Assembly (NCBI GenBank): GCA_963665235.2
Contig: CAXXLX010000001.1
Span: 2,304,001 to 2,368,000, forward strand
Origin: Candidatus Poribacteria bacterium
Lineage (GTDB): Bacteria > Poribacteria > WGA-4E > WGA-3G
Direction: 5' to 3'
Length of the DNA stretch: 64,000 bases
Of the stretch, positions 1 to 64,000 are shown one piece after another. The notes under the pieces were generated by a model. That model was not told the origin of the DNA. It made no database searches and saw only the letters and a program-made list of their open reading frames with translations. Each line of letters starts with the position of its first letter. Position 1 is the stretch's first letter. The position numbers and the translations under genes were made by a program.

Positions 1-59
1 TATCGGTTAAGCAAACCGCTAAAGGAGCCTGGGAGGCACAAGTCATCTTCGACCTGTAA
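1..59 (+). CDS. 3' end of a gene running in from the left edge, possibly archease
   Basis: Frame from nt 3 reads SVKQTAKGAWEAQVIFDL*, resembling the archease C-terminus (W.A.VIFDV); only 18 codons visible. Confidence 0.45.
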   Translation, partial: SVKQTAKGAWEAQVIFDL

Positions 60-117
60 TGGGATAAAATTGATTACTGACTGCCGTTCGCCTAGCTTTT
101 AATAAAAGGAAAACAGA

Positions 118-324
118 ATGTTAATAGGCGTGTTCGCGCTCGTCGTTTTAATTATTATCGGGGGTGGCATCCTGCTTGCGCGTCTGTCAACTGTCGCGAA
201 ATATAGAGGGTCTTGGGTTTGGGGATTCTTTATCCTCATCCTACTTATCTGCATTCCGCTTTTTCTGTTAGGTGTTTGCGTCTGGTTGCTGGCCTATTAC
301 AACGTAGACTTTGGCCCATTCTAA
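118..324 (+). CDS. small two-TM membrane protein
   Basis: AAAGGA RBS, 68 aa, two hydrophobic segments. Confidence 0.6.
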   Translation: MLIGVFALVVLIIIGGGILLARLSTVAKYRGSWVWGFFILILLICIPLFLLGVCVWLLAYYNVDFGPF

Positions 325-516
325 AATTACTTAGTGTGGACAATATCTGTGGGACTGATGCCCGATTTTCAAAGCATCTCTCATTTTGTTGTTCACAGTT
401 GCACACACATGAATGCACACACATGAAAATAGGAGAAAAATAGACCCTAATGGGCAAAAGCGCAGCCCCATCGGGGCGATATCTTTATAGCAAACGCAAC
501 CACCCCCCAACCTAGC

Positions 517-632
517 TGGTCTACTCGGCAAATTCTTATGCCTTATGAGTTTACGGATAATAGCCGTGACATCGCACTGTGCCTGTGATTATGGCGTGTC
601 TATTTTACGATATAAACTTAGCGAGCAGACCA
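517..632. mobile_element. 116-bp MITE, copy 1
   Basis: Imperfect TIR TGGTCTACTCG.../...CGAGCAGACCA; flanked by 4-bp direct repeat TAGC. Confidence 0.8.
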
Positions 633-834
633 TAGCCCCATCGGGGCGATATATTTATAGCAAACGCAACCACCCCCCAACCTAGCCCCATCGGGGCGAT
701 ATTTATAGCAAACGCAACCACCCCCCAACCTAGCCCCATGGGGGCGATATATTTATAGCAAACGCAACCACCCCCCAACCTAGCCCCATCGGGGCGATAT
801 CTTTATAGCAAACGCAACCACCCCCCAACCTAGC

Positions 835-950
835 TGGTCTACTCGGCAAATTCTTATGCCTTATGAGTTTACGGATAATAGCCGTGACATCGCACTGTGC
901 CTGTGATTATGGCGTGTCTATTTTACGATATAAACTTAGCGAGCAGACCA
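835..950. mobile_element. 116-bp MITE, copy 2 (identical to copy 1)
   Basis: Same sequence and TAGC flanks as 517-632. Confidence 0.8.
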
Positions 951-1249
951 TAGCCCCATCGGGGCGATATCTTTATAGCAAACGCAACCACCCCCCAACC
1001 TAGCCCCATCGGGGCGATATATTTATAGCAAACGCAACCACCCCCCAACATGGGGGCGATATATTTATAGCAAACGCAACCACCCCCCAACCAGCCCCAT
1101 CGGGGCATAGCCCCATCGGGGCGATATCTTTATAGAAGCGCCAACACCCTAACCTACAATCACAAAACTTGGAGTGTTACGCACCTTACAATCCTCGGAA
1201 TCCGTGTAATCCGCTATAATCCGCGATTCAGAAAAGTTCTTCCACTCTT

Positions 1250-1927
1250 CTATTCCGTACCCTCCGTAGCACTCGAAGGTTTTCCTGCTATATAGAGAAA
1301 CCACAACGTCAACCCAATAGCGATGACAATCCACAGTATACCCCAAAACTCTGTCGGAAAAGGAGTCACCTCTGACAACATCCATGCATCTGAGCGTAAA
1401 TGTGACCGGTCTAACACATCACTTTTTATATCAAGGATAGCGTAGAGACAACTCGTCACACCAATGATACGTAATACCCAATCGTTGAACCGCTCCGGCA
1501 GGAACACCCCGAAAAAGATGAGCAATACCCCAAAACCAACGCCAAACAGGTAGGTAAACACACTCGTCCCGAAACTGATAGTAATCACGACCAGGCAGAT
1601 GCCGATTATCACACTCACCGTTTTATCGAAATGTGTCTTCGCGGCAAATAGGAGGATAATGCCGCCCCATAATAGGCTACCCAGATAACCGGCGGTTAGC
1701 GTCCAAAACCGAGAGCCACCTTGCGTAAGGGCATGTCCACCTTGTTGCGGATTAACCTCAAGCCCGACGATACTTCCGCCAGTAGCAATCGCTGCAAGCC
1801 CATGGCTCACTTCATGCATAAAAACAACGAAGATTTTGAGCGGATACATAAGCGGCGTATTCCACAAAAACATGATACCGACAAAAATTAATAGCAGCGC
1901 AATATACCGTTTAAAGAGTGCTGACAT
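1250..1927 (-). CDS. M50B-like membrane metallopeptidase
   Basis: HEVSH (HExxH) in TM1, AGYLG, SDA motif, multiple TMs. Confidence 0.9.
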   Translation of the reverse strand: MSALFKRYIALLLIFVGIMFLWNTPLMYPLKIFVVFMHEVSHGLAAIATGGSIVGLEVNPQQGGHALTQGGSRFWTLTAGYLGSLLWGGIILLFAAKTHFDKTVSVIIGICLVVITISFGTSVFTYLFGVGFGVLLIFFGVFLPERFNDWVLRIIGVTSCLYAILDIKSDVLDRSHLRSDAWMLSEVTPFPTEFWGILWIVIAIGLTLWFLYIAGKPSSATEGTE

Positions 1928-2011
1928 AGATGTTCATCCAACGTTTCAATGGATGCCTCCCAAAAATGCCTATACGAAAATTAGGCGGAGCCCCTGATTC
2001 AAAAATTTTAC

Positions 2012-2127
2012 TTGAACTAAATCGTGAAATCTGTTATAGTATAACATAGAATGCATAAAACTAACAACATTAACTGGTACTTGACCTCCTATTTTTACTT
2101 GAATCTGCGCGCAAAACCTGTTATAGT
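2012..2127 (+). promoter_or_regulatory. tandem duplicated sigma70-like promoters upstream of aroC
   Basis: TTGAAC-N17-TATAGT (2012-2040) and TTGAAT-N17-TATAGT (2099-2127) within a degenerate direct repeat. Confidence 0.6.
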
Positions 2128-2130
2128 ATA

Positions 2131-2270
2131 ACGCAAGTTGCCACATAGTCGCACAAACTTTCTAGTTTGTGGCATAAGGTGCAACATAAAAGTTCACGGT
2201 ACAATTATCAGTATTTTTTGACTAAAAGCGGCGTTTCCAAGTCTAAAAATTTATAGGAGGCAACTTAGGT
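2131..2270 (+). mobile_element. ~140-bp MITE family A, copy A
   Basis: TIR ACGCAAGTTGCCAC / GAGGCAACTTAGGT; similar to 39323-39464 and 51759-51900; no TSD at this copy. Confidence 0.85.
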
Positions 2271-2330
2271 TAACCTAATAACAAACCCGCCTGTAGCAGC
2301 GATGCAGGCGAGCGGAGACCACAGGAGCCA

Positions 2331-3404
2331 ATGAATACGTTCGGTCATCTTTTTCGGATTACAACTTGGGGCGAATCGCACGGCGGCGCAGTCGGTGTTG
2401 TCGTTGATGGATGTCCCCCACGGCTTACCTTAGATGAAGCTGCCATACAGTTCGAACTCAATCGGCGAAGGCCGGGGCAAAGTCATCTGACTACACCGCG
2501 TCAGGAGGGGGATGTCGTTCAAATTCTCTCAGGCGTTTTTGAGGGCAAAACGATAGGAACGCCTATCTCCATGCTCGTGTGGAATAAGGACGCGCGCCCA
2601 TCCGCCTATACACATCTGAAAGACCTTTATCGGCCATCACATGCCGATTTCACCTATCAGCAGAAATACGGCATTCGAAACTGGCAGGGTGGTGGGAGAG
2701 CCAGCGCACGCGAAACCATCGGCCGCGTCGCCGCAGGCGCAATTGCCAAACAGGTTTTGCGCGAAACAGCCGGAACTGAAACGCTCGCTTATGTCAAACA
2801 GATACATACACTATCGGCGGAGGTGGACACAGATACGGTGACGCTTGAACAGATAGAGGAAAGCCCGGTGCGGTGTCCCGACCCGATTGTGAGCCCGAAA
2901 ATGGCAGAACGGATCGATCAGGCGAGACGGGACAGGGATTCCCTCGGCGGCATCATTGAATCTGTAGCACGCAACGTTCCCACCGGGCTCGGTGAACCGG
3001 TTTTTGACAAACTGAAGGCGGATTTAGCAAAAGCCATGATGTCCCTCCCCGCCACAATGGGATTCCAAATCGGCTCCGGATTCGATGGGACCACAATGAC
3101 AGGCTCAGAACACAACGATGCATTCTATAATGATGCAGGACAGATTCGAACCCGAACAAACAATTCGGGCGGGACACAAGGGGGGATTTCGAACGGAGAA
3201 AATATCGTATTCCAAGTTGCTTTCAAACCGACAGCGACAATCGGGAAACCGCAACAGACCGTCGATACAGAGGGAAACGAGGTGACGCTTGAAGCAAGCG
3301 GCCGCCATGACCCGTGTGTATTAGTCCGCGCACCCGCAATTGTAGAAGCGATGGCCGCACTCGTACTCACAGACCATCTGCTCCGCCACCGGGCAAAACT
3401 GTAA
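2331..3404 (+). CDS. aroC: chorismate synthase
   Basis: [34 protein letters not shown]. Confidence 0.98.
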
Positions 3405-3417
3405 GAAAGAGACTCAC

Positions 3418-3891
3418 ATGGCAGGTCAAAATATTATTGTGGATATAACGCCAGAAATGCCTTTAGCAGAGTGTGCTCGACACATTATCGTCACCCGATT
3501 TCGAGAAATGATGGTTTACAAAGCGGCAGCAAGCGACCTCACCGATATGGAATTCGTCCACGATATGCGGGTCGCATCCCGACGGTTGCGCGCCGCAATG
3601 GATAACTTCCGTGGTTGCTTTGAAAAAGAACAATTCAAAGCGCACTACAAACAGGTCAGAGCTATTACGCGCACAATGGGAGCCGTTCGCGACCTGGATG
3701 TTCTCATCGCTCGTTTCCAAACTTGTTTGCCGACCCTTATAGAAACGGAGCAGGGAGATATCCTACGGCTAATTGAACACCTGAAACAGGAACGGGAAGA
3801 AGCGAGAAAACCGATGTTCGCACTGTTCGCAAAACTTGAAACGGACAATTTTGAAGAAACGTTTTTGACATTCTTTAAGGCAGAGAGATAA
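3418..3891 (+). CDS. CHAD domain protein (N-terminal half)
   Basis: VHDMRVASRRLRA and MGAVRDLDV motifs. Confidence 0.85.
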   Translation: MAGQNIIVDITPEMPLAECARHIIVTRFREMMVYKAAASDLTDMEFVHDMRVASRRLRAAMDNFRGCFEKEQFKAHYKQVRAITRTMGAVRDLDVLIARFQTCLPTLIETEQGDILRLIEHLKQEREEARKPMFALFAKLETDNFEETFLTFFKAER

Positions 3892-3892
3892 G

Positions 3893-4390
3893 ATGGCAAA
3901 AGCACAAAAGATTATAGGCCTTGAACCGAACCGGAGCTACCGCATCAATGCCCGGACAATTCTAACACAAAAGGTTGAAGAGGTTTACACCTACGAACGT
4001 TTTATTCGAGACCCGATGCGGCATAAAGAGCTCCACAACATGCGAATTTCCATTAAACGGCTTCGGTATACCATGGAATTTTTCGCAGTAAACTACAATC
4101 AACGGCACACAGTAGATGGCAGGACAGAACAGACCTACTACCAGGAATGCCTAGCAACAATTGTTGACCTACAAGAAATACTCGGAGATATCCATGATGC
4201 GGATGTTGCCGTGGAGGTTTTAACCACTTACCAGAAAAAACATGAGCCTGATGCACTACCGGGGATTGTCACGCTCATTGCACGCACCCAGGAAACTCGA
4301 CAGGCAGACTACGAAACGTTCCTAGAAAAATGGGAACAACTTTCAAAAACAGGTTTCAAACAGAGATTACTCTCATTTTTTAAACGATAG
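3893..4390 (+). CDS. CHAD domain protein (C-terminal half)
   Basis: LHNMRISIKRLRYTMEFF and LQEILGDIHD motifs. Confidence 0.85.
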   Translation: MAKAQKIIGLEPNRSYRINARTILTQKVEEVYTYERFIRDPMRHKELHNMRISIKRLRYTMEFFAVNYNQRHTVDGRTEQTYYQECLATIVDLQEILGDIHDADVAVEVLTTYQKKHEPDALPGIVTLIARTQETRQADYETFLEKWEQLSKTGFKQRLLSFFKR

Positions 4391-4429
4391 GAGCGAGCTC
4401 CCAATCGCGAAATAGGAGATTATTTCACA

Positions 4430-5404
4430 ATGAGCACTTACGTTGTCGGTGTAGATGTAGGCGGTACTAAAATTCTTGCCGCCGTTGTTGATGAAACGGG
4501 CAGCATTTTGGGACAAGCGAAAATGCCCACAAAGGCTAAAAAAAATAAAGATATTGTCATTGACCGCATCGCTGACTGTATCCAAAAGGCTATTAACGAC
4601 GCTGGCGTACCCCTCGAAGCAATTCAGGCAGCTGGCATCGGCGCACCAGGCACACTTGACCAAGATACCGGAATTGTCACGCTTGCACCCAACCTCGGCT
4701 GGAAAGATGTACCGCTGAAAACAGAACTCGAAGACCGCATCAGCATGCCCATCTTCGTTGAAAACGACGTTAACCTCGGCACCCTCGGCGAGCACACCTT
4801 CGGGGCTGGACAAAACGTCTCCAATTTAGTCGGCATTTTCATCGGCACCGGTATTGGCGGCGGCATTATTATGCAAGGTGAACTTTTTCGAGGCGCGTCC
4901 AAAACCGCCGGTGAAATCGGGCATATCGTCGTCAAAGTGGACGGGCCGAAATGTGGCTGCGGGAACCGAGGATGCCTCGAAGCATTAGCGAGCCGCACTG
5001 CAATGACGAAACAGATTCAGAACGCTATTCTCAAGAAAAAGAAAAAAAGCATCCTTCTGAAACTCACGGATGGAGACCTTGAATTAATTCGCAGCGGGGT
5101 TTTAGCCGAAGCAATTCGCCGCAAGGATAAATTAACACGGAAAGTACTCAAAAACGCCATAAAATATATCGGAGCCGGCATCGGCACTATCGTTAACTTC
5201 TTAAACCCTGAGATGATTGTGCTCGGGGGTGGCGTTGTTGAAGCGTTGGATGAGACATTCCTTGATGAAATTCAGAACGCCGCAGCCAAGCACACGCTCC
5301 CTAATACCTTAGACGCAGTTCAAATTGTACAGGCACAACTCGGGGACGACGCGGGTATTCTCGGCGCAGCCGCATTGGCTCGACAGCAAATCAAAGCGAC
5401 GTAA
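4430..5404 (+). CDS. ROK family sugar kinase (glucokinase-like)
   Basis: GVDVGGTK, ENDVN, GTGIGGG, GEIGH, CGCGNRGCLE. Confidence 0.93.
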   Translation: MSTYVVGVDVGGTKILAAVVDETGSILGQAKMPTKAKKNKDIVIDRIADCIQKAINDAGVPLEAIQAAGIGAPGTLDQDTGIVTLAPNLGWKDVPLKTELEDRISMPIFVENDVNLGTLGEHTFGAGQNVSNLVGIFIGTGIGGGIIMQGELFRGASKTAGEIGHIVVKVDGPKCGCGNRGCLEALASRTAMTKQIQNAILKKKKKSILLKLTDGDLELIRSGVLAEAIRRKDKLTRKVLKNAIKYIGAGIGTIVNFLNPEMIVLGGGVVEALDETFLDEIQNAAAKHTLPNTLDAVQIVQAQLGDDAGILGAAALARQQIKAT

Positions 5405-5504
5405 ATTTAACACACGCGAACAGTAGAAACAAGTCCCCGGGCACAATTTTAACACACGCAACAGTAGCATAAACTGTTAGTTGGTGCAAACGGAGGGTCC
5501 AGCC

Positions 5505-7175
5505 ATGTTAGTAGATGATAATCGAGAAGAACATCGGATGATTATTTTTGGCAACGATAGTCGACTTGTCCAAGAACAGCTAATTGCCGAAGATGCCAGA
5601 AAATCTGACAGACTTTTAGAACAGAAAGTTCACGAAGAGTCCTATACCGTGACTCTATATGTGTTACTCAAATATTATGGACTAACCCCCGTGTTCCGTA
5701 TCAAGCCGCGCATTCGGTTCCACCGTTCTAACTACGATAACCTCTCTTCAAGCGCGCCGCTTCAGTACAGTCTTGATGATATCATCCACTTCGCGGAGCT
5801 CAAACGCGGGAGCGATTTGACCGAAAAAATTGACGATGCCAAACTCGCTGCAATACTCGGCGATGCGCCAGCACTCTCCGACATGACTGAAAATGCTGCA
5901 CTCCAACTGGTCTCACAGCGCGATGCCTCCCTACGAAATCCGCCTTTCAAAACTAAAACCAAGGTCTTTGGAAACGTCGAAGGTGCCGGCGGTATTCCGA
6001 TTGGCACATTTCTGGATGCACTCAATCAACCCCAACGCACAGAACAGATTTTTAAAGAATTTACGCGCGGAAGTGCTTTTGCACGAGATTTACGCGACGC
6101 TTTAGAGCCCTATGAAACGTTCGAATTTCAATTCGGGCTCTATTCCCGATACGAACGACGCGATTGCATACTCGCCAGCGATGATGTTGAAATGCGCGGA
6201 AGATACCGCGCCACTTTCGACCCATGGACATCCCTCGGCTACATCCGAACCACCGGCGATACCCAGCAGCAGTTCCAAATCCTCTCTCACGAACGCGGCA
6301 CCCGATGGGAACATAAAATTATGATAGAGGACCTCGACGCAGCAACACTACAGCGACTCGCTACAGAAATTCCTGCACTCCGCAGAGAATACCTCATCGG
6401 CCGCGTCTTATCCAAGAGCCAGACAGCCTTGACTATGTTGGCCTATCTCCGAGAATCACAACTGAACCTACTCCCTGATTTACCAATAGGGTATCAGCTC
6501 AGGTTAGAGGTACCGCTCCCAAGCAAGCGATTTTCAATTATAGAACATCGCAGAAAATTGCACCAACTATTCAACGGCACCAATGCATATCAATTGCATC
6601 CGCACAACGTCGAAATCGTTGAAAAACACCGAAACCTCGCCAAAGGCATCAGAGATGGCATCGTCTGGACGCTCGATAACGTCGACCTCCTCATAGGCGT
6701 ACCCCCCAAATTGGAAAACAGGGACGGGTTTCTTATCATAAAAATGCCCCAACAAAATAGATTCGTCGTCCGCTCAGCCCAAGAACTTCGGGAACGTCTA
6801 CCGAAAAACGGATTTGAAAAATGTTGGAATGAGACGATTGATGAAGGCGGATATACGCTCATCAACCAACCCACAGGCAGATGTTACACTGTGAGTTATG
6901 GACGAAAAGCCACCGGCAGTATTCAGGAAAACAACATCACCGAACAGCAGATAAACCATTATCTCTCTATTGAATACTTGGGCATAGTTCCACCCCGTGC
7001 ACCTGCTTTACACAGCACTTTACCGGAGGAATCTAACCGAAATTTCTTTGACAAACTTTTTAAAAGACAATTTGTGCCATCCTTCTTCAATCAACTGATG
7101 GAAACCGAGGCACAGGTCATTTCCGAAATGAAAACACTTGCACGGTATTGCAAAGAGAAGCTTGCAATACCGTAA
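5505..7175 (+). CDS. hypothetical protein with putative VTC/CYTH-like domain(s)
   Basis: ATG 5505 after GGAGG; motif order REEHR, YTVTLY, KPRIR, YERR, RATFD, WEHK parallels VTC/CYTH tunnel enzymes. Confidence 0.5.
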   Translation: MLVDDNREEHRMIIFGNDSRLVQEQLIAEDARKSDRLLEQKVHEESYTVTLYVLLKYYGLTPVFRIKPRIRFHRSNYDNLSSSAPLQYSLDDIIHFAELKRGSDLTEKIDDAKLAAILGDAPALSDMTENAALQLVSQRDASLRNPPFKTKTKVFGNVEGAGGIPIGTFLDALNQPQRTEQIFKEFTRGSAFARDLRDALEPYETFEFQFGLYSRYERRDCILASDDVEMRGRYRATFDPWTSLGYIRTTGDTQQQFQILSHERGTRWEHKIMIEDLDAATLQRLATEIPALRREYLIGRVLSKSQTALTMLAYLRESQLNLLPDLPIGYQLRLEVPLPSKRFSIIEHRRKLHQLFNGTNAYQLHPHNVEIVEKHRNLAKGIRDGIVWTLDNVDLLIGVPPKLENRDGFLIIKMPQQNRFVVRSAQELRERLPKNGFEKCWNETIDEGGYTLINQPTGRCYTVSYGRKATGSIQENNITEQQINHYLSIEYLGIVPPRAPALHSTLPEESNRNFFDKLFKRQFVPSFFNQLMETEAQVISEMKTLARYCKEKLAIP

Positions 7176-7310
7176 TCGGAGGAGCAAACTTCGGTGCGCG
7201 TCGGGCGGGGAAACCCCGCCCCTACGCATAAATCGACATAATGTCTACTCTATTAACACAAACACGATTAAAGGTAGCAGGCGCGCTCCGCCGTGCCGAC
7301 ACAAATAAAC

Positions 7311-8753
7311 ATGAGAAAAAGCAATTCACGCCGCATTATCGGCACTTCGACAGCAATAGAAAAAATTCGTCGCCTCATACAGCAGGTCGCCCCCACAAAC
7401 GCAACTGTCCTTATTACAGGTGAAACCGGTGTCGGTAAAGATGTAATTGCACAGGCTATCCATGATAGCAGCTCGCGAAAAGACAACCCCTTTAAAGCGG
7501 TTAACTGCGGAGCGTTTTACCAAGACCTCCTCCAAAGTGAACTTTTCGGACATGAAAAGGGCGCGTTTACCGGGGCAGTAAATCTACGACGCGGCGTGTT
7601 TGAACAGGCAGATGGCGGCACGTTGTTCTTAGATGAGGTGGGAGAAATGTCCCCCGAGGTCCAAGTGAAGTTTCTCCGCGTGCTCGATAAGCAGGAATTC
7701 ACACGCCTTGGCGGAGATAAAGACATAAAAGTCGATGTGCGGATTGTCGCCGCTACAAATGTTGACCTCAGAATCGCCGTAGAGCAGAAGAAATTCAGAC
7801 AAGACCTATATTACCGACTCAACCTCTTTCGTATCCACGTCCCACCGCTTCGCGAAAGACGAGAGGATATCCCTATCTTCGTCGATGCTTTCATCAAGGA
7901 ATTAAGTAAGCAACACGGTAAAATCATCGACAGCATAGCACCGGATGCCCTTAATTATCTCGAAAATGCTGACTGGCCCGGCAACGTCCGTGAGCTGAAA
8001 AATGCAGTTGAAACCGCTATCATCTTAGCCAAAACCGAAGAATTGGCATTGCAAGATTTCCCTGAACCTGAAAATAGGATGTTACCTGTGCTTGTAGGTG
8101 ATTACGGCACTCCACTTGCAAAGGAAATTCATCAACAAATAGGTGAATTTGTCCCCACACAAATTCACCCGCGTGAACCTGACACAGTCCCAGCAGGTTT
8201 GGAAAGTCCTGAAGATGTAGCCATCTACAACACTATTGCAGGACTTATCCTATCCGCAATCCGATTACTTGCACCAGCAGCACTTGCAACACGAAACGGT
8301 GAAGTACCATCCCTAATTCCGGATGATGATACAAGTTGGATGCAGGCAGTAACGGATATGGACGCGGAAGTGGACTCAGCGGTTATCCTTGAAAAAGCAT
8401 TAAAGGTGATTTCAACCATTATCAAAATGCTGAAACTTCCGACAGACGCAGGGCTGGTCCCATTGCCTATCCCTGATAACGAACAGGCTACGACACCAAC
8501 CGTAGTACCGCAAGCGGAAGTGGTCAGCCCCAAACCGAATATTGACGCGGATGCTATCGGCAGAGTTGGCATGACAATGGCAGAAATTGAGAAAGCGGCG
8601 ATTGAGAAAACCCTCACAGAGACAGAAGGCAATAAGACAGAAGCAGCAAAAATTTTAGGCATCGGCGTGCGAACCCTACACCGAAAATTGGATACGTACG
8701 AACGGGAAGCTAACAAGATGCAGGATACGACTGAATCCGGAATAGAAAATTAA
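7311..8753 (+). CDS. sigma54-dependent transcriptional activator (bEBP) lacking an N-terminal sensor domain
   Basis: GETGVGKD, SELFGHEKGAFTGA, LFLDEVG, WPGNVREL, C-terminal Fis HTH (NKTEAAKILGI). Confidence 0.95.
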   Translation: MRKSNSRRIIGTSTAIEKIRRLIQQVAPTNATVLITGETGVGKDVIAQAIHDSSSRKDNPFKAVNCGAFYQDLLQSELFGHEKGAFTGAVNLRRGVFEQADGGTLFLDEVGEMSPEVQVKFLRVLDKQEFTRLGGDKDIKVDVRIVAATNVDLRIAVEQKKFRQDLYYRLNLFRIHVPPLRERREDIPIFVDAFIKELSKQHGKIIDSIAPDALNYLENADWPGNVRELKNAVETAIILAKTEELALQDFPEPENRMLPVLVGDYGTPLAKEIHQQIGEFVPTQIHPREPDTVPAGLESPEDVAIYNTIAGLILSAIRLLAPAALATRNGEVPSLIPDDDTSWMQAVTDMDAEVDSAVILEKALKVISTIIKMLKLPTDAGLVPLPIPDNEQATTPTVVPQAEVVSPKPNIDADAIGRVGMTMAEIEKAAIEKTLTETEGNKTEAAKILGIGVRTLHRKLDTYEREANKMQDTTESGIEN

Positions 8754-9101
8754 AGGGGCTTCGGTCTGATCATCTGATTGGGGGTGCGTAAAGTTTTTGG
8801 AGACCCAAAGAATAGATAGAGGTCTGGAGGCGTGGAAATCCAAAATGACGGGTTCGTTTTTTGGATGTATGCCCCCGTTATAGGCCCCGCCTAAGTTTCG
8901 ACCCCAAATAGCACTACGTCATTTTAGAAACGGCGGAGAACTATAGGGTAAATTGAAACATAAGTACAAAATGTTTACACACCCTCTGATTGGTCCTATT
9001 TGACATTTTTAAGATTATGTGGTATTTTTAAAAAGAAAGAAAAATCTTAGAGACAACATGTCATTCAAATTTTGAAATCCACGGAGGAGAATAGAAATTT
9101 C

Positions 9102-10307
9102 ATGAAAAACTTCTTAATCATACCACTGATTATCGCCCTATTCGTCAGTTTCGGTTGTGGTACGGAACGGAAAGGTCCCACCCATCTGTCGGTAGGGAAA
9201 GATAAACTGATTAATAGCGGGCTGGCTTTCGAAGCCGTTAAACTTCTCAAGAAGGCGGAACAGGAGGAGGCGGATAAAATAGAATCGCGCGCCTTGCTTA
9301 TTATAGCATATTCACACGGACTGGCGACAGGAGACGCAAGACAACAAGGCGTTGAAGCTGAATTCAAAAACCAAAAAGCCAAACGGATTAGGGAACTGAC
9401 AGAGATAGAGATGCGAAAAATGCTTGAAGTGCTCAAAACCCCCTCGCGCGTCCAAAAAAATGGACTACAGGCATTGGTAGAGAAGGGCCCAGATGCTGCC
9501 GTTCTGCTGGTAGATAGCCTCGCTAAAGGACGGTATCCAAAAATTCACACCGATTTTTACAAAATGCTAGGCGATATTGGCTCCAAAGCGATTGAACCGA
9601 TTTTAAAGCAGGTCGCCGACGTAACTACACCGCCTACGGTTCAAATTAAACTCATTCGCGTTATTGGCGATATCGGCGATAAAAAAGCAATTGAACCGTT
9701 AAAAGCTTTACACATCGAAAATATGGACGCTGCGCTGAAAATGGAAATTAACACAACACTTTACCGACTCGGCGAGAAAAACTATAAAACCGTTATTCTC
9801 AAAGGCTTGCAAGCCGACGAGCTGACAGTCCGACGCGCCGCAGCAAAAGCCATGGCCAACCTCAGCAACGTCCCAGCAAAAACCCTCATCGCAGGACTTC
9901 AGGACAGTGATACAACCGTCGTCACTGACATCGCAATAGCCTTAGAAAAACACAAAACCAAGGATGCAGTCAACCCATTGGTGGACATTCTCACCAGTGA
10001 CCATGGCGAAGCAGCAAAAAAGGCCGCCCTAAATACCCTTACCGTTTACGTCGATAACAAACTCACCAAAGGGTTAGGGTTAGCGAGCCGCATTTCACAG
10101 CTGATTATCGACCAAAAAGTTAGCGATGCCAATGACCGGTTGCGACTTATCAAATTTCTTAAGCACCCGGCGATGCTGAGGCAGCTGAGAATCGCAAAAT
10201 TACAAAGCGATGACCCAAGCTACAAACTCTATGAGTACACCCGAGACGTTGAGACTAATGACCTAGTCAAAACCGCATTGAATGAACTCATCGACCGCAT
10301 CAAATAA
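9102..10307 (+). CDS. HEAT-repeat lipoprotein
   Basis: Lipobox-like VSFGC; HEAT/PBS-like repeats (VRRAAAKAM, AVNPLVDIL). Confidence 0.8.
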   Translation: MKNFLIIPLIIALFVSFGCGTERKGPTHLSVGKDKLINSGLAFEAVKLLKKAEQEEADKIESRALLIIAYSHGLATGDARQQGVEAEFKNQKAKRIRELTEIEMRKMLEVLKTPSRVQKNGLQALVEKGPDAAVLLVDSLAKGRYPKIHTDFYKMLGDIGSKAIEPILKQVADVTTPPTVQIKLIRVIGDIGDKKAIEPLKALHIENMDAALKMEINTTLYRLGEKNYKTVILKGLQADELTVRRAAAKAMANLSNVPAKTLIAGLQDSDTTVVTDIAIALEKHKTKDAVNPLVDILTSDHGEAAKKAALNTLTVYVDNKLTKGLGLASRISQLIIDQKVSDANDRLRLIKFLKHPAMLRQLRIAKLQSDDPSYKLYEYTRDVETNDLVKTALNELIDRIK

Positions 10308-10563
10308 AGGCAGACTTGTAGAGCGGGATAATCGTAAAACTTAGCACCCGACTACGAAACACAGACAAACCCGGCGAAAGCAGAAACGGACGATGTCAAT
10401 TAATTTAATTTTAAAAATGTCTTGACACAAAAACGGATCTGTTTTATCATAATTTCTAAATTCTAAACTTCCCTCGGTTTGCGGGGGACAAATCCTTAGC
10501 CCCAACACGGCTAAATTTCGCATTTATACTGAATTGACAGACATAGGAGAAGACGAACGGGAC

Positions 10564-11760
10564 ATGAAAAAACTTTTTTTAACGATATGCCTAATCGGAC
10601 TATGGGTTGTGTCGTTTGGATGTAACCAGGACCAGGTCATTTCCCAACTTGAAGTTGGCAAAGGCAAACTACTCGGTATGGGGCTCTCAATTGAAGCCGT
10701 TAATCACCTCAAACGAGCCGAACAGGAAGAGGTAAATAAGGTAGAACCTCGGGCTCTACTACTCATTGCCTATAGCAACGCCCTTTCAACCGACATGGCA
10801 AAAAGCTATAACCTCGAAGCGGAATACCGAAGCGAACGCACCCGACGAATTGACGAATTGAGTAAAACAGAGATAAAGAAAATTCTTCAAATTCTCAATG
10901 AACGCCACCGCATCCAAAAGGATGCCATACAAATTCTAATCGACAAAGGCGAAGACGCTATTCCACTCATCTTGGAAGCACTCCACAAAACCAGCTATAA
11001 AGACCTAGAACCGACACTCCTAGAAATTCTACGGCAAATCGGCTCTAAAGGACTCGACCAACTCTTTGCCGCAATTAGTGACACACAAACATCGCCCATC
11101 GTTAGAATTAATTTAATTCGCGTTATCGGCGCAATCGGCGATACGATAGCTGTCAAACAACTTGAATCGCTTCAACAGGCAATGTCCGATGCAATTGTGA
11201 ATGTAGAACTGAACGCCGCGCTCTATAAACTCGGAAAGGAAACGGTCAAAACCGAAATCCTCCAAGGGTTAAGCGCAAAACACGCCGAGGTACGACAAGC
11301 CGCAGCAAATGCTATGAACGAACTTAACGAAGTGCATACAGCAATCTTAATCCAGATGCTACAGGACCCAAATGACACTGTCCGCATGAACATCGCTAAA
11401 GCACTCCAAAAACATTGTGATGCAGAGGCTGTCAACCCACTCGTTAAAACCCTTTACAATGACTCAAGTTGGCACACAAAGAAAATTGCTAGCGAAACCT
11501 TAAAACTTTATGCCGAAAAGGGACTCGCAGATAAACTCGCCAATCAACTCATCGCGATGCTGATAGCACAACAAATCGCTGAATATGAGGACCGACTCCG
11601 TATCGTTCAACTCCTCAGAAAGCCAGTAGTGCTAAAACAGATTCAAGCTGCAGACCCTTATGACAATCTGCCACATAAACTGGACGATTACTACAGAACC
11701 CAGGAAACCAACACGATGGTCAAGGAAGAACTTAGCAACCTTCTCCTCAAACTTGAATAG
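10564..11760 (+). CDS. HEAT-repeat lipoprotein, tandem paralog of 9102-10307
   Basis: VSFGC; shared RALL.IAYS, LIRVIG.IGD, AVNPLV, DRLR motifs. Confidence 0.8.
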   Translation: MKKLFLTICLIGLWVVSFGCNQDQVISQLEVGKGKLLGMGLSIEAVNHLKRAEQEEVNKVEPRALLLIAYSNALSTDMAKSYNLEAEYRSERTRRIDELSKTEIKKILQILNERHRIQKDAIQILIDKGEDAIPLILEALHKTSYKDLEPTLLEILRQIGSKGLDQLFAAISDTQTSPIVRINLIRVIGAIGDTIAVKQLESLQQAMSDAIVNVELNAALYKLGKETVKTEILQGLSAKHAEVRQAAANAMNELNEVHTAILIQMLQDPNDTVRMNIAKALQKHCDAEAVNPLVKTLYNDSSWHTKKIASETLKLYAEKGLADKLANQLIAMLIAQQIAEYEDRLRIVQLLRKPVVLKQIQAADPYDNLPHKLDDYYRTQETNTMVKEELSNLLLKLE

Positions 11761-11817
11761 AATGGGAGCACGAACCTTCGGAGAATGCCTACTCCCTTCA
11801 CAAAAGGATGTAAGTCT

Positions 11818-12989
11818 ATGTTAAACTATCCAGACGACATCAGGATTACCAAAATTGAGCAGGTCACAATAGAAATCGACCAGCCCGCCATCGGTTGCAA
11901 CTCGGGAGCTAAAGAAATCCGACAACCGGACCCCAACGGAAAATGGCGCGAACGCATTACCCGCATCTATACCGACGATGGCACGCTCGGCTGGGGACCA
12001 ACAAGCTGGGGCACCACCACCCCAGAGGAGGCACAAGGCGCACTCAATAAAAACCCTTTCGACCTCTTAACACCTGAAACCGGGGTCGTCACTGAATTTC
12101 GAGGACTTAAAGTGCTTTATGGGACACTATCGGAAAAATAGTAGGGAAACCTGCCTATCAACTCATCGGAACCGAGGTATATGACGAACCGCTGCGTGCT
12201 TACGACAGCACTATCTATTTCAATGACCTCCTTTATGAGACGAAAGCGGAAGGACTCAAACGGATTGAAGACGATGTTAAAAGCAGCCTCGCCAACGGGT
12301 TTGTCGCCTGCAAGATGAAAATCGGACGCGGAAATCACCTCATGGAACGCACAGCCGGACTACACCGAGACATAGAACTCGTCCGACTGGCACGCGCCAC
12401 TGCCGGAGAAACGTTCAATATCCTCGTCGATGCCAACAACGCATACACCTACGACGAAACCATCACCTTCCTTAACGAAACAAGCGACTGCAACGTCTTT
12501 TGGATTGAGGAAATGTTCGAAGAAGAGGTCGAACTATACCGTAACCTGAAAACCTTTATCCAGGAGAACGGGCTAAAAACACTAATTGCCGATGGTGAAA
12601 CCCGGACCCGAGCCCCGCTCGAATTCTACGACCCCTTTTTCGAAGCAGGTGTACTTGATGTCATACAGCACGATATGAAGGGACTCGGCGTTACCGGATG
12701 GCGACACCTCTCCGAAATGGCAGCCGCCCACAAGGTCCACTGCGCCCCACATAACTGGGGCTCGCTGCTCGGATTCTATCTCAGCCTCCAATTCGGCAAA
12801 ACCATCCCGCATTTCCTTTATGGCGAAGTCGCAACACTTAATAGCGATGTCGTCGATACATCCGCTTACGGTTTTACCGATGGACACTTCACAGTACCGG
12901 ATTTGCCCGGCCTCGGTTTGGAATTGAATAAAACCGTTTACGATGCCCGATACGCAGGCAATGAAGATTGGACAATTGAAAACGATTAG
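11818..12989 (+). pseudogene. mandelate racemase/enolase-superfamily gene split by a 1-bp frameshift near 12110
   Basis: Shifted frame gives SALWDTIGKIVGKPAYQLIG, continuing to KMKIG, VDAN, WIEE, PGLG; could be a sequencing error. Confidence 0.8.
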
Positions 12990-13072
12990 ACACCCCACGG
13001 ATTCCCGTTTCTGAGGAAATATACACATCTATAATCTGTCCAACTAAATGGCCCTAGTGCAGGAATAGATAT

Positions 13073-14224
13073 ATGGCGAAAGACGATTTTCAGGAAAAAA
13101 TCCTTAGCAAACCGCAAGGAAATATCAAAATTTTAGTTGCAATGAGTGGCGGTGTTGACAGCTCCGTCACTGCCGCGATGATGGTCGAAGCAGGATACGA
13201 CGTTACAGGTATCACCATGCGCCTCGGCGCACCGGATACAATTGAGGTCGAACCCGAAAGACCCAACTGTTGCTCCCTCGAAGGCATTGAGGACGCACGG
13301 CGCGTCGCCACGCAACTCAATATTCCTTTTTACGGTGTCAACTACGAGGATATTTTTCAAGAACAGATTATCGACTATTTTGTCGCAGAATACCTCGACG
13401 GCCGGACACCAAGCCCATGTATGGTATGTAACCGAGAACTCAAATTTGGCAGACTTCTCGACCTTGCCAAAACATTGGAGTGTGAGGCCATCGCCACTGG
13501 ACATTATGCGCGCGTTGAGCAACATCCAGAAACGGGACGTTATCTCCTACGCAAAGCACTCGATATTAGCAAAGACCAATCCTATTTCCTCGCCGGGCTT
13601 ACCCAAGAGCAATTACAACGTGCCATGATGCCCCTCGGTGAATACACAAAAGCCGAAGTCCGAGACCTTGCACGAAAGTACCAATTACGCACCGCCGAAA
13701 AGATTGAAAGCCAAGAGCTCTGTTTCGTCGCCGATACCAACTATAGACGTTTCCTCAAAGACAGAGTCCCTGAGAAAATTCAGGGCGGCGATATTGTAGA
13801 CGAAAAAGGCAACGTCCTTGGTAAACATGATGGGGTACCATTTTATACCATCGGACAGCGGCGCGGGCTCGGCATTGCAGTCGGAAAACCGCTTTATGTG
13901 ACAAAACTCAACGCAGCTGAAAACACTGTCACCGTAGGTGACCCGGATGACCTATTAGATGATACCATGTACGTTGAACGTCTCAACCTCATCGCGATAG
14001 AGAAATTGACGGAGCCAATTCGGGCGCATGTCAAAATCCGTTCCAGGGATGTAGGCGGGCCCGCAACAATCGCGCCTATCGGCGACACAGAGGCACTCGT
14101 CACTTTTGATGAACCGCGCCGCGCAATCACCCCCGGACAAGCCACCGTCTTTTACGATGGCGAATACGTCCTCGGCGGCGGTTGGATTGTAGGGGCACGC
14201 GATTTAGAAGCAGCCCCCAAATAG
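13073..14224 (+). CDS. mnmA: tRNA 2-thiouridylase
   Basis: AMSGGVDS, PSPCMVCN, ATGHY, KDQSYF, TIGQRRGL, TPGQ. Confidence 0.98.
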   Translation: MAKDDFQEKILSKPQGNIKILVAMSGGVDSSVTAAMMVEAGYDVTGITMRLGAPDTIEVEPERPNCCSLEGIEDARRVATQLNIPFYGVNYEDIFQEQIIDYFVAEYLDGRTPSPCMVCNRELKFGRLLDLAKTLECEAIATGHYARVEQHPETGRYLLRKALDISKDQSYFLAGLTQEQLQRAMMPLGEYTKAEVRDLARKYQLRTAEKIESQELCFVADTNYRRFLKDRVPEKIQGGDIVDEKGNVLGKHDGVPFYTIGQRRGLGIAVGKPLYVTKLNAAENTVTVGDPDDLLDDTMYVERLNLIAIEKLTEPIRAHVKIRSRDVGGPATIAPIGDTEALVTFDEPRRAITPGQATVFYDGEYVLGGGWIVGARDLEAAPK

Positions 14225-14237
14225 GAGGACAATCCGA

Positions 14238-14849
14238 ATGCAAGAAAACCCATATAACACGGTCGGAAACCTACCGGAGCTGCCTAACGCTGAAAACTTC
14301 AACAAAGTGCTCAAACGGTATCTGATAAAATTCGGCATTGTGTACACAATTTTAATATGCTTAATATCCACCATTGCTGTTTGCATCACCGAACCCAAGT
14401 GGCAATTTTCACAGTGGCTTATCTCCCTGTTTCTGGACACAGGCGCGCTGTTCGATGGTAAAACGATAAGTTACGGGGTATTTTCTATAGGTATGAACCT
14501 CCATGGCATTATCGTTGCCTGTATAAATGGAATTGGAGCATTTGCTTTCGGTATGCTCACTTGCGGAATTATTACTATCGGTCTAATTGCAGGAGGTGTT
14601 GTTGCTATTGGAGGCAATGTAGTTGGTATTATTGCTATCGGTCTAAATGCTGTGGGAGTTGTTGCTATTGGGTGCAATGCAGTGGGTATTATTGCTATTG
14701 GATACAACGCCTGTGGTGTCTACACGTTCTCTTACTCACAGAGAAGCAGAGGCAAATATCTATTTGCACCGCACCGCCAAGATGCCAAAGCGGTTGTCTT
14801 CTTTACAAAGTGGTTTCCGAAATTGATTAAATCGCCACCTACGGAATAA
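14238..14849 (+). CDS. membrane protein with 10-aa Gly-rich repeats
   Basis: (V/I)(V/I)AIGxN(A/V)(V/C)G repeated four times, encoded by 30-bp repeats. Confidence 0.75.
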   Translation: MQENPYNTVGNLPELPNAENFNKVLKRYLIKFGIVYTILICLISTIAVCITEPKWQFSQWLISLFLDTGALFDGKTISYGVFSIGMNLHGIIVACINGIGAFAFGMLTCGIITIGLIAGGVVAIGGNVVGIIAIGLNAVGVVAIGCNAVGIIAIGYNACGVYTFSYSQRSRGKYLFAPHRQDAKAVVFFTKWFPKLIKSPPTE

Positions 14850-14870
14850 TAGCACGTAAGGCACAAAAAA

Positions 14871-15791
14871 ATGAAGTCAAAACTCCTCTGCCTCCTCGGG
14901 CCTACAGCAGTCGGTAAAACAGAGATAGCGATTCAACTTGCACAACGGCTTAACGCTGAAATTGTCTCCGTCGATTCTCGCCAAATCTATCGGCAGATGG
15001 ACATCGGCACAGCGAAGCCTACTGCTGAAGAACAGCAAGCTGCGCGGCACCACCTCATAGATTGTGTTGACATAGACCAACCCTTCTCCGTTGCTGACTA
15101 TCAACGGTTGGCGGACACCGCGATTGCCAACATCCAAAGTAGAAACAAGCAGGTTTTGCTTGTTGGCGGTGCCGGGCTCTATTTTCGCGCAATCGTCGAC
15201 GGTTTGTTTGAGGGACCGGGGGCTGATACCACCCTCCGAAAACGGCTTGAGCAGGAAGCAGCACAACACGGTGTCCATGTCCTTCACGACCGCCTCCGCG
15301 ACTGTGACCCCGTATCTGCTGACCGAATTCATCCAAACAATGTCGTTCGCGTCGTCCGTGCCTTGGAGGTCTACGAATTGACAGGCGTTCCGATGTCTCA
15401 ACACCAGCAGGAGTGGCATCAGGAGAAACAACGTTATCCGTTTACCGCCTTTGGGTTAACAATGCCACGCGAGCAGCTTTACCAACGCATAGAACGCCGC
15501 GTAGATGTAATGCTTGAAAAAGGGTTGATAGCAGAGGTTGAATCGTTGCTCAAAGCGGGATATGCACGGGATACCACCGCTCTCCAAAGTTTTGGTTACA
15601 AAGAATTAATTGCATATATAGATGGAAACTGTACATATCCTGAGGCGGTTTCGCAATTGAAGCAAAACACACGACGGTTCGCTAAACGGCAGCTGACGTG
15701 GTTCCGCAAAGACAACCGTATTGCCTGGCTTGAGCGGACATCAACACCGGATGTTGTTACAGCACTGTTAGAGAAAATTGGGAAGGCTTAA
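14871..15791 (+). CDS. miaA: tRNA dimethylallyltransferase
   Basis: GPTAVGKT, DSRQIY, IGTAKP, RRFAKRQLTWF. Confidence 0.98.
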   Translation: MKSKLLCLLGPTAVGKTEIAIQLAQRLNAEIVSVDSRQIYRQMDIGTAKPTAEEQQAARHHLIDCVDIDQPFSVADYQRLADTAIANIQSRNKQVLLVGGAGLYFRAIVDGLFEGPGADTTLRKRLEQEAAQHGVHVLHDRLRDCDPVSADRIHPNNVVRVVRALEVYELTGVPMSQHQQEWHQEKQRYPFTAFGLTMPREQLYQRIERRVDVMLEKGLIAEVESLLKAGYARDTTALQSFGYKELIAYIDGNCTYPEAVSQLKQNTRRFAKRQLTWFRKDNRIAWLERTSTPDVVTALLEKIGKA

Positions 15792-15853
15792 TTTCTCTTA
15801 CAGAGGTTTTCGGGTGAGAGACATTAAGCCTTCATAAAAACACTTTGTGAGGC

Positions 15854-16966
15854 TTATTGGATGTTTATTTTTAATGGACACATATTGAACCGGGTCCATT
15901 GTAGAAAGATTCTACTCACTAAAATATGGCTTCCCTTCAGAAACACCTTGAGTTGTCCCCACTGCACAGGCTGCTTGCCGGCAGGCGACACCGCCAGGGG
16001 ACCACGGATCCAGTGAGGGTCAAAGTCCCCAGCCACATGTTTGGTTAGGTTTGTTAATTGGCGACTTTTCAGATCATAGCGATAGATGTCATAGTACGCT
16101 GTCTCGTCAGTCCAGTCTTCTTCCAACGATAAGAGCACTGTCCGGTCATCGCCCATCCAACAACTCCTCGAAGCGATTAACGTCTCTTTTGGGAATTCGT
16201 GTACCTCAAGATGTCCTGTCCGAAGATTCAGAATCATAAGACGCGTAGCAACTCTATCTTGTAGATTAGGCGTTCGTTCTGTTTCCCGATACATAATGTA
16301 TTTGCCTGATGGAGACCAACTCGGTGTGCTTAGAAAAAATGTTCCTGGTCGCGGGGAACTGACCCGCTTTTTCTTTGTGCCATCGGCATTCATAATCCAA
16401 ATGGTATTGCCATGAGGCCCCTCACGTTCATAAGCAAGCTGCTTGCTATCAGGTGACCAAGCCATACCGAAGGATGCAGCAACATCACCATCGTTCGTCA
16501 GCTGTTTCAGGGTCCCACTTTCTAAAGTGAAAACATAAATATGCCACTCTTCGCCGCGCACACTATTAAAAGCGATATGCTTACCGTCCGGAGACACCAT
16601 CGGCTCCCTATCTGTTGGATGGTTTTCCATAAACTTCTCCTCCTTACCACTTTTGACATCAAGAATATAAAACTCAGAATTCGCATTGTGAAGAAGTGGA
16701 TCCCCACGGGTCAAGTCTCTTTCAAACAGAATCTGTTTCCCATCCGGAAACCAACTCGGGTTTCGGTCGTAAAACGTTGAGTCTGTTATTCGCCGCACAT
16801 TGCTACCATCGTCTTCCATCACAAAGAGCTGGCGGGTTTCACCGTCTACACGTTTTGAAGTAAAAACGATTTCAGCTTGAGAGAGGATAGGAAAAAGCAG
16901 CAACAGGAAAATGAGCACCTTGATGTCAGCATAGCGGTATCGTCCAATGAAAAGGTTCTGTATCAT
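15854..16966 (-). CDS. TolB-like/PD40 beta-propeller protein with a VSPAGK..QWGQLK tail
   Basis: Signal peptide, IVFTSKR, repeated WSPDGK-type motifs, AVSPAGKQPVQWGQLK. Confidence 0.88.
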   Translation of the reverse strand: MIQNLFIGRYRYADIKVLIFLLLLFPILSQAEIVFTSKRVDGETRQLFVMEDDGSNVRRITDSTFYDRNPSWFPDGKQILFERDLTRGDPLLHNANSEFYILDVKSGKEEKFMENHPTDREPMVSPDGKHIAFNSVRGEEWHIYVFTLESGTLKQLTNDGDVAASFGMAWSPDSKQLAYEREGPHGNTIWIMNADGTKKKRVSSPRPGTFFLSTPSWSPSGKYIMYRETERTPNLQDRVATRLMILNLRTGHLEVHEFPKETLIASRSCWMGDDRTVLLSLEEDWTDETAYYDIYRYDLKSRQLTNLTKHVAGDFDPHWIRGPLAVSPAGKQPVQWGQLKVFLKGSHILVSRIFLQWTRFNMCPLKINIQ

Positions 16967-17035
16967 AGAACATCTCCTTTTGAGGAATACGGATGTTCCG
17001 ATGTGAAACATCCGCATTCACAAGAATTGAGGAAT

Positions 17036-17931
17036 TCACTTCCGATTTGTATGTGTAGCCTCGGCTTTTGCGGTCCATTCATCGTCATTCGCATCATCAC
17101 CTAAGTGATATGCTGCGACCTCAACATACATTTTGACTCTGAATGTATCACCGTCCTCCCAATTATTTGTGTGCAGCGTCATGGAAACGCTGTCGTGATG
17201 GACTTCAGAGGTTCCGGGTTTTACTATCGGGAATTTAATGTCTCCAGCACCATTAGGGCCTACCAGATACTGTATCACATCGGCATCCTCTCGCCCACCG
17301 CGGGGGTTTGGATTAATCCGTGCAACGTAATGCCCCGGCCAAAAACCGGTTCCTATATTCTTATTAGCCATAGGGTTAAAGACCCTTAAAAACGATGAAC
17401 CGACGGCTTCCCAATTGGACGTTCTTCCCGGTCGAGGAATCTCTTTCCAGGTCACCTGTGTGATTTCCGCCCAACCCCAACATCCCGTTATGGTCCCCTT
17501 GCTTTCGTCCACAAGAGGTTTATACACCGTTACGGTGTAGGATTTGGTATCTGAAAGCGTCTCACTGTGATCTTCTTGATCCCACGCTTTTGCCTTAATC
17601 TCGTACTTTTCGCCTTGTACGCTACCAGTGAGGTAAGTATAGAAAGAATCTTCAGTCGGCCCGTTTTCATCGCCCTCGTAACCGCCGGGGGTAACCTGAA
17701 CCAGATTCCCATTCACATACCAGTGAATGGTATAATAGGGTCTATCCGTTTTAAGATAAGATAAGTCCCATGGTACGCACCATAACCATAATCCCATGCT
17801 TCGGACGATGACCAATTTTCGGGTTCCATTTTCTCAATCTCAAGGGCATCTGTTATGCTCACAAAACTGAAGAGAAAGAGGACCATGCTCACACTTATGA
17901 CCAACCCTATTTTCAATGTGGATTTGTACAT
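17036..17931 (-). pseudogene. secreted protein (paralog of 58622-59398) frameshifted by a 5-bp tandem duplication
   Basis: ATG 17931 with AAGGAG and signal peptide; ATAAG doubled at 17756-17765; removing one copy gives ...YHGTYLKTDRPYY... in a single frame. Confidence 0.85.
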
Positions 17932-17971
17932 TTCTTTCTCCTTATGACACCCGCGTGGGGTATCTGTCTGT

Positions 17972-18003
17972 AGAAAAATCAACGTCCGGGACGTTGGTTT
18001 TCT
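17972..18003 (-). terminator. long hairpin in the leader of the 17931 gene (terminator-, attenuator- or REP-like)
   Basis: AGAAAAATCAACGTCC-G-GGACGTTGGTTTTCT; T-rich 3' end on both strands. Confidence 0.5.
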
Positions 18004-18151
18004 TTACCGCTTGTAAATTAACAGCGGATATGAAGGAAACGGACTTGATATCCGACCATTTCCAGTTTCGGATAAATGGGGCGTTCCTGAGTTCCATTAA
18101 CACGGTTGCTAATTGGGTTCAACAGAAACATCTTAACGTAATGAATATTCG

Positions 18152-18167
18152 TGCAAATTCCGTGCCA
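18152..18167 (-). promoter_or_regulatory. sigma54 (-24/-12) promoter
   Basis: Minus strand TGGCAC-GGAAT-TTGCA, exact consensus spacing. Confidence 0.85.
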
Positions 18168-18254
18168 ATTTCTGGAAAATACCGTGCTACTCCGAGAAGG
18201 CACTTACAGTGTAGCATCATCGCTCTTTCTGTCTTTCTAATAGCAAAATGTTAC

Positions 18255-18440
18255 TGTTCAGATTCTGGACAGACCTTTTTCATAATTTGGACATTTTCGC
18301 TGAATTTATAGCGAAATCTACAAATATCCACACATTGATAAACCCAGTGACAGTAGGCGATGATGGCATTTTTACTACCTGTTTTCCGCGATAAGGTGCT
18401 ACTGTCCAGATTCTGGACAACACTTGTCAAAATTTGAACA
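18255..18440. promoter_or_regulatory. two pairs of palindromic enhancer-like (UAS) sites
   Basis: TGTTCAGATTCTGGACA (18255) + TTTCATAATTTGGACA (18278); TGTCCAGATTCTGGACA (18403) + TGTCAAAATTTGAACA (18425). Confidence 0.7.
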
Positions 18441-18958
18441 CTCAAGGTTTATCAATTTGCGGTTTTCCAAATCATGGCGATAGGTATTTAAGAAAGATCA
18501 AGACTTACGCAGATTCGGGTTCATAGCGTAGATTTTCCAAACTATTTACACATCCCATTTGTCCATCCATTTACCCCATTTACGCACCATTTGACAAAAG
18601 CGTTATTTCATGGTATAATGTTCTAAAATAGGATCAAAAATCTAAGTTGCTCGGATGAAAGAGGCATTCGCTGCCTAATTCAACGCGAAACATCCCTTAA
18701 AATTTAAAGCATTCGGTTAGAAATATCCGCCGGTGTCGACCTCCGGACGTAAAGTAGGAAAAATAACTCAACCATCAACGCCGATGTCTCTATACCCGGC
18801 ATAACTTTGTAACAAGTTTCGATAGTTTGTGGTCACTACCCTTCGCGATATCTCGTTTTTACACAGCAATCCAAAAAAAGAAAAAATAGCTTGCTTTTAA
18901 TCCTTTTCTATAGTATCATAGTATCCATAAAGAAATATGTAGAAGGGAAAAATCACCT

Positions 18959-19771
18959 ATGGCACAGCCAGAGCTCACATTAACAGCACATCGCCCGTTT
19001 CAAACCCAACGCCAAGACACCTGGTGGGTACAACCGCTATCCGTCCTTATCGGACTGGGCCTATTTATCGTTTACGCCACCTTCCGGGTTTTTGAAGGTG
19101 CCCATTTTCTTCACGGCCCCTATTTGTCGCCTTTCTATTCACCGCTCCTTTTTGGGATGAACGAGGTGGCACATAGCGTTGAGCATAGTTGGTTTGGGCA
19201 GATGCCTGCTTGGATTCCCGGTTTTATTACCCCAGCGGTCCTGATTTTGTGGGCACCTTTAGGATTTCGCTTTACCTGCTACTATTACCGCGGGGCATAT
19301 TACAAAGCATTCTGGGCAGACCCACCCTCTTGCACGGTGTCGGAACCGCGTAAAGGTTATCGAGGTGAACACTCCTTTCCTTTGATTGTGCAAAATATCC
19401 ATAGATATTTCCTTTACGTCGCGTTTGTCATCCTTGGCGTACTCGCCTATGATGTATGGAAAGCGTTATGGTTTGACGATGGAAACGGGGGAAAAACCTT
19501 CGGCATCGGGATAGGCACTCTCATCTTAGCAGGCAATGTTATCTTACTAGGCGGATATACCCTCGGATGTCACTCCTTACGCCACCTCGTTGGCGGTGCA
19601 GTGAATTTACTGTCTAAAGCACCGGTGCGGCGAAATATGTATAACTGCGTCAGCTGTCTAAACCGCAGACACATGCTCTGGGCATGGATGAGCCTCTGTT
19701 GGGTAGGTCTCTCCGATTTGTATGTCCGAACAGTTGCCACCACCGGTTGGCAGGACTGGATTACGTTTTGA
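18959..19771 (+). CDS. succinate dehydrogenase membrane anchor, mycobacterial Sdh1 (Rv0249c-like) type
   Basis: YLSPFYSP, FRFTCYYYRGAYY, QNIHRYF, GCHSLRH; upstream of sdhA. Confidence 0.88.
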   Translation: MAQPELTLTAHRPFQTQRQDTWWVQPLSVLIGLGLFIVYATFRVFEGAHFLHGPYLSPFYSPLLFGMNEVAHSVEHSWFGQMPAWIPGFITPAVLILWAPLGFRFTCYYYRGAYYKAFWADPPSCTVSEPRKGYRGEHSFPLIVQNIHRYFLYVAFVILGVLAYDVWKALWFDDGNGGKTFGIGIGTLILAGNVILLGGYTLGCHSLRHLVGGAVNLLSKAPVRRNMYNCVSCLNRRHMLWAWMSLCWVGLSDLYVRTVATTGWQDWITF

Positions 19772-19807
19772 TGAATATCGTGTTAAGAGAAGTGAGGACA
19801 TTTTAGC

Positions 19808-21625
19808 GTGGCATCTTATGAAACTTTTGACTATGATGTATTAATAATCGGTGCGGGCGGAGCAGGACTGCGCGCCGCCATTGAGGCAGCTACAGGTGAC
19901 CTGAAGGTCGGTCTCGTTTGCAAATCTCTACTCGGAAAAGCACACACCGTTATGGCGGAGGGCGGAGTCGCCGCCGCATTGGCAAATGTGGACGAAAGGG
20001 ACAGCTGGCGGGTTCATTTCGCTGACACCATGCGTGGCGGACAATACCTTTCTAACGCCCGAATGGCTGAACTTCATGCAAAGGAATCACCGGACCGCGT
20101 CCGCGAACTTGAAGCATGGGGGGCACTCTTCGATCGGACCCAAGATGGCAGTATCCTCCAACGTAATTTTGGCGGACATCAGTACCCACGGCTTGCACAC
20201 GTCGGTGACCGAACCGGTTTAGAGATGATTCGTGCTTTGCAAGACCACGGTATTCATCAAGGCATTGAGGTCCACATGGAGAATACCGTCGTTTCACTTC
20301 TCAAAACGGGTGATAGGGTTTCAGGTGCATTCGGCTACGAACGCGAAAAGGGACGGTTCAAAATCTTCGCTGCAAAGGCGGTCGTGTTGGCAACCGGGGG
20401 TGTCGGCAAGGCGTATAAAATCACTAGCAACAGCTGGGAATATACCGGCGACGGTCATTCGCTTGCCTACCACGCGGGGGCAGAACTGATTGATATGGAG
20501 TTTGTGCAATTTCATCCGACCGGCATGGTGTGGCCTCCGAGTGTGCGCGGAATTTTGGTTACAGAAGGCGTTCGCGGCGAAGGCGGCATCCTTAAAAATA
20601 GCGAAGGCAAACGTTTCATGTTTGACGACATTCCGGAACTCTATGTGAACCAAACAGCCGACAATCCCGAAGAAGGATGGCTCTATACACAAGGCGACCG
20701 CGAGGCACGTAGACCCCCGGAATTGCTAACTCGCGACCATGTTGCACGTTGTATCGTCCGAGAAGTACAGGAGGGCAGAGGCAGTCCTCACGGCGGAGTC
20801 TTTTTAGATATTGCGTGGATTCGGGAAAAACTCCCCAACGCCCCAGAACACATCCGCAGGAAACTGCCGAGCATGTACCATCAATTCAAGGAACTCGCTG
20901 ACATTGACATCACGGCTGAACCTATGGAGGTAGGACCAACGACACACTATATTATGGGCGGTATCCGCGTTGATGCCGATACCCAAATGACATGTGTGCC
21001 TGGCCTTTTCGCAGCAGGTGAGTGTGCAGCGGGATTACACGGTGCCAATCGCCTCGGTGGCAACTCCCTATCCGACCTGCTTGTCTTCGGAAAACGGGCG
21101 GGTGAATACGCCGCACAATTTGCATCCGAAAACGGATCGGTACCGCTCGAGGAGAGCGGCATAGATGATATTGCACAGCAGGTCCTCAAATCCTTTGACA
21201 ACCCAGCGGAGGGCGATAACCCGTACCAGATTCAGGCGCAACTTCAAGACAAAATGCAGGAATTAGTAGGAATTGCAAGAAGTCAAGAGAGTCTGACGCA
21301 AGCCCTGGCGGAGATTCAGATTTTGCGGGAAAAGGCGGACAATGTCCACACTATCGGCAATCGAGAATATAATGCAGGGTGGCACACCGCGCTTGACCTT
21401 GACTGCCTGCTCACTATTTCAGAGGCTATTGCACTCGCGGCACTTGAACGGAAAGCCAGTATCGGCGCGCATTCCCGCGATGATTACCCCGAAAAGGAGG
21501 AGCCGGCGGCAGGGAAATATAACACCATCGTCCGAAAAGCTGACGATGGCACGATGGCTATTCGGCGTGACCCCGTTCCTGAATTATCTGAAGAACTTCA
21601 GAAAATCATAGCCGAAATAGGATAA
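19808..21625 (+). CDS. sdhA: succinate dehydrogenase/fumarate reductase flavoprotein
   Basis: IGAGGAG, AHTVMAEGG, QFHPTG, HYIMGG, HGANRLGGNSL. Confidence 0.96.
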   Translation: MASYETFDYDVLIIGAGGAGLRAAIEAATGDLKVGLVCKSLLGKAHTVMAEGGVAAALANVDERDSWRVHFADTMRGGQYLSNARMAELHAKESPDRVRELEAWGALFDRTQDGSILQRNFGGHQYPRLAHVGDRTGLEMIRALQDHGIHQGIEVHMENTVVSLLKTGDRVSGAFGYEREKGRFKIFAAKAVVLATGGVGKAYKITSNSWEYTGDGHSLAYHAGAELIDMEFVQFHPTGMVWPPSVRGILVTEGVRGEGGILKNSEGKRFMFDDIPELYVNQTADNPEEGWLYTQGDREARRPPELLTRDHVARCIVREVQEGRGSPHGGVFLDIAWIREKLPNAPEHIRRKLPSMYHQFKELADIDITAEPMEVGPTTHYIMGGIRVDADTQMTCVPGLFAAGECAAGLHGANRLGGNSLSDLLVFGKRAGEYAAQFASENGSVPLEESGIDDIAQQVLKSFDNPAEGDNPYQIQAQLQDKMQELVGIARSQESLTQALAEIQILREKADNVHTIGNREYNAGWHTALDLDCLLTISEAIALAALERKASIGAHSRDDYPEKEEPAAGKYNTIVRKADDGTMAIRRDPVPELSEELQKIIAEIG

Positions 21626-21657
21626 GCACAACACCCCGGAGGAAAGCGAAAAATGAC

Positions 21658-22080
21658 GGATAAACCTTAACAGGTTTCCCAAGCATTTATGCTTGGGTCC
21701 AACCCCGTTTTTGTGTTGATAAGAAAAGATATTTGCTTTTGAGTTATTTTTGTGATATAATATTAACAGCATCGTGGATAGGAGTTCTACGCTGCACACG
21801 ACTCCGTGCGGGTCCTATCCCTCACCTGTCCAATGGTGTGTGATGTTGATGCGAAATCATCTCAAATATGTTAGTTAAAAAGTACGGTGGGGCACACCGG
21901 AATTCACGCTTGTGGAGTCCAACTAAGACCCGCTAACTCTCATGCCAATGAGAGGGGGGCACGAGAGACAGGCTTCAGGCAAACAGCCTGCTCTTAAGCA
22001 GGAACAGCCATTTAGGAGGCAAATATGTCTACTGATTTAAGAGCTAAGAACCCCACTCCTTTAGGTGTGGGAGATGTCAG
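21658..22080 (+). mobile_element. non-autonomous IS200/IS605 (TnpB-derived) element, 423 bp, inserted in sdhB codon 2
   Basis: Preceded by TGAC; left-end hairpin CCCAAGCATTTATGCTTGGG; tnpB 3' remnant (STVGHTGIHACG); right-end hairpin CCCACTCCTTTAGGTGTGGG then TCAG; no TSD. Confidence 0.88.
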
Positions 22081-22816
22081 TAAAGCGACTTTTAGAATCT
22101 GGCGCGGCGATGCAGACGCAGCACAATTTGTGGATTACGAAACCGAAATCGGCGAAGGCATGGTAGTCCTAGACGCTGTCCACCGTATCCAAGCCGAACA
22201 AGCAAATGACCTCGCTGTCAGATGGAACTGTAAGGCAGGAAAATGTGGCTCCTGCTCCGCAGAGGTGAACGGCAACCCCAAATTAATGTGTATGACACGG
22301 CTCAACGATTTACCGCTTGACGAACCGATCACCATCGAACCGATGCGTGCATTTCCCCTCATCAGAGACCTCGTTACAGACGTATCATGGAATTTTAAAG
22401 TCAAAAAGAAGATGAAACCTTTCACACCGCGCCCCCCTGACGCAGAGGATGGAACGTGGCGCATGGAACAGGAGGACATTGAGCATATTCAAGAATTCCG
22501 AAAATGCATTGAATGTTTTCTCTGTCAAGATGTTTGTCACGTCCTGCGCGAGCATGACCTCCACGATGAATTTGTCGGACCCCGTTTCTTCGTCTACGCC
22601 GCCTCTTTGGAGATGCATCCGATAGATACTGAAAATCGGTTAGAAGAATTGAAGGATTCGGACGGTATCGGGTACTGTAACATCACTAAATGCTGTACGA
22701 AAGTCTGTCCGGAGCATATCACAATTACGGATAACGCAATTATTCCGCTTAAGGAACGCGTCGTCGACGAATTCTATGACCCGATTAAAAAGCTCTTCCG
22801 TATTTTTAAGGGGTAA
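22025..22816 (+). CDS. sdhB: succinate dehydrogenase Fe-S subunit with an element-derived N-terminus
   Basis: CKAGKCGSC, CIECFLC, CNITKCCTKVCP. Confidence 0.95.
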   Translation: MSTDLRAKNPTPLGVGDVSKATFRIWRGDADAAQFVDYETEIGEGMVVLDAVHRIQAEQANDLAVRWNCKAGKCGSCSAEVNGNPKLMCMTRLNDLPLDEPITIEPMRAFPLIRDLVTDVSWNFKVKKKMKPFTPRPPDAEDGTWRMEQEDIEHIQEFRKCIECFLCQDVCHVLREHDLHDEFVGPRFFVYAASLEMHPIDTENRLEELKDSDGIGYCNITKCCTKVCPEHITITDNAIIPLKERVVDEFYDPIKKLFRIFKG

Positions 22817-22835
22817 GCCTATCGCAATGCTTGAT

Positions 22836-23578
22836 GGATAAACCTTAACAAGTTTCCCAAGCATTTATGCTTGGGGCCAACCCCCGTGTTTTGTGCGTTG
22901 ATAAGAAAAGATATTTGCTTTTGAGTTGTTTTTGTGGTATAATTACCCTGTCAGGTTGGCAAGGATAACGCGTGTAACCTCTTGGTTCCGTGCTTGCCTC
23001 CCACTTGTTAGGGGATAAACGCCTGGTACCTGATGGTTTCCGATGATAAAGACACACAAAATCACGTTAAATCCAAATCGCGAGCAGATAGTTTGGTTTT
23101 TTCAGCAATGCGGTTATGCGAAGTTTGCTTATAATCAAGCCTTGTCTGATTTTAAAACCGAACTTGCCTTGGATAACTTCTTATGCAAAAATCGCCTTTC
23201 GAAGCGCTTCAATAAGAAAAAGAAAGCTTTTGAGTGGACCCCCTCACAAGATCAACGTGCTGCGAAATACGCGATAGACCATCTCGGCTGCGCGATTGAT
23301 AACTGGATAGGAAAGCGTGCGGGTTTTCCGAAGTTTAAGCGTCGCGGTTGCAAGCATTCCTACCAAACGGACGAACAATCAGTTCGGATAGAGACTATCA
23401 TTGTCAAAAGTGTGGATTTCGCGAAGAGCGCGATGTGAATGCGGCTCTCAACTTACGACAAGTCGCGGTGGGATACACCGAGACATAAAACGCTTATGGA
23501 GTCCGTGTAAGCCCTCTATTGAGGAGGCTTTGGACGATGAAGTAAGAGGTCCCACTCCTTTAGGGGTGGGAGTATCAC
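22836..23578 (+). mobile_element. IS200/IS605 (IS1341-like) element with internally deleted tnpB
   Basis: Preceded by TTGAT; first ~105 bp nearly identical to the 21658 element; right-end hairpin then TCAC. Confidence 0.9.
23043..23489 (+). pseudogene. tnpB: tnpB remnant: N-terminal HTH joined out of frame to the Zn-finger/RuvC-III end
   Basis: MIKTHKITLNPN...AYNQAL...GFPKFK, then a shifted frame YHCQKCGFREERDVNAALNL. Confidence 0.9.
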
Positions 23579-23769
23579 GAAGACAGTCTACTCCCGCCTA
23601 GCGTAGAGTTAATTAACTTAGATGTTGAGGATTTAAGCATTGACCCCTATGAATTTTTGGAATTATCGCCATAAAATCATTGGTGTCACTCAAACTGCTA
23701 CCCCTTTAGTGTACGAGTATATAGAATTAACTATAATGTCTTTTTCCCTATCCCGGAGATGCTAAAACA

Positions 23770-24903
23770 ATGGCAAGCAAAAACGATATTTTAAGAGTAG
23801 GTGTGATTGGTCCTGGCGGTGCTGGCCGTGGCAACACACTCGGCTTTGCAACCCGTCCCGATGCGCAAGTTGTCGCTGCTGCGGATGCGCATGAGGGAAG
23901 TTTAGATGCGTTAGAAAACGCGCTTCAGCAACGGGTTGAAGATTATAAACCGAATAGTCTTAAGCGATATCTCGGTGAACACGAATTTATCGAGATGCTC
24001 AATCATGAAGACCTTGATATTGTGGGGGTTTTCTCACCGCATTCCTTGCATGATATTCATGTGAAGTACGCGCTCCGCGCGGGGTGTCATGTCATCGTTG
24101 AAAAGCCGATGGCGAATATTGTCGGGGATGCAATTACGATAACCAAAATTGCGCTCGGCAGCGAATTGCACCTTGTCGGCGGGTATCAGCGTCACTATGA
24201 CAATACCTATATAGCTGGCAGACGTGCGATTGCGGAGGGCCGCATCGGGACCCTCAAAAAGTTTGAGGTCTACATGGCACAGCGATGGGGGGCTGGTGGT
24301 TGGCGTGGTGACCCACGTTTTTCAGGCGGTGGACAACCCAACGACTCTGGCAGTCATCTCCAGGATATTTTTCTCTGGATGACAGGCGCGCTTCCCGCGG
24401 AGGTCTACGGCACAACCGACATGAAATTTGAGGACAACGACGGAAATTTAGTCCCGAAGTTCGTCGAGATTAATTCCTACTCCGACGTAAAACTAGATAA
24501 CGGGGCTGAAGGCACTATTACTATCCTCGGTAACACACGCGTCGGATTCGAAGAGTGGGTGATTCTCGAGGGTGATGAAGGCACCATTGAAATCAAGGGT
24601 GGCATCCGTTATATCCCCAAAGGTGGAGAAGCGGAACCGCTTGAATATCCAAGACCCGAAGGATACCCCAGCAGTAAGGTGGACCAACTTGTCGGCCTCG
24701 CCAAAGGCAACTACGATACGAACTACACATCCGGGGTCAACGGCATCCGAACGAGTTGGTTGACAAATTCTATCCTCGAAGCAGGCCGGGGCCCCGAACC
24801 CAAAAACCGCGTGGATTGCAATAACCTTATAGAGAAAGAGGGGTACAATTACCAAGCGATTTTAGACTTAATCGATGAATGTGCATCGAAAAAGATGTAT
24901 TGA
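23770..24903 (+). CDS. Gfo/Idh/MocA oxidoreductase
   Basis: VGVIGPGGAG, HVIVEKPMA, SGGG..DSGSH. Confidence 0.92.
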   Translation: MASKNDILRVGVIGPGGAGRGNTLGFATRPDAQVVAAADAHEGSLDALENALQQRVEDYKPNSLKRYLGEHEFIEMLNHEDLDIVGVFSPHSLHDIHVKYALRAGCHVIVEKPMANIVGDAITITKIALGSELHLVGGYQRHYDNTYIAGRRAIAEGRIGTLKKFEVYMAQRWGAGGWRGDPRFSGGGQPNDSGSHLQDIFLWMTGALPAEVYGTTDMKFEDNDGNLVPKFVEINSYSDVKLDNGAEGTITILGNTRVGFEEWVILEGDEGTIEIKGGIRYIPKGGEAEPLEYPRPEGYPSSKVDQLVGLAKGNYDTNYTSGVNGIRTSWLTNSILEAGRGPEPKNRVDCNNLIEKEGYNYQAILDLIDECASKKMY

Positions 24904-24918
24904 TAAGGAGAAAAAACG

Positions 24919-26868
24919 ATGAAGTTCGCAAAATACGTTTCCCTTTTAGGTGTCATGCTGTTCAGTTTTGTGCAGGTAGGGTGTTTTACCGGCAACGCGA
25001 CCCGCACCGCTGAGAAATTCGTTGAAGCGAAGGATTACCACAGGGCTGTTGAGGTTTACCAAAGTATCATTGATACCGAACCGGACAGCACAGAAGCCCG
25101 GAAAGCGCAACTCGCTATCGGTGAACTCTATGTCGAACAGATGAATCAACCGGCCGCAGGAATTAAAATGTATGAAGCACTTATTGCCAATGCACCGGAA
25201 AGCGAAGAGGCGGCTGAAGCACACTACGAACTCGGCATGCACTATTACCGTGAAAAGGATTTTGACAACGCACAAACCCAATTTGACTTAATTGTCAACC
25301 AATTTCCGAACTTAGAATTGAGCCATAAGGCGCAGCTGATGTTGGCAAAAAGCTATGAGGAGGCAAAAAACTTTGAAAAAGCTGTAGAAGTTTTCGATAA
25401 TTTTGCTCACCGTAATCCGCAAAGTCAACGTGCAGCGCAAGCCCTCGCGAACAAGGCAAGAATCCAGCGCGAACGTCTCAAAAATGAGGAGGACGCGAAA
25501 CGGACATATCAATTTATCGTGAAGAAATATGGCAAAAATGATGACGCAAAATCCGAGGTTGACAAGGCAAAGGAGCGGCTGCAAGACCTCAACGCTTCTA
25601 TACCTGAACCGGAAAACCCAGAGGCAACGCAGGAAGGCCGCGCTATGAAGAGACGCGAAGAGCGGAGGGAACTTAATAAACCCCGCAGCGGCGGTGAACG
25701 GAGCCCCGCCCTAGGCAAAACTGACGTGGCAGTAGAGGACTCCGGCTTCGGCGTTAGTCCAGAGCAGCTCATGCAACAATTTGGTGGAGAAAGCGGGGTC
25801 ACTACCGACGCGGAAGGCACCTATTATGACGCGGAACTGATGATTGCCAAATTTTTCTACGGCAATGAAGAATATCAGAAAGCAGGCGCGTTATTCTACG
25901 ATGGCATCGCACGCGCGAAAGCCGCAGGTGCAAAAATCGATCCGTATAACTACCTCAATCTCTCTATTTGCTACCGAAAACTCGGCATGCATAAACGCGC
26001 AAAAGAGGTACTCCGAAAAGCATCAAGCCGAGATGGACGCATCATCGTCGCTATTATTAACACCGGCCGGAACCAATATAGTGAGGCTACCAGCGAGGAA
26101 GACTATGAAAAAGCGATAGAAACCTACAGCTCTGTTATCGGATTCAACCGCAACAAGGACTCTGAACTCCATTGGTTAGTCGGGTTGGCGTATAAAAAAC
26201 TTGGGAACGTCGAAAAAGAGCGAGAATCTTTTGAGCGCGCTATCGCCGCGGATACCACGAATACCGATGCGTTGCAAAGTCTTGCTGAAGCCCTCAACGA
26301 ACGGGTCAAGGACCGGAAGGCTGCTGTCATTTTCAAGGACCTAATAGACCAGCGGGGAGATAACTATATCGGTTCAAAGACGCTTGGTGACCTCTGCTAT
26401 AAATATGGAAACTATGCACAGGCACGGGTTAAATACAATGCCGCCGCGAGAACCGCCAAACGACTCCTAGGAAAGGCGAAAAATAAAGCGGAGGAACGGG
26501 TGCTAACGAGTCAATACGTTTATGCCACTATCCGCACCGCACAAGCTGTTTACAAACTTGGACAGGAAGACGCTGCGCAAACCGCTGTTGACACCTTAGC
26601 GACGGAATACCCTGAACATGCGTTAATTCCTTACGGAAGAGGTGAACTCGCTGCCCTCAAAGGCGATGAAACCACAGCAATCGCCGCTTTCAAAGAAGCT
26701 ATTGAGAAAGATGTGAAGTCTGATATTCCGGTCATAGCCCTCGGCGATTTTTATCTCTCTCGAGGCTACAATGACGATGCAATCGCTTTGTGGGAAGGGT
26801 ACTTGGAGCAGAATAAGTATAACACTACAGTGCGGGCTCGCCTTAAAAAGCTAAAGAGCACGAACTGA
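24919..26868 (+). CDS. TPR-repeat lipoprotein (BamD/CpoB-like repeats)
   Basis: Lipobox-like QVGC; many TPR helices with a charged linker. Confidence 0.85.
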   Translation: MKFAKYVSLLGVMLFSFVQVGCFTGNATRTAEKFVEAKDYHRAVEVYQSIIDTEPDSTEARKAQLAIGELYVEQMNQPAAGIKMYEALIANAPESEEAAEAHYELGMHYYREKDFDNAQTQFDLIVNQFPNLELSHKAQLMLAKSYEEAKNFEKAVEVFDNFAHRNPQSQRAAQALANKARIQRERLKNEEDAKRTYQFIVKKYGKNDDAKSEVDKAKERLQDLNASIPEPENPEATQEGRAMKRREERRELNKPRSGGERSPALGKTDVAVEDSGFGVSPEQLMQQFGGESGVTTDAEGTYYDAELMIAKFFYGNEEYQKAGALFYDGIARAKAAGAKIDPYNYLNLSICYRKLGMHKRAKEVLRKASSRDGRIIVAIINTGRNQYSEATSEEDYEKAIETYSSVIGFNRNKDSELHWLVGLAYKKLGNVEKERESFERAIAADTTNTDALQSLAEALNERVKDRKAAVIFKDLIDQRGDNYIGSKTLGDLCYKYGNYAQARVKYNAAARTAKRLLGKAKNKAEERVLTSQYVYATIRTAQAVYKLGQEDAAQTAVDTLATEYPEHALIPYGRGELAALKGDETTAIAAFKEAIEKDVKSDIPVIALGDFYLSRGYNDDAIALWEGYLEQNKYNTTVRARLKKLKSTN

Positions 26869-27032
26869 TAAGGACAACCCTGTTTGATACGTTTTCGGTT
26901 CTCGGTTATTCGGGAACTGAAAACGTTATCCGGGCTTCCGCAGCAGACTCCAACGTTTTCGTTTTGGGATTCGGGTACAGGGCAGTGGCTAAAAATAAAT
27001 TTGACTTTTGCTTATAAATGTGATATACTATA

Positions 27033-27115
27033 TACATCTGCTACTTGAGAGGTGTAAACGTCAGCACCCTTGCTGACGCTCTCAACCGTTCTTTTACACG
27101 GATTGTGCAGATGTA
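27033..27115 (+). ncRNA. candidate small structured RNA (multi-stem with pseudoknot)
   Basis: Follows TTGACT-N17-TATACT; stems TACATCTGC/GCAGATGTA, TTGAGAG/CTCTCAA, CGTCAGCA/TGCTGACG; GTGTAAA complementary to TTTACAC. Confidence 0.6.
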
Positions 27116-27165
27116 GCAAACCATGGACACTACCAAAAACGGAACGGACACTTTTTTGAAAAAAG

Positions 27166-27194
27166 TTGACATTTAGTGATTAGTTCGGTATAAT
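27166..27194 (+). promoter_or_regulatory. consensus sigma70 promoter
   Basis: TTGACA-N17-TATAAT. Confidence 0.85.
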
Positions 27195-27199
27195 TTACG

Positions 27200-27752
27200 A
27201 TGGTATGGTTCAATCAGTGGAGTAAACAATTGATGCAAGCCTAAGGCGTTGTGCATTTGGGTGTGCAGAAAACTGCTTAAAATTCCTGCCAGCCACTATC
27301 ATACGGACTCCAAAAAACACCTCCAAATCCTGTTTTAATGAGATACGTGCCCTTCTGGTCCGTGTCGGGGGTGCCTGCTGACTTTTTAGTAGTATGCGGG
27401 ATACTGTGAAATCTACCCTACAATGTTTAAAACCTTCAGCAAATATCGTTTCTTTGCTGTGCTCACACCAGCATGAGAACCCGGTGTTTTATTCATATAT
27501 CAATGCCAGTTCCTGTGGTATTTTGCGGGGCTGTCAAATTCACGAGTCATTAATTGCCCTGTTACGTTCAAGCGTTGGCAGGAAATCGGACACACTTTGC
27601 TTTGTGATAAGGTGTTCTTAGCGTTGCGATGTTGGCGCAAGTAAAAAATACGAACAATTGCAGTTAGAAGAAATAAGCGCGTAGTTTTTTGCTATGTGTT
27701 TTCGGAGATAACCCTGCACTGCTGTTTATCAGTAGTGTTGCAAACCATGCGG
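27200..27752 (+). ncRNA. candidate large structured RNA / rho leader
   Basis: Long-range helices 27203-27210/27743-27750 and 27283-27293/27574-27584, many local hairpins, no credible ORF. Confidence 0.55.
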
Positions 27753-27815
27753 ACACAGATAAATATAGTTTTATCTATGAATGTATAGGTTAAATTTATC
27801 GGAGTATGAAAAGCT

Positions 27816-29165
27816 ATGGAGAGCTTGGACATAGGCACGCTCCAGGAAATGGAGATGTCGGACTTGATTACCCTGGCAGAGACCAGCGGTATAGAAGATG
27901 GCGGTGGACTTCCTAAAGATGAGCTGATTATGCGGATTCTTGAAGAAATCGCTGAACAAAATATACCCCTTTACGGAAAAGGCGTGTTGCAAATATTAGA
28001 TGACCGGGAGCAGAATTACGGATTCCTCCGGTCCCCCCGCTCTAATTATTTGCAGAGCAACGAAGACATTTATGTTTCCTCGTCACAAATCCGTTTGTTC
28101 GGATTACAGACCGGGCATGTCGTTGAAGGATTAGTTCGGCCCCCTAAGAAGTCAGAAAGCAAAACGGAGCGATACTTCGCCCTGTTACAGATTGAAAAAG
28201 TTAACGGTGAGCCGCCTCAAGAGGTCAAAATGCGAACCCCTTTCGACAATCTCAGGCCTGTCTACCCGTATGAACAACTCAAATTGGAACATAACCCATC
28301 TGAATTTGGCACGCGTATCATTGACCTGATGTCCCCCATCGGTAAAGGGCAGCGTGGATTAATTGTGGCACCGCCCTACAGTGGAAAAACAACCCTCCTA
28401 AAGAACATCGCGCACGGAATAGAAGCAAATCACCCTGAAGTTTCGCTTATCTTCCTGCTCATCGATGAACGCCCGGAGGAGGTCACTGATGTCACACGTT
28501 CCGTTAAAGGTGAGGTTATCAGTTCCACATTTGACGAGCACCCCGAACGGCATATACAGGTCGCTGACATGGCAATTGAGAAAGCGAAACGTTGGGTCGA
28601 GTGTGGAAAGGATGTCGTTATCTTATTGGATAGCATGACACGTCTCGCCAGAGCACACAATATGGTCGCACCTTCCACCGGAAAAACGTTGACCGGCGGG
28701 TTAGATGCGATGGCGTTTATCGAACCTCGCCAATTCTGTGGGGCTGCCCGAAAATTTGAGAACGGCGGGAGCTTAACAATTATTGCCTCTGTACTCGTTG
28801 ATACCGAAAGTCGTTCGGATACGTACATCTATGAAGAATTCAAAGGGACTGCCAACATGGAACTCCACATGGACCGTGCCTTGTTAGAGCAGCAGATCTT
28901 CCCGCCTATTAATATTGAAAAATCGAAGACGCGTCGGGAAGAACTCCTATTAGAACCGGACGTTCTTAACAAGGTTTGGGTACTACGGAAAGTCATCAAC
29001 CAAATGAGCTTATCCGATGCCATGGAACTCCTTATCAAGCAGTTCGGAAAGGCATCGACAAATGAGGAATTCCTTGAGCTTATGGCTGATGCCGGACAAG
29101 TGAGTGTTGCCCGGCCCCAGAAAACCAAAAGTCCCAGGCGGGAAACACGGCCTGTCGCGCCTTAG
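27816..29165 (+). CDS. rho: transcription termination factor Rho
   Basis: YGFLR, DIYVS.SQIR, PIGKGQRGLIVAPP..GKT, DERPEEVTD, EEFKGT. Confidence 0.98.
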   Translation: MESLDIGTLQEMEMSDLITLAETSGIEDGGGLPKDELIMRILEEIAEQNIPLYGKGVLQILDDREQNYGFLRSPRSNYLQSNEDIYVSSSQIRLFGLQTGHVVEGLVRPPKKSESKTERYFALLQIEKVNGEPPQEVKMRTPFDNLRPVYPYEQLKLEHNPSEFGTRIIDLMSPIGKGQRGLIVAPPYSGKTTLLKNIAHGIEANHPEVSLIFLLIDERPEEVTDVTRSVKGEVISSTFDEHPERHIQVADMAIEKAKRWVECGKDVVILLDSMTRLARAHNMVAPSTGKTLTGGLDAMAFIEPRQFCGAARKFENGGSLTIIASVLVDTESRSDTYIYEEFKGTANMELHMDRALLEQQIFPPINIEKSKTRREELLLEPDVLNKVWVLRKVINQMSLSDAMELLIKQFGKASTNEEFLELMADAGQVSVARPQKTKSPRRETRPVAP

Positions 29166-29312
29166 CGCATCCCGTGTGATTAAAAATAACCGAAGGAGTA
29201 ACCCCAGACCGAGGAGGCCTGCTACGGACCACCCCAACGTTGTCAAAACCCTATTAAAATAGGGAATGTTACGCCGGGGACACCTTCAAAACTAAATAGA
29301 GGAGTGATTTTT

Positions 29313-29525
29313 ATGAAATCTGAAATCCATCCAGAAACAACGGAGTGTACCATCACTTGTGCATGTGGTGCCACATATCAAACGATTGCGATTCAATCAA
29401 AGATGCGCGTTGACGTTTGTGCGAAGTGCCACCCGTTTTACACGGGACAACAAGCACGGTTTATTGATACTGCCGGGCGTGTTGAGAGTTTCCGCCGACG
29501 TTATGGAATAACCGAGACATCCTAG
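29313..29525 (+). CDS. rpmE: 50S ribosomal protein L31 (Zn-binding type)
   Basis: MKSEIHP, CACG, C..CHPFYTG, DTAGRVE.F. Confidence 0.97.
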
Positions 29526-29559
29526 GGGCTGTCCCCCAAAAAATTGTCCATGGAAACCA

Positions 29560-29728
29560 TCGGTTATCAGTTATCAGTCTTCGGTTAAGAGGAAATTATA
29601 GGTTTCGGTTCATGTAAAAGGTGTGTGCAATTGTTTTAATAAACGCAATGGCCACGTGGGTTAAATTTCATTCGCACTCATTCTTTACATCAGCCTGTAG
29701 GTTTCTTTTAACTGAAAACCGAAGACTA
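29560..29728. repeat. short heptamer-type inverted-repeat element
   Basis: GGTTATCAGTTATCAGTCTTCGGTT ... AACTGAAAACCGAAGACT; a related tract lies near 26892-26925. Confidence 0.5.
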
Positions 29729-29781
29729 ATTTGATTATGCTAAAGCATTCTCCGAATGCCTACGACAAGAGCGGAAGTGAA

Positions 29782-30855
29782 ATGTTTGACAAACTCAACG
29801 ATATTCAAACGAAATATGCTGACATTGAAAACGCATTAGCAGACCCGGCACAAATTTCTAACCCACAGCGCCTGCAAGAACTCGCTAAATCGCATGCTGA
29901 ACTCACCCCAATTGTGACGGCTTACCGAACGTATCAGAAACTACAAACCGCAATTGAAGATACGCAGACGCTGCTAGATACTGAAACTGATGCCGAAATG
30001 CTGGAACTCGCCGAAGAAGAATTGAATAGTCTCGAATCTGAAATGGCACAACTGACTGAAACGTTGAAGATGCTTCTCATTCCGAAAGACCCGGACGATG
30101 AAAAAAACGTCATCATTGAAATTCGGGCAGGCACCGGGGGGGAAGAAGCCTCCCTGTTCGCTGCAGAAATATTTCGGATGTACACACGATACGCTGAACG
30201 CAAAGGCTGGAAATTTGAAACCCTCAGCGTAAATGTCACTGGGCTCAAAGGGGTCAAAGAGGTAATCTTTTCAATTGAAGGCAACAGCGCATATAGTCTC
30301 CTTAAATATGAAGGCGGCATTCATCGCGTCCAACGCGTACCAACAACCGAAACCAGCGGCAGAATTCATACTTCCGCTGTAACCGTAGCCGTCCTCCCTG
30401 AAGCGGAAGAAATTGATTTAGCGATTGATGAAGCCACGGAACTACGGATTGATACATACCGCTCTTCCGGACCCGGCGGGCAAAGTGTCAATACAACCGA
30501 CTCCGCAATCCGGATTACCCACATCCCCACAGGGTTAATTGTAACTTGCCAAGATGAAAAATCGCAGCACAAAAACCGCTCACGGGCAATGAAAATTCTA
30601 CGCGCTCGCCTCCAAGAGAAAAAACAGGCTGAATTGAACAGTGAACGCTCCGAAACGCGACGCTCCATGGTCGGCAGTGGCGACAGAAGCGAGAAAATTC
30701 GCACATATAACTTCCGAGAATCTCGCGTAACGGACCACCGAATCCGATTTACCTCTTATCAATTAGAGACTATTCTAGATGGAGACCTAGAGGACTTCAT
30801 TGAACGATTGAGAACAGCTGAACAGGCCGAAAAACTAAAAGCGAGTGACGTTTAG
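29782..30855 (+). CDS. prfA: peptide chain release factor 1
   Basis: RAGTGGEEA, HRVQRVPTTE (PxT), GPGGQSVN, IRTYN. Confidence 0.98.
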   Translation: MFDKLNDIQTKYADIENALADPAQISNPQRLQELAKSHAELTPIVTAYRTYQKLQTAIEDTQTLLDTETDAEMLELAEEELNSLESEMAQLTETLKMLLIPKDPDDEKNVIIEIRAGTGGEEASLFAAEIFRMYTRYAERKGWKFETLSVNVTGLKGVKEVIFSIEGNSAYSLLKYEGGIHRVQRVPTTETSGRIHTSAVTVAVLPEAEEIDLAIDEATELRIDTYRSSGPGGQSVNTTDSAIRITHIPTGLIVTCQDEKSQHKNRSRAMKILRARLQEKKQAELNSERSETRRSMVGSGDRSEKIRTYNFRESRVTDHRIRFTSYQLETILDGDLEDFIERLRTAEQAEKLKASDV

Positions 30856-30900
30856 TGCGGCTTGTTACGGCATTCTTCGAATGCATACTACCAAAAAACT

Positions 30901-31770
30901 ATGGCTACTAAAATCTGGCACGTACTCGAACTCCTTGAATGGACAACGAGCTATTTTGATAAGTACAGCATTCCTAACCCGAGATTGGACGCAGAACTCC
31001 TGCTCGGACACCTGCTCGAAAAAACCCGTTTGCAACTCTACCTCCACTTCGATATGCCGGTCTTTCAGGAGCAGCTGACCGCCTTCCGGAACCTCATTAA
31101 AAAGCGAATTGCCCATACGCCGATTAGCTATCTCACTAATCACAAGGAGTTTATGTCCTTAGATTTCTATATCGATGAACGGGTGCTTGTCCCACGACCG
31201 GAAACTGAATTCCTTGTTGAGGCAATTTGCAAAATGGAGGTAGACGAACCGCAACGTTTACTAGAAATCGGGACCGGAAGCGGTATCATTGCGACAACCC
31301 TTGCCCTTCATGCACCGGACTGGGAAATCATCGCAACCGATATATCCAAGGAGGCACTCGCGGTTGCCCAGAAAAATAGAGATACACACGGTTGTACCGA
31401 ACGTATTACTCTCCTGCACGGTGACCTGTTTGAGCCGATTCAGCAACACAAATTATCCCGTTTTAATTGTGTCGTCTCCAATCCCCCCTATCTTATGAGC
31501 GGGGAAAACGACACCTTGGGGCCAGGGGTCCGAGAACACGAGCCGCACATTGCGCTCTTCGCCGGGGAAGATGGCCTTGATGTCATTCGCCGCCTCATTG
31601 CTGAAGCCCCGAACTACCTTCACTCCGGCGGGAAACTTATTTTTGAAATCGGGTACAGACAAGCGGAGGCTGTGGGACCTTTACTTAAGGCACACCCTTC
31701 GTATCAGAAACACCGGCTCATCAAAGATTACAGCGGCATAGAACGAATTGTCATCGCAACGGTTGCCTAA
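30901..31770 (+). CDS. prmC: release factor glutamine methyltransferase
   Basis: LVPRPETE, EIGTGSG, SNPPY; follows prfA. Confidence 0.96.
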   Translation: MATKIWHVLELLEWTTSYFDKYSIPNPRLDAELLLGHLLEKTRLQLYLHFDMPVFQEQLTAFRNLIKKRIAHTPISYLTNHKEFMSLDFYIDERVLVPRPETEFLVEAICKMEVDEPQRLLEIGTGSGIIATTLALHAPDWEIIATDISKEALAVAQKNRDTHGCTERITLLHGDLFEPIQQHKLSRFNCVVSNPPYLMSGENDTLGPGVREHEPHIALFAGEDGLDVIRRLIAEAPNYLHSGGKLIFEIGYRQAEAVGPLLKAHPSYQKHRLIKDYSGIERIVIATVA

Positions 31771-31784
31771 CGCGGAGAATTTGA

Positions 31785-31816
31785 CAGGGAGTTATCGGTA
31801 CCGGCCTCCCTATTTT
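31785..31816. terminator. probable terminator between convergent genes
   Basis: AGGGAG...CTCCCT stem followed by ATTTT. Confidence 0.45.
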
Positions 31817-31820
31817 CACC

Positions 31821-33866
31821 TTAGTTCGCCTTAATGACCACAAGCGTTACGTCATCCGCCTGCGGCTCGCCGTTTGCCCAGGATGTGCACTCTGTGAAAA
31901 TATGGTTGATAATCACTTTCGGGGACCGATTTGCTACCGCTGCGAACAGTTCTTTCGTCTTTGGATAATCTAGCATTTCGTTCTCAGGGTTCAACATTTC
32001 TGGCAACCCATCACTCATGAGCAGTACCGTATCTCCGCTTTCCAGTTGATAGGATGCTTCCTCTCGTTCTGTCCCGATAAACCCGCCCAACGGCATCCCT
32101 TCAAGGAATATCTCCTCAACCTTGTCCTCATTAGCTCGATAGAGTAGGGCAGGCGGCATGCCAGCGGCTGCGACGGTGATTCGGTTGTTGTCGAAGGCGA
32201 CAAGTGTCATCGCCATGTAGAGACGTTTTAGATTCATGCTCTTAACACCTTGTGAAATCCGTTCGAGTATTTCCAGGTTTCCCGCTTCTGGAGCTGCCGT
32301 CTTGAAAAGACTTTTGACAGCGGAGACGACTAGTCCGGCGTTCATGCCGTGTCCGGTTGCGTCGCCGATAGCGATAGTGAGCTGCCTATCCTCGATGAGA
32401 TTGTAGTCGTAATAGTCGCCGCCCACCTCTGTTGCTGGTCGCATTTCAAAGGCGATGTCGAGGTTGGGAAGTTCGGGGGAGGTTTGAGGCAGCATAGACA
32501 TTTGGAGTTCACGCGCCGCTTCCAGCTCCTCGGTTTTGCGGGTATTTTCAACCTCCAGGAGCTGCCGCTCAAGCACCTCTGTTTCAAGTTTTTGATGGGT
32601 TCGGGAGAAGTTACGTGCAAGATAAACTGACATGGAAAAAAGTGGGGCGAGGGTTATTGCCAGCGCACTAATTTGCCAGTTAATTTCTTGAAGTTTTGTG
32701 TACGAAAGGAGAAACCCGAACATCACAGGCAGGATAAAGGGGGAGAGCGAACCGAGTCCGAAAATCCACGCGCCATCCTTTTTCTTAAAAATAGCAACGA
32801 TAATCACCCGTGCCATCTCTAAAAACGTGATACCCATAAACAGACTTAGGAGCCACAACGCTACCCCGAAAAATTGAAAAATGTCGCTCCTGAGACTAAA
32901 CAGACTCAAGCCGGCCAGCAGTGTCCAGCCTGTAACAAAAAACCACGCCAGCTTTGGCAGCTTCGGATAAAAGAGCGTATAGAGAAATAGCAGTGCCGAC
33001 AAAAACATCAGCACAAACGCAGCGACAAGCAACCGAAGCAGAGCTAATGTTTGGGTCAGACCAGTTGCTAGCAGGCCAAACTGAAAGACAAGAAAAACGA
33101 AGGCACCGATGCTCCCAACCGAAATCGCAAAATAGAGGTTTTCTCGTGCACGTGGATAAAAAATAAATAGCAATAGATGTTGAACCATCAAGAAAAACGA
33201 AATCGCTGTCCATACCATCTGAACAGTCGTGAAATCGCGAATCGTGTTAATACGTCCCTCGATTGCTGAATTCAGGGGAGAAAACCGAAGCAGGAAGCCG
33301 ATTACGGGCAGAAACTGCGGGGCAGAAAAGTTGGAATACCGAACTGCAATAACATGCTCCGTTTTTCCGGAGAACGAAATGACTTGCGGGTCTCGCGCCC
33401 AATACGGTTTCTCTTCCACGCGCCGCGTTCCTACGTTCCCGAATTTGTAAATTAACTCCCCATCCAGATAAATTTCGGATGCACCCACCTGATATGTGAC
33501 ATGAAGTGCCAGCGGCATATTGTGCAGCCGCTCATCAGGCACAGACAGATGGAGCCTGAACCAACCGATGCCCTCCCACCTATTTTTCCGCAATTCATTT
33601 TGAGGAAGCATTGTGCTAACGACTTTCCACGTACTATCGTCAAAAGTTGGACTCGCCCAGGCTGGCTCATCGCCCGGATGATACCGCCAATTTCCGTACA
33701 ATGCCTCGCCTGAATTTATTGCCTCTAACGTCAGTATGGGCGTACCTGATGCCTGTACGTGTATATCGATACTGGGTGCAGGGGCACTGTCTTGTGCCAA
33801 TGCTTGAGTGATGAACCCGCCCCCCACTAAAATGAGATAAGATATTAGAACGAATAGGTACTTCAT
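31821..33866 (-). CDS. membrane sensor PP2C/SpoIIE phosphatase (sugar-binding-like domain + 7TM + PP2C)
   Basis: GWFRL, seven TMs, VGGDYYD, IGDATGHG, MSDGL, DDVTL. Confidence 0.92.
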   Translation of the reverse strand: MKYLFVLISYLILVGGGFITQALAQDSAPAPSIDIHVQASGTPILTLEAINSGEALYGNWRYHPGDEPAWASPTFDDSTWKVVSTMLPQNELRKNRWEGIGWFRLHLSVPDERLHNMPLALHVTYQVGASEIYLDGELIYKFGNVGTRRVEEKPYWARDPQVISFSGKTEHVIAVRYSNFSAPQFLPVIGFLLRFSPLNSAIEGRINTIRDFTTVQMVWTAISFFLMVQHLLLFIFYPRARENLYFAISVGSIGAFVFLVFQFGLLATGLTQTLALLRLLVAAFVLMFLSALLFLYTLFYPKLPKLAWFFVTGWTLLAGLSLFSLRSDIFQFFGVALWLLSLFMGITFLEMARVIIVAIFKKKDGAWIFGLGSLSPFILPVMFGFLLSYTKLQEINWQISALAITLAPLFSMSVYLARNFSRTHQKLETEVLERQLLEVENTRKTEELEAARELQMSMLPQTSPELPNLDIAFEMRPATEVGGDYYDYNLIEDRQLTIAIGDATGHGMNAGLVVSAVKSLFKTAAPEAGNLEILERISQGVKSMNLKRLYMAMTLVAFDNNRITVAAAGMPPALLYRANEDKVEEIFLEGMPLGGFIGTEREEASYQLESGDTVLLMSDGLPEMLNPENEMLDYPKTKELFAAVANRSPKVIINHIFTECTSWANGEPQADDVTLVVIKAN

Positions 33867-33867
33867 T

Positions 33868-34995
33868 TTAAAAATCATTCTTCAAGAAATATTCATCCTC
33901 CAACCCGTTCACAAGCGGCTTGAATACCCGCATAATACGATAGAGGTAAATCGGATTCAAAATCTCACACATACCATCAGGCCCCTCTTTGATAACGCCA
34001 TACATGAAAAGTTCGTTGATGATGTCATTATCTAGGTTGAAGTCTATGCCTTCATCACGCGTCATAATCGTCATCAGCACGTTTTCAAAGCGTGGGTCTT
34101 TGCGAATATTAGTGGTCAGATGTTGAATATTGGTATTTCGTCCGCGAAGGAGCTGCGCGTGTGCTACTGAAAAGTGCGACATTGTAATCGGTTCCGCCTT
34201 CGGAATGTCCAATTCTTCCGTGAGGATTTGTGCAAGTCGGTTGACGAGTACGGGTTGTCCACCAGTCTGTTTATGAATCGCCGCAATAACTTCGGGGGCA
34301 AAGCCTTGGCCAACTTCAGTTGTATATTGCCCGATGAGTTCTTGCACCTGCTTAAGACTGAAGTTTGGCAAATTGAATTCATCTTGAATGTTGAACGGGG
34401 AGATAGATTTTTCCTCGCTGAGTTGCGTAATACTCTTAATGCCAACGATGCCGATACTATGCGGACAGCGAACCTCATCGGACAGGTAGATGTGACGAAG
34501 TGAACCCAGAAACCCCTTGATGGCTGTCCTCGGGATACCACCAAACTCGTCAATAATGAGAACAACTCGCTGGTAGTTGTGATGTGTGAGGTGTTGCGCG
34601 AATTCTTCAAAAAACTCCCGCATTGACACATGCTCCGTTATTTCTGTGTCCGCCAAGAATTGTACTAAGGCATCGGATGGTGCTGCTTCGCGTTTCTGAA
34701 AGACCCGCTCAATTTCTTTCCGGATTTCTCTATAGAGAGAGGCGTAAAAATCGACGGCGGTGTACTCTTCGTACTCCTCAAAATTCAGTTGTATTGGGAA
34801 ATAGGTTGAATCTTGCGTAGTGAGTGCTTCAATTGCCCACCGAAAAAAGGTCGTCTTGCCGGTTTGCCGTGGCGCGAAGAGGACGATATACCGTCCCTGC
34901 TTGATACGTTCAATAAAATCAGCGATTTCTTCGGTGCGCGAGACGACATAGTGTGTGCCAGGGTAGACGCGTCCCTCTGTTCCGAAACGTTTCAT
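33868..34995 (-). CDS. AAA-like ATPase (AAA_35/STAND-like)
   Basis: FAPRQTGKT, LIIDEF, SPFNI, T.GQP.LVN. Confidence 0.88.
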   Translation of the reverse strand: MKRFGTEGRVYPGTHYVVSRTEEIADFIERIKQGRYIVLFAPRQTGKTTFFRWAIEALTTQDSTYFPIQLNFEEYEEYTAVDFYASLYREIRKEIERVFQKREAAPSDALVQFLADTEITEHVSMREFFEEFAQHLTHHNYQRVVLIIDEFGGIPRTAIKGFLGSLRHIYLSDEVRCPHSIGIVGIKSITQLSEEKSISPFNIQDEFNLPNFSLKQVQELIGQYTTEVGQGFAPEVIAAIHKQTGGQPVLVNRLAQILTEELDIPKAEPITMSHFSVAHAQLLRGRNTNIQHLTTNIRKDPRFENVLMTIMTRDEGIDFNLDNDIINELFMYGVIKEGPDGMCEILNPIYLYRIMRVFKPLVNGLEDEYFLKNDF

Positions 34996-35091
34996 GGTTT
35001 CTTCCTGCCAATCAAAAGTTCATTAATTGAGTGTATCACATCAATAGGGAAAAGTGCAAGGGCAAAGTTGGGGGTTGGGAGCAACTTACCC

Positions 35092-35817
35092 TTAAATCCT
35101 TTGGTACCCAGCTTCTACACGTATAAGTTGCATCCGTTCTACAGCCTCTGCGGCGGCGGTGGCCATTGCGTCCGCTCGGAGGCTTAATTCTTCCTCCTCC
35201 GACGAGGTGGGGATAACCGTTCCATCCGGGAGATACGCGCGTAAAAGCCTGATTTCCTCCTCCGGTTGCTCTTCCCATCGGAGCCAAACGTTCAACGCTT
35301 TGCTGAGCAAACGGCCTTGTGCATCCGGGAGCATCTCGACGATTTCTCCCGATGAGTCTCGCTTCCATCCACGAAAATCTGGCAGGAATTGCATATCCGC
35401 CTGATGTATGAAGTATTCTTGAAAGCTCATCTCAATAAGATGTTCGTATATAGTCTTTTGTATTTGCATCTCGTCTGGTGGGTCGCATGGGAAATCTACG
35501 ACCGCCATGGCAACCGAGCCGAGATGCATAGTAGCCATGATTTCTAACGGCGGTATGTTAATGCCAAAGACGGTGGTAACCTTGGGCGAAATGAAAGTCT
35601 TCATATACTCTTCAAGGTATTGGATAAGGCCTTTGTTACTGACGTAAATGTCTTCCTGGGTTTGAAAATATTGCGATAACTGATCGGAGAACGCGACGAG
35701 TTGCGTGACGTGTTTCTCTGCGCAATTGTCAATCTTGTATCCTCCGATGCGCATCACGGATTCAGCTTCTGCTGCTGGAACGATAGGCATATCCTTTTCG
35801 GGCTTGAGTTCATTCAT
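35092..35817 (-). CDS. degenerate Uma2-like protein
   Basis: DIYVS..LI.Y, ISP.V..FGI, EYF, L.VWLRWE; catalytic PD and E positions appear lost. Confidence 0.55.
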   Translation of the reverse strand: MNELKPEKDMPIVPAAEAESVMRIGGYKIDNCAEKHVTQLVAFSDQLSQYFQTQEDIYVSNKGLIQYLEEYMKTFISPKVTTVFGINIPPLEIMATMHLGSVAMAVVDFPCDPPDEMQIQKTIYEHLIEMSFQEYFIHQADMQFLPDFRGWKRDSSGEIVEMLPDAQGRLLSKALNVWLRWEEQPEEEIRLLRAYLPDGTVIPTSSEEEELSLRADAMATAAAEAVERMQLIRVEAGYQRI

Positions 35818-36019
35818 AATTTTCTCCTTTTACAGGTTATTGATAGGTGTCCTATTCCTTGTGAAATTATTTTAGCAAAATCGGTATTTTTTATCAAGCG
35901 TAAAATCAAAATGAGCGAGCGCGGCCCTCAACATTGCGGGAGAACTAATTCGGGAACAATTTATCAAATTGATTGATGCGCCTCCATGTGTTATAATAGA
36001 AAAAAGGAGGAAGGACAAC

Positions 36020-36928
36020 ATGGGTTGGAAAAACGCACTATCAGGCATCGTAACGCAGCCCGGGACACGTCTCCGATTTGGCGAACCGCTGGCGAAGCAC
36101 ACCCACTTCGGTATCGGGGGCAAAGCAGACGCTTACTTTGAAATCAGCACAGTAGCGGAATTGGCAGAATTAGCACGTTTCCACCAGCAGTGGCAAGTGC
36201 CAGTTGCAATTATCGGACGCGGCTCAAACCTGCTCGTAAGCGACACAGGATACAGAGGGATTGTCGTCCGACTAATCGGCGAGCTTGCAAAATTGGAGCT
36301 GGATAAAAACACTGTCTCAGTCGGAGCAGGCCTCGCGTTACCGCGCCTCTCAAAAGTGATGTCAAAAAACGGATTGAGCGGTGCCGAATTTGCACTCGGC
36401 ATACCCGGTGCAGTCGGCGGCGCGTTAATAATGAACGCTGGAGCGTGGGGAAGCAGTTTTGGAGAACTTGTCACCCGTGTCACTGTCATGGAACACACCG
36501 GCGACTTAACGGAATTAAGCCAGGCAGAAGCACAGTTTGAATACCGACACAGCGGATTAGATGCCTACTTTTGCATCATCGGCGCGACCCTCTCCCTCGA
36601 ACCGGGGGATGTCGATACAATCACAGCGCGGATGCTAGCGTTTTATAAACAGAAGGTGGCAACACAACCCTTCGCTGAAGAAAATGCTGGATGCATGTTC
36701 AAAAATCCACCCAACGACTCCGCAGGCAGACTGATTGACATAAGTGGTCTGAAGGGTTACCGTATTGGTGGGGCAGAGGTCTCTAAAATCCACGGGAATT
36801 TCATCCTGAACGTTGACAACGCAACAGCAGCGGACGTTCTCAACCTCGTAACGTATATTCAAGAGCACGTGAAGGAAAAAACGGGTATCTCACTTCAAAC
36901 AGAGGTGAAACGTCTCGGATTTGATTAG
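36020..36928 (+). CDS. murB: UDP-N-acetylmuramate dehydrogenase
   Basis: HTHFGIGG, G.GSNLL, GIPGAVGGA..MNAGA, MFKNP, HGNFILN. Confidence 0.97.
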   Translation: MGWKNALSGIVTQPGTRLRFGEPLAKHTHFGIGGKADAYFEISTVAELAELARFHQQWQVPVAIIGRGSNLLVSDTGYRGIVVRLIGELAKLELDKNTVSVGAGLALPRLSKVMSKNGLSGAEFALGIPGAVGGALIMNAGAWGSSFGELVTRVTVMEHTGDLTELSQAEAQFEYRHSGLDAYFCIIGATLSLEPGDVDTITARMLAFYKQKVATQPFAEENAGCMFKNPPNDSAGRLIDISGLKGYRIGGAEVSKIHGNFILNVDNATAADVLNLVTYIQEHVKEKTGISLQTEVKRLGFD

Positions 36929-36985
36929 GACTATCAGGAACAAGCGGTTCAACCCCGGAGCGTCTTTGCGAACCAACAACCAAAT

Positions 36986-37882
36986 ATGGACAATTTTATT
37001 CTCATCGCAAACCCAATTTCCGGCAAGGGCCGGGCAAAAAAAGTTGCTGAACGCGCGTATACTGTGCTGACATCGGCTGGACATCAGGGACATATTAAAT
37101 TGACAACGGGGCCCGGTGATGCAAAGCAATTCGCTTATGAAGCCGCCTCCCGCGGTGTTAAATGGGTGATTGCCAGTGGGGGGGATGGTACACTCCACGA
37201 AGTTGTCAACGGTATTGCAAACGCACCAGATGTCACCCTCGGTATACTGCCATGTGGCCGGGGTAACGACTTCGCTGCGGCTGTCGGGGTGCCACGCAAA
37301 CCGCAAGACGCTATTCAAACCCTTCTCACGGGTAGTGCTACGTCTGTTGATTTAGGGCGCGTCACTTCAGCGAAAAATGAGGTGCACTATTTCACAACTA
37401 TTGCAACGTGCGGTTATGATGCGGAGGTCAGCCGCCGAGGTGCCGAACGGACAACGCCTTTTTCGGGTACCGCCTCTTACGTTTACGCGGCTATTGCTAC
37501 ACTCTTTGAGTATCAATGTCCTTTTGCCCGACTTGAGGGAGATTTTGGGAATCCCTACGAAGGGCGGCTCCTGCTCACTGCAACAGGTATTACGAGCCGC
37601 TACGGGGGCGGATTTCGGATTGTCCCGGAAGCCCGTTACGATGATGGTCTTTTTGACATTTGCATCATTCAGCCTGTGCCCGCTTTTACAATTCTTCGCC
37701 TCCTCGTAACTTTGTTCTGGGGTGGACATGTGTCTCATCCCGCTGTGGAGATACATAGAGGACGCACTGTGTCCATTGAAACGGACCCGCCTATTCTGCT
37801 TTATGCCGATGGCGAGCCGATGTGCGAAACCCCCGCGACAATTGAGATAATCCCGCAAGGGCTCACTGTCCTTACGCCGTGA
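36986..37882 (+). CDS. diacylglycerol/lipid kinase family protein (YegS/DagK)
   Basis: NPISG, GGDGT, PCGRGNDFA, DDGLFD, ADGE. Confidence 0.93.
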   Translation: MDNFILIANPISGKGRAKKVAERAYTVLTSAGHQGHIKLTTGPGDAKQFAYEAASRGVKWVIASGGDGTLHEVVNGIANAPDVTLGILPCGRGNDFAAAVGVPRKPQDAIQTLLTGSATSVDLGRVTSAKNEVHYFTTIATCGYDAEVSRRGAERTTPFSGTASYVYAAIATLFEYQCPFARLEGDFGNPYEGRLLLTATGITSRYGGGFRIVPEARYDDGLFDICIIQPVPAFTILRLLVTLFWGGHVSHPAVEIHRGRTVSIETDPPILLYADGEPMCETPATIEIIPQGLTVLTP

Positions 37883-38012
37883 TATCACTCCGCATCGTTT
37901 TCAGATTGTGCCCCAGGCAATATATTGGAAAGTCAAAAAAAATCGCTTGACGAAAATATAGAAAACGCGTATAATGCTCGGTAGATTTCACAATTTGAAA
38001 AGGAGCAGCACA

Positions 38013-39257
38013 ATGTCAAAACGGATAAAAATCGGACTTATCGGGTGCGGCATGATATCCGGTTCGCATGTCAACGGATACCTTGCACACCCGCAGCATG
38101 CCGAAATCGTTGCTGTTTGCGACACTGTCGACGCAAACGCAAAACGGAGAGCCGCAGAAGTGCTTTCTGGTGCCGAGGCACGTGCTAATACGGCTACTGC
38201 TGACGCGGAAAAAGCGGATACGGCAGAGGCACGCGAACGTTTGAATGAAAACGCCGCACGTTGGGCAGAATATAAGGATAACGGGGTCAAAATCTTCAGC
38301 GATTACAACGAGATGCTAAAAGAATGTGAGTTAGACGCAGTGAGTCTTGCCACCCCGCCTTTTGCACATGAAGGCCCTACAGTCGCAGCCGCGAACGTTG
38401 GAAAACACGTCTTCTGCGAAAAACCGATGGCCCGCACGGCCACTGAAGCGAGAAACATGCGCGACGCATGCGACGCGGCAGGTGTTAAACTCGCCTATCA
38501 GAGCGGCGGCACATGTCTCGATGCCAGGAGTTACGCCATCCGAGAGTATGTTACCACCGGAAAAATCGGCGATGTCCATTACGGAAGACTCACGAGTTAT
38601 CGCATCCGTGGCAGACCTAATGTAGATATGTTCGGTTTTGGCAAATGGTTTCTCAATTCAATGTACAGCGGCGGTGGCACCTTATACGACACAGGCGTTT
38701 ATCTTATCAATCGTTCTATCTATCTGCTCGGGTCACCGCAACCTGCTACTATTAGCGGTATCGCCTATCGCGGCATGCCACCCGAATATACTGGAGAGGA
38801 GATAAACGACGTTGAGGAATACGCCTCTGTGTTTGTCCGCTTTACCAACGGTATGTCGTTTACGTATGAAAACGGCTGGTCCTGTAATATGGCGGGGCAA
38901 CCGCAAGGTATTTTCATCTTCGGGTCCAAAGGTTCGTTCAGCAACGATAAACTCTTCCTTGAAAAGGGGGAATGGGATACGGATGACAAGGGGAATCGTC
39001 GCCGTTATCGCGAAAATCTTGTCGAAACGCCCTTGGAACTTCCGGATAGGCATTTTCCTGATAAGTTCCGCGATTTTCTCGACGCGTGCAATAGCGATGC
39101 TCAACCTGTCAGCAATGGCGATATCGGTTTAAAGGTTACAGAGATTATGAGCGGCGCGCTTCTATCGGCCAAACTCCGCCGTGAAGTCAGCATCGAGGAA
39201 CTTTATGAACTGGAAGCACTTCGAACTGAACCGACCCCGGGGTGGCCCATACCGTAG
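38013..39257 (+). CDS. Gfo/Idh/MocA oxidoreductase with a helical insertion
   Basis: IGCGMIS, HVFCEKPMA, SGGG.LYD.G, DVEE. Confidence 0.92.
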   Translation: MSKRIKIGLIGCGMISGSHVNGYLAHPQHAEIVAVCDTVDANAKRRAAEVLSGAEARANTATADAEKADTAEARERLNENAARWAEYKDNGVKIFSDYNEMLKECELDAVSLATPPFAHEGPTVAAANVGKHVFCEKPMARTATEARNMRDACDAAGVKLAYQSGGTCLDARSYAIREYVTTGKIGDVHYGRLTSYRIRGRPNVDMFGFGKWFLNSMYSGGGTLYDTGVYLINRSIYLLGSPQPATISGIAYRGMPPEYTGEEINDVEEYASVFVRFTNGMSFTYENGWSCNMAGQPQGIFIFGSKGSFSNDKLFLEKGEWDTDDKGNRRRYRENLVETPLELPDRHFPDKFRDFLDACNSDAQPVSNGDIGLKVTEIMSGALLSAKLRREVSIEELYELEALRTEPTPGWPIP

Positions 39258-39322
39258 AGCATGTTATCCTATCGTTTGTAGGTGCGTGCGCTTTGTAATC
39301 GCGCCTACAAACCCTGTACTTA

Positions 39323-39464
39323 ACCTAAGTTGCCACCTATAAATTTTTAGACTTAGAAACGCCGCTTTTAGTCAAAAACTGCTGTTAATTGTAGCGTGAA
39401 CTTCCTAGTTCGCGCCCTTATGGCACAAACTAGGAAGTTTATGCTACTATGTGGCAACTTGCGT
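39323..39464 (-). mobile_element. MITE family A, copy B (inverted)
   Basis: 14-bp TIRs; 7-bp TSD GTACTTA on both sides. Confidence 0.92.
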
Positions 39465-39640
39465 GTACTTAGCTGGCAAGCTGTCCTTCCATTCTTCCAC
39501 CCTTCCATCCTGCCTCCTATTCGTTTGACAAAAACTGGACACACCCTGCCGAAATTTAAGTTGACAAATATGCTTTAATCAGGTATCCTTAATAGTAGAA
39601 AAATAGGCGTTTAGTGATATAATGAAACGGAGGATTAAAT

Positions 39641-40489
39641 GTGAAAAGTTTTGAGTTTTTTGAACCTACGACCCTTGCGGAAGCATCCCGCCTGTTTGCT
39701 CAAGAACACGCGCAGCTCCTTGCAGGTGGAACCGACCTCATTATCGGTATGAAGGCGTACACCGAAGCACCCAATTCTGTCGTAAGTTTACAGAAAGTTC
39801 CAGGGTTGTCTGGCATCACTACCGACACGAATAATAGCATCACTATCGGTGCGATAACGACAGTGCGGGAGATTGAGCTTTCCGAGGACATTCAGCAACA
39901 CCACACAGCATTATCGGAGGGCGCGTCAGAAATCGGTTCTATCCAAATTCGCAACCTTGCAACGCTCGGTGGGAATATTGCGCATGCTTCCCCCGCTGCG
40001 GACACCGTCGCTGGTTTGCTTGTCGCTGGTGCACAGGTCGACATCGCGAGCGCGGATGGAAATCGAACGGTGCCGATTAATGAACTGTTCACTGGACCGG
40101 GCCAGACTGTCTTAAAACCGGGGGAGATTATCACACATTTTCGTCTACCGAGTCCTGCGTCTGGTTCGCACTACATCAAGCATAAGATTCGCGAGGTGAT
40201 GGATTTGGCGTTTATCGGTGTAGCGTCTGCTGTTAATCTGGACAGCGGTACAATCACCGAGGCTCGTATCGGACTTGCTGCTGTTGCCCCGACACCGATT
40301 CGCGCAACAGAAGCGGAAAATCTACTAAAAGGGCAGGAGCTTACCCCAGAACTTTTGGAACAGGTGGGCGAAGCCGCCGCCGCTGCGACTAGTCCGATAT
40401 CTGACCTGCGATGCTCCGCGGAACACCGCAGAGAAATGGTCAATGTGCTCACGAAACGCACATTACAACTAGCAGTCGCTAGGGCATAA
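39641..40489 (+). CDS. xanthine dehydrogenase/CoxM-family FAD subunit
   Basis: LAGGTDL, QIRN.AT.GGN..ASPAAD, PISDLR. Confidence 0.93.
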   Translation: MKSFEFFEPTTLAEASRLFAQEHAQLLAGGTDLIIGMKAYTEAPNSVVSLQKVPGLSGITTDTNNSITIGAITTVREIELSEDIQQHHTALSEGASEIGSIQIRNLATLGGNIAHASPAADTVAGLLVAGAQVDIASADGNRTVPINELFTGPGQTVLKPGEIITHFRLPSPASGSHYIKHKIREVMDLAFIGVASAVNLDSGTITEARIGLAAVAPTPIRATEAENLLKGQELTPELLEQVGEAAAAATSPISDLRCSAEHRREMVNVLTKRTLQLAVARA

Positions 40490-40585
40490 CGCAAAACGAT
40501 TTTCAGACTGGGGACATGCAAATCTGAATTATTTTTTGTTGATTACAAATGATGAATCATTCAATATATGTGAAGGAGAAAAAAT

Positions 40586-41065
40586 ATGGCAAAACATCCT
40601 GTCAGTTTAACGGTTAACGGGGACGAACACGATTTACTTATTGAACCGCGCAAGACCTTGCTCGCTGTGCTTCGCGATACAATCGGTTTGACAGGGACCA
40701 AAGAGGGATGTAGTACAGGGGATTGCGGTGCATGCACCGTTATCGTTGATGGCAAGGCTGTCACGTCCTGTATGGTACTTGGTGTTACTGCCGCTGGCAA
40801 AGAGATTACGACCATCGAAGGTTTAGCCAGTGACGGTGAACTCCACCCTATTCAACGTGCATTTATTAACACAGGTGGCTATCAGTGCGGGTTTTGTACC
40901 CCTGGGTTTATCATGGCATCTAAAGCACTTTTAGATGAGAATCCCGACCGCACTGATGCAGAATTCAGGCACGCCCTCGGCGGGAATATCTGTCGATGCA
41001 CTGGATACACAAAAATTCTGGAAGCTGTGCTGCAAGCCGCGGAAGAGGTCCGTTCAACCTCATAA
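40586..41065 (+). CDS. CoxS-family 2Fe-2S subunit
   Basis: GC.TGDCGACTV, QCGFCTPG, GNICRCTGY. Confidence 0.95.
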   Translation: MAKHPVSLTVNGDEHDLLIEPRKTLLAVLRDTIGLTGTKEGCSTGDCGACTVIVDGKAVTSCMVLGVTAAGKEITTIEGLASDGELHPIQRAFINTGGYQCGFCTPGFIMASKALLDENPDRTDAEFRHALGGNICRCTGYTKILEAVLQAAEEVRSTS

Positions 41066-41157
41066 CAGGTAGGCAGCCTCGCAGCTGCCGCTATCACATT
41101 AGGAAAGTAGGGCGGACTCGCGCTCGCGACTTTCTATTTTATAAAAGGAGAAAAAAG

Positions 41158-41400
41158 ATGGCAAAAAACCATCGTGGAAAAGGCATAAAACACCTCTACG
41201 TCGATCCGAACGGTGTCGTTCACACTGGCGAATATAACAACGGCCGTGGAACATGTCCTGTTTGTGGACGTACAGGTGTGAAAGTGCTTTACGAACGAGA
41301 AGTCGGTGAGAACACTGTGAACGTCTGCAAGAGATGCAACACGGCTATCGGACGTGGGAAGCTCCACCATCTCGTTGGAAGTTCACAAAGTAGCAGTTAG
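41158..41400 (+). CDS. small basic zinc-ribbon protein
   Basis: AAGGAG RBS; MAKNHRGKGIK...GRGTCPVCGRTGVK...VCKRC. Confidence 0.8.
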   Translation: MAKNHRGKGIKHLYVDPNGVVHTGEYNNGRGTCPVCGRTGVKVLYEREVGENTVNVCKRCNTAIGRGKLHHLVGSSQSSS

Positions 41401-41429
41401 AGAAAAATCGTTAGGAAAGGAGAAATTGA

Positions 41430-43733
41430 ATGTCAGAATATACTGTTGTCGGCCAAAAAGTGCCGCGAGTTGATGCGGTTGAAAAAGTGACGGGGGCAGC
41501 ACAATACGGTGCGGATGTTCATCCTGCTGGCATGCTCTACGGCAAAATTGTTCGCAGTAAACATGCTCATGCGAATATACGCAGTATTGACACCAGTGAG
41601 GCGGAAAAACTGCCGGGGGTCAGAGCTATTATCACGCAGGACGATGTACCGAGCGGTCGTCGGGTTTTCGCAACCGATAAAGTGTTTTATCTCGGTGAAC
41701 CGCTTGCTGCTGTTGCTGCAACCGACCCGGATATCGCTGAAGAGGCCGCGGAACTCATCAAGATTGAATACGAAGTTTTGCCGGTTGTGCAGGATGTCAT
41801 GGAGGCGATTAAGCCCTCCGCCCCACGGTTACACGGTGATACAACAAAAGACGGTCCCAACCGTCGGGACATCAGCGCGAAAATTAAGGAGCTCTCTGGG
41901 GAGGGCACCGATAACGATAATGACCAAATCCGTGAACTTGAGGCGGAACTGGCACAGTATTCCGATGAAGTTTACTATAACATTTCCGCGGAAAGCCATA
42001 CTGCAGCGGGTGATGTTGAAAAGGGATTTGCCGAATCCGACGTAGTTGTTGAAAATACCTACGTTATTCCGCGTGTCCATCAAACCTACATGGAGCCGCA
42101 TGTTTCTGTTGCAAGTGCGGATTCTTCGGGTAAGGTCACCGTATGGGCATCCACGCAGGGCCCGTTTGCTATCCGTTCAGGTATCGCTGGTACGCTCGGC
42201 ATTCCGCTGACACAAATTAACGTCATCGGAACGACGATGGGCGGCGGTTTTGGCGGACGTTTTGGTGTTATTATAACGCATGTTCCTGCTGTGCTCCTGT
42301 CCCAGAAAGCGGGGCGTCCCGTTCGCGTGCAGATGACGCGGGAAGAGGAATTTCTTGATGGGAGACCTGCCCCCGGGTGCGTTATTAAACTAAAAACCGG
42401 TGCTACGAAAGATGGCCGTATCCTTGCACGGCAGGCCCTTGCATTTTGGGATTCTGGTGCTGTTTCTGGCGCATCTATCGGCAGCACGATTCGGGTGCGT
42501 GGGGTTTACAAGATTCCGAATATCAAGATAGACGCTTACGGCGTTCATACCAACAAATCTGGGACTGCCGCGTATAGGGCACCCGGCGCGCCGCAAGCTA
42601 TCTTCGCGGGAGAATCCCAGCTGGACGAGATAGCGGAACGTATCGGCATGGATGCCGTCGAGTTCCGTTTGATGAATATGCGTGAAGAGGGCGACGCTGT
42701 TCCCGCAGGAGGCAGTGAACCCAAAGTCGGTTACAAGGAGACTTTGGAGGCTGTCGCTGATGCCGCCGGATGGTGGGACCGAGACACCGACGAAAACGAA
42801 GGATGGGGTGTCGCTGTCGGAGATTGGACAAACGGTTGCGGGCCCGGTGGAGTCTACGTCTCCGTGCACGAGGATGGAAGTGCTCGAATTTTTCACGGCT
42901 CCATGGACATCACAGGAACGGATACAGCAATCACACAAATTATTGCTGAAATCTTGACTATTCCGTATAAGAACGTCACAATCCGACGGGGCGACACAGA
43001 CTCCGCACCCTATTCCACAGGCTCCGGGGGGAGTGTTGTCACTTTCACAATGGGGAACACTGCGAAACTGGCGGCGGAAGACGCAAAGCGACGTATCTTT
43101 CAACTTGCCTCGGAACGTCTTAACACCGACGCGGATACGCTTGAGCTCAGAGACGGTGCTGTGCATGTTGTCACTGCCGACCCTCCGAAATCTATTTCGT
43201 TAGGCGAGCTCGCAGCGTATAGTCTTTCCACGACCGGCGGCCCGATTGTCGGCAAAGGCTCCTTTGCAAGGCAGCCAAGCACCCCGGCACTCGCAGCACA
43301 GATTGCCAAGGTTCATGTAGACCCCGAAACGGGGAGAACCCGCGTGCTCAAACTTATTGCTTCTCAAGATGTCGGATTCGCCATCAATCCGATGGCGGTT
43401 GAAGGACAAATCGAAGGTGGAACAGTGCAAGGTTACGCCTGGGCGATGATGGAAGAGATGCAGTACGATGGAAACGGGAACGTCAATCCGGGCTTTGTTG
43501 ATTACCGCGTGCCAACCTCCGCCGATCTTCCGACGGTTGAATCCGTGATTGTTGAGATCCCCGCGCCGAACGGACCCTATGGTGCCAAAGGCGTTGGCGA
43601 ACCACCCATTACACCCACCTTGGCGACGATGGCAAATGCTGTCAAAGATGCTATCGGTGTCCGAATTACCGAATTGCCGATTAAACCGGAAAAGGTTGTT
43701 CAGGCATTGAAAAGCAATGGGCATGGTGCCTAG
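41430..43733 (+). CDS. xanthine dehydrogenase-family molybdopterin-binding subunit
   Basis: KVTG.A.Y, MEP, GGGFGG, AYRAPG, GQIEGG, KGVGEP. Confidence 0.95.
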   Translation: MSEYTVVGQKVPRVDAVEKVTGAAQYGADVHPAGMLYGKIVRSKHAHANIRSIDTSEAEKLPGVRAIITQDDVPSGRRVFATDKVFYLGEPLAAVAATDPDIAEEAAELIKIEYEVLPVVQDVMEAIKPSAPRLHGDTTKDGPNRRDISAKIKELSGEGTDNDNDQIRELEAELAQYSDEVYYNISAESHTAAGDVEKGFAESDVVVENTYVIPRVHQTYMEPHVSVASADSSGKVTVWASTQGPFAIRSGIAGTLGIPLTQINVIGTTMGGGFGGRFGVIITHVPAVLLSQKAGRPVRVQMTREEEFLDGRPAPGCVIKLKTGATKDGRILARQALAFWDSGAVSGASIGSTIRVRGVYKIPNIKIDAYGVHTNKSGTAAYRAPGAPQAIFAGESQLDEIAERIGMDAVEFRLMNMREEGDAVPAGGSEPKVGYKETLEAVADAAGWWDRDTDENEGWGVAVGDWTNGCGPGGVYVSVHEDGSARIFHGSMDITGTDTAITQIIAEILTIPYKNVTIRRGDTDSAPYSTGSGGSVVTFTMGNTAKLAAEDAKRRIFQLASERLNTDADTLELRDGAVHVVTADPPKSISLGELAAYSLSTTGGPIVGKGSFARQPSTPALAAQIAKVHVDPETGRTRVLKLIASQDVGFAINPMAVEGQIEGGTVQGYAWAMMEEMQYDGNGNVNPGFVDYRVPTSADLPTVESVIVEIPAPNGPYGAKGVGEPPITPTLATMANAVKDAIGVRITELPIKPEKVVQALKSNGHGA

Positions 43734-43804
43734 CTCGTTTAAAAACGGTATTTGCGAGGCATTCGTGCCTCGCACGCCTAATAATACGGCAGAGGAGTAA
43801 ACTT

Positions 43805-44641
43805 ATGGCGACTCACATAACAACAGACCGCATCCGTTATGCTCCAACAGACACGGATGCCTTGTATCCAGAAACGGATGGTAAACCGATGGCAGCAACT
43901 GATATACATAGAAGAATTCTAATATGGGTTTTACAAGTCCTTGAGGCTCACTTCGCAAAAAAACTAGTGTATGTCTCCGGAGACATAATGATGTATTATG
44001 TTCTTAGCGAGTCGAAGACTATTGCGGTGTCTCCGGATGTGCTTATCACTTTCGGTATAGAGCAAAAACCGCGGCGTGTGTATAGAATATCCCAGCCGGA
44101 TAATCCGCATCCAGATTTTGTGGAGCCGGTGCCCGATTTTGTGATGGAGTTCACGAGCAAAGGGACGCATGAGGACGATTTAGGTCGTAAGAAGGATATT
44201 TATGCGCTGCTTGGCATTCCGAACTATTTCCTATATGATGCGGAGGGGTTGTATCTTCCTGTGCCGTTGATGGGTTTTGAGTTAGTAAATAATCGGTATG
44301 TCCGTATTCCTGAGGGTGTAGATGGGGGTATTCATTCATCTGCCTTGGGTTTAGATTTTCACCTTCGAGATGAGGAGGGTTTAGGTATCTACGACCCGGT
44401 ATTGTCGGAGTGGCTTAGGACTCCCGCGGAGGCGGCGACCTTGCGTGCTAATCAGGAAGCTATTGAGAGGCAGGCTGCCGAGGTTCGTGCTAATCAGGAA
44501 GCCATTGACCGGCAGGCTGCCGAGGCCCGTGCTAATCAGGAAGCTGCACGCGCGGAGCAGGAATCCATTGAACGCCAGCAGGCAGAAGCGGAGGTTGCAC
44601 GTCTCCGAGAAGAGCTTGAACGCCTGCAAACACGCCGCTAA
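43805..44641 (+). CDS. Uma2 family endonuclease with a repeat-expanded coiled-coil tail
   Basis: YPETDGKPMA, VSPDV, PDFVME, YFLYD; 42-bp repeats RANQEAI.RQAAE at about 44444-44547. Confidence 0.9.
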   Translation: MATHITTDRIRYAPTDTDALYPETDGKPMAATDIHRRILIWVLQVLEAHFAKKLVYVSGDIMMYYVLSESKTIAVSPDVLITFGIEQKPRRVYRISQPDNPHPDFVEPVPDFVMEFTSKGTHEDDLGRKKDIYALLGIPNYFLYDAEGLYLPVPLMGFELVNNRYVRIPEGVDGGIHSSALGLDFHLRDEEGLGIYDPVLSEWLRTPAEAATLRANQEAIERQAAEVRANQEAIDRQAAEARANQEAARAEQESIERQQAEAEVARLREELERLQTRR

Positions 44642-44734
44642 TGCACTATCAACTTGATGCTTTAGAATCCTTACCACGACGACGAATGGATTGAAAATCC
44701 GCTTTGACAAAGTGGGTTAAAAAGGTAAAAATTT

Positions 44735-45451
44735 ATGTTTAACGAAATCAGAAACGAACACGGCGAACGTCTCGATTATACATTTCACGAAGGTACGGGC
44801 AAAAAAATTGTTGTCATCGGACACGGCGTTACAGGTAATAAGGACAGACCCGCTCTCATCGCTTTGGCAGAAGGGCTCGCTACTGCGGGTATTTCTGCTC
44901 TCCGCTTTTCTTTCTCTGGCAACGGCGAATCGGAAGGTGCGTTTGCAGACTCTACTATTACCAAAGAGGTGGCGGACCTCGGTAGTATCATTGATGCTCT
45001 CAATGATTACAAAGTTTGCTATGTCGGGCATAGCATGGGAGGCGCGGTCGGTGTGCTACGTGCCGCTACCGATGAACGCATTCAAGTGCTTGTCTCGCTG
45101 GCAGGGATGGTACATACCGAAGCGTTTGCTCAACGCGAATTTGGCGATGTCACTCCCGATGAAGGGTTTATGTGGGACGAACCGGATTGTCCCCTTTCAC
45201 AAACCTATATGGACGACATGGCGACACTCGATAGCGTTGCAAAACATGCAAGTCAATTTGGGGGGCCCTGGCTGTTAGTCCACGGCACAGAAGATGACAT
45301 CGTTCCAATTGGGGATAGCCACGACATCCTTCAGTTCGCGAACGAACCCACGGAGCTCCTTGAACTCCCCGGCGTAGACCACGTTTTCTCAGGCGACGGC
45401 ACCCCTGTTATGGTCGAAAAGGTCGTGGCGTGGATTAATCGAAACTTATAA
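44735..45451 (+). CDS. alpha/beta hydrolase
   Basis: GHG, G.GES.G, GHSMGG, HG.ED..VP, DH. Confidence 0.92.
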   Translation: MFNEIRNEHGERLDYTFHEGTGKKIVVIGHGVTGNKDRPALIALAEGLATAGISALRFSFSGNGESEGAFADSTITKEVADLGSIIDALNDYKVCYVGHSMGGAVGVLRAATDERIQVLVSLAGMVHTEAFAQREFGDVTPDEGFMWDEPDCPLSQTYMDDMATLDSVAKHASQFGGPWLLVHGTEDDIVPIGDSHDILQFANEPTELLELPGVDHVFSGDGTPVMVEKVVAWINRNL

Positions 45452-45478
45452 CCGTCATTCGCGATAAGGATAAGTGTA

Positions 45479-45706
45479 ATGGCATATATTGATAAGGTCA
45501 AGGAAGAAATTGGATGGTTAAAGGTAATATTTGCCATTTCAATTGCCACGGATATTTCTTTGATTGCTTGGTTGATTCAAAGTTATGGGAAAGTTAGATT
45601 GCTCCTTTCTATGCTTGGAGCGTTAGCTGCCCTTCTAATTATGTTTATCATTGTTTGGATTAATAGAATTGCTTATCGAAAAATTGATGAATTGGAGGAT
45701 TTATGA
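45479..45706 (+). CDS. small two-TM protein
   Basis: 75 aa, low GC, DKVKEEIGWLK...I..LEDL. Confidence 0.65.
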   Translation: MAYIDKVKEEIGWLKVIFAISIATDISLIAWLIQSYGKVRLLLSMLGALAALLIMFIIVWINRIAYRKIDELEDL

Positions 45707-45807
45707 TGGACTGGATGGAATGGGTCATCACTGGTGTGTTCGTAGCGTTTTTTGTCACCCTCGGTATAGTTGTAGGCACTGCTATAAGGCACGCAAATAA
45801 AAACTAA
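45703..45807 (+). CDS. 34-aa single-TM peptide, translationally coupled
   Basis: GGAGG RBS and ATGA overlap; MMDWMEWVITGVFVAFFVTLGIVVGTAIRHANKN. Confidence 0.55.
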   Translation: MMDWMEWVITGVFVAFFVTLGIVVGTAIRHANKN

Positions 45808-45900
45808 ACGCCTAACGACACAACGCAGGCCGCGTATTGTTTTCTGCATCTTCTTACACTAAATTAATGAACAAACACAACTCCTTTAGTGGACTAAAAA

Positions 45901-47058
45901 ATGAGTCAAGCACACTTAGGATACAAAAACAGAGTGAATTTGGGGAGCTACTACACGCCGTCTGAAATTGTCCGGACAGCGTGGGAGATGCTCGCGCCTT
46001 ATGTAAACCCACAGACCACTATCATTGATAGCGCGTGTGGATACGGGGATTTTCTGAAAAAGCGTGGGCAGGCTATCACAATTGGATGTGATATAGACGA
46101 AACTGCAATTGATGTTGCCCGAAAAAACAGCGATGACGTTCGGTTCTTTCAAACGAACGCTTTGCACGACGTATCAAGGGCAAAATTCGGTATTCCTAAG
46201 CAGGCCCATTTGATAGTCGTTGGAAATCCACCCTATAATGACAGAACATCGCTTATTCGTCACAGTATCAAAAGTGTCAATTTTGACATTGACGAAGATA
46301 TAGCGAGCCGGGATTTAGGCATATCGTTTCTCCGTTCCTATAATAAACTCGAAGCAGACCTTATTTGTGTCTTGCATCCACTGTCCTATCTAATTAAGCC
46401 TACGAACTTTAGACAACTAAAGGAGTTCACTGCAAATTACAGATTGATAGAAGGGCTACTCATCAGCAGCTGGGAATTCCCTGAATCTGCAAAACGCACG
46501 CCTTTTCCAATTGTCCTCGCGCTTTACGAGAGAGACACACAAGGAATGACGTACAATTTTATCCGTTCTTTCTGTTTTCGTCCAGCAGGTAAAAGCGGGT
46601 TTTGTCTCGATGATTTCGATTATATTACGGGTTACGTTGATAAATATCCGAAGAAGAAGCAACCGATTTATGTGGACGAAAACAGCAATCGCTCCGAAAA
46701 AGATGAGCCGCTGTTCTTTTGGACAATGCGAGACATCAACGCACTGAAAAGAAACCGCACGTTTGTCGAAAGCTATAGCGCGAATACAATTATCCTTGAC
46801 AAACGAAAGTTAGATTACTATGCCTACGTGGATGTGTTCAAAAGAAACCTGCATAGGCTGCCTTTCTATTTCGGGAATTGTGATGTGCTTATAGATGATA
46901 ACCTGTTCAGGCAATATAAATCGGCTTTCATCAGTGATACTGTTAGACATCACCCTTTCCTGAAAAAACATTTTCAGATACATCCGATAGAGAAGCCGCA
47001 AGCTGCTGCTGGATTGGATATGTATTTCAAATCGTTGCTAGGTGAGCATCATGTTTAG
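45901..47058 (+). CDS. N6-adenine DNA methyltransferase (orphan)
   Basis: LGSYYTP, DSACGYG, GNPPYND. Confidence 0.88.
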   Translation: MSQAHLGYKNRVNLGSYYTPSEIVRTAWEMLAPYVNPQTTIIDSACGYGDFLKKRGQAITIGCDIDETAIDVARKNSDDVRFFQTNALHDVSRAKFGIPKQAHLIVVGNPPYNDRTSLIRHSIKSVNFDIDEDIASRDLGISFLRSYNKLEADLICVLHPLSYLIKPTNFRQLKEFTANYRLIEGLLISSWEFPESAKRTPFPIVLALYERDTQGMTYNFIRSFCFRPAGKSGFCLDDFDYITGYVDKYPKKKQPIYVDENSNRSEKDEPLFFWTMRDINALKRNRTFVESYSANTIILDKRKLDYYAYVDVFKRNLHRLPFYFGNCDVLIDDNLFRQYKSAFISDTVRHHPFLKKHFQIHPIEKPQAAAGLDMYFKSLLGEHHV

Positions 47059-47093
47059 CAATCTACTGGTTGCAATTTTGGAGAATTAAAACT

Positions 47094-47919
47094 ATGTCAA
47101 CACCCCGTCTTTCCGTATCAACGTGGAGTTTGCATCGACAACTCGGAAAACCCGGATTTACCGGCCCCGCGCACGGCATGCAAATTCCTACGGAAACCCA
47201 TAACACCGGGCCTATTTCACTTCTGGAATTGCCCGGACGCATAGCCGAATTTGGCATTAACACTGTGGAGGTTTGTCATTTTCACCTCCCATCCGTTGAA
47301 AAAACTTACCTATACGAACTCCGCGCTGCGCTCCAAGACGCGGACGTTGAACTTTTTTCTCTGCTGATTGACGAGGGCGACATTACGCATCCATCCGAAG
47401 CAGCGCGTGACATCGCTTGGATTGAGAAGATGGATTGACATTGCTGGCGAACTCGGTGCGGGATGCGCGCGCGTCATTGGCGGCAAAGCGGCACCTTCCG
47501 AGGCAACCTTGGCACAGAGCCGCACTGTTCTCGCCCAGCTTGCCGAACGCGCAAAAACCGCCGGCATCCGCCTCATGACCGAAAATTGGTTCTCTATCCT
47601 CTCCACGCCCCAAAACGTCAACGCCGTTCTAGGCGAATTAGAGGATAAAGTCGGGTTATGTCTAGACTTCGGCAACTGGCGGGGAGGGACAAAATACGCG
47701 GACCTCGCCGCAATTGCGCCGATGGCTGAATCGTGTCATACCAAAGCACATTTTCCCGCACCACGCGAGATGGATAAGGAGGATTATGTGCAATGCCTTG
47801 AACTCACCCAAAAAGCGGGTTTCGCCGGACCGCATACGCTTATTTATGACGGTCCCGGGGACGATGAATGGGAAGCCTTAGCACTGGAACGTGAGGTCGT
47901 AAACCCATACCTTAACTAA
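47094..47919 (+). pseudogene. xylose-isomerase-like TIM-barrel (sugar phosphate isomerase/epimerase) frameshifted near 47430
   Basis: STWSLHR...AWIEK, then a shifted frame WIDIAGELGA...TENW...DFGNW...HTKA; could be a sequencing error. Confidence 0.8.
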
Positions 47920-47939
47920 AAAATTGGGAGGAGCTAACG

Positions 47940-48170
47940 ATGGCTTCTAATGCTATTACCACGATTACCCGAATGATGGAAACACTGCCCGAGTCGTTGC
48001 AGAATCAAATTGTGGAGCATCTACGTGAGTACATTGCGGAGTTAGAGGATGAACTTCGCTGGGAGGTGTCTTTCAACAGAACGCAAGAACAACTCATCGC
48101 GGCCGCACATCGTGCCAAACAGGAAATCGCCGAAGGAAAAGCTGAACCGATGGATTTGGAGCAGCTATGA
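47940..48170 (+). CDS. putative antitoxin
   Basis: 76 aa, DE.RW..SF...A..EIAEGK; ATGA overlap with the toxin gene. Confidence 0.75.
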   Translation: MASNAITTITRMMETLPESLQNQIVEHLREYIAELEDELRWEVSFNRTQEQLIAAAHRAKQEIAEGKAEPMDLEQL

Positions 48171-48430
48171 AATCTGCAACACTACCTTCGTTTTGGACAG
48201 CTTATCAAACCCTTAACGAAACGCTTAAGAATCAAGCCAAGAAGGCCTATCAGCTATGGATCTCCAACCCATTTCATAACTCTTTGCGTTTCAAATGCAT
48301 TAATAGCAAGGAAAGAATTTGGTCCGTGAAGATCACTCGCGGCTATCGTGCAGTTGGCATCTTAAAGGAGGATACGGTAACATGGTTTTGGATAGGACAT
48401 CATGATGACTATAAACGCTTTTTTGGATGA
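48167..48430 (+). CDS. RelE/ParE-like toxin
   Basis: FW..Y..L, NP.H.SL.FK, WSV.IT.GYRA, WFWIG.H. Confidence 0.85.
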   Translation: MKSATLPSFWTAYQTLNETLKNQAKKAYQLWISNPFHNSLRFKCINSKERIWSVKITRGYRAVGILKEDTVTWFWIGHHDDYKRFFG

Positions 48431-48479
48431 TGCCAACCTATTATTCAATTTGCGTAAGAACTGCCCTAAGGATAAAAAT

Positions 48480-49322
48480 ATGTTTTCACTATCACAAACA
48501 CAACACAGTCTCACTATCGCTTGGAACGACCAGCAGGTCTTAGGTTACCATTTTCCGGAAGATGGCAACCGTCCCTTTTGCCACCCGCTGAATTTACCGG
48601 GCGCGCCGCCGCTTACCATGAACGAACCCGGCGATCATGTCCATCATCAAGGGTTATGGGTGGCGTGGAAAAAGGTCAACGAAGTCAACTTTTGGGAGCA
48701 ACCCGCGCGAGGTGCCGATCCGACCGGTTTCGGCAAAATCGTTCATCAGCGAATTGTTTCGCTAAATACCACTCCCGACAGCGCGAGTTTAGCAGCAGAA
48801 AACGCATGGATAGATTGGCAAGGCATAACGCATCTCACAGAGCATCGCAAAATAACCGTTCAGGCCCCCGATGTCGATGCCATGCAGATTGCGGTATCAT
48901 TGACACTTCGCCCAAACGACCGTGAAGTTGTCCTCGATTTACGACGCGGCGAGCCCGGTGCGGATGGCAGATACTACAGCGGTATGGCTATCCGATTTGA
49001 CAATAGCATCACACCGGGCAATCTGTTAGATGCTGATGGACGCACCGAACCGATGGATATCTTCGGCAAACAGAGTCGGTGGTGTAGTTTTACCTCACAA
49101 CACCCCTCTGACGATGAAACCTACGGTGTTGCAATTATCGATCATCAGGATAATCCGCGTCATCCGACGACGTGGTGGGTGCGTAATCGCGAGAACTACT
49201 GTTTAATCCATCCGTCACCTGTCTATTATGAACCGTTCCATCTTGCACCTGATGAAACTTTGACGTTGCGGTATAGAGTCGTGCTCTACCGCGGCGAACC
49301 CAATGCAGCGTTATTTGCGTAA
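48480..49322 (+). CDS. DUF6807/'PmoA-like' beta-sandwich protein
   Basis: RPF.HPL, DHVHH.GLW, DH..NP..P..W.VR. Confidence 0.8.
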   Translation: MFSLSQTQHSLTIAWNDQQVLGYHFPEDGNRPFCHPLNLPGAPPLTMNEPGDHVHHQGLWVAWKKVNEVNFWEQPARGADPTGFGKIVHQRIVSLNTTPDSASLAAENAWIDWQGITHLTEHRKITVQAPDVDAMQIAVSLTLRPNDREVVLDLRRGEPGADGRYYSGMAIRFDNSITPGNLLDADGRTEPMDIFGKQSRWCSFTSQHPSDDETYGVAIIDHQDNPRHPTTWWVRNRENYCLIHPSPVYYEPFHLAPDETLTLRYRVVLYRGEPNAALFA

Positions 49323-49829
49323 AGCGTTTGACCTCTAAATAATTCGACTCAACGGAAGATGCCCATAATGCAATACACCGCCTCCGCGAATTGCTGTGTG
49401 TTGAACCGAGTATCCACGGCGGAAGAAATCTCGGTATAATCTTGAAAAGGAATGGGAAAAATTGAAGCGGTGAGACAACATGTAAACTAAAAAAAATCAA
49501 CACATTTTTTTGCGAAAAGGTTGTTGACATCCCAACTGTTTCATGCTACAAAGGATACTTGACGAAAACGATACGGAAAATAGCCGAAATATCAAAACCG
49601 ACTGACTACGAGTAGTGGCTAAATCGAGGCACGCGATAATACCGATAAAGGAGAAAGCATGAACGAATTGCAAGATGTAGAATCCCAAAGCGAAATTCTA
49701 GCGGTTGCTGATTCGGATTATGCGCCAACGTTTGAAGGATTTTAACGTAGAGGTGATAGATGGCTAATACCAATTCTGATTGGCGACTCCTTTTAATTTT
49801 ATAAACATACCGCCCTTGAGGAGCAGGTC

Positions 49830-51077
49830 ATGCAAAAAACAACTCACACATCCAAAAGGCGAGACTTTCTGACCACAATAGGCAAAGGGGCACTGTTCGC
49901 CAGTTTGGGTGTGTTCGGCGCGGGATGTGAAGCTGTCAACCGGGGGCTGTTGGACAGAGGACTCGTGCCCATTGGCTTAGTGGACGCGCAGGAGGCGGGA
50001 CTTCCAAAATCGGACATGCTCGTCCATTCAGAAGCTCCGTTTAATGGCGAGTTCGCGCCGCACCTGCTCAATGACAATGTTACCCCCACAGCACGACATT
50101 TTGTCCGGAACAATAGCGGTATCCCAGAACGAGCGATAAAACAGGAGCTGCACGGATGGAAACTAATCGTAGATGGTGAAGTGCATAAGACGCTTACCCT
50201 CTCAATGGATGACCTTACACGTTTTCCGCAGGTCACCATGGAGGTGGTATTGGAATGCGCGGGGAATGGGAGAAGTCTCTTTTCGCCAGAGGTTAGCGGA
50301 ACACCGTGGCAACGCGGTGCCGTTGCCTGTAGTCAATGGACAGGGGTGCGGTTGCGGGATGTTTTGCAAACCGCCGGTTTAAAGTCGAGTGCTGTCTACA
50401 CCGGAAACTACGGCGAAGATGTACCGTCTGATGGAAGTGAACCGTTTTCACGCGGCATTCCGATTGAGAAGGCGATGGACGAACACACACTTATCGCGCT
50501 GAAGATGAATGGTGAATTATTGCCCGCAGCACACGGATTCCCCGCAAGACTGCTCGTTCCCGGATGGATTGGCAGTGCGATGCAAAAGTGGCTCAACCGT
50601 ATCTGGGTGCGGGACAAAGTTCACGACTCCGAAAAAATGAGTGGATACGCCTATCGAATTCCGGCTTATCCGATAGCACCCGGGAAAAAACCCCCGGTTG
50701 AGGATATGCAGATTGCGACTGCATGGCAGGTTAAATCGCTCATTACCCTGCCCAAATCACATCTTGAACTACTCAGTAGGGGCGCGCCTATAAAGGTGAG
50801 AGGGCATGCATGGGCAGGCGAAAACCGAATTGATAAAGTGCTCGTCTCTGTAGACTTCGGTATCCGGTGGCAGGAGACGCAGTTAATTCCGCCATCGAAT
50901 AGATATGCATGGTATCATTGGGAAACGGAGCTCGCCTTTACAAACAGAGGTTATTATGAAATATGGGCACGCGCCTATGACAGGACAGGCAACGCACAAC
51001 CCTTTAATCAACCATGGAACCCAAAGGGTTACCTCGGCAATGTTATTCATAGGGTGCCTATCTCGGTAGTTGCATAA
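49830..51077 (+). CDS. Tat-exported sulfite oxidase family molybdoenzyme (SorA/SoxC-like)
   Basis: KRRDFL, FVRN, LECAGN.R, HGFPARL.VPG, KWL. Confidence 0.93.
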   Translation: MQKTTHTSKRRDFLTTIGKGALFASLGVFGAGCEAVNRGLLDRGLVPIGLVDAQEAGLPKSDMLVHSEAPFNGEFAPHLLNDNVTPTARHFVRNNSGIPERAIKQELHGWKLIVDGEVHKTLTLSMDDLTRFPQVTMEVVLECAGNGRSLFSPEVSGTPWQRGAVACSQWTGVRLRDVLQTAGLKSSAVYTGNYGEDVPSDGSEPFSRGIPIEKAMDEHTLIALKMNGELLPAAHGFPARLLVPGWIGSAMQKWLNRIWVRDKVHDSEKMSGYAYRIPAYPIAPGKKPPVEDMQIATAWQVKSLITLPKSHLELLSRGAPIKVRGHAWAGENRIDKVLVSVDFGIRWQETQLIPPSNRYAWYHWETELAFTNRGYYEIWARAYDRTGNAQPFNQPWNPKGYLGNVIHRVPISVVA

Positions 51078-51252
51078 CGTGAGCTTGATAATAAATATCC
51101 GTTTGCTCTAAACCTTTTTCACCGCGAAAAAAGCGGTATAATTGTAGCATAAACTTCCTAGTTTGTGCTGTTTTTTGCTAAAACTACCAGAGAACGCTCT
51201 AGGTCAAAACTTTTTTCAAACTCGCGTTGCCTAGATAGAAAGGAGTAAAAAA

Positions 51253-51738
51253 ATGAAACTTGGTGTTATGTCCGACAGTCACGATAATATTCCAAACATC
51301 AAACGTGCCGTCGCGCTTTTCAACGAAATCGGCGTGGATTTGGTAGTGCATGCAGGCGATTTTATCGCTCCGTTTGCGATTGACCCGTTGGCAGATTTGA
51401 ACTGCCGCGTTGTCGCTGTTTTTGGCAACAACGATGGCGAACGTGTTGTCGTTGCGAAACGGTTTGAAACCATAGGGGGTGAGGTGCATCCCAACTTGGC
51501 AAGTGCTTCTCTCGGCGACAGAAACATCGCTGTGATGCACTATCCTGAACTCGCCATCCCAATTGCTAAAAGTGGGGATTACGACATTGTTGTCTATGGG
51601 CACACGCATAAGATAGACATCCGTAAGGAAAAATCGCTCCTGCTGAATCCTGGCGAGACAGGCGGGTGGACAACGGGTGAAGCGACAGTTGCCGTTGTGG
51701 ATATGGAGACGCTTGAAGCGACAATTCATACGTTTTGA
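51253..51738 (+). CDS. YfcE-like metallophosphoesterase
   Basis: SDSHDN, HAGD, GNND, GHTH, NPGE. Confidence 0.93.
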   Translation: MKLGVMSDSHDNIPNIKRAVALFNEIGVDLVVHAGDFIAPFAIDPLADLNCRVVAVFGNNDGERVVVAKRFETIGGEVHPNLASASLGDRNIAVMHYPELAIPIAKSGDYDIVVYGHTHKIDIRKEKSLLLNPGETGGWTTGEATVAVVDMETLEATIHTF

Positions 51739-51758
51739 TGGATATTCCTCAAATTATA

Positions 51759-51900
51759 ACGCAAGTTGCCACATAGTAGCATAAACTTCCTAGTTTGTGC
51801 CATAAGGGCGCGAACTAGGAAGTTCACGGTACAATTAACAGCAGTTTTTGACTAAAAGCGGCGTTCCCAAGTCTAAAAATTTATAGGTGGCAACTTAGGT
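51759..51900 (+). mobile_element. MITE family A, copy C
   Basis: 14-bp TIRs; 7-bp TSD AATTATA on both sides. Confidence 0.92.
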
Positions 51901-51916
51901 AATTATAGGAGAATTA

Positions 51917-52765
51917 ATGGGCATAAGAACAACACACCAGGAACGGCAGTTTAAACTGACACCTGAAGAACTTTCATCTTGGGAAGAGAACGGATACTTT
52001 GTCCGTTACGGTGTTTTCACCGAAGAGGAAAACGACATTTTAGCGCAAATCGCTGATGACATCGCCATCGGAAAACGAACCTTTCCAGAATATCATATCT
52101 TTGAAAATGCTTTAGTCAGAGATGGGAAAATCGAAGCACATGGCATCCACGCGATGCACAATATTCAATATGTGAGTTGCAATTGCGAAGAATTCCTGGA
52201 GCGCACACGCGACCCACGGCTAACCGACCCTGCTGTTGACATCCTCGGGCCAGATATCCTTGGTCTCAACAATCTGTATATTTGGAAACCGCCAAAAATT
52301 GGCTTAGGTTTTCCGTGGCATCAAGACAAATGGTACTTTAATCATCAGTATAAAACCGGAACGACAGTTGCAACATGGACAGCGATTGATGATGCAGATA
52401 AAGAGAACGGGTGTTTACATGTCATCCCCGGCAGTCATAAATATGGCGTTCGTGAGCATAAGGCACTTGAGGGTTCACAACAGGGGGAGTTTAAACAAGC
52501 AGAAGGGGCGCGCGATGAAGATGGTGTCCCGGTAGAGGTCCCTGCTGGAGCGGTTATCTGGTTCAATAGTCAAGTCCTTCATAAAAGCACGGATAACCAC
52601 AGTAATCGTTTCCGCCGTGCTAATATAGCACACTATATCAGTGCCAAAGCAGAATGGACACGTCCTGAGGCTGTCAATAAAAAACGACCGCCCATGTGGA
52701 TTCGGGGTGAAACCTACCCCGGTATGGCGGATGAAGTCCAACGGGACGTTATAGGCATTCTATAA
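51917..52765 (+). CDS. phytanoyl-CoA dioxygenase (PhyH) family
   Basis: PWHQD, W.AIDDA..ENGCL..IPGSH, H.S..N.S...R. Confidence 0.93.
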   Translation: MGIRTTHQERQFKLTPEELSSWEENGYFVRYGVFTEEENDILAQIADDIAIGKRTFPEYHIFENALVRDGKIEAHGIHAMHNIQYVSCNCEEFLERTRDPRLTDPAVDILGPDILGLNNLYIWKPPKIGLGFPWHQDKWYFNHQYKTGTTVATWTAIDDADKENGCLHVIPGSHKYGVREHKALEGSQQGEFKQAEGARDEDGVPVEVPAGAVIWFNSQVLHKSTDNHSNRFRRANIAHYISAKAEWTRPEAVNKKRPPMWIRGETYPGMADEVQRDVIGIL

Positions 52766-52829
52766 TCCGATTAACGACTAACGAAAGGGCATTATCATCA
52801 AAAAGCTACGACTTACTCCCATCTATCTC

Positions 52830-53846
52830 TTGCTTCTTTTGCTTCTGTCATCGTCCAGTGCAAATGTGCCTTCCCGATACTTGAAGCAATCCACCGAATG
52901 GTTTCAGAGCGCGGAAGGTCGCCGTATTGCCGACAACGTCCTCAGTTGGCAGACACCGCACGGCGGTTGGCCCAAGGGTAGAGACACGGCATCTGAGCCG
53001 TTTGATGGTAAAAGTGAGGATTTGCATGCAACGTTCGACAACGGTGCGACCATTGATGAACTAAGGTTGCTTGCCCGTGCGTTTCGGGCGACAAACGAGC
53101 CGCGCTACCAACAAGCCTTTCTCAAAGGTCTTTCTCATATCCTTGAAGCACAATACCCGAATGGCGGGTGGCCTCAGTTTTATCCGCTAAGCAAAAACTA
53201 CCATCGTCACATAACGTTTAATGACAATGTTATGGCCCGCATTCTCGGACTTCTTCGAGATGTCTCTGAATCGTCCGACTATCAGTTCCTGAAAACGGAG
53301 GTCCGCGCTAAGGTTGCAGCTGCTGTAACCAAGGGCATCGACTGCATCCTGCTCACACAGATTAAACAGGAGGGTAAACTCACTGCCTGGTGTGCACAAC
53401 ATGACGAAAAGACGTTTGAACCTGCATGGGCGCGTTCCTATGAGCCGCCATCTATCTCAGGTGCTGAAAGCGTTGGGGTTGTGCGTTTCCTGATGTCAGT
53501 AAAAGAGCCCACACCGGCAATCATCGCTGCTGTCGAGGGGGCCGTTGCATGGTTCAGGAGTGTCGCTATCTACGGCATGCGTTTCGACAGGTTCACCGAC
53601 GCAGCGGGACGAAACGATACGCGGGTCGTGGCGGATGCTGACGCAGGCCCGATCTGGGCGCGTTTCTACGAGCTCGGCAGCAACCGTCCAATTTTTCTGG
53701 ACCGAGACTCGGTCGTCCGCTACTCGCTCTCCGAGATTGGGCAGGAACGCCGCGGCGGATACGCCTACTACGGGAGTTGGGCCACCAGGTTAATCAGAGA
53801 TGAGTACCCACGGTGGCAGGAAAAACACAAGCTCCTGAAGGAGTGA
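52830..53846 (+). CDS. pectate lyase, PL10 (PelA-like); start uncertain
   Basis: GGWPK, ATFDNGAT, NGGWPQFYP, ITFND, W.AQHD, ARSYEP, WARFYE. Confidence 0.92.
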   Translation: MLLLLLSSSSANVPSRYLKQSTEWFQSAEGRRIADNVLSWQTPHGGWPKGRDTASEPFDGKSEDLHATFDNGATIDELRLLARAFRATNEPRYQQAFLKGLSHILEAQYPNGGWPQFYPLSKNYHRHITFNDNVMARILGLLRDVSESSDYQFLKTEVRAKVAAAVTKGIDCILLTQIKQEGKLTAWCAQHDEKTFEPAWARSYEPPSISGAESVGVVRFLMSVKEPTPAIIAAVEGAVAWFRSVAIYGMRFDRFTDAAGRNDTRVVADADAGPIWARFYELGSNRPIFLDRDSVVRYSLSEIGQERRGGYAYYGSWATRLIRDEYPRWQEKHKLLKE

Positions 53847-53999
53847 CCGATTCAAGAAACCATTTATTGCCCGTCGCAGCCCTGGTTCTAGTAGCAAAAC
53901 CCATCGCGCATCACAACCCTATACAACCCGATGGGCTATGAATCGCCCTTGAGGAGCGGGAGACCGTTTGCCCGAATACTAAACGGGTGTACGAAAACT

Positions 54000-54500
54000 T
54001 TACGCACTATCCTTCAGAGCTTCCACGACGGCCATTAGTCTATCCCAATATTCGCTGTCCTCATCGGGCTCGGGGACTAACGTCATAACATTCATTGCCT
54101 CATAAGCTCTGTTACTACACTGTATCCAGAGTCTACCGTATTTTTCTTGGTCGGCTTTTGGTACTTCTTCCCACGGTCGCAAGATGATCCGTTCCCAGTG
54201 TGCTACCATTTCTGCTTGAAGGGATGGGTCTAACTTCCGGAACTCAAGTAGCGTTCCATGAGTCAACAGTATCCGGAGAACGGGAACCTGCTTCGGGTCT
54301 GGATATAATTTGTCGAGTGGCACTGCCTTGTCAGCAAAATCAATCTGGACGGCTGCAAAGGTGTATGCACAGCGTGCATTCACATCCACCGCTGCAAATC
54401 TCATGAGATTGTCAGTCAGGACAAGGAGTTCCAGTCTTAAAGCTTCAAGGATATAAACATCTTCTGGAATTTCTCCAATATTTTCTGGTGTCATAATCAA
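54000..54500 (-). CDS. hypothetical protein
   Basis: AAGGAG RBS, 166-aa acidic ORF. Confidence 0.6.
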   Translation of the reverse strand: MIMTPENIGEIPEDVYILEALRLELLVLTDNLMRFAAVDVNARCAYTFAAVQIDFADKAVPLDKLYPDPKQVPVLRILLTHGTLLEFRKLDPSLQAEMVAHWERIILRPWEEVPKADQEKYGRLWIQCSNRAYEAMNVMTLVPEPDEDSEYWDRLMAVVEALKDSA

Positions 54501-54555
54501 AGTTTCTCCTTTTGCGGCATTTCATCGCGGTTATGGTAAAATCAAGCGTAGTACA

Positions 54556-55821
54556 CTACTCAATATACCCTAAATTCCGTAATCTACCCTCCAAAATCTC
54601 TTTCTCCTCGGGTGTGGAGGTTTGTGCTTGGAGGTGTTGGTAATTAGAATTCATCAAAATTTCGTCGTAAGCATCTCGGAACCTGTCCGGTGTTTCGCAC
54701 GGTACATCTTCGCCTTGCATAATGTGCCGGTAAACATATTCGCCTGTCTGTTCATCTTCACGATAGAGATATTCCCCATCTGTCAGTGACCAGAGGCGCA
54801 CACCTCCCGAATAGCGTGCAATCTCAACGTTGTCCACTGTGGTTCGCGAAGTCACGCGATGATGCGGCATCTCCAAGTTGTTTTTACTGAGAAACCCGGT
54901 GCCGTAGAGACTATCCAACTCCGATAATACCAAACGGTTATCCTCAATTTCGGATGGCACTAATAGGTTTTGTCCGTACCCCTGATAGTCGGTTTCAATA
55001 CCAGCCAGGTTCGTAATCGTGGGAAACAGATCGATGGCTGAAATCGGTGCGTTTGGAAACGTTAATGTTTCCACACCGGGAATATGTGCTAACAGCGGTA
55101 CGTGTAGCACATTTTGATTGAGCGTGCTGCCATGGTCGGTAATTTCCTCACAAATTCCCTCGCCGTGGTCCCCGAAGATAAAGACTGCCCAGTCTGACAA
55201 GCGGAGCTGTTTCAGAATTTCAACGAGTTTGAACTCAAGAACGTGTGTAACAGCAGCATAGTAAAACCGCAGTGCTTCATCTATTCTTCCCTTGTCAACA
55301 AGTGATTTGAGGCTCGGCGCGCCCGGAATTCCGCTCATTCCGTAACCGCCATGTGTATACCAGAAGTGCAAAAAACAGAATTGCGGGGTTTCCGAAGACT
55401 GCTTGAGATGCTGCATCAGGTCTTCAAGCGAACCGAGATGTTGCGCTGCTGCGTTCGGGTCTACGGGTGTAATAAACGGCTCAAAATCAAGGAATCGGAA
55501 CACCTCCGGGCGTTCGGAACGTCCGGTGATATGATACCCCGCATCGGCAAAGAGTTGAAATAGATTTGGAATGCCTTTGAACATCTTAAGATATGTCTGT
55601 CCGTAGACCCCATGTTCAAACGGATAGAGTCCCGTAAAATAGGAGGTATGAGAGGGACGGGTTGCCGGTGCGGGCACGAAAAACTTTTCTGCAAGCGAGA
55701 AATCCCGCGTCAACAGGTCGAATTTCGGGGTGTTGAAAAGCGGATTGGTCCGGCTGAGCGCATCAAACCGCCAACAGTCGATTGAGATGAGAAGAAATTT
55801 ATTAACACCGTTGGTTTCCAT
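54556..55821 (-). CDS. sulfatase-like/alkaline-phosphatase-superfamily hydrolase
   Basis: ISIDCWR.D, TRPSH.S.FTGLYP, GDHGE, HVPL, C-terminal LRNLGYIE. Confidence 0.88.
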   Translation of the reverse strand: METNGVNKFLLISIDCWRFDALSRTNPLFNTPKFDLLTRDFSLAEKFFVPAPATRPSHTSYFTGLYPFEHGVYGQTYLKMFKGIPNLFQLFADAGYHITGRSERPEVFRFLDFEPFITPVDPNAAAQHLGSLEDLMQHLKQSSETPQFCFLHFWYTHGGYGMSGIPGAPSLKSLVDKGRIDEALRFYYAAVTHVLEFKLVEILKQLRLSDWAVFIFGDHGEGICEEITDHGSTLNQNVLHVPLLAHIPGVETLTFPNAPISAIDLFPTITNLAGIETDYQGYGQNLLVPSEIEDNRLVLSELDSLYGTGFLSKNNLEMPHHRVTSRTTVDNVEIARYSGGVRLWSLTDGEYLYREDEQTGEYVYRHIMQGEDVPCETPDRFRDAYDEILMNSNYQHLQAQTSTPEEKEILEGRLRNLGYIE

Positions 55822-55824
55822 TTT

Positions 55825-57177
55825 TTAATCCATTAACCTTGCATTGTATTGCCGCTCGGTATGCTGATAACTGCCAAACTGCTCAGGCTGAAAAGGCGTA
55901 GGGGTATAGATATAGACAGCATCACTATAAGGGTCGTAGAGGATAACCTCTTCGCGTGCATCGCCACAGACATCGGCGGGAAAGCAGTGATACCATCCCA
56001 TTTTACCTCCGGTCGGTGGGGGCAGGTCGGGAAATGTTACCGTTCTGTTTCCTGTGCCATCGTAAAGTGCAGCGGGGCTGTAAATCAGTTCAGGCTGGTC
56101 TATGCCGTGCCAACGAATTACCTCTAAACCTGTGTTGTTCGGGGTTTCATCAACTTTAAAACGGCTTTGGATTTGTCCAGCATTGTCAACCACTATCAGG
56201 TCCGGATGATGTCCGTTATAGCGGATAACTAAGTTCGGTGACATATCTGTAAGCAGGTTGCCACATCTTATTTCTTGTCCGTGCGGTACGATGTCGAAAC
56301 CAAGCGCGAGAATCGGATTCCCCGCTGCGTCTAAGACCTGTCCGCCGCCTGAGAGGATAGCCCGCTTTTCCCCATCCCACGCTTCAACTAGAACAGAGTC
56401 CATGTTGTCGCCGAGGTATTTATTCCAGAGGACTGTGCCATCAGCCGCCAGTCCAAAATTGCCGCCATTGACTTCATCCAGTCCATCCGCGTTGAAATCC
56501 CCGACTGCGGGGATATATGCGGAGTGTTTTGGATACCGAAACCACTTATCGGTGTACTGCCAGAGTAGTTCAAGTTTATGATTAAATGCGAGCACATCCA
56601 CGCCGACCTTCACTACGAAATCTTGGGGTTGATCATTTCCGCAGAGATTGGCAATCATCAACCGCTGGTGGACATAATTTGGGATATGCCGTTCACCTGC
56701 TACGTAGGCACTACACTGCCGAAGCGTCTCGGACACGCTAGTGTGTTTAATGTCCCCAGTCGCGCCATCCAAAATCATCAAGCGAATTTCGGATAAATTC
56801 CATCTGCTTGCTTCTGTCGAATCTGCATCTATCCAGAAACAGATAACTTCCGCCTGTCCATCCGCGTCGATATCGTAAATTGCGACGGGGCCAGGTCGTT
56901 CAGGAGAGAGTGTTGTTAAGGCAGCGTTTTCTTCGTCTACGTCAGGCATTTCAAGCAGTTTATCGCCTAGCGACCAAAGCGGTTCACCTTCGATGGTAAA
57001 CGCTCCGAGGAAACAGGGATGGATGCCGCCGAGCGACTTGTATACCAAAAAATCGACGGTACCGTCTCCTGTCAAATCGCCGGTACGGATATCGCCACCC
57101 CAGGAGCGGCCCGCCGTTTGATTGAGAAATGCATCTGGAATTGCTATGCGTTTGTAGAGATGCGCGGTTTGTGGCAT
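55825..57177 (-). CDS. FG-GAP/VCBS-repeat protein, rhamnogalacturonan lyase (PL11)-like
   Basis: GDLTGDG, YDIDADGQAEV, GDFNADGLDEV, ADVCGDAREEVI. Confidence 0.7.
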   Translation of the reverse strand: MPQTAHLYKRIAIPDAFLNQTAGRSWGGDIRTGDLTGDGTVDFLVYKSLGGIHPCFLGAFTIEGEPLWSLGDKLLEMPDVDEENAALTTLSPERPGPVAIYDIDADGQAEVICFWIDADSTEASRWNLSEIRLMILDGATGDIKHTSVSETLRQCSAYVAGERHIPNYVHQRLMIANLCGNDQPQDFVVKVGVDVLAFNHKLELLWQYTDKWFRYPKHSAYIPAVGDFNADGLDEVNGGNFGLAADGTVLWNKYLGDNMDSVLVEAWDGEKRAILSGGGQVLDAAGNPILALGFDIVPHGQEIRCGNLLTDMSPNLVIRYNGHHPDLIVVDNAGQIQSRFKVDETPNNTGLEVIRWHGIDQPELIYSPAALYDGTGNRTVTFPDLPPPTGGKMGWYHCFPADVCGDAREEVILYDPYSDAVYIYTPTPFQPEQFGSYQHTERQYNARLMD

Positions 57178-57269
57178 ATTCGCTTACTCAAGTTAAGAAG
57201 GTTTAGTATAGGTAACCGATGTTGTGATTAGCGTTTCACCAAATTGCTATGTATGAATAATTGTCCGCT

Positions 57270-58379
57270 TTACTCCATTAGATTCTTAATGCTTACTGAA
57301 ACCGCTTTGAAAACTACCCGATATGCCGGTATAAACGACCTTAACGCTCCCCACTGCATAGGTCTTTTGCCTGCCGGGGACACCGCCCGCGCACTATCGC
57401 TTACCCAGTCTAGGGTATGGTCAATGCCCAAATGCTCTGTCAAGCGCGTCGTTTTACCGGTAGCAAGATGATACTTATAGATATTTGTAGGCGGTTCCTC
57501 TATATCTGGCGGTGCGTTCAACTTTACCTTATTCCCACTGAAAACTACCGATTCACCATTCTCCATCCAGTCAATACCCCGCAGGTCCCAATCCTTCGGT
57601 ATAAGCAACGATTGAACGTGCTCCCCTTTCGCGTTGCAAACTCGATAACGGTACGCCCGCCGAATAAGGGCGAGTTCGTGTGGGGGCCAAGGCTCCCAGG
57701 TATACTCTGTTTGTATATAAACAATGCGTTTTCCATTCGGGGACCAACGCGGATACCACCTGTGAATCACCAACGCCCCCGGCAAGGGTTCCGGTTGCGC
57801 TGGTATTAGAGGTCGTAGATTACTACCATCGGCTCCTATAATATAGAGGGTCCCCCCGGCCCCGCCAGCGGCACTACTAGTTGAAAATACAATATGTTTG
57901 CCATCCGGTGACCAATCGGGCATGGTTACGACAATATCCTCGATAAGTTTTGTTATCTGACCGCTCTCAATATCTATCACCAAGAGACTATGTCTCGCTT
58001 TGTTGTTTACCCTTTCTGTCCGGTGAAATAGGATAGACTTTCCATCCGGTGAAAATGGCCCCGGCGAATCAGTAGCTTCTCCAACCAGTGTTGTAAGCTG
58101 CCGGATACTTGTGCCATCCGCCTTTATCAGGAAGAGACGGCTTCTTTTATTCCGCTTATCCGTTTGTCTCGAAAACACAATATACTTGCCATCCGGAGAC
58201 CATCTTGGTATAGCAGGATGCAACATATCGGTCAGTAGTTTGACGTTGCCACCATCATCGTCCATGACATAGATGCCATCTACACCCTCACGGGTCGAGT
58301 CAAAAACGATTTTGGCACTTGCCTCCATTGCAAAGAAGAGGAAAAGGAGGACACTGAGGCTCGCTATTAGTAGACGCAT
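57270..58379 (-). CDS. TolB-like/PD40 beta-propeller with a VSPAGK..QWGALR tail
   Basis: Signal peptide, KIVFDS.R, WSPDGK repeats, AVSPAGKRPMQWGALR. Confidence 0.9.
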   Translation of the reverse strand: MRLLIASLSVLLFLFFAMEASAKIVFDSTREGVDGIYVMDDDGGNVKLLTDMLHPAIPRWSPDGKYIVFSRQTDKRNKRSRLFLIKADGTSIRQLTTLVGEATDSPGPFSPDGKSILFHRTERVNNKARHSLLVIDIESGQITKLIEDIVVTMPDWSPDGKHIVFSTSSAAGGAGGTLYIIGADGSNLRPLIPAQPEPLPGALVIHRWYPRWSPNGKRIVYIQTEYTWEPWPPHELALIRRAYRYRVCNAKGEHVQSLLIPKDWDLRGIDWMENGESVVFSGNKVKLNAPPDIEEPPTNIYKYHLATGKTTRLTEHLGIDHTLDWVSDSARAVSPAGKRPMQWGALRSFIPAYRVVFKAVSVSIKNLME

Positions 58380-58511
58380 GGTTAATCTCCTTATCGTAAG
58401 AAAGGGGCTGAACGAAGTTTAAGAAAATAAATCAGTAATCTGCATAGTTAGGAAACCTACCTATCAGCGGGTACACGCGTATAATGCAGATAGGAAATTA
58501 CCGAATTAATA

Positions 58512-58606
58512 TAGGACTTACGCAAATAGAACAGATTTTTTCGAGTTCTTGCAGAGGTCTACCCCCCCCTAACCCCCCGCAGGCGGAGAGGAATGCGTAA
58601 GTCCTA
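58512..58606. mobile_element. 95-bp MITE
   Basis: Perfect 13-bp TIR TAGGACTTACGCA/TGCGTAAGTCCTA; 6-bp TSD TTAATA. Confidence 0.88.
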
Positions 58607-58621
58607 TTAATAAATTAATCG

Positions 58622-59398
58622 TCATCGATTGTCTTCATGTGTAAATATTTCGTCATTTTCCACAAACCAATCCTCTGCTATGCCTTTCACAACAAGCCGA
58701 ACGTATGCATTGGAATCATATCTCTTACCTTTCTTAATCTTGCCGACGAAAATACGGAGTGAATCGGACTTAGGTCCGTAGATATGGTTGTTTTTTAGCA
58801 GTGGCTCTTCCAGTTGAAACTTTTCAACGGGCGGTTTACCCTTAATCGTATGTCTGAACTTCCCATGAGCTTTCCGATCGATAGCCGAACCGTTCGAGGC
58901 ATAGATAGAACAATCTATGGTAATATACACTCCATCATAGTATTGCCGATAGAGTATCGATTTCCCAGACACGCCAGATCTAGTTCCTTCATCTGTTATC
59001 GGGGTATAGACCGTTACATCGTAGGAAGCAGTCGCCCTGTGTAGGTTTGCCTCATCGTCATACTGCCATGCAACCGCTTTAATCGTATTTGTTTCACCTC
59101 TAATACTTTCGTTTAGGGTATAAGCACCACCGCCGAAAACGTTGTAGAAAATAGCATAATTCGTGTTCGCATTCACCATACTTGTATAGACAGGAACATC
59201 GTTAATATACCAGTCCACGTAGCTTAAGTCTTCATCCGTTCTGACATAAGCTTCGTGATACATACCAAAGTAATTATAGTGTTCATATCCGCCGTGGATA
59301 GGTCTGATCTCCACAATCTTAAATGCGGCCGCGATGCTCACAAAACTGAGCAAAACGAGGCAAATTGTAATTGTCACCAGAGTTTTTGTAAATCTCAT
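58622..59398 (-). CDS. secreted protein, paralog of 17036-17931
   Basis: AAGGAG RBS and signal peptide; shared YH.AY..TD....V.WY.N, IKA.AW, SY.VTVY.P..DE motifs. Confidence 0.85.
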   Translation of the reverse strand: MRFTKTLVTITICLVLLSFVSIAAAFKIVEIRPIHGGYEHYNYFGMYHEAYVRTDEDLSYVDWYINDVPVYTSMVNANTNYAIFYNVFGGGAYTLNESIRGETNTIKAVAWQYDDEANLHRATASYDVTVYTPITDEGTRSGVSGKSILYRQYYDGVYITIDCSIYASNGSAIDRKAHGKFRHTIKGKPPVEKFQLEEPLLKNNHIYGPKSDSLRIFVGKIKKGKRYDSNAYVRLVVKGIAEDWFVENDEIFTHEDNR

Positions 59399-59603
59399 TT
59401 TTCGTTCTCCTTTTGGCACCTACAGGGGGGCCAATATTATAAGAGGGTATTGACTAAATAATGATGCCCAGAAATGCAGCCCTCAACAGCATGGCATCAT
59501 AACGAATAAAATGATACCATATTTTGCTCAAAATATCAATAAAAAATATATGATTTTTGATTGACTAATATTTTGAAAGCGTTCATCCCCATCAAAAAAA
59601 CCA

Positions 59604-59661
59604 TTTATTCTACTTATCCGTTTGTCTCGAAAACACAATATCCCTGCCATCCGGAGACCAT
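59604..59661 (-). repeat. 58-bp copy of an internal segment of the TolB-like gene (58146-58203)
   Basis: 54 of 58 positions identical. Confidence 0.9.
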
Positions 59662-59670
59662 TGCTGCTAA

Positions 59671-59718
59671 AAAAGCAAAATGCCCTCGGTAATACAAACC
59701 GGGGACATCTTGCTTTTG
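59671..59718 (-). terminator. terminator downstream of the DUF1549/1553 gene
   Basis: AAAAGCAAAATGCCCTCGGT...ACCGGGGACATCTTGCTTTT hairpin with T tails. Confidence 0.7.
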
Positions 59719-59739
59719 TGATGTTAGTGTTTAAGCCAC

Positions 59740-62016
59740 TTAACGATTGAAGAGAAATGCTCGGGATGAAATCAGTGCCCAGAGCAGGTCTTCCGTGTTT
59801 TCACGGAGGGTTGTCTCCTCGGAAACTAAGTGGGTTTCAGCCTTTTCAAGTTCCGCTTTCGTTGGATAACGGCTCAAAGTCCTTAGGTATAGCTCCGTAG
59901 CCAATTCTGCGGGGGTGAGCTTCTCCCCGGATTCCGGTTTAAGGAGTTTGGCGATTGTGCCGTTTCCACTTCTCAGCTTGCCGTTTATATAGCTGGAGTT
60001 GATGATATGGAGTGCCTGGGTAAGCGTTGGTTCAAGTTTCGGCTCCAGGTCGCTTAGGAACTCCCTATTGGAGCGTCCGAATAGGGTGAGAAAGCGTGTA
60101 TTTATGGGGAGCTCTGCCTGAATAGACCGTTTGCCTTCAGGATATCGTCCATATCTCTCCGTTGTCCCGGTGACATCGTTTAGGACATCAAGCAGGATTT
60201 GTGCTACGAGGGGTCTCGGCATGAAGTGAGAGAAGAATCTATCGTCCAATTTATTGGTTTCATTAGGTGCAGCGGAGAGTTGATAAGTGTGTGAGTTAAG
60301 CATAAGTTTAATGATATGCTTGGTATCAAACCCACTTCGTATAAATTCTTCCGCTAATGCCTCTAAGAGGCCTTCAACACTAGGGGGTGTTGTAGCACGC
60401 ATATCGTCGACAGGGTCAACAATCCCTCGTCCGAAATAGTGGCTCCACAAGCGATTGACGGTCGCTTTTGCGAAGTAAGGATTTGTGGGAGAGGCAATCC
60501 AGTCAGCGAGATGCTGTATCGCTTCGGCTCTGTAGGCTTCAGGGAGCGTTTCGCCGCCGAGGAACGTCGGTTGCGCGACCTGTCCACGATTACCTTGGAC
60601 AGATTGGTTAATAACGCGTCCTGCGGGGTTGTGATAAACGATGAGTTCTTGATAGACTTCACCACCCCGTGCGTTGACTTTGCCTGTGAATGCGGCGAAG
60701 TTCCAATAATCATCGGTTGTCCACTCATCAAATGGATGTTTATGGCAGCGCGCACAACTGAGGCGAATGCCAAGGAACACTTGTGCGGTGGTTTCTGCTC
60801 TCCCGGAGGGTTGCCGTTCAATACGATAATAGTTGGTCGGTCCGTGTTGATAGGTGCTGCCGCGTGCAGTCAAGATGTCGTGTACAAATTGGTCGTACGG
60901 CATGTTTGTAGCGACAGCTTTCCGGATGAACTCGTGGAAGAGGGTTGCTGCGCGTTCGCCATATTGCCCATTTCCGAGTCTACGGGGATGTACCCGCAAC
61001 ATATCTCCTATTTTTAATGTTCGGAGGTCGACCCATTCTGGTGTGTCTATGAGCGTATCGATGAGACGTGCGCGTTTTTCTGGGGTTTTATCCGTTAGAA
61101 ATTCGCGTACCTCTGTGGATGTTGGCAATCTCCCGATAGTATCTAGATAGACACGGCGCATGAACTCGGCATCCGTTGCCAGTTCGGATGGGCGTACATT
61201 CAATTTTTTGAGTTTTGCGGAGACGAATTCGTCTATGAAATTGTTCGTCTCAAGCGGTTGATACGGTTCACTATCCGGCTCTCTCGGAATAGTAACGAAG
61301 CTGGAGGTGACAACCCCCAGGAATCGCGCGAGGATGGCAGTGCCGCCCCAGCGGACGCTAGTCACCTGTCCGGTTGGGTTGACAGTTGCCACGGGTGCAT
61401 CTTTGGATTCATAAACGGCTTGGTGTGTTACATCTTTGACGGAGCCATCGGTGAAATACGCTTGTACCGTGAGCTGTTGCGTTTCTCCGACGGCGTTCAG
61501 GACGATTTCGGTTGGTGCTATTTCGAGCCGTTGCAAGCGCGGTTCGTCGGGCGAGAAAGGTGCGCCAGCTTCAATCCATCGGCGGATAGTTTCCGCTTCG
61601 TCCGAACCGACATCAAATCTCAGACCGCCTGTGTGCGGTATTTGGCCTGTCGGTTTGAGGAGAAACAGGCTCTGGTCAGGTTCAAGTAGGTTGATGCGTC
61701 TGCCACGATTGTGTTTAACAATCGGTGCGTAATCTGCTTCGGGATTAAGCGTGAGCAGCGATAGATTGAGTCCGCCTTGCCCACCGAATTTTCCGTGGCA
61801 GAGCCCAGCGGAGCATCCCTGTTTATCTAGAATCGGTGCGATATCTTTGAGAAAAAGCGGGGTACGTTCAGACATGTCCGCTTTCACTTTGGTGTTATCT
61901 GCTGTCTCGGTGGCTGCATTTGCCGAGCACGCTGGGGGCATCAGCATGTATGCACACGCGGTGATAGCAGTTATGATGAGAATAGGAATTATACGGTTCC
62001 ACGTTACGCGTTTCAT
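59740..62016 (-). CDS. DUF1549/DUF1553 (PSCyt2/PSD1) protein with Ig-like domain
   Basis: CSAGLCHG, NNFID, F.RR.YLD..G.LP, FLG.R..CARCHKHP, VNRLW...FGRG.VDPVDD. Confidence 0.92.
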   Translation of the reverse strand: MKRVTWNRIIPILIITAITACAYMLMPPACSANAATETADNTKVKADMSERTPLFLKDIAPILDKQGCSAGLCHGKFGGQGGLNLSLLTLNPEADYAPIVKHNRGRRINLLEPDQSLFLLKPTGQIPHTGGLRFDVGSDEAETIRRWIEAGAPFSPDEPRLQRLEIAPTEIVLNAVGETQQLTVQAYFTDGSVKDVTHQAVYESKDAPVATVNPTGQVTSVRWGGTAILARFLGVVTSSFVTIPREPDSEPYQPLETNNFIDEFVSAKLKKLNVRPSELATDAEFMRRVYLDTIGRLPTSTEVREFLTDKTPEKRARLIDTLIDTPEWVDLRTLKIGDMLRVHPRRLGNGQYGERAATLFHEFIRKAVATNMPYDQFVHDILTARGSTYQHGPTNYYRIERQPSGRAETTAQVFLGIRLSCARCHKHPFDEWTTDDYWNFAAFTGKVNARGGEVYQELIVYHNPAGRVINQSVQGNRGQVAQPTFLGGETLPEAYRAEAIQHLADWIASPTNPYFAKATVNRLWSHYFGRGIVDPVDDMRATTPPSVEGLLEALAEEFIRSGFDTKHIIKLMLNSHTYQLSAAPNETNKLDDRFFSHFMPRPLVAQILLDVLNDVTGTTERYGRYPEGKRSIQAELPINTRFLTLFGRSNREFLSDLEPKLEPTLTQALHIINSSYINGKLRSGNGTIAKLLKPESGEKLTPAELATELYLRTLSRYPTKAELEKAETHLVSEETTLRENTEDLLWALISSRAFLFNR

Positions 62017-62077
62017 GTCAATATCTCCTTCCTAATGGCTGAGGGTTAACGACTAATGGTTAATGACCAATTGCCAT

Positions 62078-64000
62078 TTATACAAAAACTTTGGGAAAGA
62101 CTTCTGTCATTTGGTCAACGAAGTGGAATGTGAGTCCTGCTTGTATATCCTCAGGAATTTCCACAAAATCTTTCTGATTCCCTACGGGGATGATGATTTT
62201 TTTGATACCTGCCTGTTTTGCTGCGAGGATTTTCTCCTTGATACCGCCGATTGGGAGTACTTTTCCTCTCAAGGTTAATTCTCCGGTCATAGCGATTTCT
62301 GGACTAATCCCGCGTTTCATAGCGATAGAAGCGAGGGCGGTGGCGATTGTGATTCCTGCGGAGGGGCCATCCTTTGGAATAGCCCCGGCAGGTACGTGAA
62401 TATGGATGTCATTTTGCAGGGCGTGTGCATCGAATTTGAGCGTATCCGCTTGGGATTTGACATAGCTGAGTGCAGTTCGTGCCGATTCCTGCATGACATT
62501 CCCTACCTGTCCGGTGACAAGAAGTTCCCCCTTTCCATCCTGATTTTGGGTTGTGGTTGCTTCGACAAAGAGGATTTCGCCGCCTGCTGGGGTGACGGAG
62601 AGCCCTGTTGCTACCCCTACATCGGCAGTTCTGCCGGCGATTTCGGAGTCGAATTTTGGAGGTCCGAGGTACTCCGGTAGTTCTTTGACCCGGATACGCA
62701 TCGGTTCGGTTTGTCCTTCTGCGACGCGGCGTGCGGATTTTCGGCAAAGGGTACCGAGCTCCCGTTCCAAATTTCGAACCCCCGCTTCTCGGGTATATTC
62801 GGTAATGACTTTCTTAATCGCAGTGCTGGAGATGATTAATTGTTTTTTAGTGATTCCGTTTTCTGCAAGCTGGCGTGGGATGAGATACTGCTTTGCAATT
62901 TGCAGTTTCTCGTTTGCTGTATAGCCTGGAAGCTCAATCGTTTCCATGCGGTCTCGGAGCGGGGCCGGAATCGTGTGAATCTGGTTTGCGGTTGTGATGA
63001 ACATGACCTGTGACAAATCGAACGGAACGTCCAGATAGTTATCGGTAAAGGTATCATTTTGTTCTGGGTCAAGTACTTCGAGCAGTGCTGCTGCAGGGTC
63101 GCCGCGAAAATCGGAGCCGAGTTTGTCGATTTCGTCAAGCATAAACACGGGATTATTGGATTCGACTTGCCGCAGTCCTTTAATAATACGTCCGGGCATT
63201 GAGCCGATGTAGGTGCGTCTATGTCCCCGGATCTCCGCTTCGTCGTGCATGCCGCCTAGAGAGATTCGGGCAAATTTTCTGCCGATGGCGCGGGCAATAG
63301 ATTTACCGAGCGATGTTTTGCCTACGCCTGGAGGGCCGACGAAACAGAAAATGGGCCCCTTCATATCGGATTTAAGGAGGCGCACTGCGAGATGCTCGAC
63401 GATTCGCTCTTTGACTTTGACGAGGTTATAGTGGTCCTCGTCAAGAATTTTCATCGCCTTGGTGAGGTCAATCGAATCTTCGGTGTTGGCTGACCATGGA
63501 AGGTTCAGAAGCCAATCCAGATAATTCCGGGATACGGTGGATTCTGGGGAGTGGGACTGCATTTTAGAGAGGCGGTTAAGTTCCTTAGTAGCAGCTTTGT
63601 GTGCTTTCTCCGGCAGTTTCGCCTTTTTCAACTGCTTCCGCATTTCGTCAATATCTGACGCTAGGTCGTCTGCTTCCCCGAGTTCTGTTTGAATCGCCTT
63701 GAGTTGTTCACGCAGAAAGTATTCCCGTTGCCCTTTGTTGATAACGGCTTGGGCGTCGGATTGAATTTTACTCTCCAATTCGTGGAGATTGAGTTCTTTG
63801 GCGAGGATAACAGTGAGTTTATTGAGCCGTTCGGGAATTGGAACAGCCTCAAGAATCTGCTGTTTTTCTTGCGGTTTCAAATCCAAGACAGAGGCGATAT
63901 AGTCCGCTAGGCGTCCCGGTTCGTCAATGCTTTTGGCGATGAGCATGTATTCTTCGAGGTACCGTGAAGAGAGTTGGATAATCCGTTGGAACATTTCCTC
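62078..64000 (-). CDS. lon: ATP-dependent protease La (5' end outside window)
   Basis: GPPGVGKTS, EIRGHRRTY, PKDGPSAG, MTGELTLRG, IGGIKEK. Confidence 0.98.
   Translation of the reverse strand, partial: EEMFQRIIQLSSRYLEEYMLIAKSIDEPGRLADYIASVLDLKPQEKQQILEAVPIPERLNKLTVILAKELNLHELESKIQSDAQAVINKGQREYFLREQLKAIQTELGEADDLASDIDEMRKQLKKAKLPEKAHKAATKELNRLSKMQSHSPESTVSRNYLDWLLNLPWSANTEDSIDLTKAMKILDEDHYNLVKVKERIVEHLAVRLLKSDMKGPIFCFVGPPGVGKTSLGKSIARAIGRKFARISLGGMHDEAEIRGHRRTYIGSMPGRIIKGLRQVESNNPVFMLDEIDKLGSDFRGDPAAALLEVLDPEQNDTFTDNYLDVPFDLSQVMFITTANQIHTIPAPLRDRMETIELPGYTANEKLQIAKQYLIPRQLAENGITKKQLIISSTAIKKVITEYTREAGVRNLERELGTLCRKSARRVAEGQTEPMRIRVKELPEYLGPPKFDSEIAGRTADVGVATGLSVTPAGGEILFVEATTTQNQDGKGELLVTGQVGNVMQESARTALSYVKSQADTLKFDAHALQNDIHIHVPAGAIPKDGPSAGITIATALASIAMKRGISPEIAMTGELTLRGKVLPIGGIKEKILAAKQAGIKKIIIPVGNQKDFVEIPEDIQAGLTFHFVDQMTEVFPKVFV

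Follow-up and report, generated by a model that had tools for sequence, protein, structure and literature searches.

A tnpB-less IS200/IS605 element on the sdhB start codon of a Candidatus Poribacteria genome may supply the gene with a new promoter and translation start

PATEs are tnpB-less derivatives of IS200/IS605 elements that keep the ends of such elements and often their omega-RNA (Dyall-Smith et al. 2011, PMC3119063; Meers et al. 2023, 10.1101/2023.03.14.532601), the guide of which comes from the right flank of the element (Meers et al. 2023, 10.1101/2023.03.14.532601). IStrons are IS605/IS607 elements that carry a group I intron (Zedaveinyte et al. 2023, 10.1101/2023.11.20.567912). As far as the accessible portions of that paper go, canonical IS605/IS607 elements are said to lack such mitigation of damage, and only the intron-bearing IStrons have so far been described as limiting damage inside genes. 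Repeats of other kinds, namely Neisseria REP2 and the IR repeats of Borrelia plasmids, carry a promoter, a ribosome-binding site (RBS), and an ATG ahead of genes, and small repeats fused in frame to the 5' ends of genes are also known (Delihas 2011, PMC3184786).

Here we describe an element, E1, that lies in codon 2 of sdhB in the window, by which we mean the whole 64,000-nt stretch of Candidatus Poribacteria DNA that was analyzed (table 1). E1 resembles the PATEs of the accessible descriptions in that it has subterminal hairpins at both ends, in common with tnpB-bearing elements, and neither terminal inverted repeats nor a target-site duplication, being inserted directly 3' of a short target-adjacent motif (TAM). 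It has no long ORF in 21658-22024, and the 200 nt at its 3' end can be aligned, in 13 relatives, to the tnpB end and what lies downstream of it. As in PATEs, the core between the left-end/5'-UTR and the omega-RNA/right-end parts is deleted, and both mobilization and TnpB activity would come in trans; the genome contains 13 Y1_Tnp matches. A preliminary description of this DNA had taken the element to be derived from IS605, and with hairpin ends, TAM, and homology to the flank of tnpB all present, this identity stands, as do the coordinates and motifs it gave, which we reread in the sequence. What distinguishes E1 from PATEs is its siting on the start of a coding sequence and the predicted exit of translation through its right end, neither of which appears in the accessible parts of the PATE descriptions (PMC3119063; 10.1101/2023.03.14.532601). 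Searches of 159 genomes of the order and of the E1 genome itself turned up no other full-length copy. At the left end E1 shares 91% identity with E2, the decayed sister element downstream of sdhB, which retains a Pfam HTH_OrfB_IS605 match in ORF 23043-23438 and a Zn-ribbon remnant at 23363-23455, and the final 35 nt of E1 recur unchanged at the right end of an element with tnpB in genome G132. The TAMs of E1-type left ends are TTGAC (4/8), TTGAT, ATGAA, and ATAAA, and each of the 38 other right-end family copies for which a left end was located follows TGAA, save E2 (TGAT); the ATGAC of E1 departs from the TTGAC and NTGAA of these relatives.

Table 1. Features of the sdhB locus, in window coordinates
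Feature	Coordinates	Strand	Basis
sdhA, flavoprotein subunit, upstream gene of the operon	19808..21625	+	605-aa ORF; Pfam FAD_binding_2 (3.7e-93), Succ_DH_flav_C
Orphaned native sdhB start: GGAGG, ATG (21653), AC of codon 2	21638..21657	+	sequence; orthologs
E1, tnpB-less IS200/IS605 element (PATE), 423 bp	21658..22080	+	bounds from X7 joint 21657->22081
Left-end subterminal hairpin CCCAAGCA-TTTA-TGCTTGGG	21678..21697	+	sequence; conserved in related left ends
Element promoter (predicted): TTGCTT, 17-nt spacer, TG-N-TATAAT	21733..21761	+	sequence; kept layout
Pseudoknotted RNA motif of the element 5' UTR, two pseudoknot pairs broken in E1	21769..21860	+	14-copy alignment
omega-RNA scaffold remnant, homologous to tnpB 3' end and downstream region	21880..22080	+	alignments with 13 relatives
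AGGAGG, 5 nt, ATG: putative new sdhB start in the penultimate scaffold hairpin	22014..22027	+	sequence
sdhB as now read: element-encoded 19-residue leader and conserved 244 residues	22025..22816	+	ORF list, Pfam
Right-end hairpin CCCACTCCTTTAGGTGTGGGAG and 7-nt tail ATGTCAG, part of the predicted translated leader	22052..22080	+	sequence; subfamily census
Right flank, putative guide part of an E1 omega-RNA (sdhB codons 2-8)	22081..22100	+	position only
E2, decayed sister element, tnpB internally deleted, after TTGAT, 15 nt past the sdhB stop	22836..23578	+	

At the native start of sdhB, GGAGG (21638-21642) and the ATG (21653-21655) are followed by AC and then by GGATAAACC from 21658, and the frame from this ATG now ends after five codons, within E1; the ATGAC of the native start is also the TAM of the element. 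The empty-site allele had been predicted by removing 21658-22080, and the prediction proved exact. A contig of run X7, an RNA library (metatranscriptome), which is 325 nt long with six differences in 242 nt and comes from a 97.5%-identical relative, runs directly from 21657 into 22081, the 423 nt between them missing and no base ambiguous, which bears out insertion 3' of the TAM-like ATGAC in codon 2 without duplication. The comparison of sdhB starts in relatives that had been proposed gave the same answer, with 29 of 29 orthologs beginning ATG-NNN-AAA-GCN-ACT-TTT and carrying an RBS and an ATG at the native position. Contigs of runs X1 and X4 span both junctions of E1 free of errors and one of X5, from another study, spans the right junction, and since these contigs cover the junctions, the insertion is no quirk of assembly; the inserted allele is found in the contigs of three runs from two studies. 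The data of X1-X4 look like DNA and entered the analysis as contigs only. A joint from 22792 to 23779 in X1 and X4 was discarded as unreliable, one side being only 20 nt.

The candidate new start, ATG 22025, follows AGGAGG (22014-22019) and CAAAT. It is the first possible start because an in-frame TAG occupies 22013-22015, and the only usable in-frame start lies within the omega-RNA region, as the preliminary description had it; the native site was also of the SD type. The ORF 22025-22816 encodes 263 aa and passes through the right-end hairpin (22052-22073) into sdhB, in agreement with the stop-free read-through and gain of about 17 aa given in the preliminary description, and the net addition comes to 17 aa because the SdhB proteins of relatives (246-248 aa) align with the query only from residue 17-19 onward. 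Pfam Fer2_3 begins at residue 23. A search of the protein database found no protein with the E1 leader, and the upstream extensions of the longer relatives P0001 and P0006 (five sequences read) are unrelated to it and are probably over-called starts. The nearest named relatives of this SdhB are Candidatus Poribacteria MAGs, and it differs at 2 of 152 columns invariant in 29 orthologs, both changes being conservative, while other copies differ at 0-4. The promoter proposed for the element could also be confirmed in its motifs, with TTGCTT at 21733-21738 and TATAAT at 21756-21761, the latter preceded by TG-N (extended -10), and its layout is conserved in 8/9 left ends of that type. A consensus promoter scan does not list it, because the -35 box fits at only 3/6 positions.

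We think it likely that E1 is a PATE on the start of sdhB that supplies the gene with a promoter, an SD, and ATG 22025, and that it does so as a property of its subfamily. E1 would have moved as single-stranded DNA and inserted 3' of ATGAC, behind the sdhB start codon and two bases, so that the native start would yield only the five-codon peptide. Transcription would then proceed from the element promoter, and probably also by read-through out of sdhA, to give a 5' UTR of about 255 nt that would comprise the pseudoknot motif and the omega-RNA scaffold. Ribosomes would initiate at AGGAGG-N5-ATG in this scaffold and continue past the right-end hairpin into the reading frame of sdhB, and the product would be an SdhB with MSTDLRAKNPTPLGVGDVS replacing Met-Thr that presumably remains active. 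The idea of a rescue of sdhB is supported by comparison with related copies and insertions.

The right-end hairpin of E1 type occurs at 61 places in 21 of the 159 genomes. Fifty-nine of these places lie outside the genome of E1 (G000), and 53 of them have a recognizable right end, the tail being absent at six (L226-L230, L249); a locus cut by a contig end (L262) was left out, L204 is a duplicate of L201, and L245 and L243 repeat, in a sister genome, the insertions L234 and L235. An SD and an ATG precede the hairpin in 19 of the copies outside G000. In E1 as in each of the 19, the frame runs without a stop to where the element ends, over 44, 50, 53, or 56 nt, a length that is always 2 mod 3, such that the split codon always has two element bases, which is the phase needed after an ATG plus two bases, and the target motif of the subfamily is NTGAA/TGAC. 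Two more copies have a GTG or TTG in place of the ATG, and this count, based on ATG only, is an undercount, as GTG serves in L222 and L191 and TTG in L214; the left end was not found for the exit-bearing copies L197, L208, L215, and L170. In other right-end families of this genome, a TAG in the hairpin loop shuts the phase, with a median of five open codons in 50 of 53 ends. Eight of the 53 right ends in this genome are open into a downstream ORF, and exit starts at those other than E1 were rejected, since either the gene has its own start behind the element or a long ORF is interrupted. We also rejected L072, which has an ATGAA flank with no SD and no gene start, and withdrew an overlap of the tnpB stop with the exit ATG in the 44-nt class, where the tnpB ORFs end 47-50 nt upstream. 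The exit start seems to be characteristic of the right-end subfamily, not a one-off. What is new here, from our reading of these right ends, is a subfamily that often carries an RBS and a start codon with the frame open over the right end. The conservation of AGGAGG-ATG, which the preliminary description had left to be checked, is borne out in part: an SD and a start in phase are common in the subfamily, whereas those of E1 itself are absent in its 13 closest omega-RNA relatives and in a 409-bp sister PATE, and they sit in a different hairpin than the SD-ATG of short-type elements. For E1 itself, the start may be a lucky accident, because its own SD-ATG has no counterpart in the closest relatives.

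Start-bearing copies show a bias toward gene starts. Of 17 such insertions, seven interrupt codon 2 of an ORF with 120 codons or more, compared with 0/18 for copies without a start (one-sided Fisher, 0.003), and start-like sites number only 1077 among the genome's 98,908 TGA[AC] sites (binomial, 3e-10), although both tests overstate significance because copies within a genome are kin; the start-less control, the 409-bp PATE, was drawn from two genomes whose genus is not that of most start-bearing copies. None of the 17 occupies an internal in-frame position of a gene. Weaker candidates with short reading frames (L202 and L203, with GTG starts and 99 and 65 codons; L214, 103 codons; L220, 43 codons) were not counted. 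Six of the seven cases were compared with uninterrupted orthologs. Besides sdhB, these are a nitroreductase in G132 (the gene is present in 109/112 family genomes, and a 97%-identical ortholog has the exact empty site), a DUF3108-like secreted protein in G005 (3/3 orthologs uninterrupted), a permease in G153 (4/4), a lipoprotein-like gene in G137 (5/5), and a signal-peptide protein in G116 (5/5). These five cases lie in five other genomes, each with the element-borne start in frame. All the codon-2 insertions are young, because each is confined to one genome and the nearest ortholog is uninterrupted. Since related elements sit likewise on the start codons of other genes in related genomes, this layout probably lets the genes that are hit go on working. 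Starts followed by AA or AC may be tolerated as landing sites because the right end is open in the NTG+2 phase, often with an SD and a start. A further step, that the subfamily has evolved an "exit start", with an SD and start in the omega-RNA region, an open phase 2, and an NTGA-A/C motif that together make gene starts safe harbors, is one we put forward tentatively, at somewhat less than even chances; the first two host codons would be swapped for a leader of 15-19 residues and the host gene placed under the element promoter.

Has sdhB instead been knocked out, with the open frame from 22025 a by-product and the gene a young pseudogene tolerated in the population? We consider this unlikely. 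As the insertion is younger than the ~2.5% divergence from the empty-site relative, the intact ORF proves little, and dN/dS can neither date nor test the insertion because synonymous sites are saturated between G000 and its other relatives; the phase, too, is open in nearly all subfamily copies, with or without a start. However, sdhB is single-copy in this genome and is kept in every one of the 24 other family genomes that were searched, a full SD at ideal spacing stands ahead of the first in-frame ATG, and the same allele occurs in the contigs of three runs from two studies. Knock-outs of dispensable genes would also be expected to scatter over gene bodies, in contrast to the codon-2 placement found, which start-less copies never show. 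That placement could itself reflect the target choice of the transposase, through a longer motif or a preference for initiation regions, the element-borne start being irrelevant. The TAM NTGAA/TGAC naturally overlaps ATG-AAx starts, and six insertions of the 409-bp PATE also follow ATGAA, but this PATE, which shares the left-end type, TAM, and hairpin and has no usable start, shows none of its 14 distinct insertions at the start of any ORF longer than 46 codons. Together with the retention of phase 2 across four length classes of start-bearing copies, this makes target choice a doubtful explanation, more so than a knock-out.

Two further alternatives accept that SdhB is made and differ in how. 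The in-frame GTG at 22067, after which no stop follows, could start a protein with a leader of only five residues, but it lies in the 3' arm of the right-end hairpin with just AGG, 1 nt away, in front of it. In every related insertion, an SD and start are found upstream of the hairpin, and use of the GTG seems very improbable. Splicing of E1 from the mRNA, as in IStrons, where splicing at the precise ends of the transposon restores the gene (10.1101/2023.11.20.567912), would make the joined contig a spliced transcript, and that contig does come from the RNA library X7. It differs from the window at 6/242 bases, though, and is thus from another strain, and no X7 contig bridges the junction of the element and sdhB. 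Group I introns normally follow U, and the base before E1 is C; E1 also has a conserved internal promoter. Searches for group I/II or other introns gave no match at E<=1 in positions 21000-23000 of the window, E1 included, or in eight related loci, and Rfam returned at E<=1 only a weak Chlorobi-1 match in the window (19.3 bits against a threshold of 50) and chance miRNA/KRAS matches in related loci. We regard splicing as scarcely credible here.

If initiation at ATG 22025 does rescue sdhB, then E1 and the IStrons are alike in being TnpB-family transposons inside a gene with limited damage and an omega-RNA that spans the junction of element and gene, and in both the formation of a guide RNA would conflict with gene expression on one transcript. 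The repair differs: IStrons, in the accessible account, splice and restore the wild-type protein, whereas E1 would rely on a putative restart of translation, with an altered N-terminus, and no ribozyme was found in it. Because one stretch of RNA would be both scaffold and initiation region, binding or processing by TnpB would compete with translation of the host gene. Host-gene expression would then be linked to the RNA that also serves TnpB as guide scaffold, much like the IStron conflict but with no splicing. REP2 offers a likeness in mode of working and not in descent, in that a putative promoter, an RBS, and an ATG are all present and in frame in E1, but REP2 and the IR repeats are not described, in the accessible text (PMC3184786), as IS200/IS605 ends with a guide-RNA scaffold or a target-matched phase. 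Full-text searches turned up no account of such a start replacement for IS200/IS605 elements, though supplementary insertion-site tables of TnpB papers may hold cases. If a right end restarts translation in the phase that the target motif of the element sets, this would be another means of limiting damage beside the IStrons, and a simpler one, and would help explain the persistence of such elements in compact genomes, and sdhB would be a conserved respiratory gene expressed from a transposon promoter. Gene callers will assign wrong or odd N-termini to genes of this kind.

By its position, the right flank of E1 would serve as the guide, which would be aimed at the restored allele with its TAM and flank. 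That a TnpB acting in trans might in this way lock the insertion in, as the preliminary description proposed, is a weak suggestion, the TAM of E1 being off the family consensus; E1 itself has no tnpB, and we identified no intact cognate tnpB, the closest omega-RNA relative adjoining a tnpB with its Zn-ribbon split over two frames. The scaffold is 79% identical over 187 nt to G000:C1:3254973-3255158. Its penultimate and terminal hairpins are retained, the former at the same position in relatives, and ~55 nt are absent relative to the copy in G072. The predicted hairpin that holds the SD and AUG, which speaks against initiation there, is weak, with -6.9 kcal/mol for 41 nt, no better than shuffles. 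Separately, the X7 metatranscriptome contains high-depth RNA contigs resembling 21846-22033, a weak hint only. Upstream of the scaffold, the pseudoknot motif at 21769-21860 has no match in Rfam; an alignment of 14 copies has 98.1% of its cells paired and double-sided changes at 11 of 26 pairs, which 0/500 shuffles equal. A model of the motif, R1, recovers 12 copies in the genome, all in tnpB-less copies, among the 150 of 1450 candidates scored. Judged by eye, the 5' UTRs of tnpB appear to share the architecture of the R1 motif.

The short element E1 probably rescues the sdhB gene that it interrupts, by way of its own promoter and a start codon at 22025, and comparison with related insertions suggests that this is one case of a recurrent arrangement. 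Direct reading of the sequence confirms the order of genes, element and motifs given in the preliminary description (see the table). The native sdhB start now encodes a 5-codon peptide in the window sequence, and the earliest in-frame start for sdhB is ATG 22025, which has a full Shine–Dalgarno (SD) sequence and whose frame crosses the right end of E1 into the gene; in the resulting ORF, the 2Fe-2S domain begins at residue 23 (Pfam).

Features of the sdhB locus and copies of the 90-nt RNA motif (G000, the source genome; C1 and C2, its contigs; window positions unless a contig is named)
Feature	Position	Description
sdhA 3' end	21625	read from sequence
Native sdhB RBS	21638-21642	GGAGG; read from sequence
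Native sdhB ATG	21653	followed by AC, then foreign sequence from 21658
E1	21658-22080	423 bp; left-end hairpin, promoter, RNA motif, scaffold, right-end hairpin
E1 promoter		TTGCTT, 17 nt, TG-N-TATAAT; read from sequence
Pseudoknotted RNA motif	21769-21860	~90 nt; just 3' of E1 promoter
E1 3' part		~200 nt; aligns with tnpB 3' ends and the sequence downstream of them
E1 right-end hairpin		with 7-nt tail; read from sequence
ORF spanning sdhB	22025-22816	263 aa; sole such ORF
Conserved sdhB frame resumes	22081/22082	read from sequence
E2	22836-23578	decayed sister of E1, 15 nt behind sdhB stop codon
RNA motif copies, G000 C1	892519, 1653664, 2705680(-), 851313, 102437
Further RNA motif copies, G000 C1	494725, 1263273, 185514(-), 459023(-)
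RNA motif copies, G000 C2	751169(-), 774664

As the preliminary description had proposed checking, sdhB starts were compared in 29 related genomes (loci L025–L053), and all have an RBS, ATG and one variable codon before AAA-GCN-ACT-TTT-AGA-ATC-TGG, with 5–267 nt between the sdhA stop and the AAA codon versus 456 nt here. In many of these relatives, the spacer holds other small repeats (e.g. GTAGCCCGTAATGTAATGGAG... copies and runs of heptamers), which in every case precede the RBS. SdhB relatives in the protein collection, the closest named being from Candidatus Poribacteria MAGs, are 246–248 aa long, and the two longer ones inspected have unrelated upstream extensions. Error-free contigs of the public sequencing runs X1 and X4 span both E1 junctions, and X5, from a separate study, spans the right one. 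In one contig of the metatranscriptome X7, 21657 is followed immediately by 22081 (97.5% identity to the window over 242 nt), matching to the base the predicted empty site ATGAC/TAAAGCG (Met-Thr-Lys-Ala); the joint has 0 ambiguous bases and thus no target duplication. The insertion postdates the ~2.5% divergence from the X7 strain, and the start signal AGGAGG-ATG may therefore have been present in E1 beforehand rather than improved later.

The end hairpins, the lack of target duplication and the homology to tnpB flanks uphold the assignment of E1 to IS605-type, TnpB-derived elements, a family abundant in this genome (44 TnpB Zn-ribbon and 13 Y1 transposase matches). By its sequence, E1 is a PATE, a tnpB-less IS200/IS605 derivative, in the sense used in the cited parts of Dyall-Smith et al. 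(2011, PMC3119063) and Meers et al. (10.1101/2023.03.14.532601), where such elements are described together with omega-RNAs that act in trans. Outside this locus, neither G000 nor the 158 further genomes searched in the order gave a full-length copy. The E1 promoter layout is kept in 8 of 9 left ends of the same type and is missed by a simple consensus scan; the motif preceding such left ends is TTGAC (4/8), TTGAT, ATGAC, ATGAA or ATAAA. Structurally, E1 is closest to a 409-bp PATE present in 17 copies in two genomes of another genus. This homogeneous 408–410-bp family (L234–L250; G098 and G101, which share two insertions) is laid out like E1, from left end and promoter through the pseudoknot motif and long scaffold to the same right hairpin, without a start signal. 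E2 shares the promoter of E1 and has a left end 91% identical to that of E1; its tnpB is internally deleted and its right hairpin is similar. As E2 follows sdhB directly, the gene is flanked on both sides by same-orientation elements; E2 retains GAGGAGG and ATG, with a short frame that now stops after two codons.

Whether AGGAGG-ATG recurs in other copies, a question raised at the outset, receives a divided answer. In E1 it sits in the penultimate scaffold hairpin, which relatives have at the same position, but SD and ATG at this site are absent from 13 aligned long-scaffold relatives and from the 409-bp PATE. A search of 159 genomes for the right-end hairpin pattern, however, finds 61 places spread over 21 genomes (reversed control pattern, 0), and among the 59 places outside G000, all retrieved, 53 have a recognisable tail; 19 of these, of a shorter scaffold type, carry GGGAGG(C), 5–8 nt and ATG directly upstream of the hairpin, and two further copies have GTG or TTG instead. 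In two of three folded short-type elements, the SD is predicted to pair with an upstream CCUCC. The frame is open through the last base of E1 and of all 19 copies, with 44, 50, 53 or 56 nt from ATG to element end, always leaving two element bases in the split codon. Since the hairpin falls in a different frame in copies of the 44-nt class, the exit peptide is not conserved; openness and phase alone are. Phase 2 is the one required when the NTG of the family target motif NTGAA (TGAC for E1, TGAT for E2) serves as start codon, and in other right-end families of G000 a TAG in the hairpin loop closes it.

Joining both flanks in silico and reading the frame from NTG, we find that, of the 17 distinct insertions that bear a start and have two known flanks, 7 lie in codon 2 of ORFs with 120 codons or more, all on the gene's strand and in the frame matching the element start. 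Orthologues were compared for sdhB and five further cases, the seventh (G118) being left out. The nitroreductase gene hit in G132 was found in 109 of 112 genomes of the family, with Pfam profile position 1 at residue 5; 8/8 orthologues start ATG-AAY-NTT-TTT-GAK-GC, and a ninth, 97%-identical one (G155) has the exact empty site. Uninterrupted starts are likewise found for a DUF3108-like secreted protein (G005; 3/3 indexed orthologues), a permease (G153; 4/4), a lipoprotein-like protein (G137; 5/5) and a signal-peptide protein (G116; 5/5), the last inserted by a 433-bp PATE that uses GTG. The 18 distinct insertions that lack a usable start comprise E2, three small PATEs and, for the 409-bp PATE, 14 sites; six of the 18 follow ATGAA, yet none coincides with the start of any ORF above 46 codons. 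A one-sided Fisher test gives 0.003, and the binomial probability against the start-like share of TGA[AC] sites in G000 (1077/98,908, a generous count) is 3e-10; both figures are inflated by kinship of the copies and by a control family from another genus, but the direction of the bias is clear. Two other right ends in G000, C1:63520(-) and C1:893214(+), adjoin long open frames (468 and 256 codons) that lack a start signal past the element and may be genes interrupted internally.

This comparative pattern of start-bearing and no-start insertions argues that in-frame start fusions are tolerated at sites that do not tolerate plain insertions. The element inserted behind the ATG and AC of sdhB; in the working that we propose, transcription would come from the E1 promoter and read-through out of sdhA, translation would initiate at ATG 22025, and SdhB would be active with a 19-residue leader. 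The anatomy, the in-frame ATG and the recurrence thus sustain the rescue first put forward, while promoter use, initiation and SdhB activity are steps that we infer. The young age of the insertion would also suit a recent knock-out of sdhB, which we consider unlikely, given that the gene is single-copy, is retained in all relatives searched and has no sign of decay (2 conservative changes at 152 invariant columns), and that none of the 17 start-bearing insertions falls in frame within the body of a long gene. There is little chance that SdhB is instead translated from GTG 22067, or that the element is spliced from the mRNA; Rfam gives no match for E1, including no intron.

The proposed rescue through the element's own start has partial precedents. 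In the cited part of Delihas (2011, PMC3184786), REP2 and Borrelia IR repeats supply promoter, RBS and ATG, and small repeats are fused in frame to gene ends; E1 likewise carries these signals before a host gene, where their use would be similar. IStrons are described as limiting damage by splicing, which canonical IS605/IS607 elements do not (Zedaveinyte et al., 10.1101/2023.11.20.567912, in part), whereas E1 would instead restart translation. Full-text literature searches yielded no IS200/IS605 right-end start phased to a start-codon-containing target motif, and this match in phase is what appears to be new here.

By position, the right flank of E1 would be a guide and the restored allele a TAM-flanked target, in keeping with the general homing model as outlined by Meers et al. 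The preliminary description's lock-in of the insertion by TnpB stays speculation, because E1 has no tnpB, its TAM ATGAC departs from consensus, and, of its scaffold relatives in G000, the closest (79% identity) adjoins a tnpB with its Zn-ribbon divided between two frames and the second closest (88% over 67 nt) adjoins a tnpB that is intact (402 aa) but has a different left end. One RNA stretch would be both guide scaffold and translation-initiation region, and given this overlap and the paired SD of short-type elements, competition as in IStrons is conceivable. On window 21846–22033, X7 contigs are 85–95% like the omega-RNA part of E1, with summed depth 84–194 versus 3–8 on sdhA/sdhB; contig depth is a poor expression measure, and this hints at abundant scaffold RNAs of the family in X7's related community.

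The 90-nt motif is a genuine structured RNA: P1 encloses a hairpin, and the loop of a second hairpin pairs with the P1 internal loop. Covariation is strong: across 14 copies, drawn from 8 genomes, 98.1% of cells pair, and in 11 of the 26 pairs, four of them in the pseudoknot helix, both partners change, which 0/500 shuffles and no slid register approached. With 150 of 1450 candidates scored, a model search of G000 gives 12 copies, all in tnpB-less elements; the E1 copy has two broken pseudoknot pairs, and the motif has no Rfam match. Judged by eye, several tnpB 5' UTRs in G000 share the architecture with different sequence. A ~32-nt unit, AGTGCACAAACTGGAAGTTTATGCTACTATAA, is tandemly repeated between the stop codon of a 401-aa tnpB and its right end (G000 C1:2105908-2106300) and also occurs upstream of another tnpB-less element (C1:102303).

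Follow-up and report, generated by a model that had tools for sequence, protein, structure and literature searches.

What kind of RNA leads into rho in this poribacterium? In the window, a stretch of 64,000 nt from a 5.3-Mb genome of sponge-symbiont Poribacteria, some 615 nt lie between a strong promoter and the rho start codon, and the initial annotation of this DNA proposed that they hold a novel structured RNA of about 550 nt or an elaborate attenuator of rho. Altogether, our analysis favors a model whereby the interval has two parts of different origin, a native leader through which Rho probably regulates its own synthesis and, downstream of it, a tolerated right-end remnant of an IS605-family TnpB element (Table 1). 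We regard this two-part reading as probable. The apparent new large RNA is thereby resolved into two understood parts, and a false lead is avoided.

Table 1 Features of the rho upstream region and related elements discussed in the text
Feature	Position	Strand	Details
Left-end-like remnant of another multi-copy element	26965-27120	+	Separate from the leader
rho promoter	27151-27194	+	A/T-rich stretch TTTTTTGAAAAAAG, then TTGACA-N17-TATAAT at 27166-27194
Native untranslated rho leader	27201-27650	+	3' limit approximate, 27610-27676
Proposed closing helix	27203-27210 / 27743-27750	+	GTATGGTT / AACCATGC
C-rich, G-poor block, candidate rut site	27271-27330	+	C 21, G 5; AAATTCCTGCC..TACGGAC(C/T)CC
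Proposed domain-enclosing helix	27283-27293 / 27574-27584	+	TTCCTGCCAGC / GTTGGCAGGAA
Short hairpin ACACC/GGTGT	27465-27487	+	Compensatory changes, CUCCGG/CCGGAG in orthologues (RNAalifold, consensus helices 10 and 11)
Hairpin, GACAG..CUGUC with inner helix in orthologues	27505-27535	+	Also returned by RNAalifold; one outer pair broken in the window
IS605-family TnpB right-end remnant (omega-RNA/reRNA scaffold)	27677-27802	+	End ...TTTATCGG at 27802
Hairpins of the remnant	27677-27699, 27716-27738, 27743-27791	+	The last encloses 27757-27776
Shine-Dalgarno GGAG, spacer and rho ATG	27801-27818	+	GGAG 27801-27804; ATG 27816
rho	27816-29165	+	449 aa; NF006886, 583 bits
IS605-family copies elsewhere in the genome	contig C1, near 872139, 1029449, 1045748, 1059967 and 1079876; also C3:3383		

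Promoter and untranslated leader of rho in Poribacteria

The rho gene is followed by rpmE, prfA and prmC, with matches to the L31 and PrfA models as well, and the TPR-repeat gene upstream of its leader ends at 26868. The perfect TTGACA-N17-TATAAT reported upstream of rho was borne out, with 12 of 12 consensus positions matched, and transcription is predicted to start near 27201. The same promoter recurs at rho throughout the group. AAAAAAnCTTGAC..N17..TATAAT lies upstream of rho at all 18 loci from the window's genus and the nearest genus, and 42 of 44 further Poribacteria loci usable from public contigs carry it, the two without it being cut contigs; the type common to Poribacteria is an A-rich stretch, TTGAC, 17-19 nt and TATAAT. 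A sigma-54 site, and a promoter inside the transposon remnant (TTGCAA with a 20-nt spacer), were considered and rejected on sequence reading.

The description of the following ~615 nt as free of credible coding sequence also stands, and a long untranslated leader thus separates promoter and start codon. A single plus-strand ORF (27394-27621, 75 aa) occurs between the promoter and the rho ATG. We rejected it as a gene, given that it matches no NCBIfam family and has no counterpart in orthologous leaders; no ORF is conserved among 28 such leaders, whose longest ORFs share neither start nor frame nor sequence. By eye on leader alignment A5, we likewise rejected the possibility of a conserved upstream ORF spanning the C-rich block: the window lacks the ATG of the candidate, and the reading frame varies with how long the A-run is. 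The plus strand of the leader contains no site resembling an intrinsic terminator.

We located rho in 40 of 41 family genomes and, using the promoter pattern, extracted 63 distinct Poribacteria rho leaders of 150-1140 nt. The leader in the window measures 615 nt, and those of the nearest genus ~410-440 nt. A long rho leader is therefore a trait of the group, but neither its length nor the greater part of its sequence is constant. Positions 27147-27566 align with positions -492 to -87 of the nearest-genus leaders at 59-61% identity; this homology required sensitive blastn, a plain DNA search of 61 relatives having matched the promoter, the start region and a 125-nt repeat only. The leader lengths fall into classes of ~170, 300, 410-440, 500-560 and 620-710 nt, with a further one at 1140 nt, which suggests further insertions or deletions in the rho leaders of other Poribacteria.

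A candidate Rho loading site and the control of rho

The best-conserved part of the leader is the C-rich, G-poor block, which coincides with a C>G bubble and sits ~70-130 nt after the predicted transcription start. Its most conserved stretch reads AAATTCCTGCCAAC..TTTCATACGGACCCCAAAA in orthologues and corresponds to 27281-27320 in the window. A 60-nt window in which C exceeds G by at least 10 is present in 62 of the 63 Poribacteria leaders, compared with 4.5% of genome windows, and with an excess of at least 12 the figures are 56 of 63 and 2.0%; the 63 leaders are related and do not represent independent trials, and we estimate the chance of an excess of at least 12 in a leader of 400-700 nt at perhaps 15-25%. 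By its composition, the block resembles a rut segment, for which C-richness, paucity of G and weak structure are expected, and it is thus a candidate site for Rho loading. The initial annotation had noted that rut sites are typically C-rich and unstructured, a description that actually suits the best-conserved block.

From this leader anatomy, and because rho is known to regulate itself elsewhere among bacteria, we infer that the native leader is a Rho-dependent autoregulatory attenuator. Autogenous regulation of rho is described for Escherichia coli, Salmonella and Caulobacter and, for Bacillus subtilis, the sole known regulation of the gene is presented as attenuation by Rho-dependent terminators within its leader (PMC11599450). 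In our model, a strong sigma-70-type promoter would drive a native leader of ~450 nt that is untranslated and locally folded; Rho would most likely load at the C-rich, G-poor block and, when abundant, terminate transcription before the rho coding sequence, thereby setting its own level. The suggestion of an attenuator controlling rho is thus plausible as far as the long leader, the promoter and the C-rich block are concerned, all of which are conserved across Poribacteria, with termination itself being the presumed step. Similarly to the autoregulatory rho leaders of E. coli, Salmonella, B. subtilis and Caulobacter, the poribacterial leader is long and untranslated, follows a vegetative promoter, includes a C-rich, G-poor segment and lacks an intrinsic terminator and, as in B. 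subtilis, rpmE comes next after rho (PMC11599450). Unlike those leaders, to which it has no sequence relation, it is longer and has conserved blocks shared by members of a single candidate phylum. Uncultured Poribacteria would thereby gain a candidate Rho autoregulatory leader, the conserved blocks of which are testable with purified Rho.

An alternative model is that rho is controlled mainly by masking of its ribosome-binding site or by binding of a protein or small RNA, with Rho attenuation being absent or secondary. The argument for it begins with the near-invariant blocks among orthologous leaders, such as TACGGACCCC, the conservation of which exceeds what composition alone needs. Moreover, the consensus of 27 leaders, which has 58 pairs in 13 short helices with 84% of cells pairing (29-row alignment), includes upstream blocks paired with the region before and in the Shine-Dalgarno sequence: UUU.UCAG pairs with CUGA.GGA at the Shine-Dalgarno sequence in 82% of cells, and ACCUG with CAGGU in 86%. 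These modeled pairings would instead fit translational control. The masking helices rest mostly on invariant columns, with two of seven pairs in each changing on both sides, and in the window the transposon remnant has moved their 3' partners away and their 5' blocks differ, yet rho is intact. The small-RNA version is modeled on SraL in Salmonella, and in the rho leader of Salmonella an sRNA site is described as overlapping the putative rut site (PMC12360218); binding of a ligand finds no counterpart among the ligand-binding families of Rfam. On balance, we consider control mainly by such means unlikely and favor autoregulation by Rho.

An IS605-family right end at the rho start

The 3' part of the interval belongs to a repeat family. 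Six copies in the genome extend upstream into ~1.75 kb of shared sequence, and the ORF of one full copy, which ends ..MDRDLNGARGIFLRAL.., matches the Pfam families HTH_OrfB_IS605 (48 bits), OrfB_IS605 (31 bits) and Cas12f1-like_TNB (51 bits). The repeat therefore overlaps tnpB at its 3' end and extends as far as the right end of the element, exactly where the reRNA/omega-RNA scaffold lies; the reRNA is described as ~150 nt long, made up of the 3' end of tnpB together with the right end, with ~16 nt of flank acting as guide (PMC8612924). The consensus fold of six right ends has 38 pairs (-32.7 kcal/mol), eight of which change on both sides, and it pairs AACCATGC with GTATAGGTT inside the element. 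Thus, the repeat unites homology to the tnpB 3' end, full copies that encode TnpB and a conserved multi-hairpin fold. A covariance model built from six copies (R1) has 12 matches in the window's genome; among 101 family genomes, 32 have matches, and copy numbers reach 22.

The copy at rho, 126 nt in length and directly upstream of the start codon region, is a remnant and not a complete element. By BLAST, it matches copies behind intact tnpB 3' ends in three genomes (G002, G061 and G015) with E values from 2e-24 to 3e-16, and it scores 145 bits with R1, compared with 162 bits for the best match, a copy in another genome (G011). To the left of 27677, BLAST finds no significant homology, and tnpB and the left end are therefore gone at rho: neither a left end behind the target motif nor tnpB is present. 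A similarity to tnpB 3' codons that can be followed by sight back to ~27610 is not significant, and the left limit of the remnant lies approximately in 27610-27676. In a plain DNA search, 27677-27808 recurred at two other places in the genome and also in three relatives, in none of which it lies at rho, and with R1 this genome was the only one of the 101 family genomes searched in which the element was found at rho. A weak match of 27663-27845 to the rho leader of one further genome (G027; 64% identity) was rejected as a copy of the element, since R1 places the copies of that genome elsewhere.

How the element came to lie there is suggested by a comparison of sites. The uninterrupted site in orthologues reads ..TTACTGAGG|AGTATGAAAAACTATG, the interrupted site in the window reads ..TTTATCGG|AGTATGAAAAGCTATG, and the GGAG at rho consists of the last GG of the transposon end plus flank. 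By this comparison, the element entered inside rho's GAGGAG, such that its last GG completes the GGAG; the left end and tnpB were lost later, and the remnant would now be transcribed as part of the rho leader, with its terminal GG serving the Shine-Dalgarno sequence of rho.

An insertion at this place fits the habit of the element family of occupying sites before ATG-started ORFs. In six copies with five distinct flanks (ATGAGG, AGGAGG, CGAAGG, TGAAGG and GCGAGG), the left end follows GA(G/A)GG, as it does in a copy in G061 (GAAGG); the left end of the rho subtype was found in G061 behind GAAGG, that of the G015 copy being indistinct. Right ends finish ..ATCGG, and the left end has a TTGACA-N17-TACAAT promoter of its own. 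Within 3-18 nt of 15 of 24 distinct right ends there is an ATG-started ORF of at least 60 aa, compared with 5.6% of 20,000 random positions. GA(G/A)GG is a Shine-Dalgarno-like motif, and the elements apparently insert between the Shine-Dalgarno sequence and the start codon, even at rho, which bears on how TnpB elements secure transcription of their guide RNA and on how hosts tolerate insertions. On the boldest reading, poribacterial TnpB elements would home to ribosome-binding sites, and each copy would be co-transcribed with the host gene and return a GG to the Shine-Dalgarno sequence. We found no publication naming both Poribacteria and TnpB and, among ten listed search results, none on the targeting of ribosome-binding sites by IS605 elements, a point on which supplementary target-motif lists may bear.

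Similarly to the omega-RNAs of ISDra2 and ISGst and to their protein-less derivatives (PATEs), the repeat has a scaffold of ~130-150 nt over the tnpB 3' end and right end that forms several hairpins; it occurs in many copies, its end is defined while the adjoining flank varies and, as described for IS200/IS605 elements, insertion is 3' of a short motif (PMC8612924, 10.1101/2023.03.14.532601). Unlike in ISDra2 and ISGst, the left-end motif is GA(G/A)GG and not the AT-rich TTGAT or TTAC and, unlike known elements, the copy at rho lacks the left end and tnpB and has as its host site the 5' untranslated region of a gene of the essential type.

Two more right ends of the same subtype lack tnpB, at C1:2720620-2720763 and C1:191619-191767. 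They lie 6-8 nt before the ATG of unrelated genes, one for a predicted outer-membrane-like protein of 226 aa and one for a protein of 282 aa; the copy at C1:2720620-2720763 retains ..DINGACGIFLRALGDN.., left over from the TnpB C-terminus. C1:4311975-4313432 contains two right ends of like orientation, separated by 1.3 kb, and between them, on the opposite strand, a left-end-like promoter repeat (4312917-4312968); this locus may be a nest of degraded elements.

Could the remnant have been co-opted? It might act as a stabilizing 5' structure and Shine-Dalgarno donor, or as a guide RNA for TnpB in trans, in which case the guide would be the ribosome-binding site and start of rho itself, with 27801-27818 corresponding to where an omega-RNA guide lies. 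At rho, the scaffold helices are preserved, since the three C-to-U changes in the first hairpin have produced G-U pairs, and the remnant alone folds at -43.7 kcal/mol (z -2.9); for three of three transitions to keep pairing has a chance of about 1 in 8, however. All three genome copies of the rho subtype lie 6-13 nt before start codons without tnpB, but this position follows from the target choice of the element family. Protein-less elements encoding omega-RNAs that are acted on in trans have been described (10.1101/2023.03.14.532601), whereas the tnpB-linked copies in this genome are of another subtype, 65% identical over the scaffold, and an occupied site lacks the motif required next to a target. 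We therefore consider co-option improbable. On the boldest reading mentioned above, if a TnpB of this genome binds the kept rho scaffold in trans, a transposon RNA would modulate the termination factor of the cell; we doubt this reading strongly. Instead, we take the remnant to be a tolerated scar and not a working part.

In four metatranscriptome runs from one study, contigs 95-99% like the window cover 27079-27781 and 27431-27795, and RNA-library contigs bridge 27675-27856 into rho. The scar is therefore also present in a close strain, and RNA libraries contain the leader, the scar and the rho start together; DNA may be present in these libraries, and contigs from them show cover and cannot show starts, ends or levels. 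In all four runs, contig depth is higher over the leader than over rho, as per-contig means that cannot rank the parts. The first positions of the contigs, 27078-27110, precede the predicted start; read-through from a promoter-like site at 27001-27029 (10/12, with TG), which is directed toward rho, may account for this. The left-end-like remnant around this site is represented elsewhere, with 28 further matches to 26988-27038 in the genome, and RNA-library contigs contain the same 39 nt in another context; a stable hairpin at 27033-27116 folds at -37.1 kcal/mol (z -3.8).

Large-scale and local folding of the leader

OLE, GOLLD and ROOL are large structured bacterial non-coding RNAs, and the Pseudomon-Rho motif lies upstream of rho. 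The interval is similar to the former in size range and to the latter in position; unlike OLE, GOLLD and ROOL, the leader has no Rfam match and no conserved multi-helix architecture. The idea that it forms one structured RNA of ~550 nt with long-range closing helices, whether of the OLE/GOLLD/ROOL kind or as an elaborate structured attenuator, is already largely refuted by the following observations, and we consider it extremely improbable.

The eight complementary pairs on which the idea was based are present, a base or two off their implied places; they do not go beyond chance. In the 615-nt leader, there are 77 complementary runs of at least 8 bp, with G-U allowed, compared with 75 ± 9 in 100 dinucleotide shuffles, and 95 of the 100 shuffles contain a run of at least 11. 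The proposed helices are thus what chance gives. As to the comparison with shuffled controls that had been called for, the plus strand of the leader folds no better than they do (-169.5 kcal/mol versus -161.9 ± 6.6; z -1.15), two of 20 shuffles folding as well, and the minus strand has a z of +2.05. The native 460 nt of the window have a z of +0.31. Together with 14 orthologues, they give a mean z over 15 leaders of -1.8; some orthologous leaders do fold better than shuffles, with z down to -3.65. A search of known families gave none: of 4227 Rfam models, none matches 26850-27900 even at E ≤10, and none reaches its gathering score in the whole window.

Comparison across the lineage separates long-range from local structure. 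For alignment A2, which consists of the window leader and 17 orthologous leaders from the nearest genus, RNAalifold returns 19 conserved pairs only (-9.25 kcal/mol). Helices 2-7 of the proposed fold pair in 31-43% of A2 cells versus 31-35% when the 3' partner is slid, and among the proposed helices TTGCG/CGCAA alone reaches 74%. In addition, the 3' arm of the closing helix (AACCATGC) and the helix GCACTGCTG/CAGTAGTGT lie in the transposon remnant, which is absent from the 17 orthologues, and leader length varies from 150 to 1140 nt. Lacking a thermodynamic signal, with helices at the level of the slid controls and a closing helix that depends on the remnant, a novel large structured RNA is not supported.

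What does covary are short local hairpins. On the 29-row alignment, 69 cells of the 58-pair consensus are changed on both sides compared with 30.6 in shuffles, and none of 500 shuffles is as high, the consensus having been derived from the same alignment on which it was tested. The leader is structured locally and not globally, since the convincing parts of the consensus are two or three local hairpins. Besides the hairpin at 27465-27487, these include the one at 27505-27535 (consensus helix 12), in which both partners are altered in seven of 11 pairs and pairing is kept in 83% of cells.
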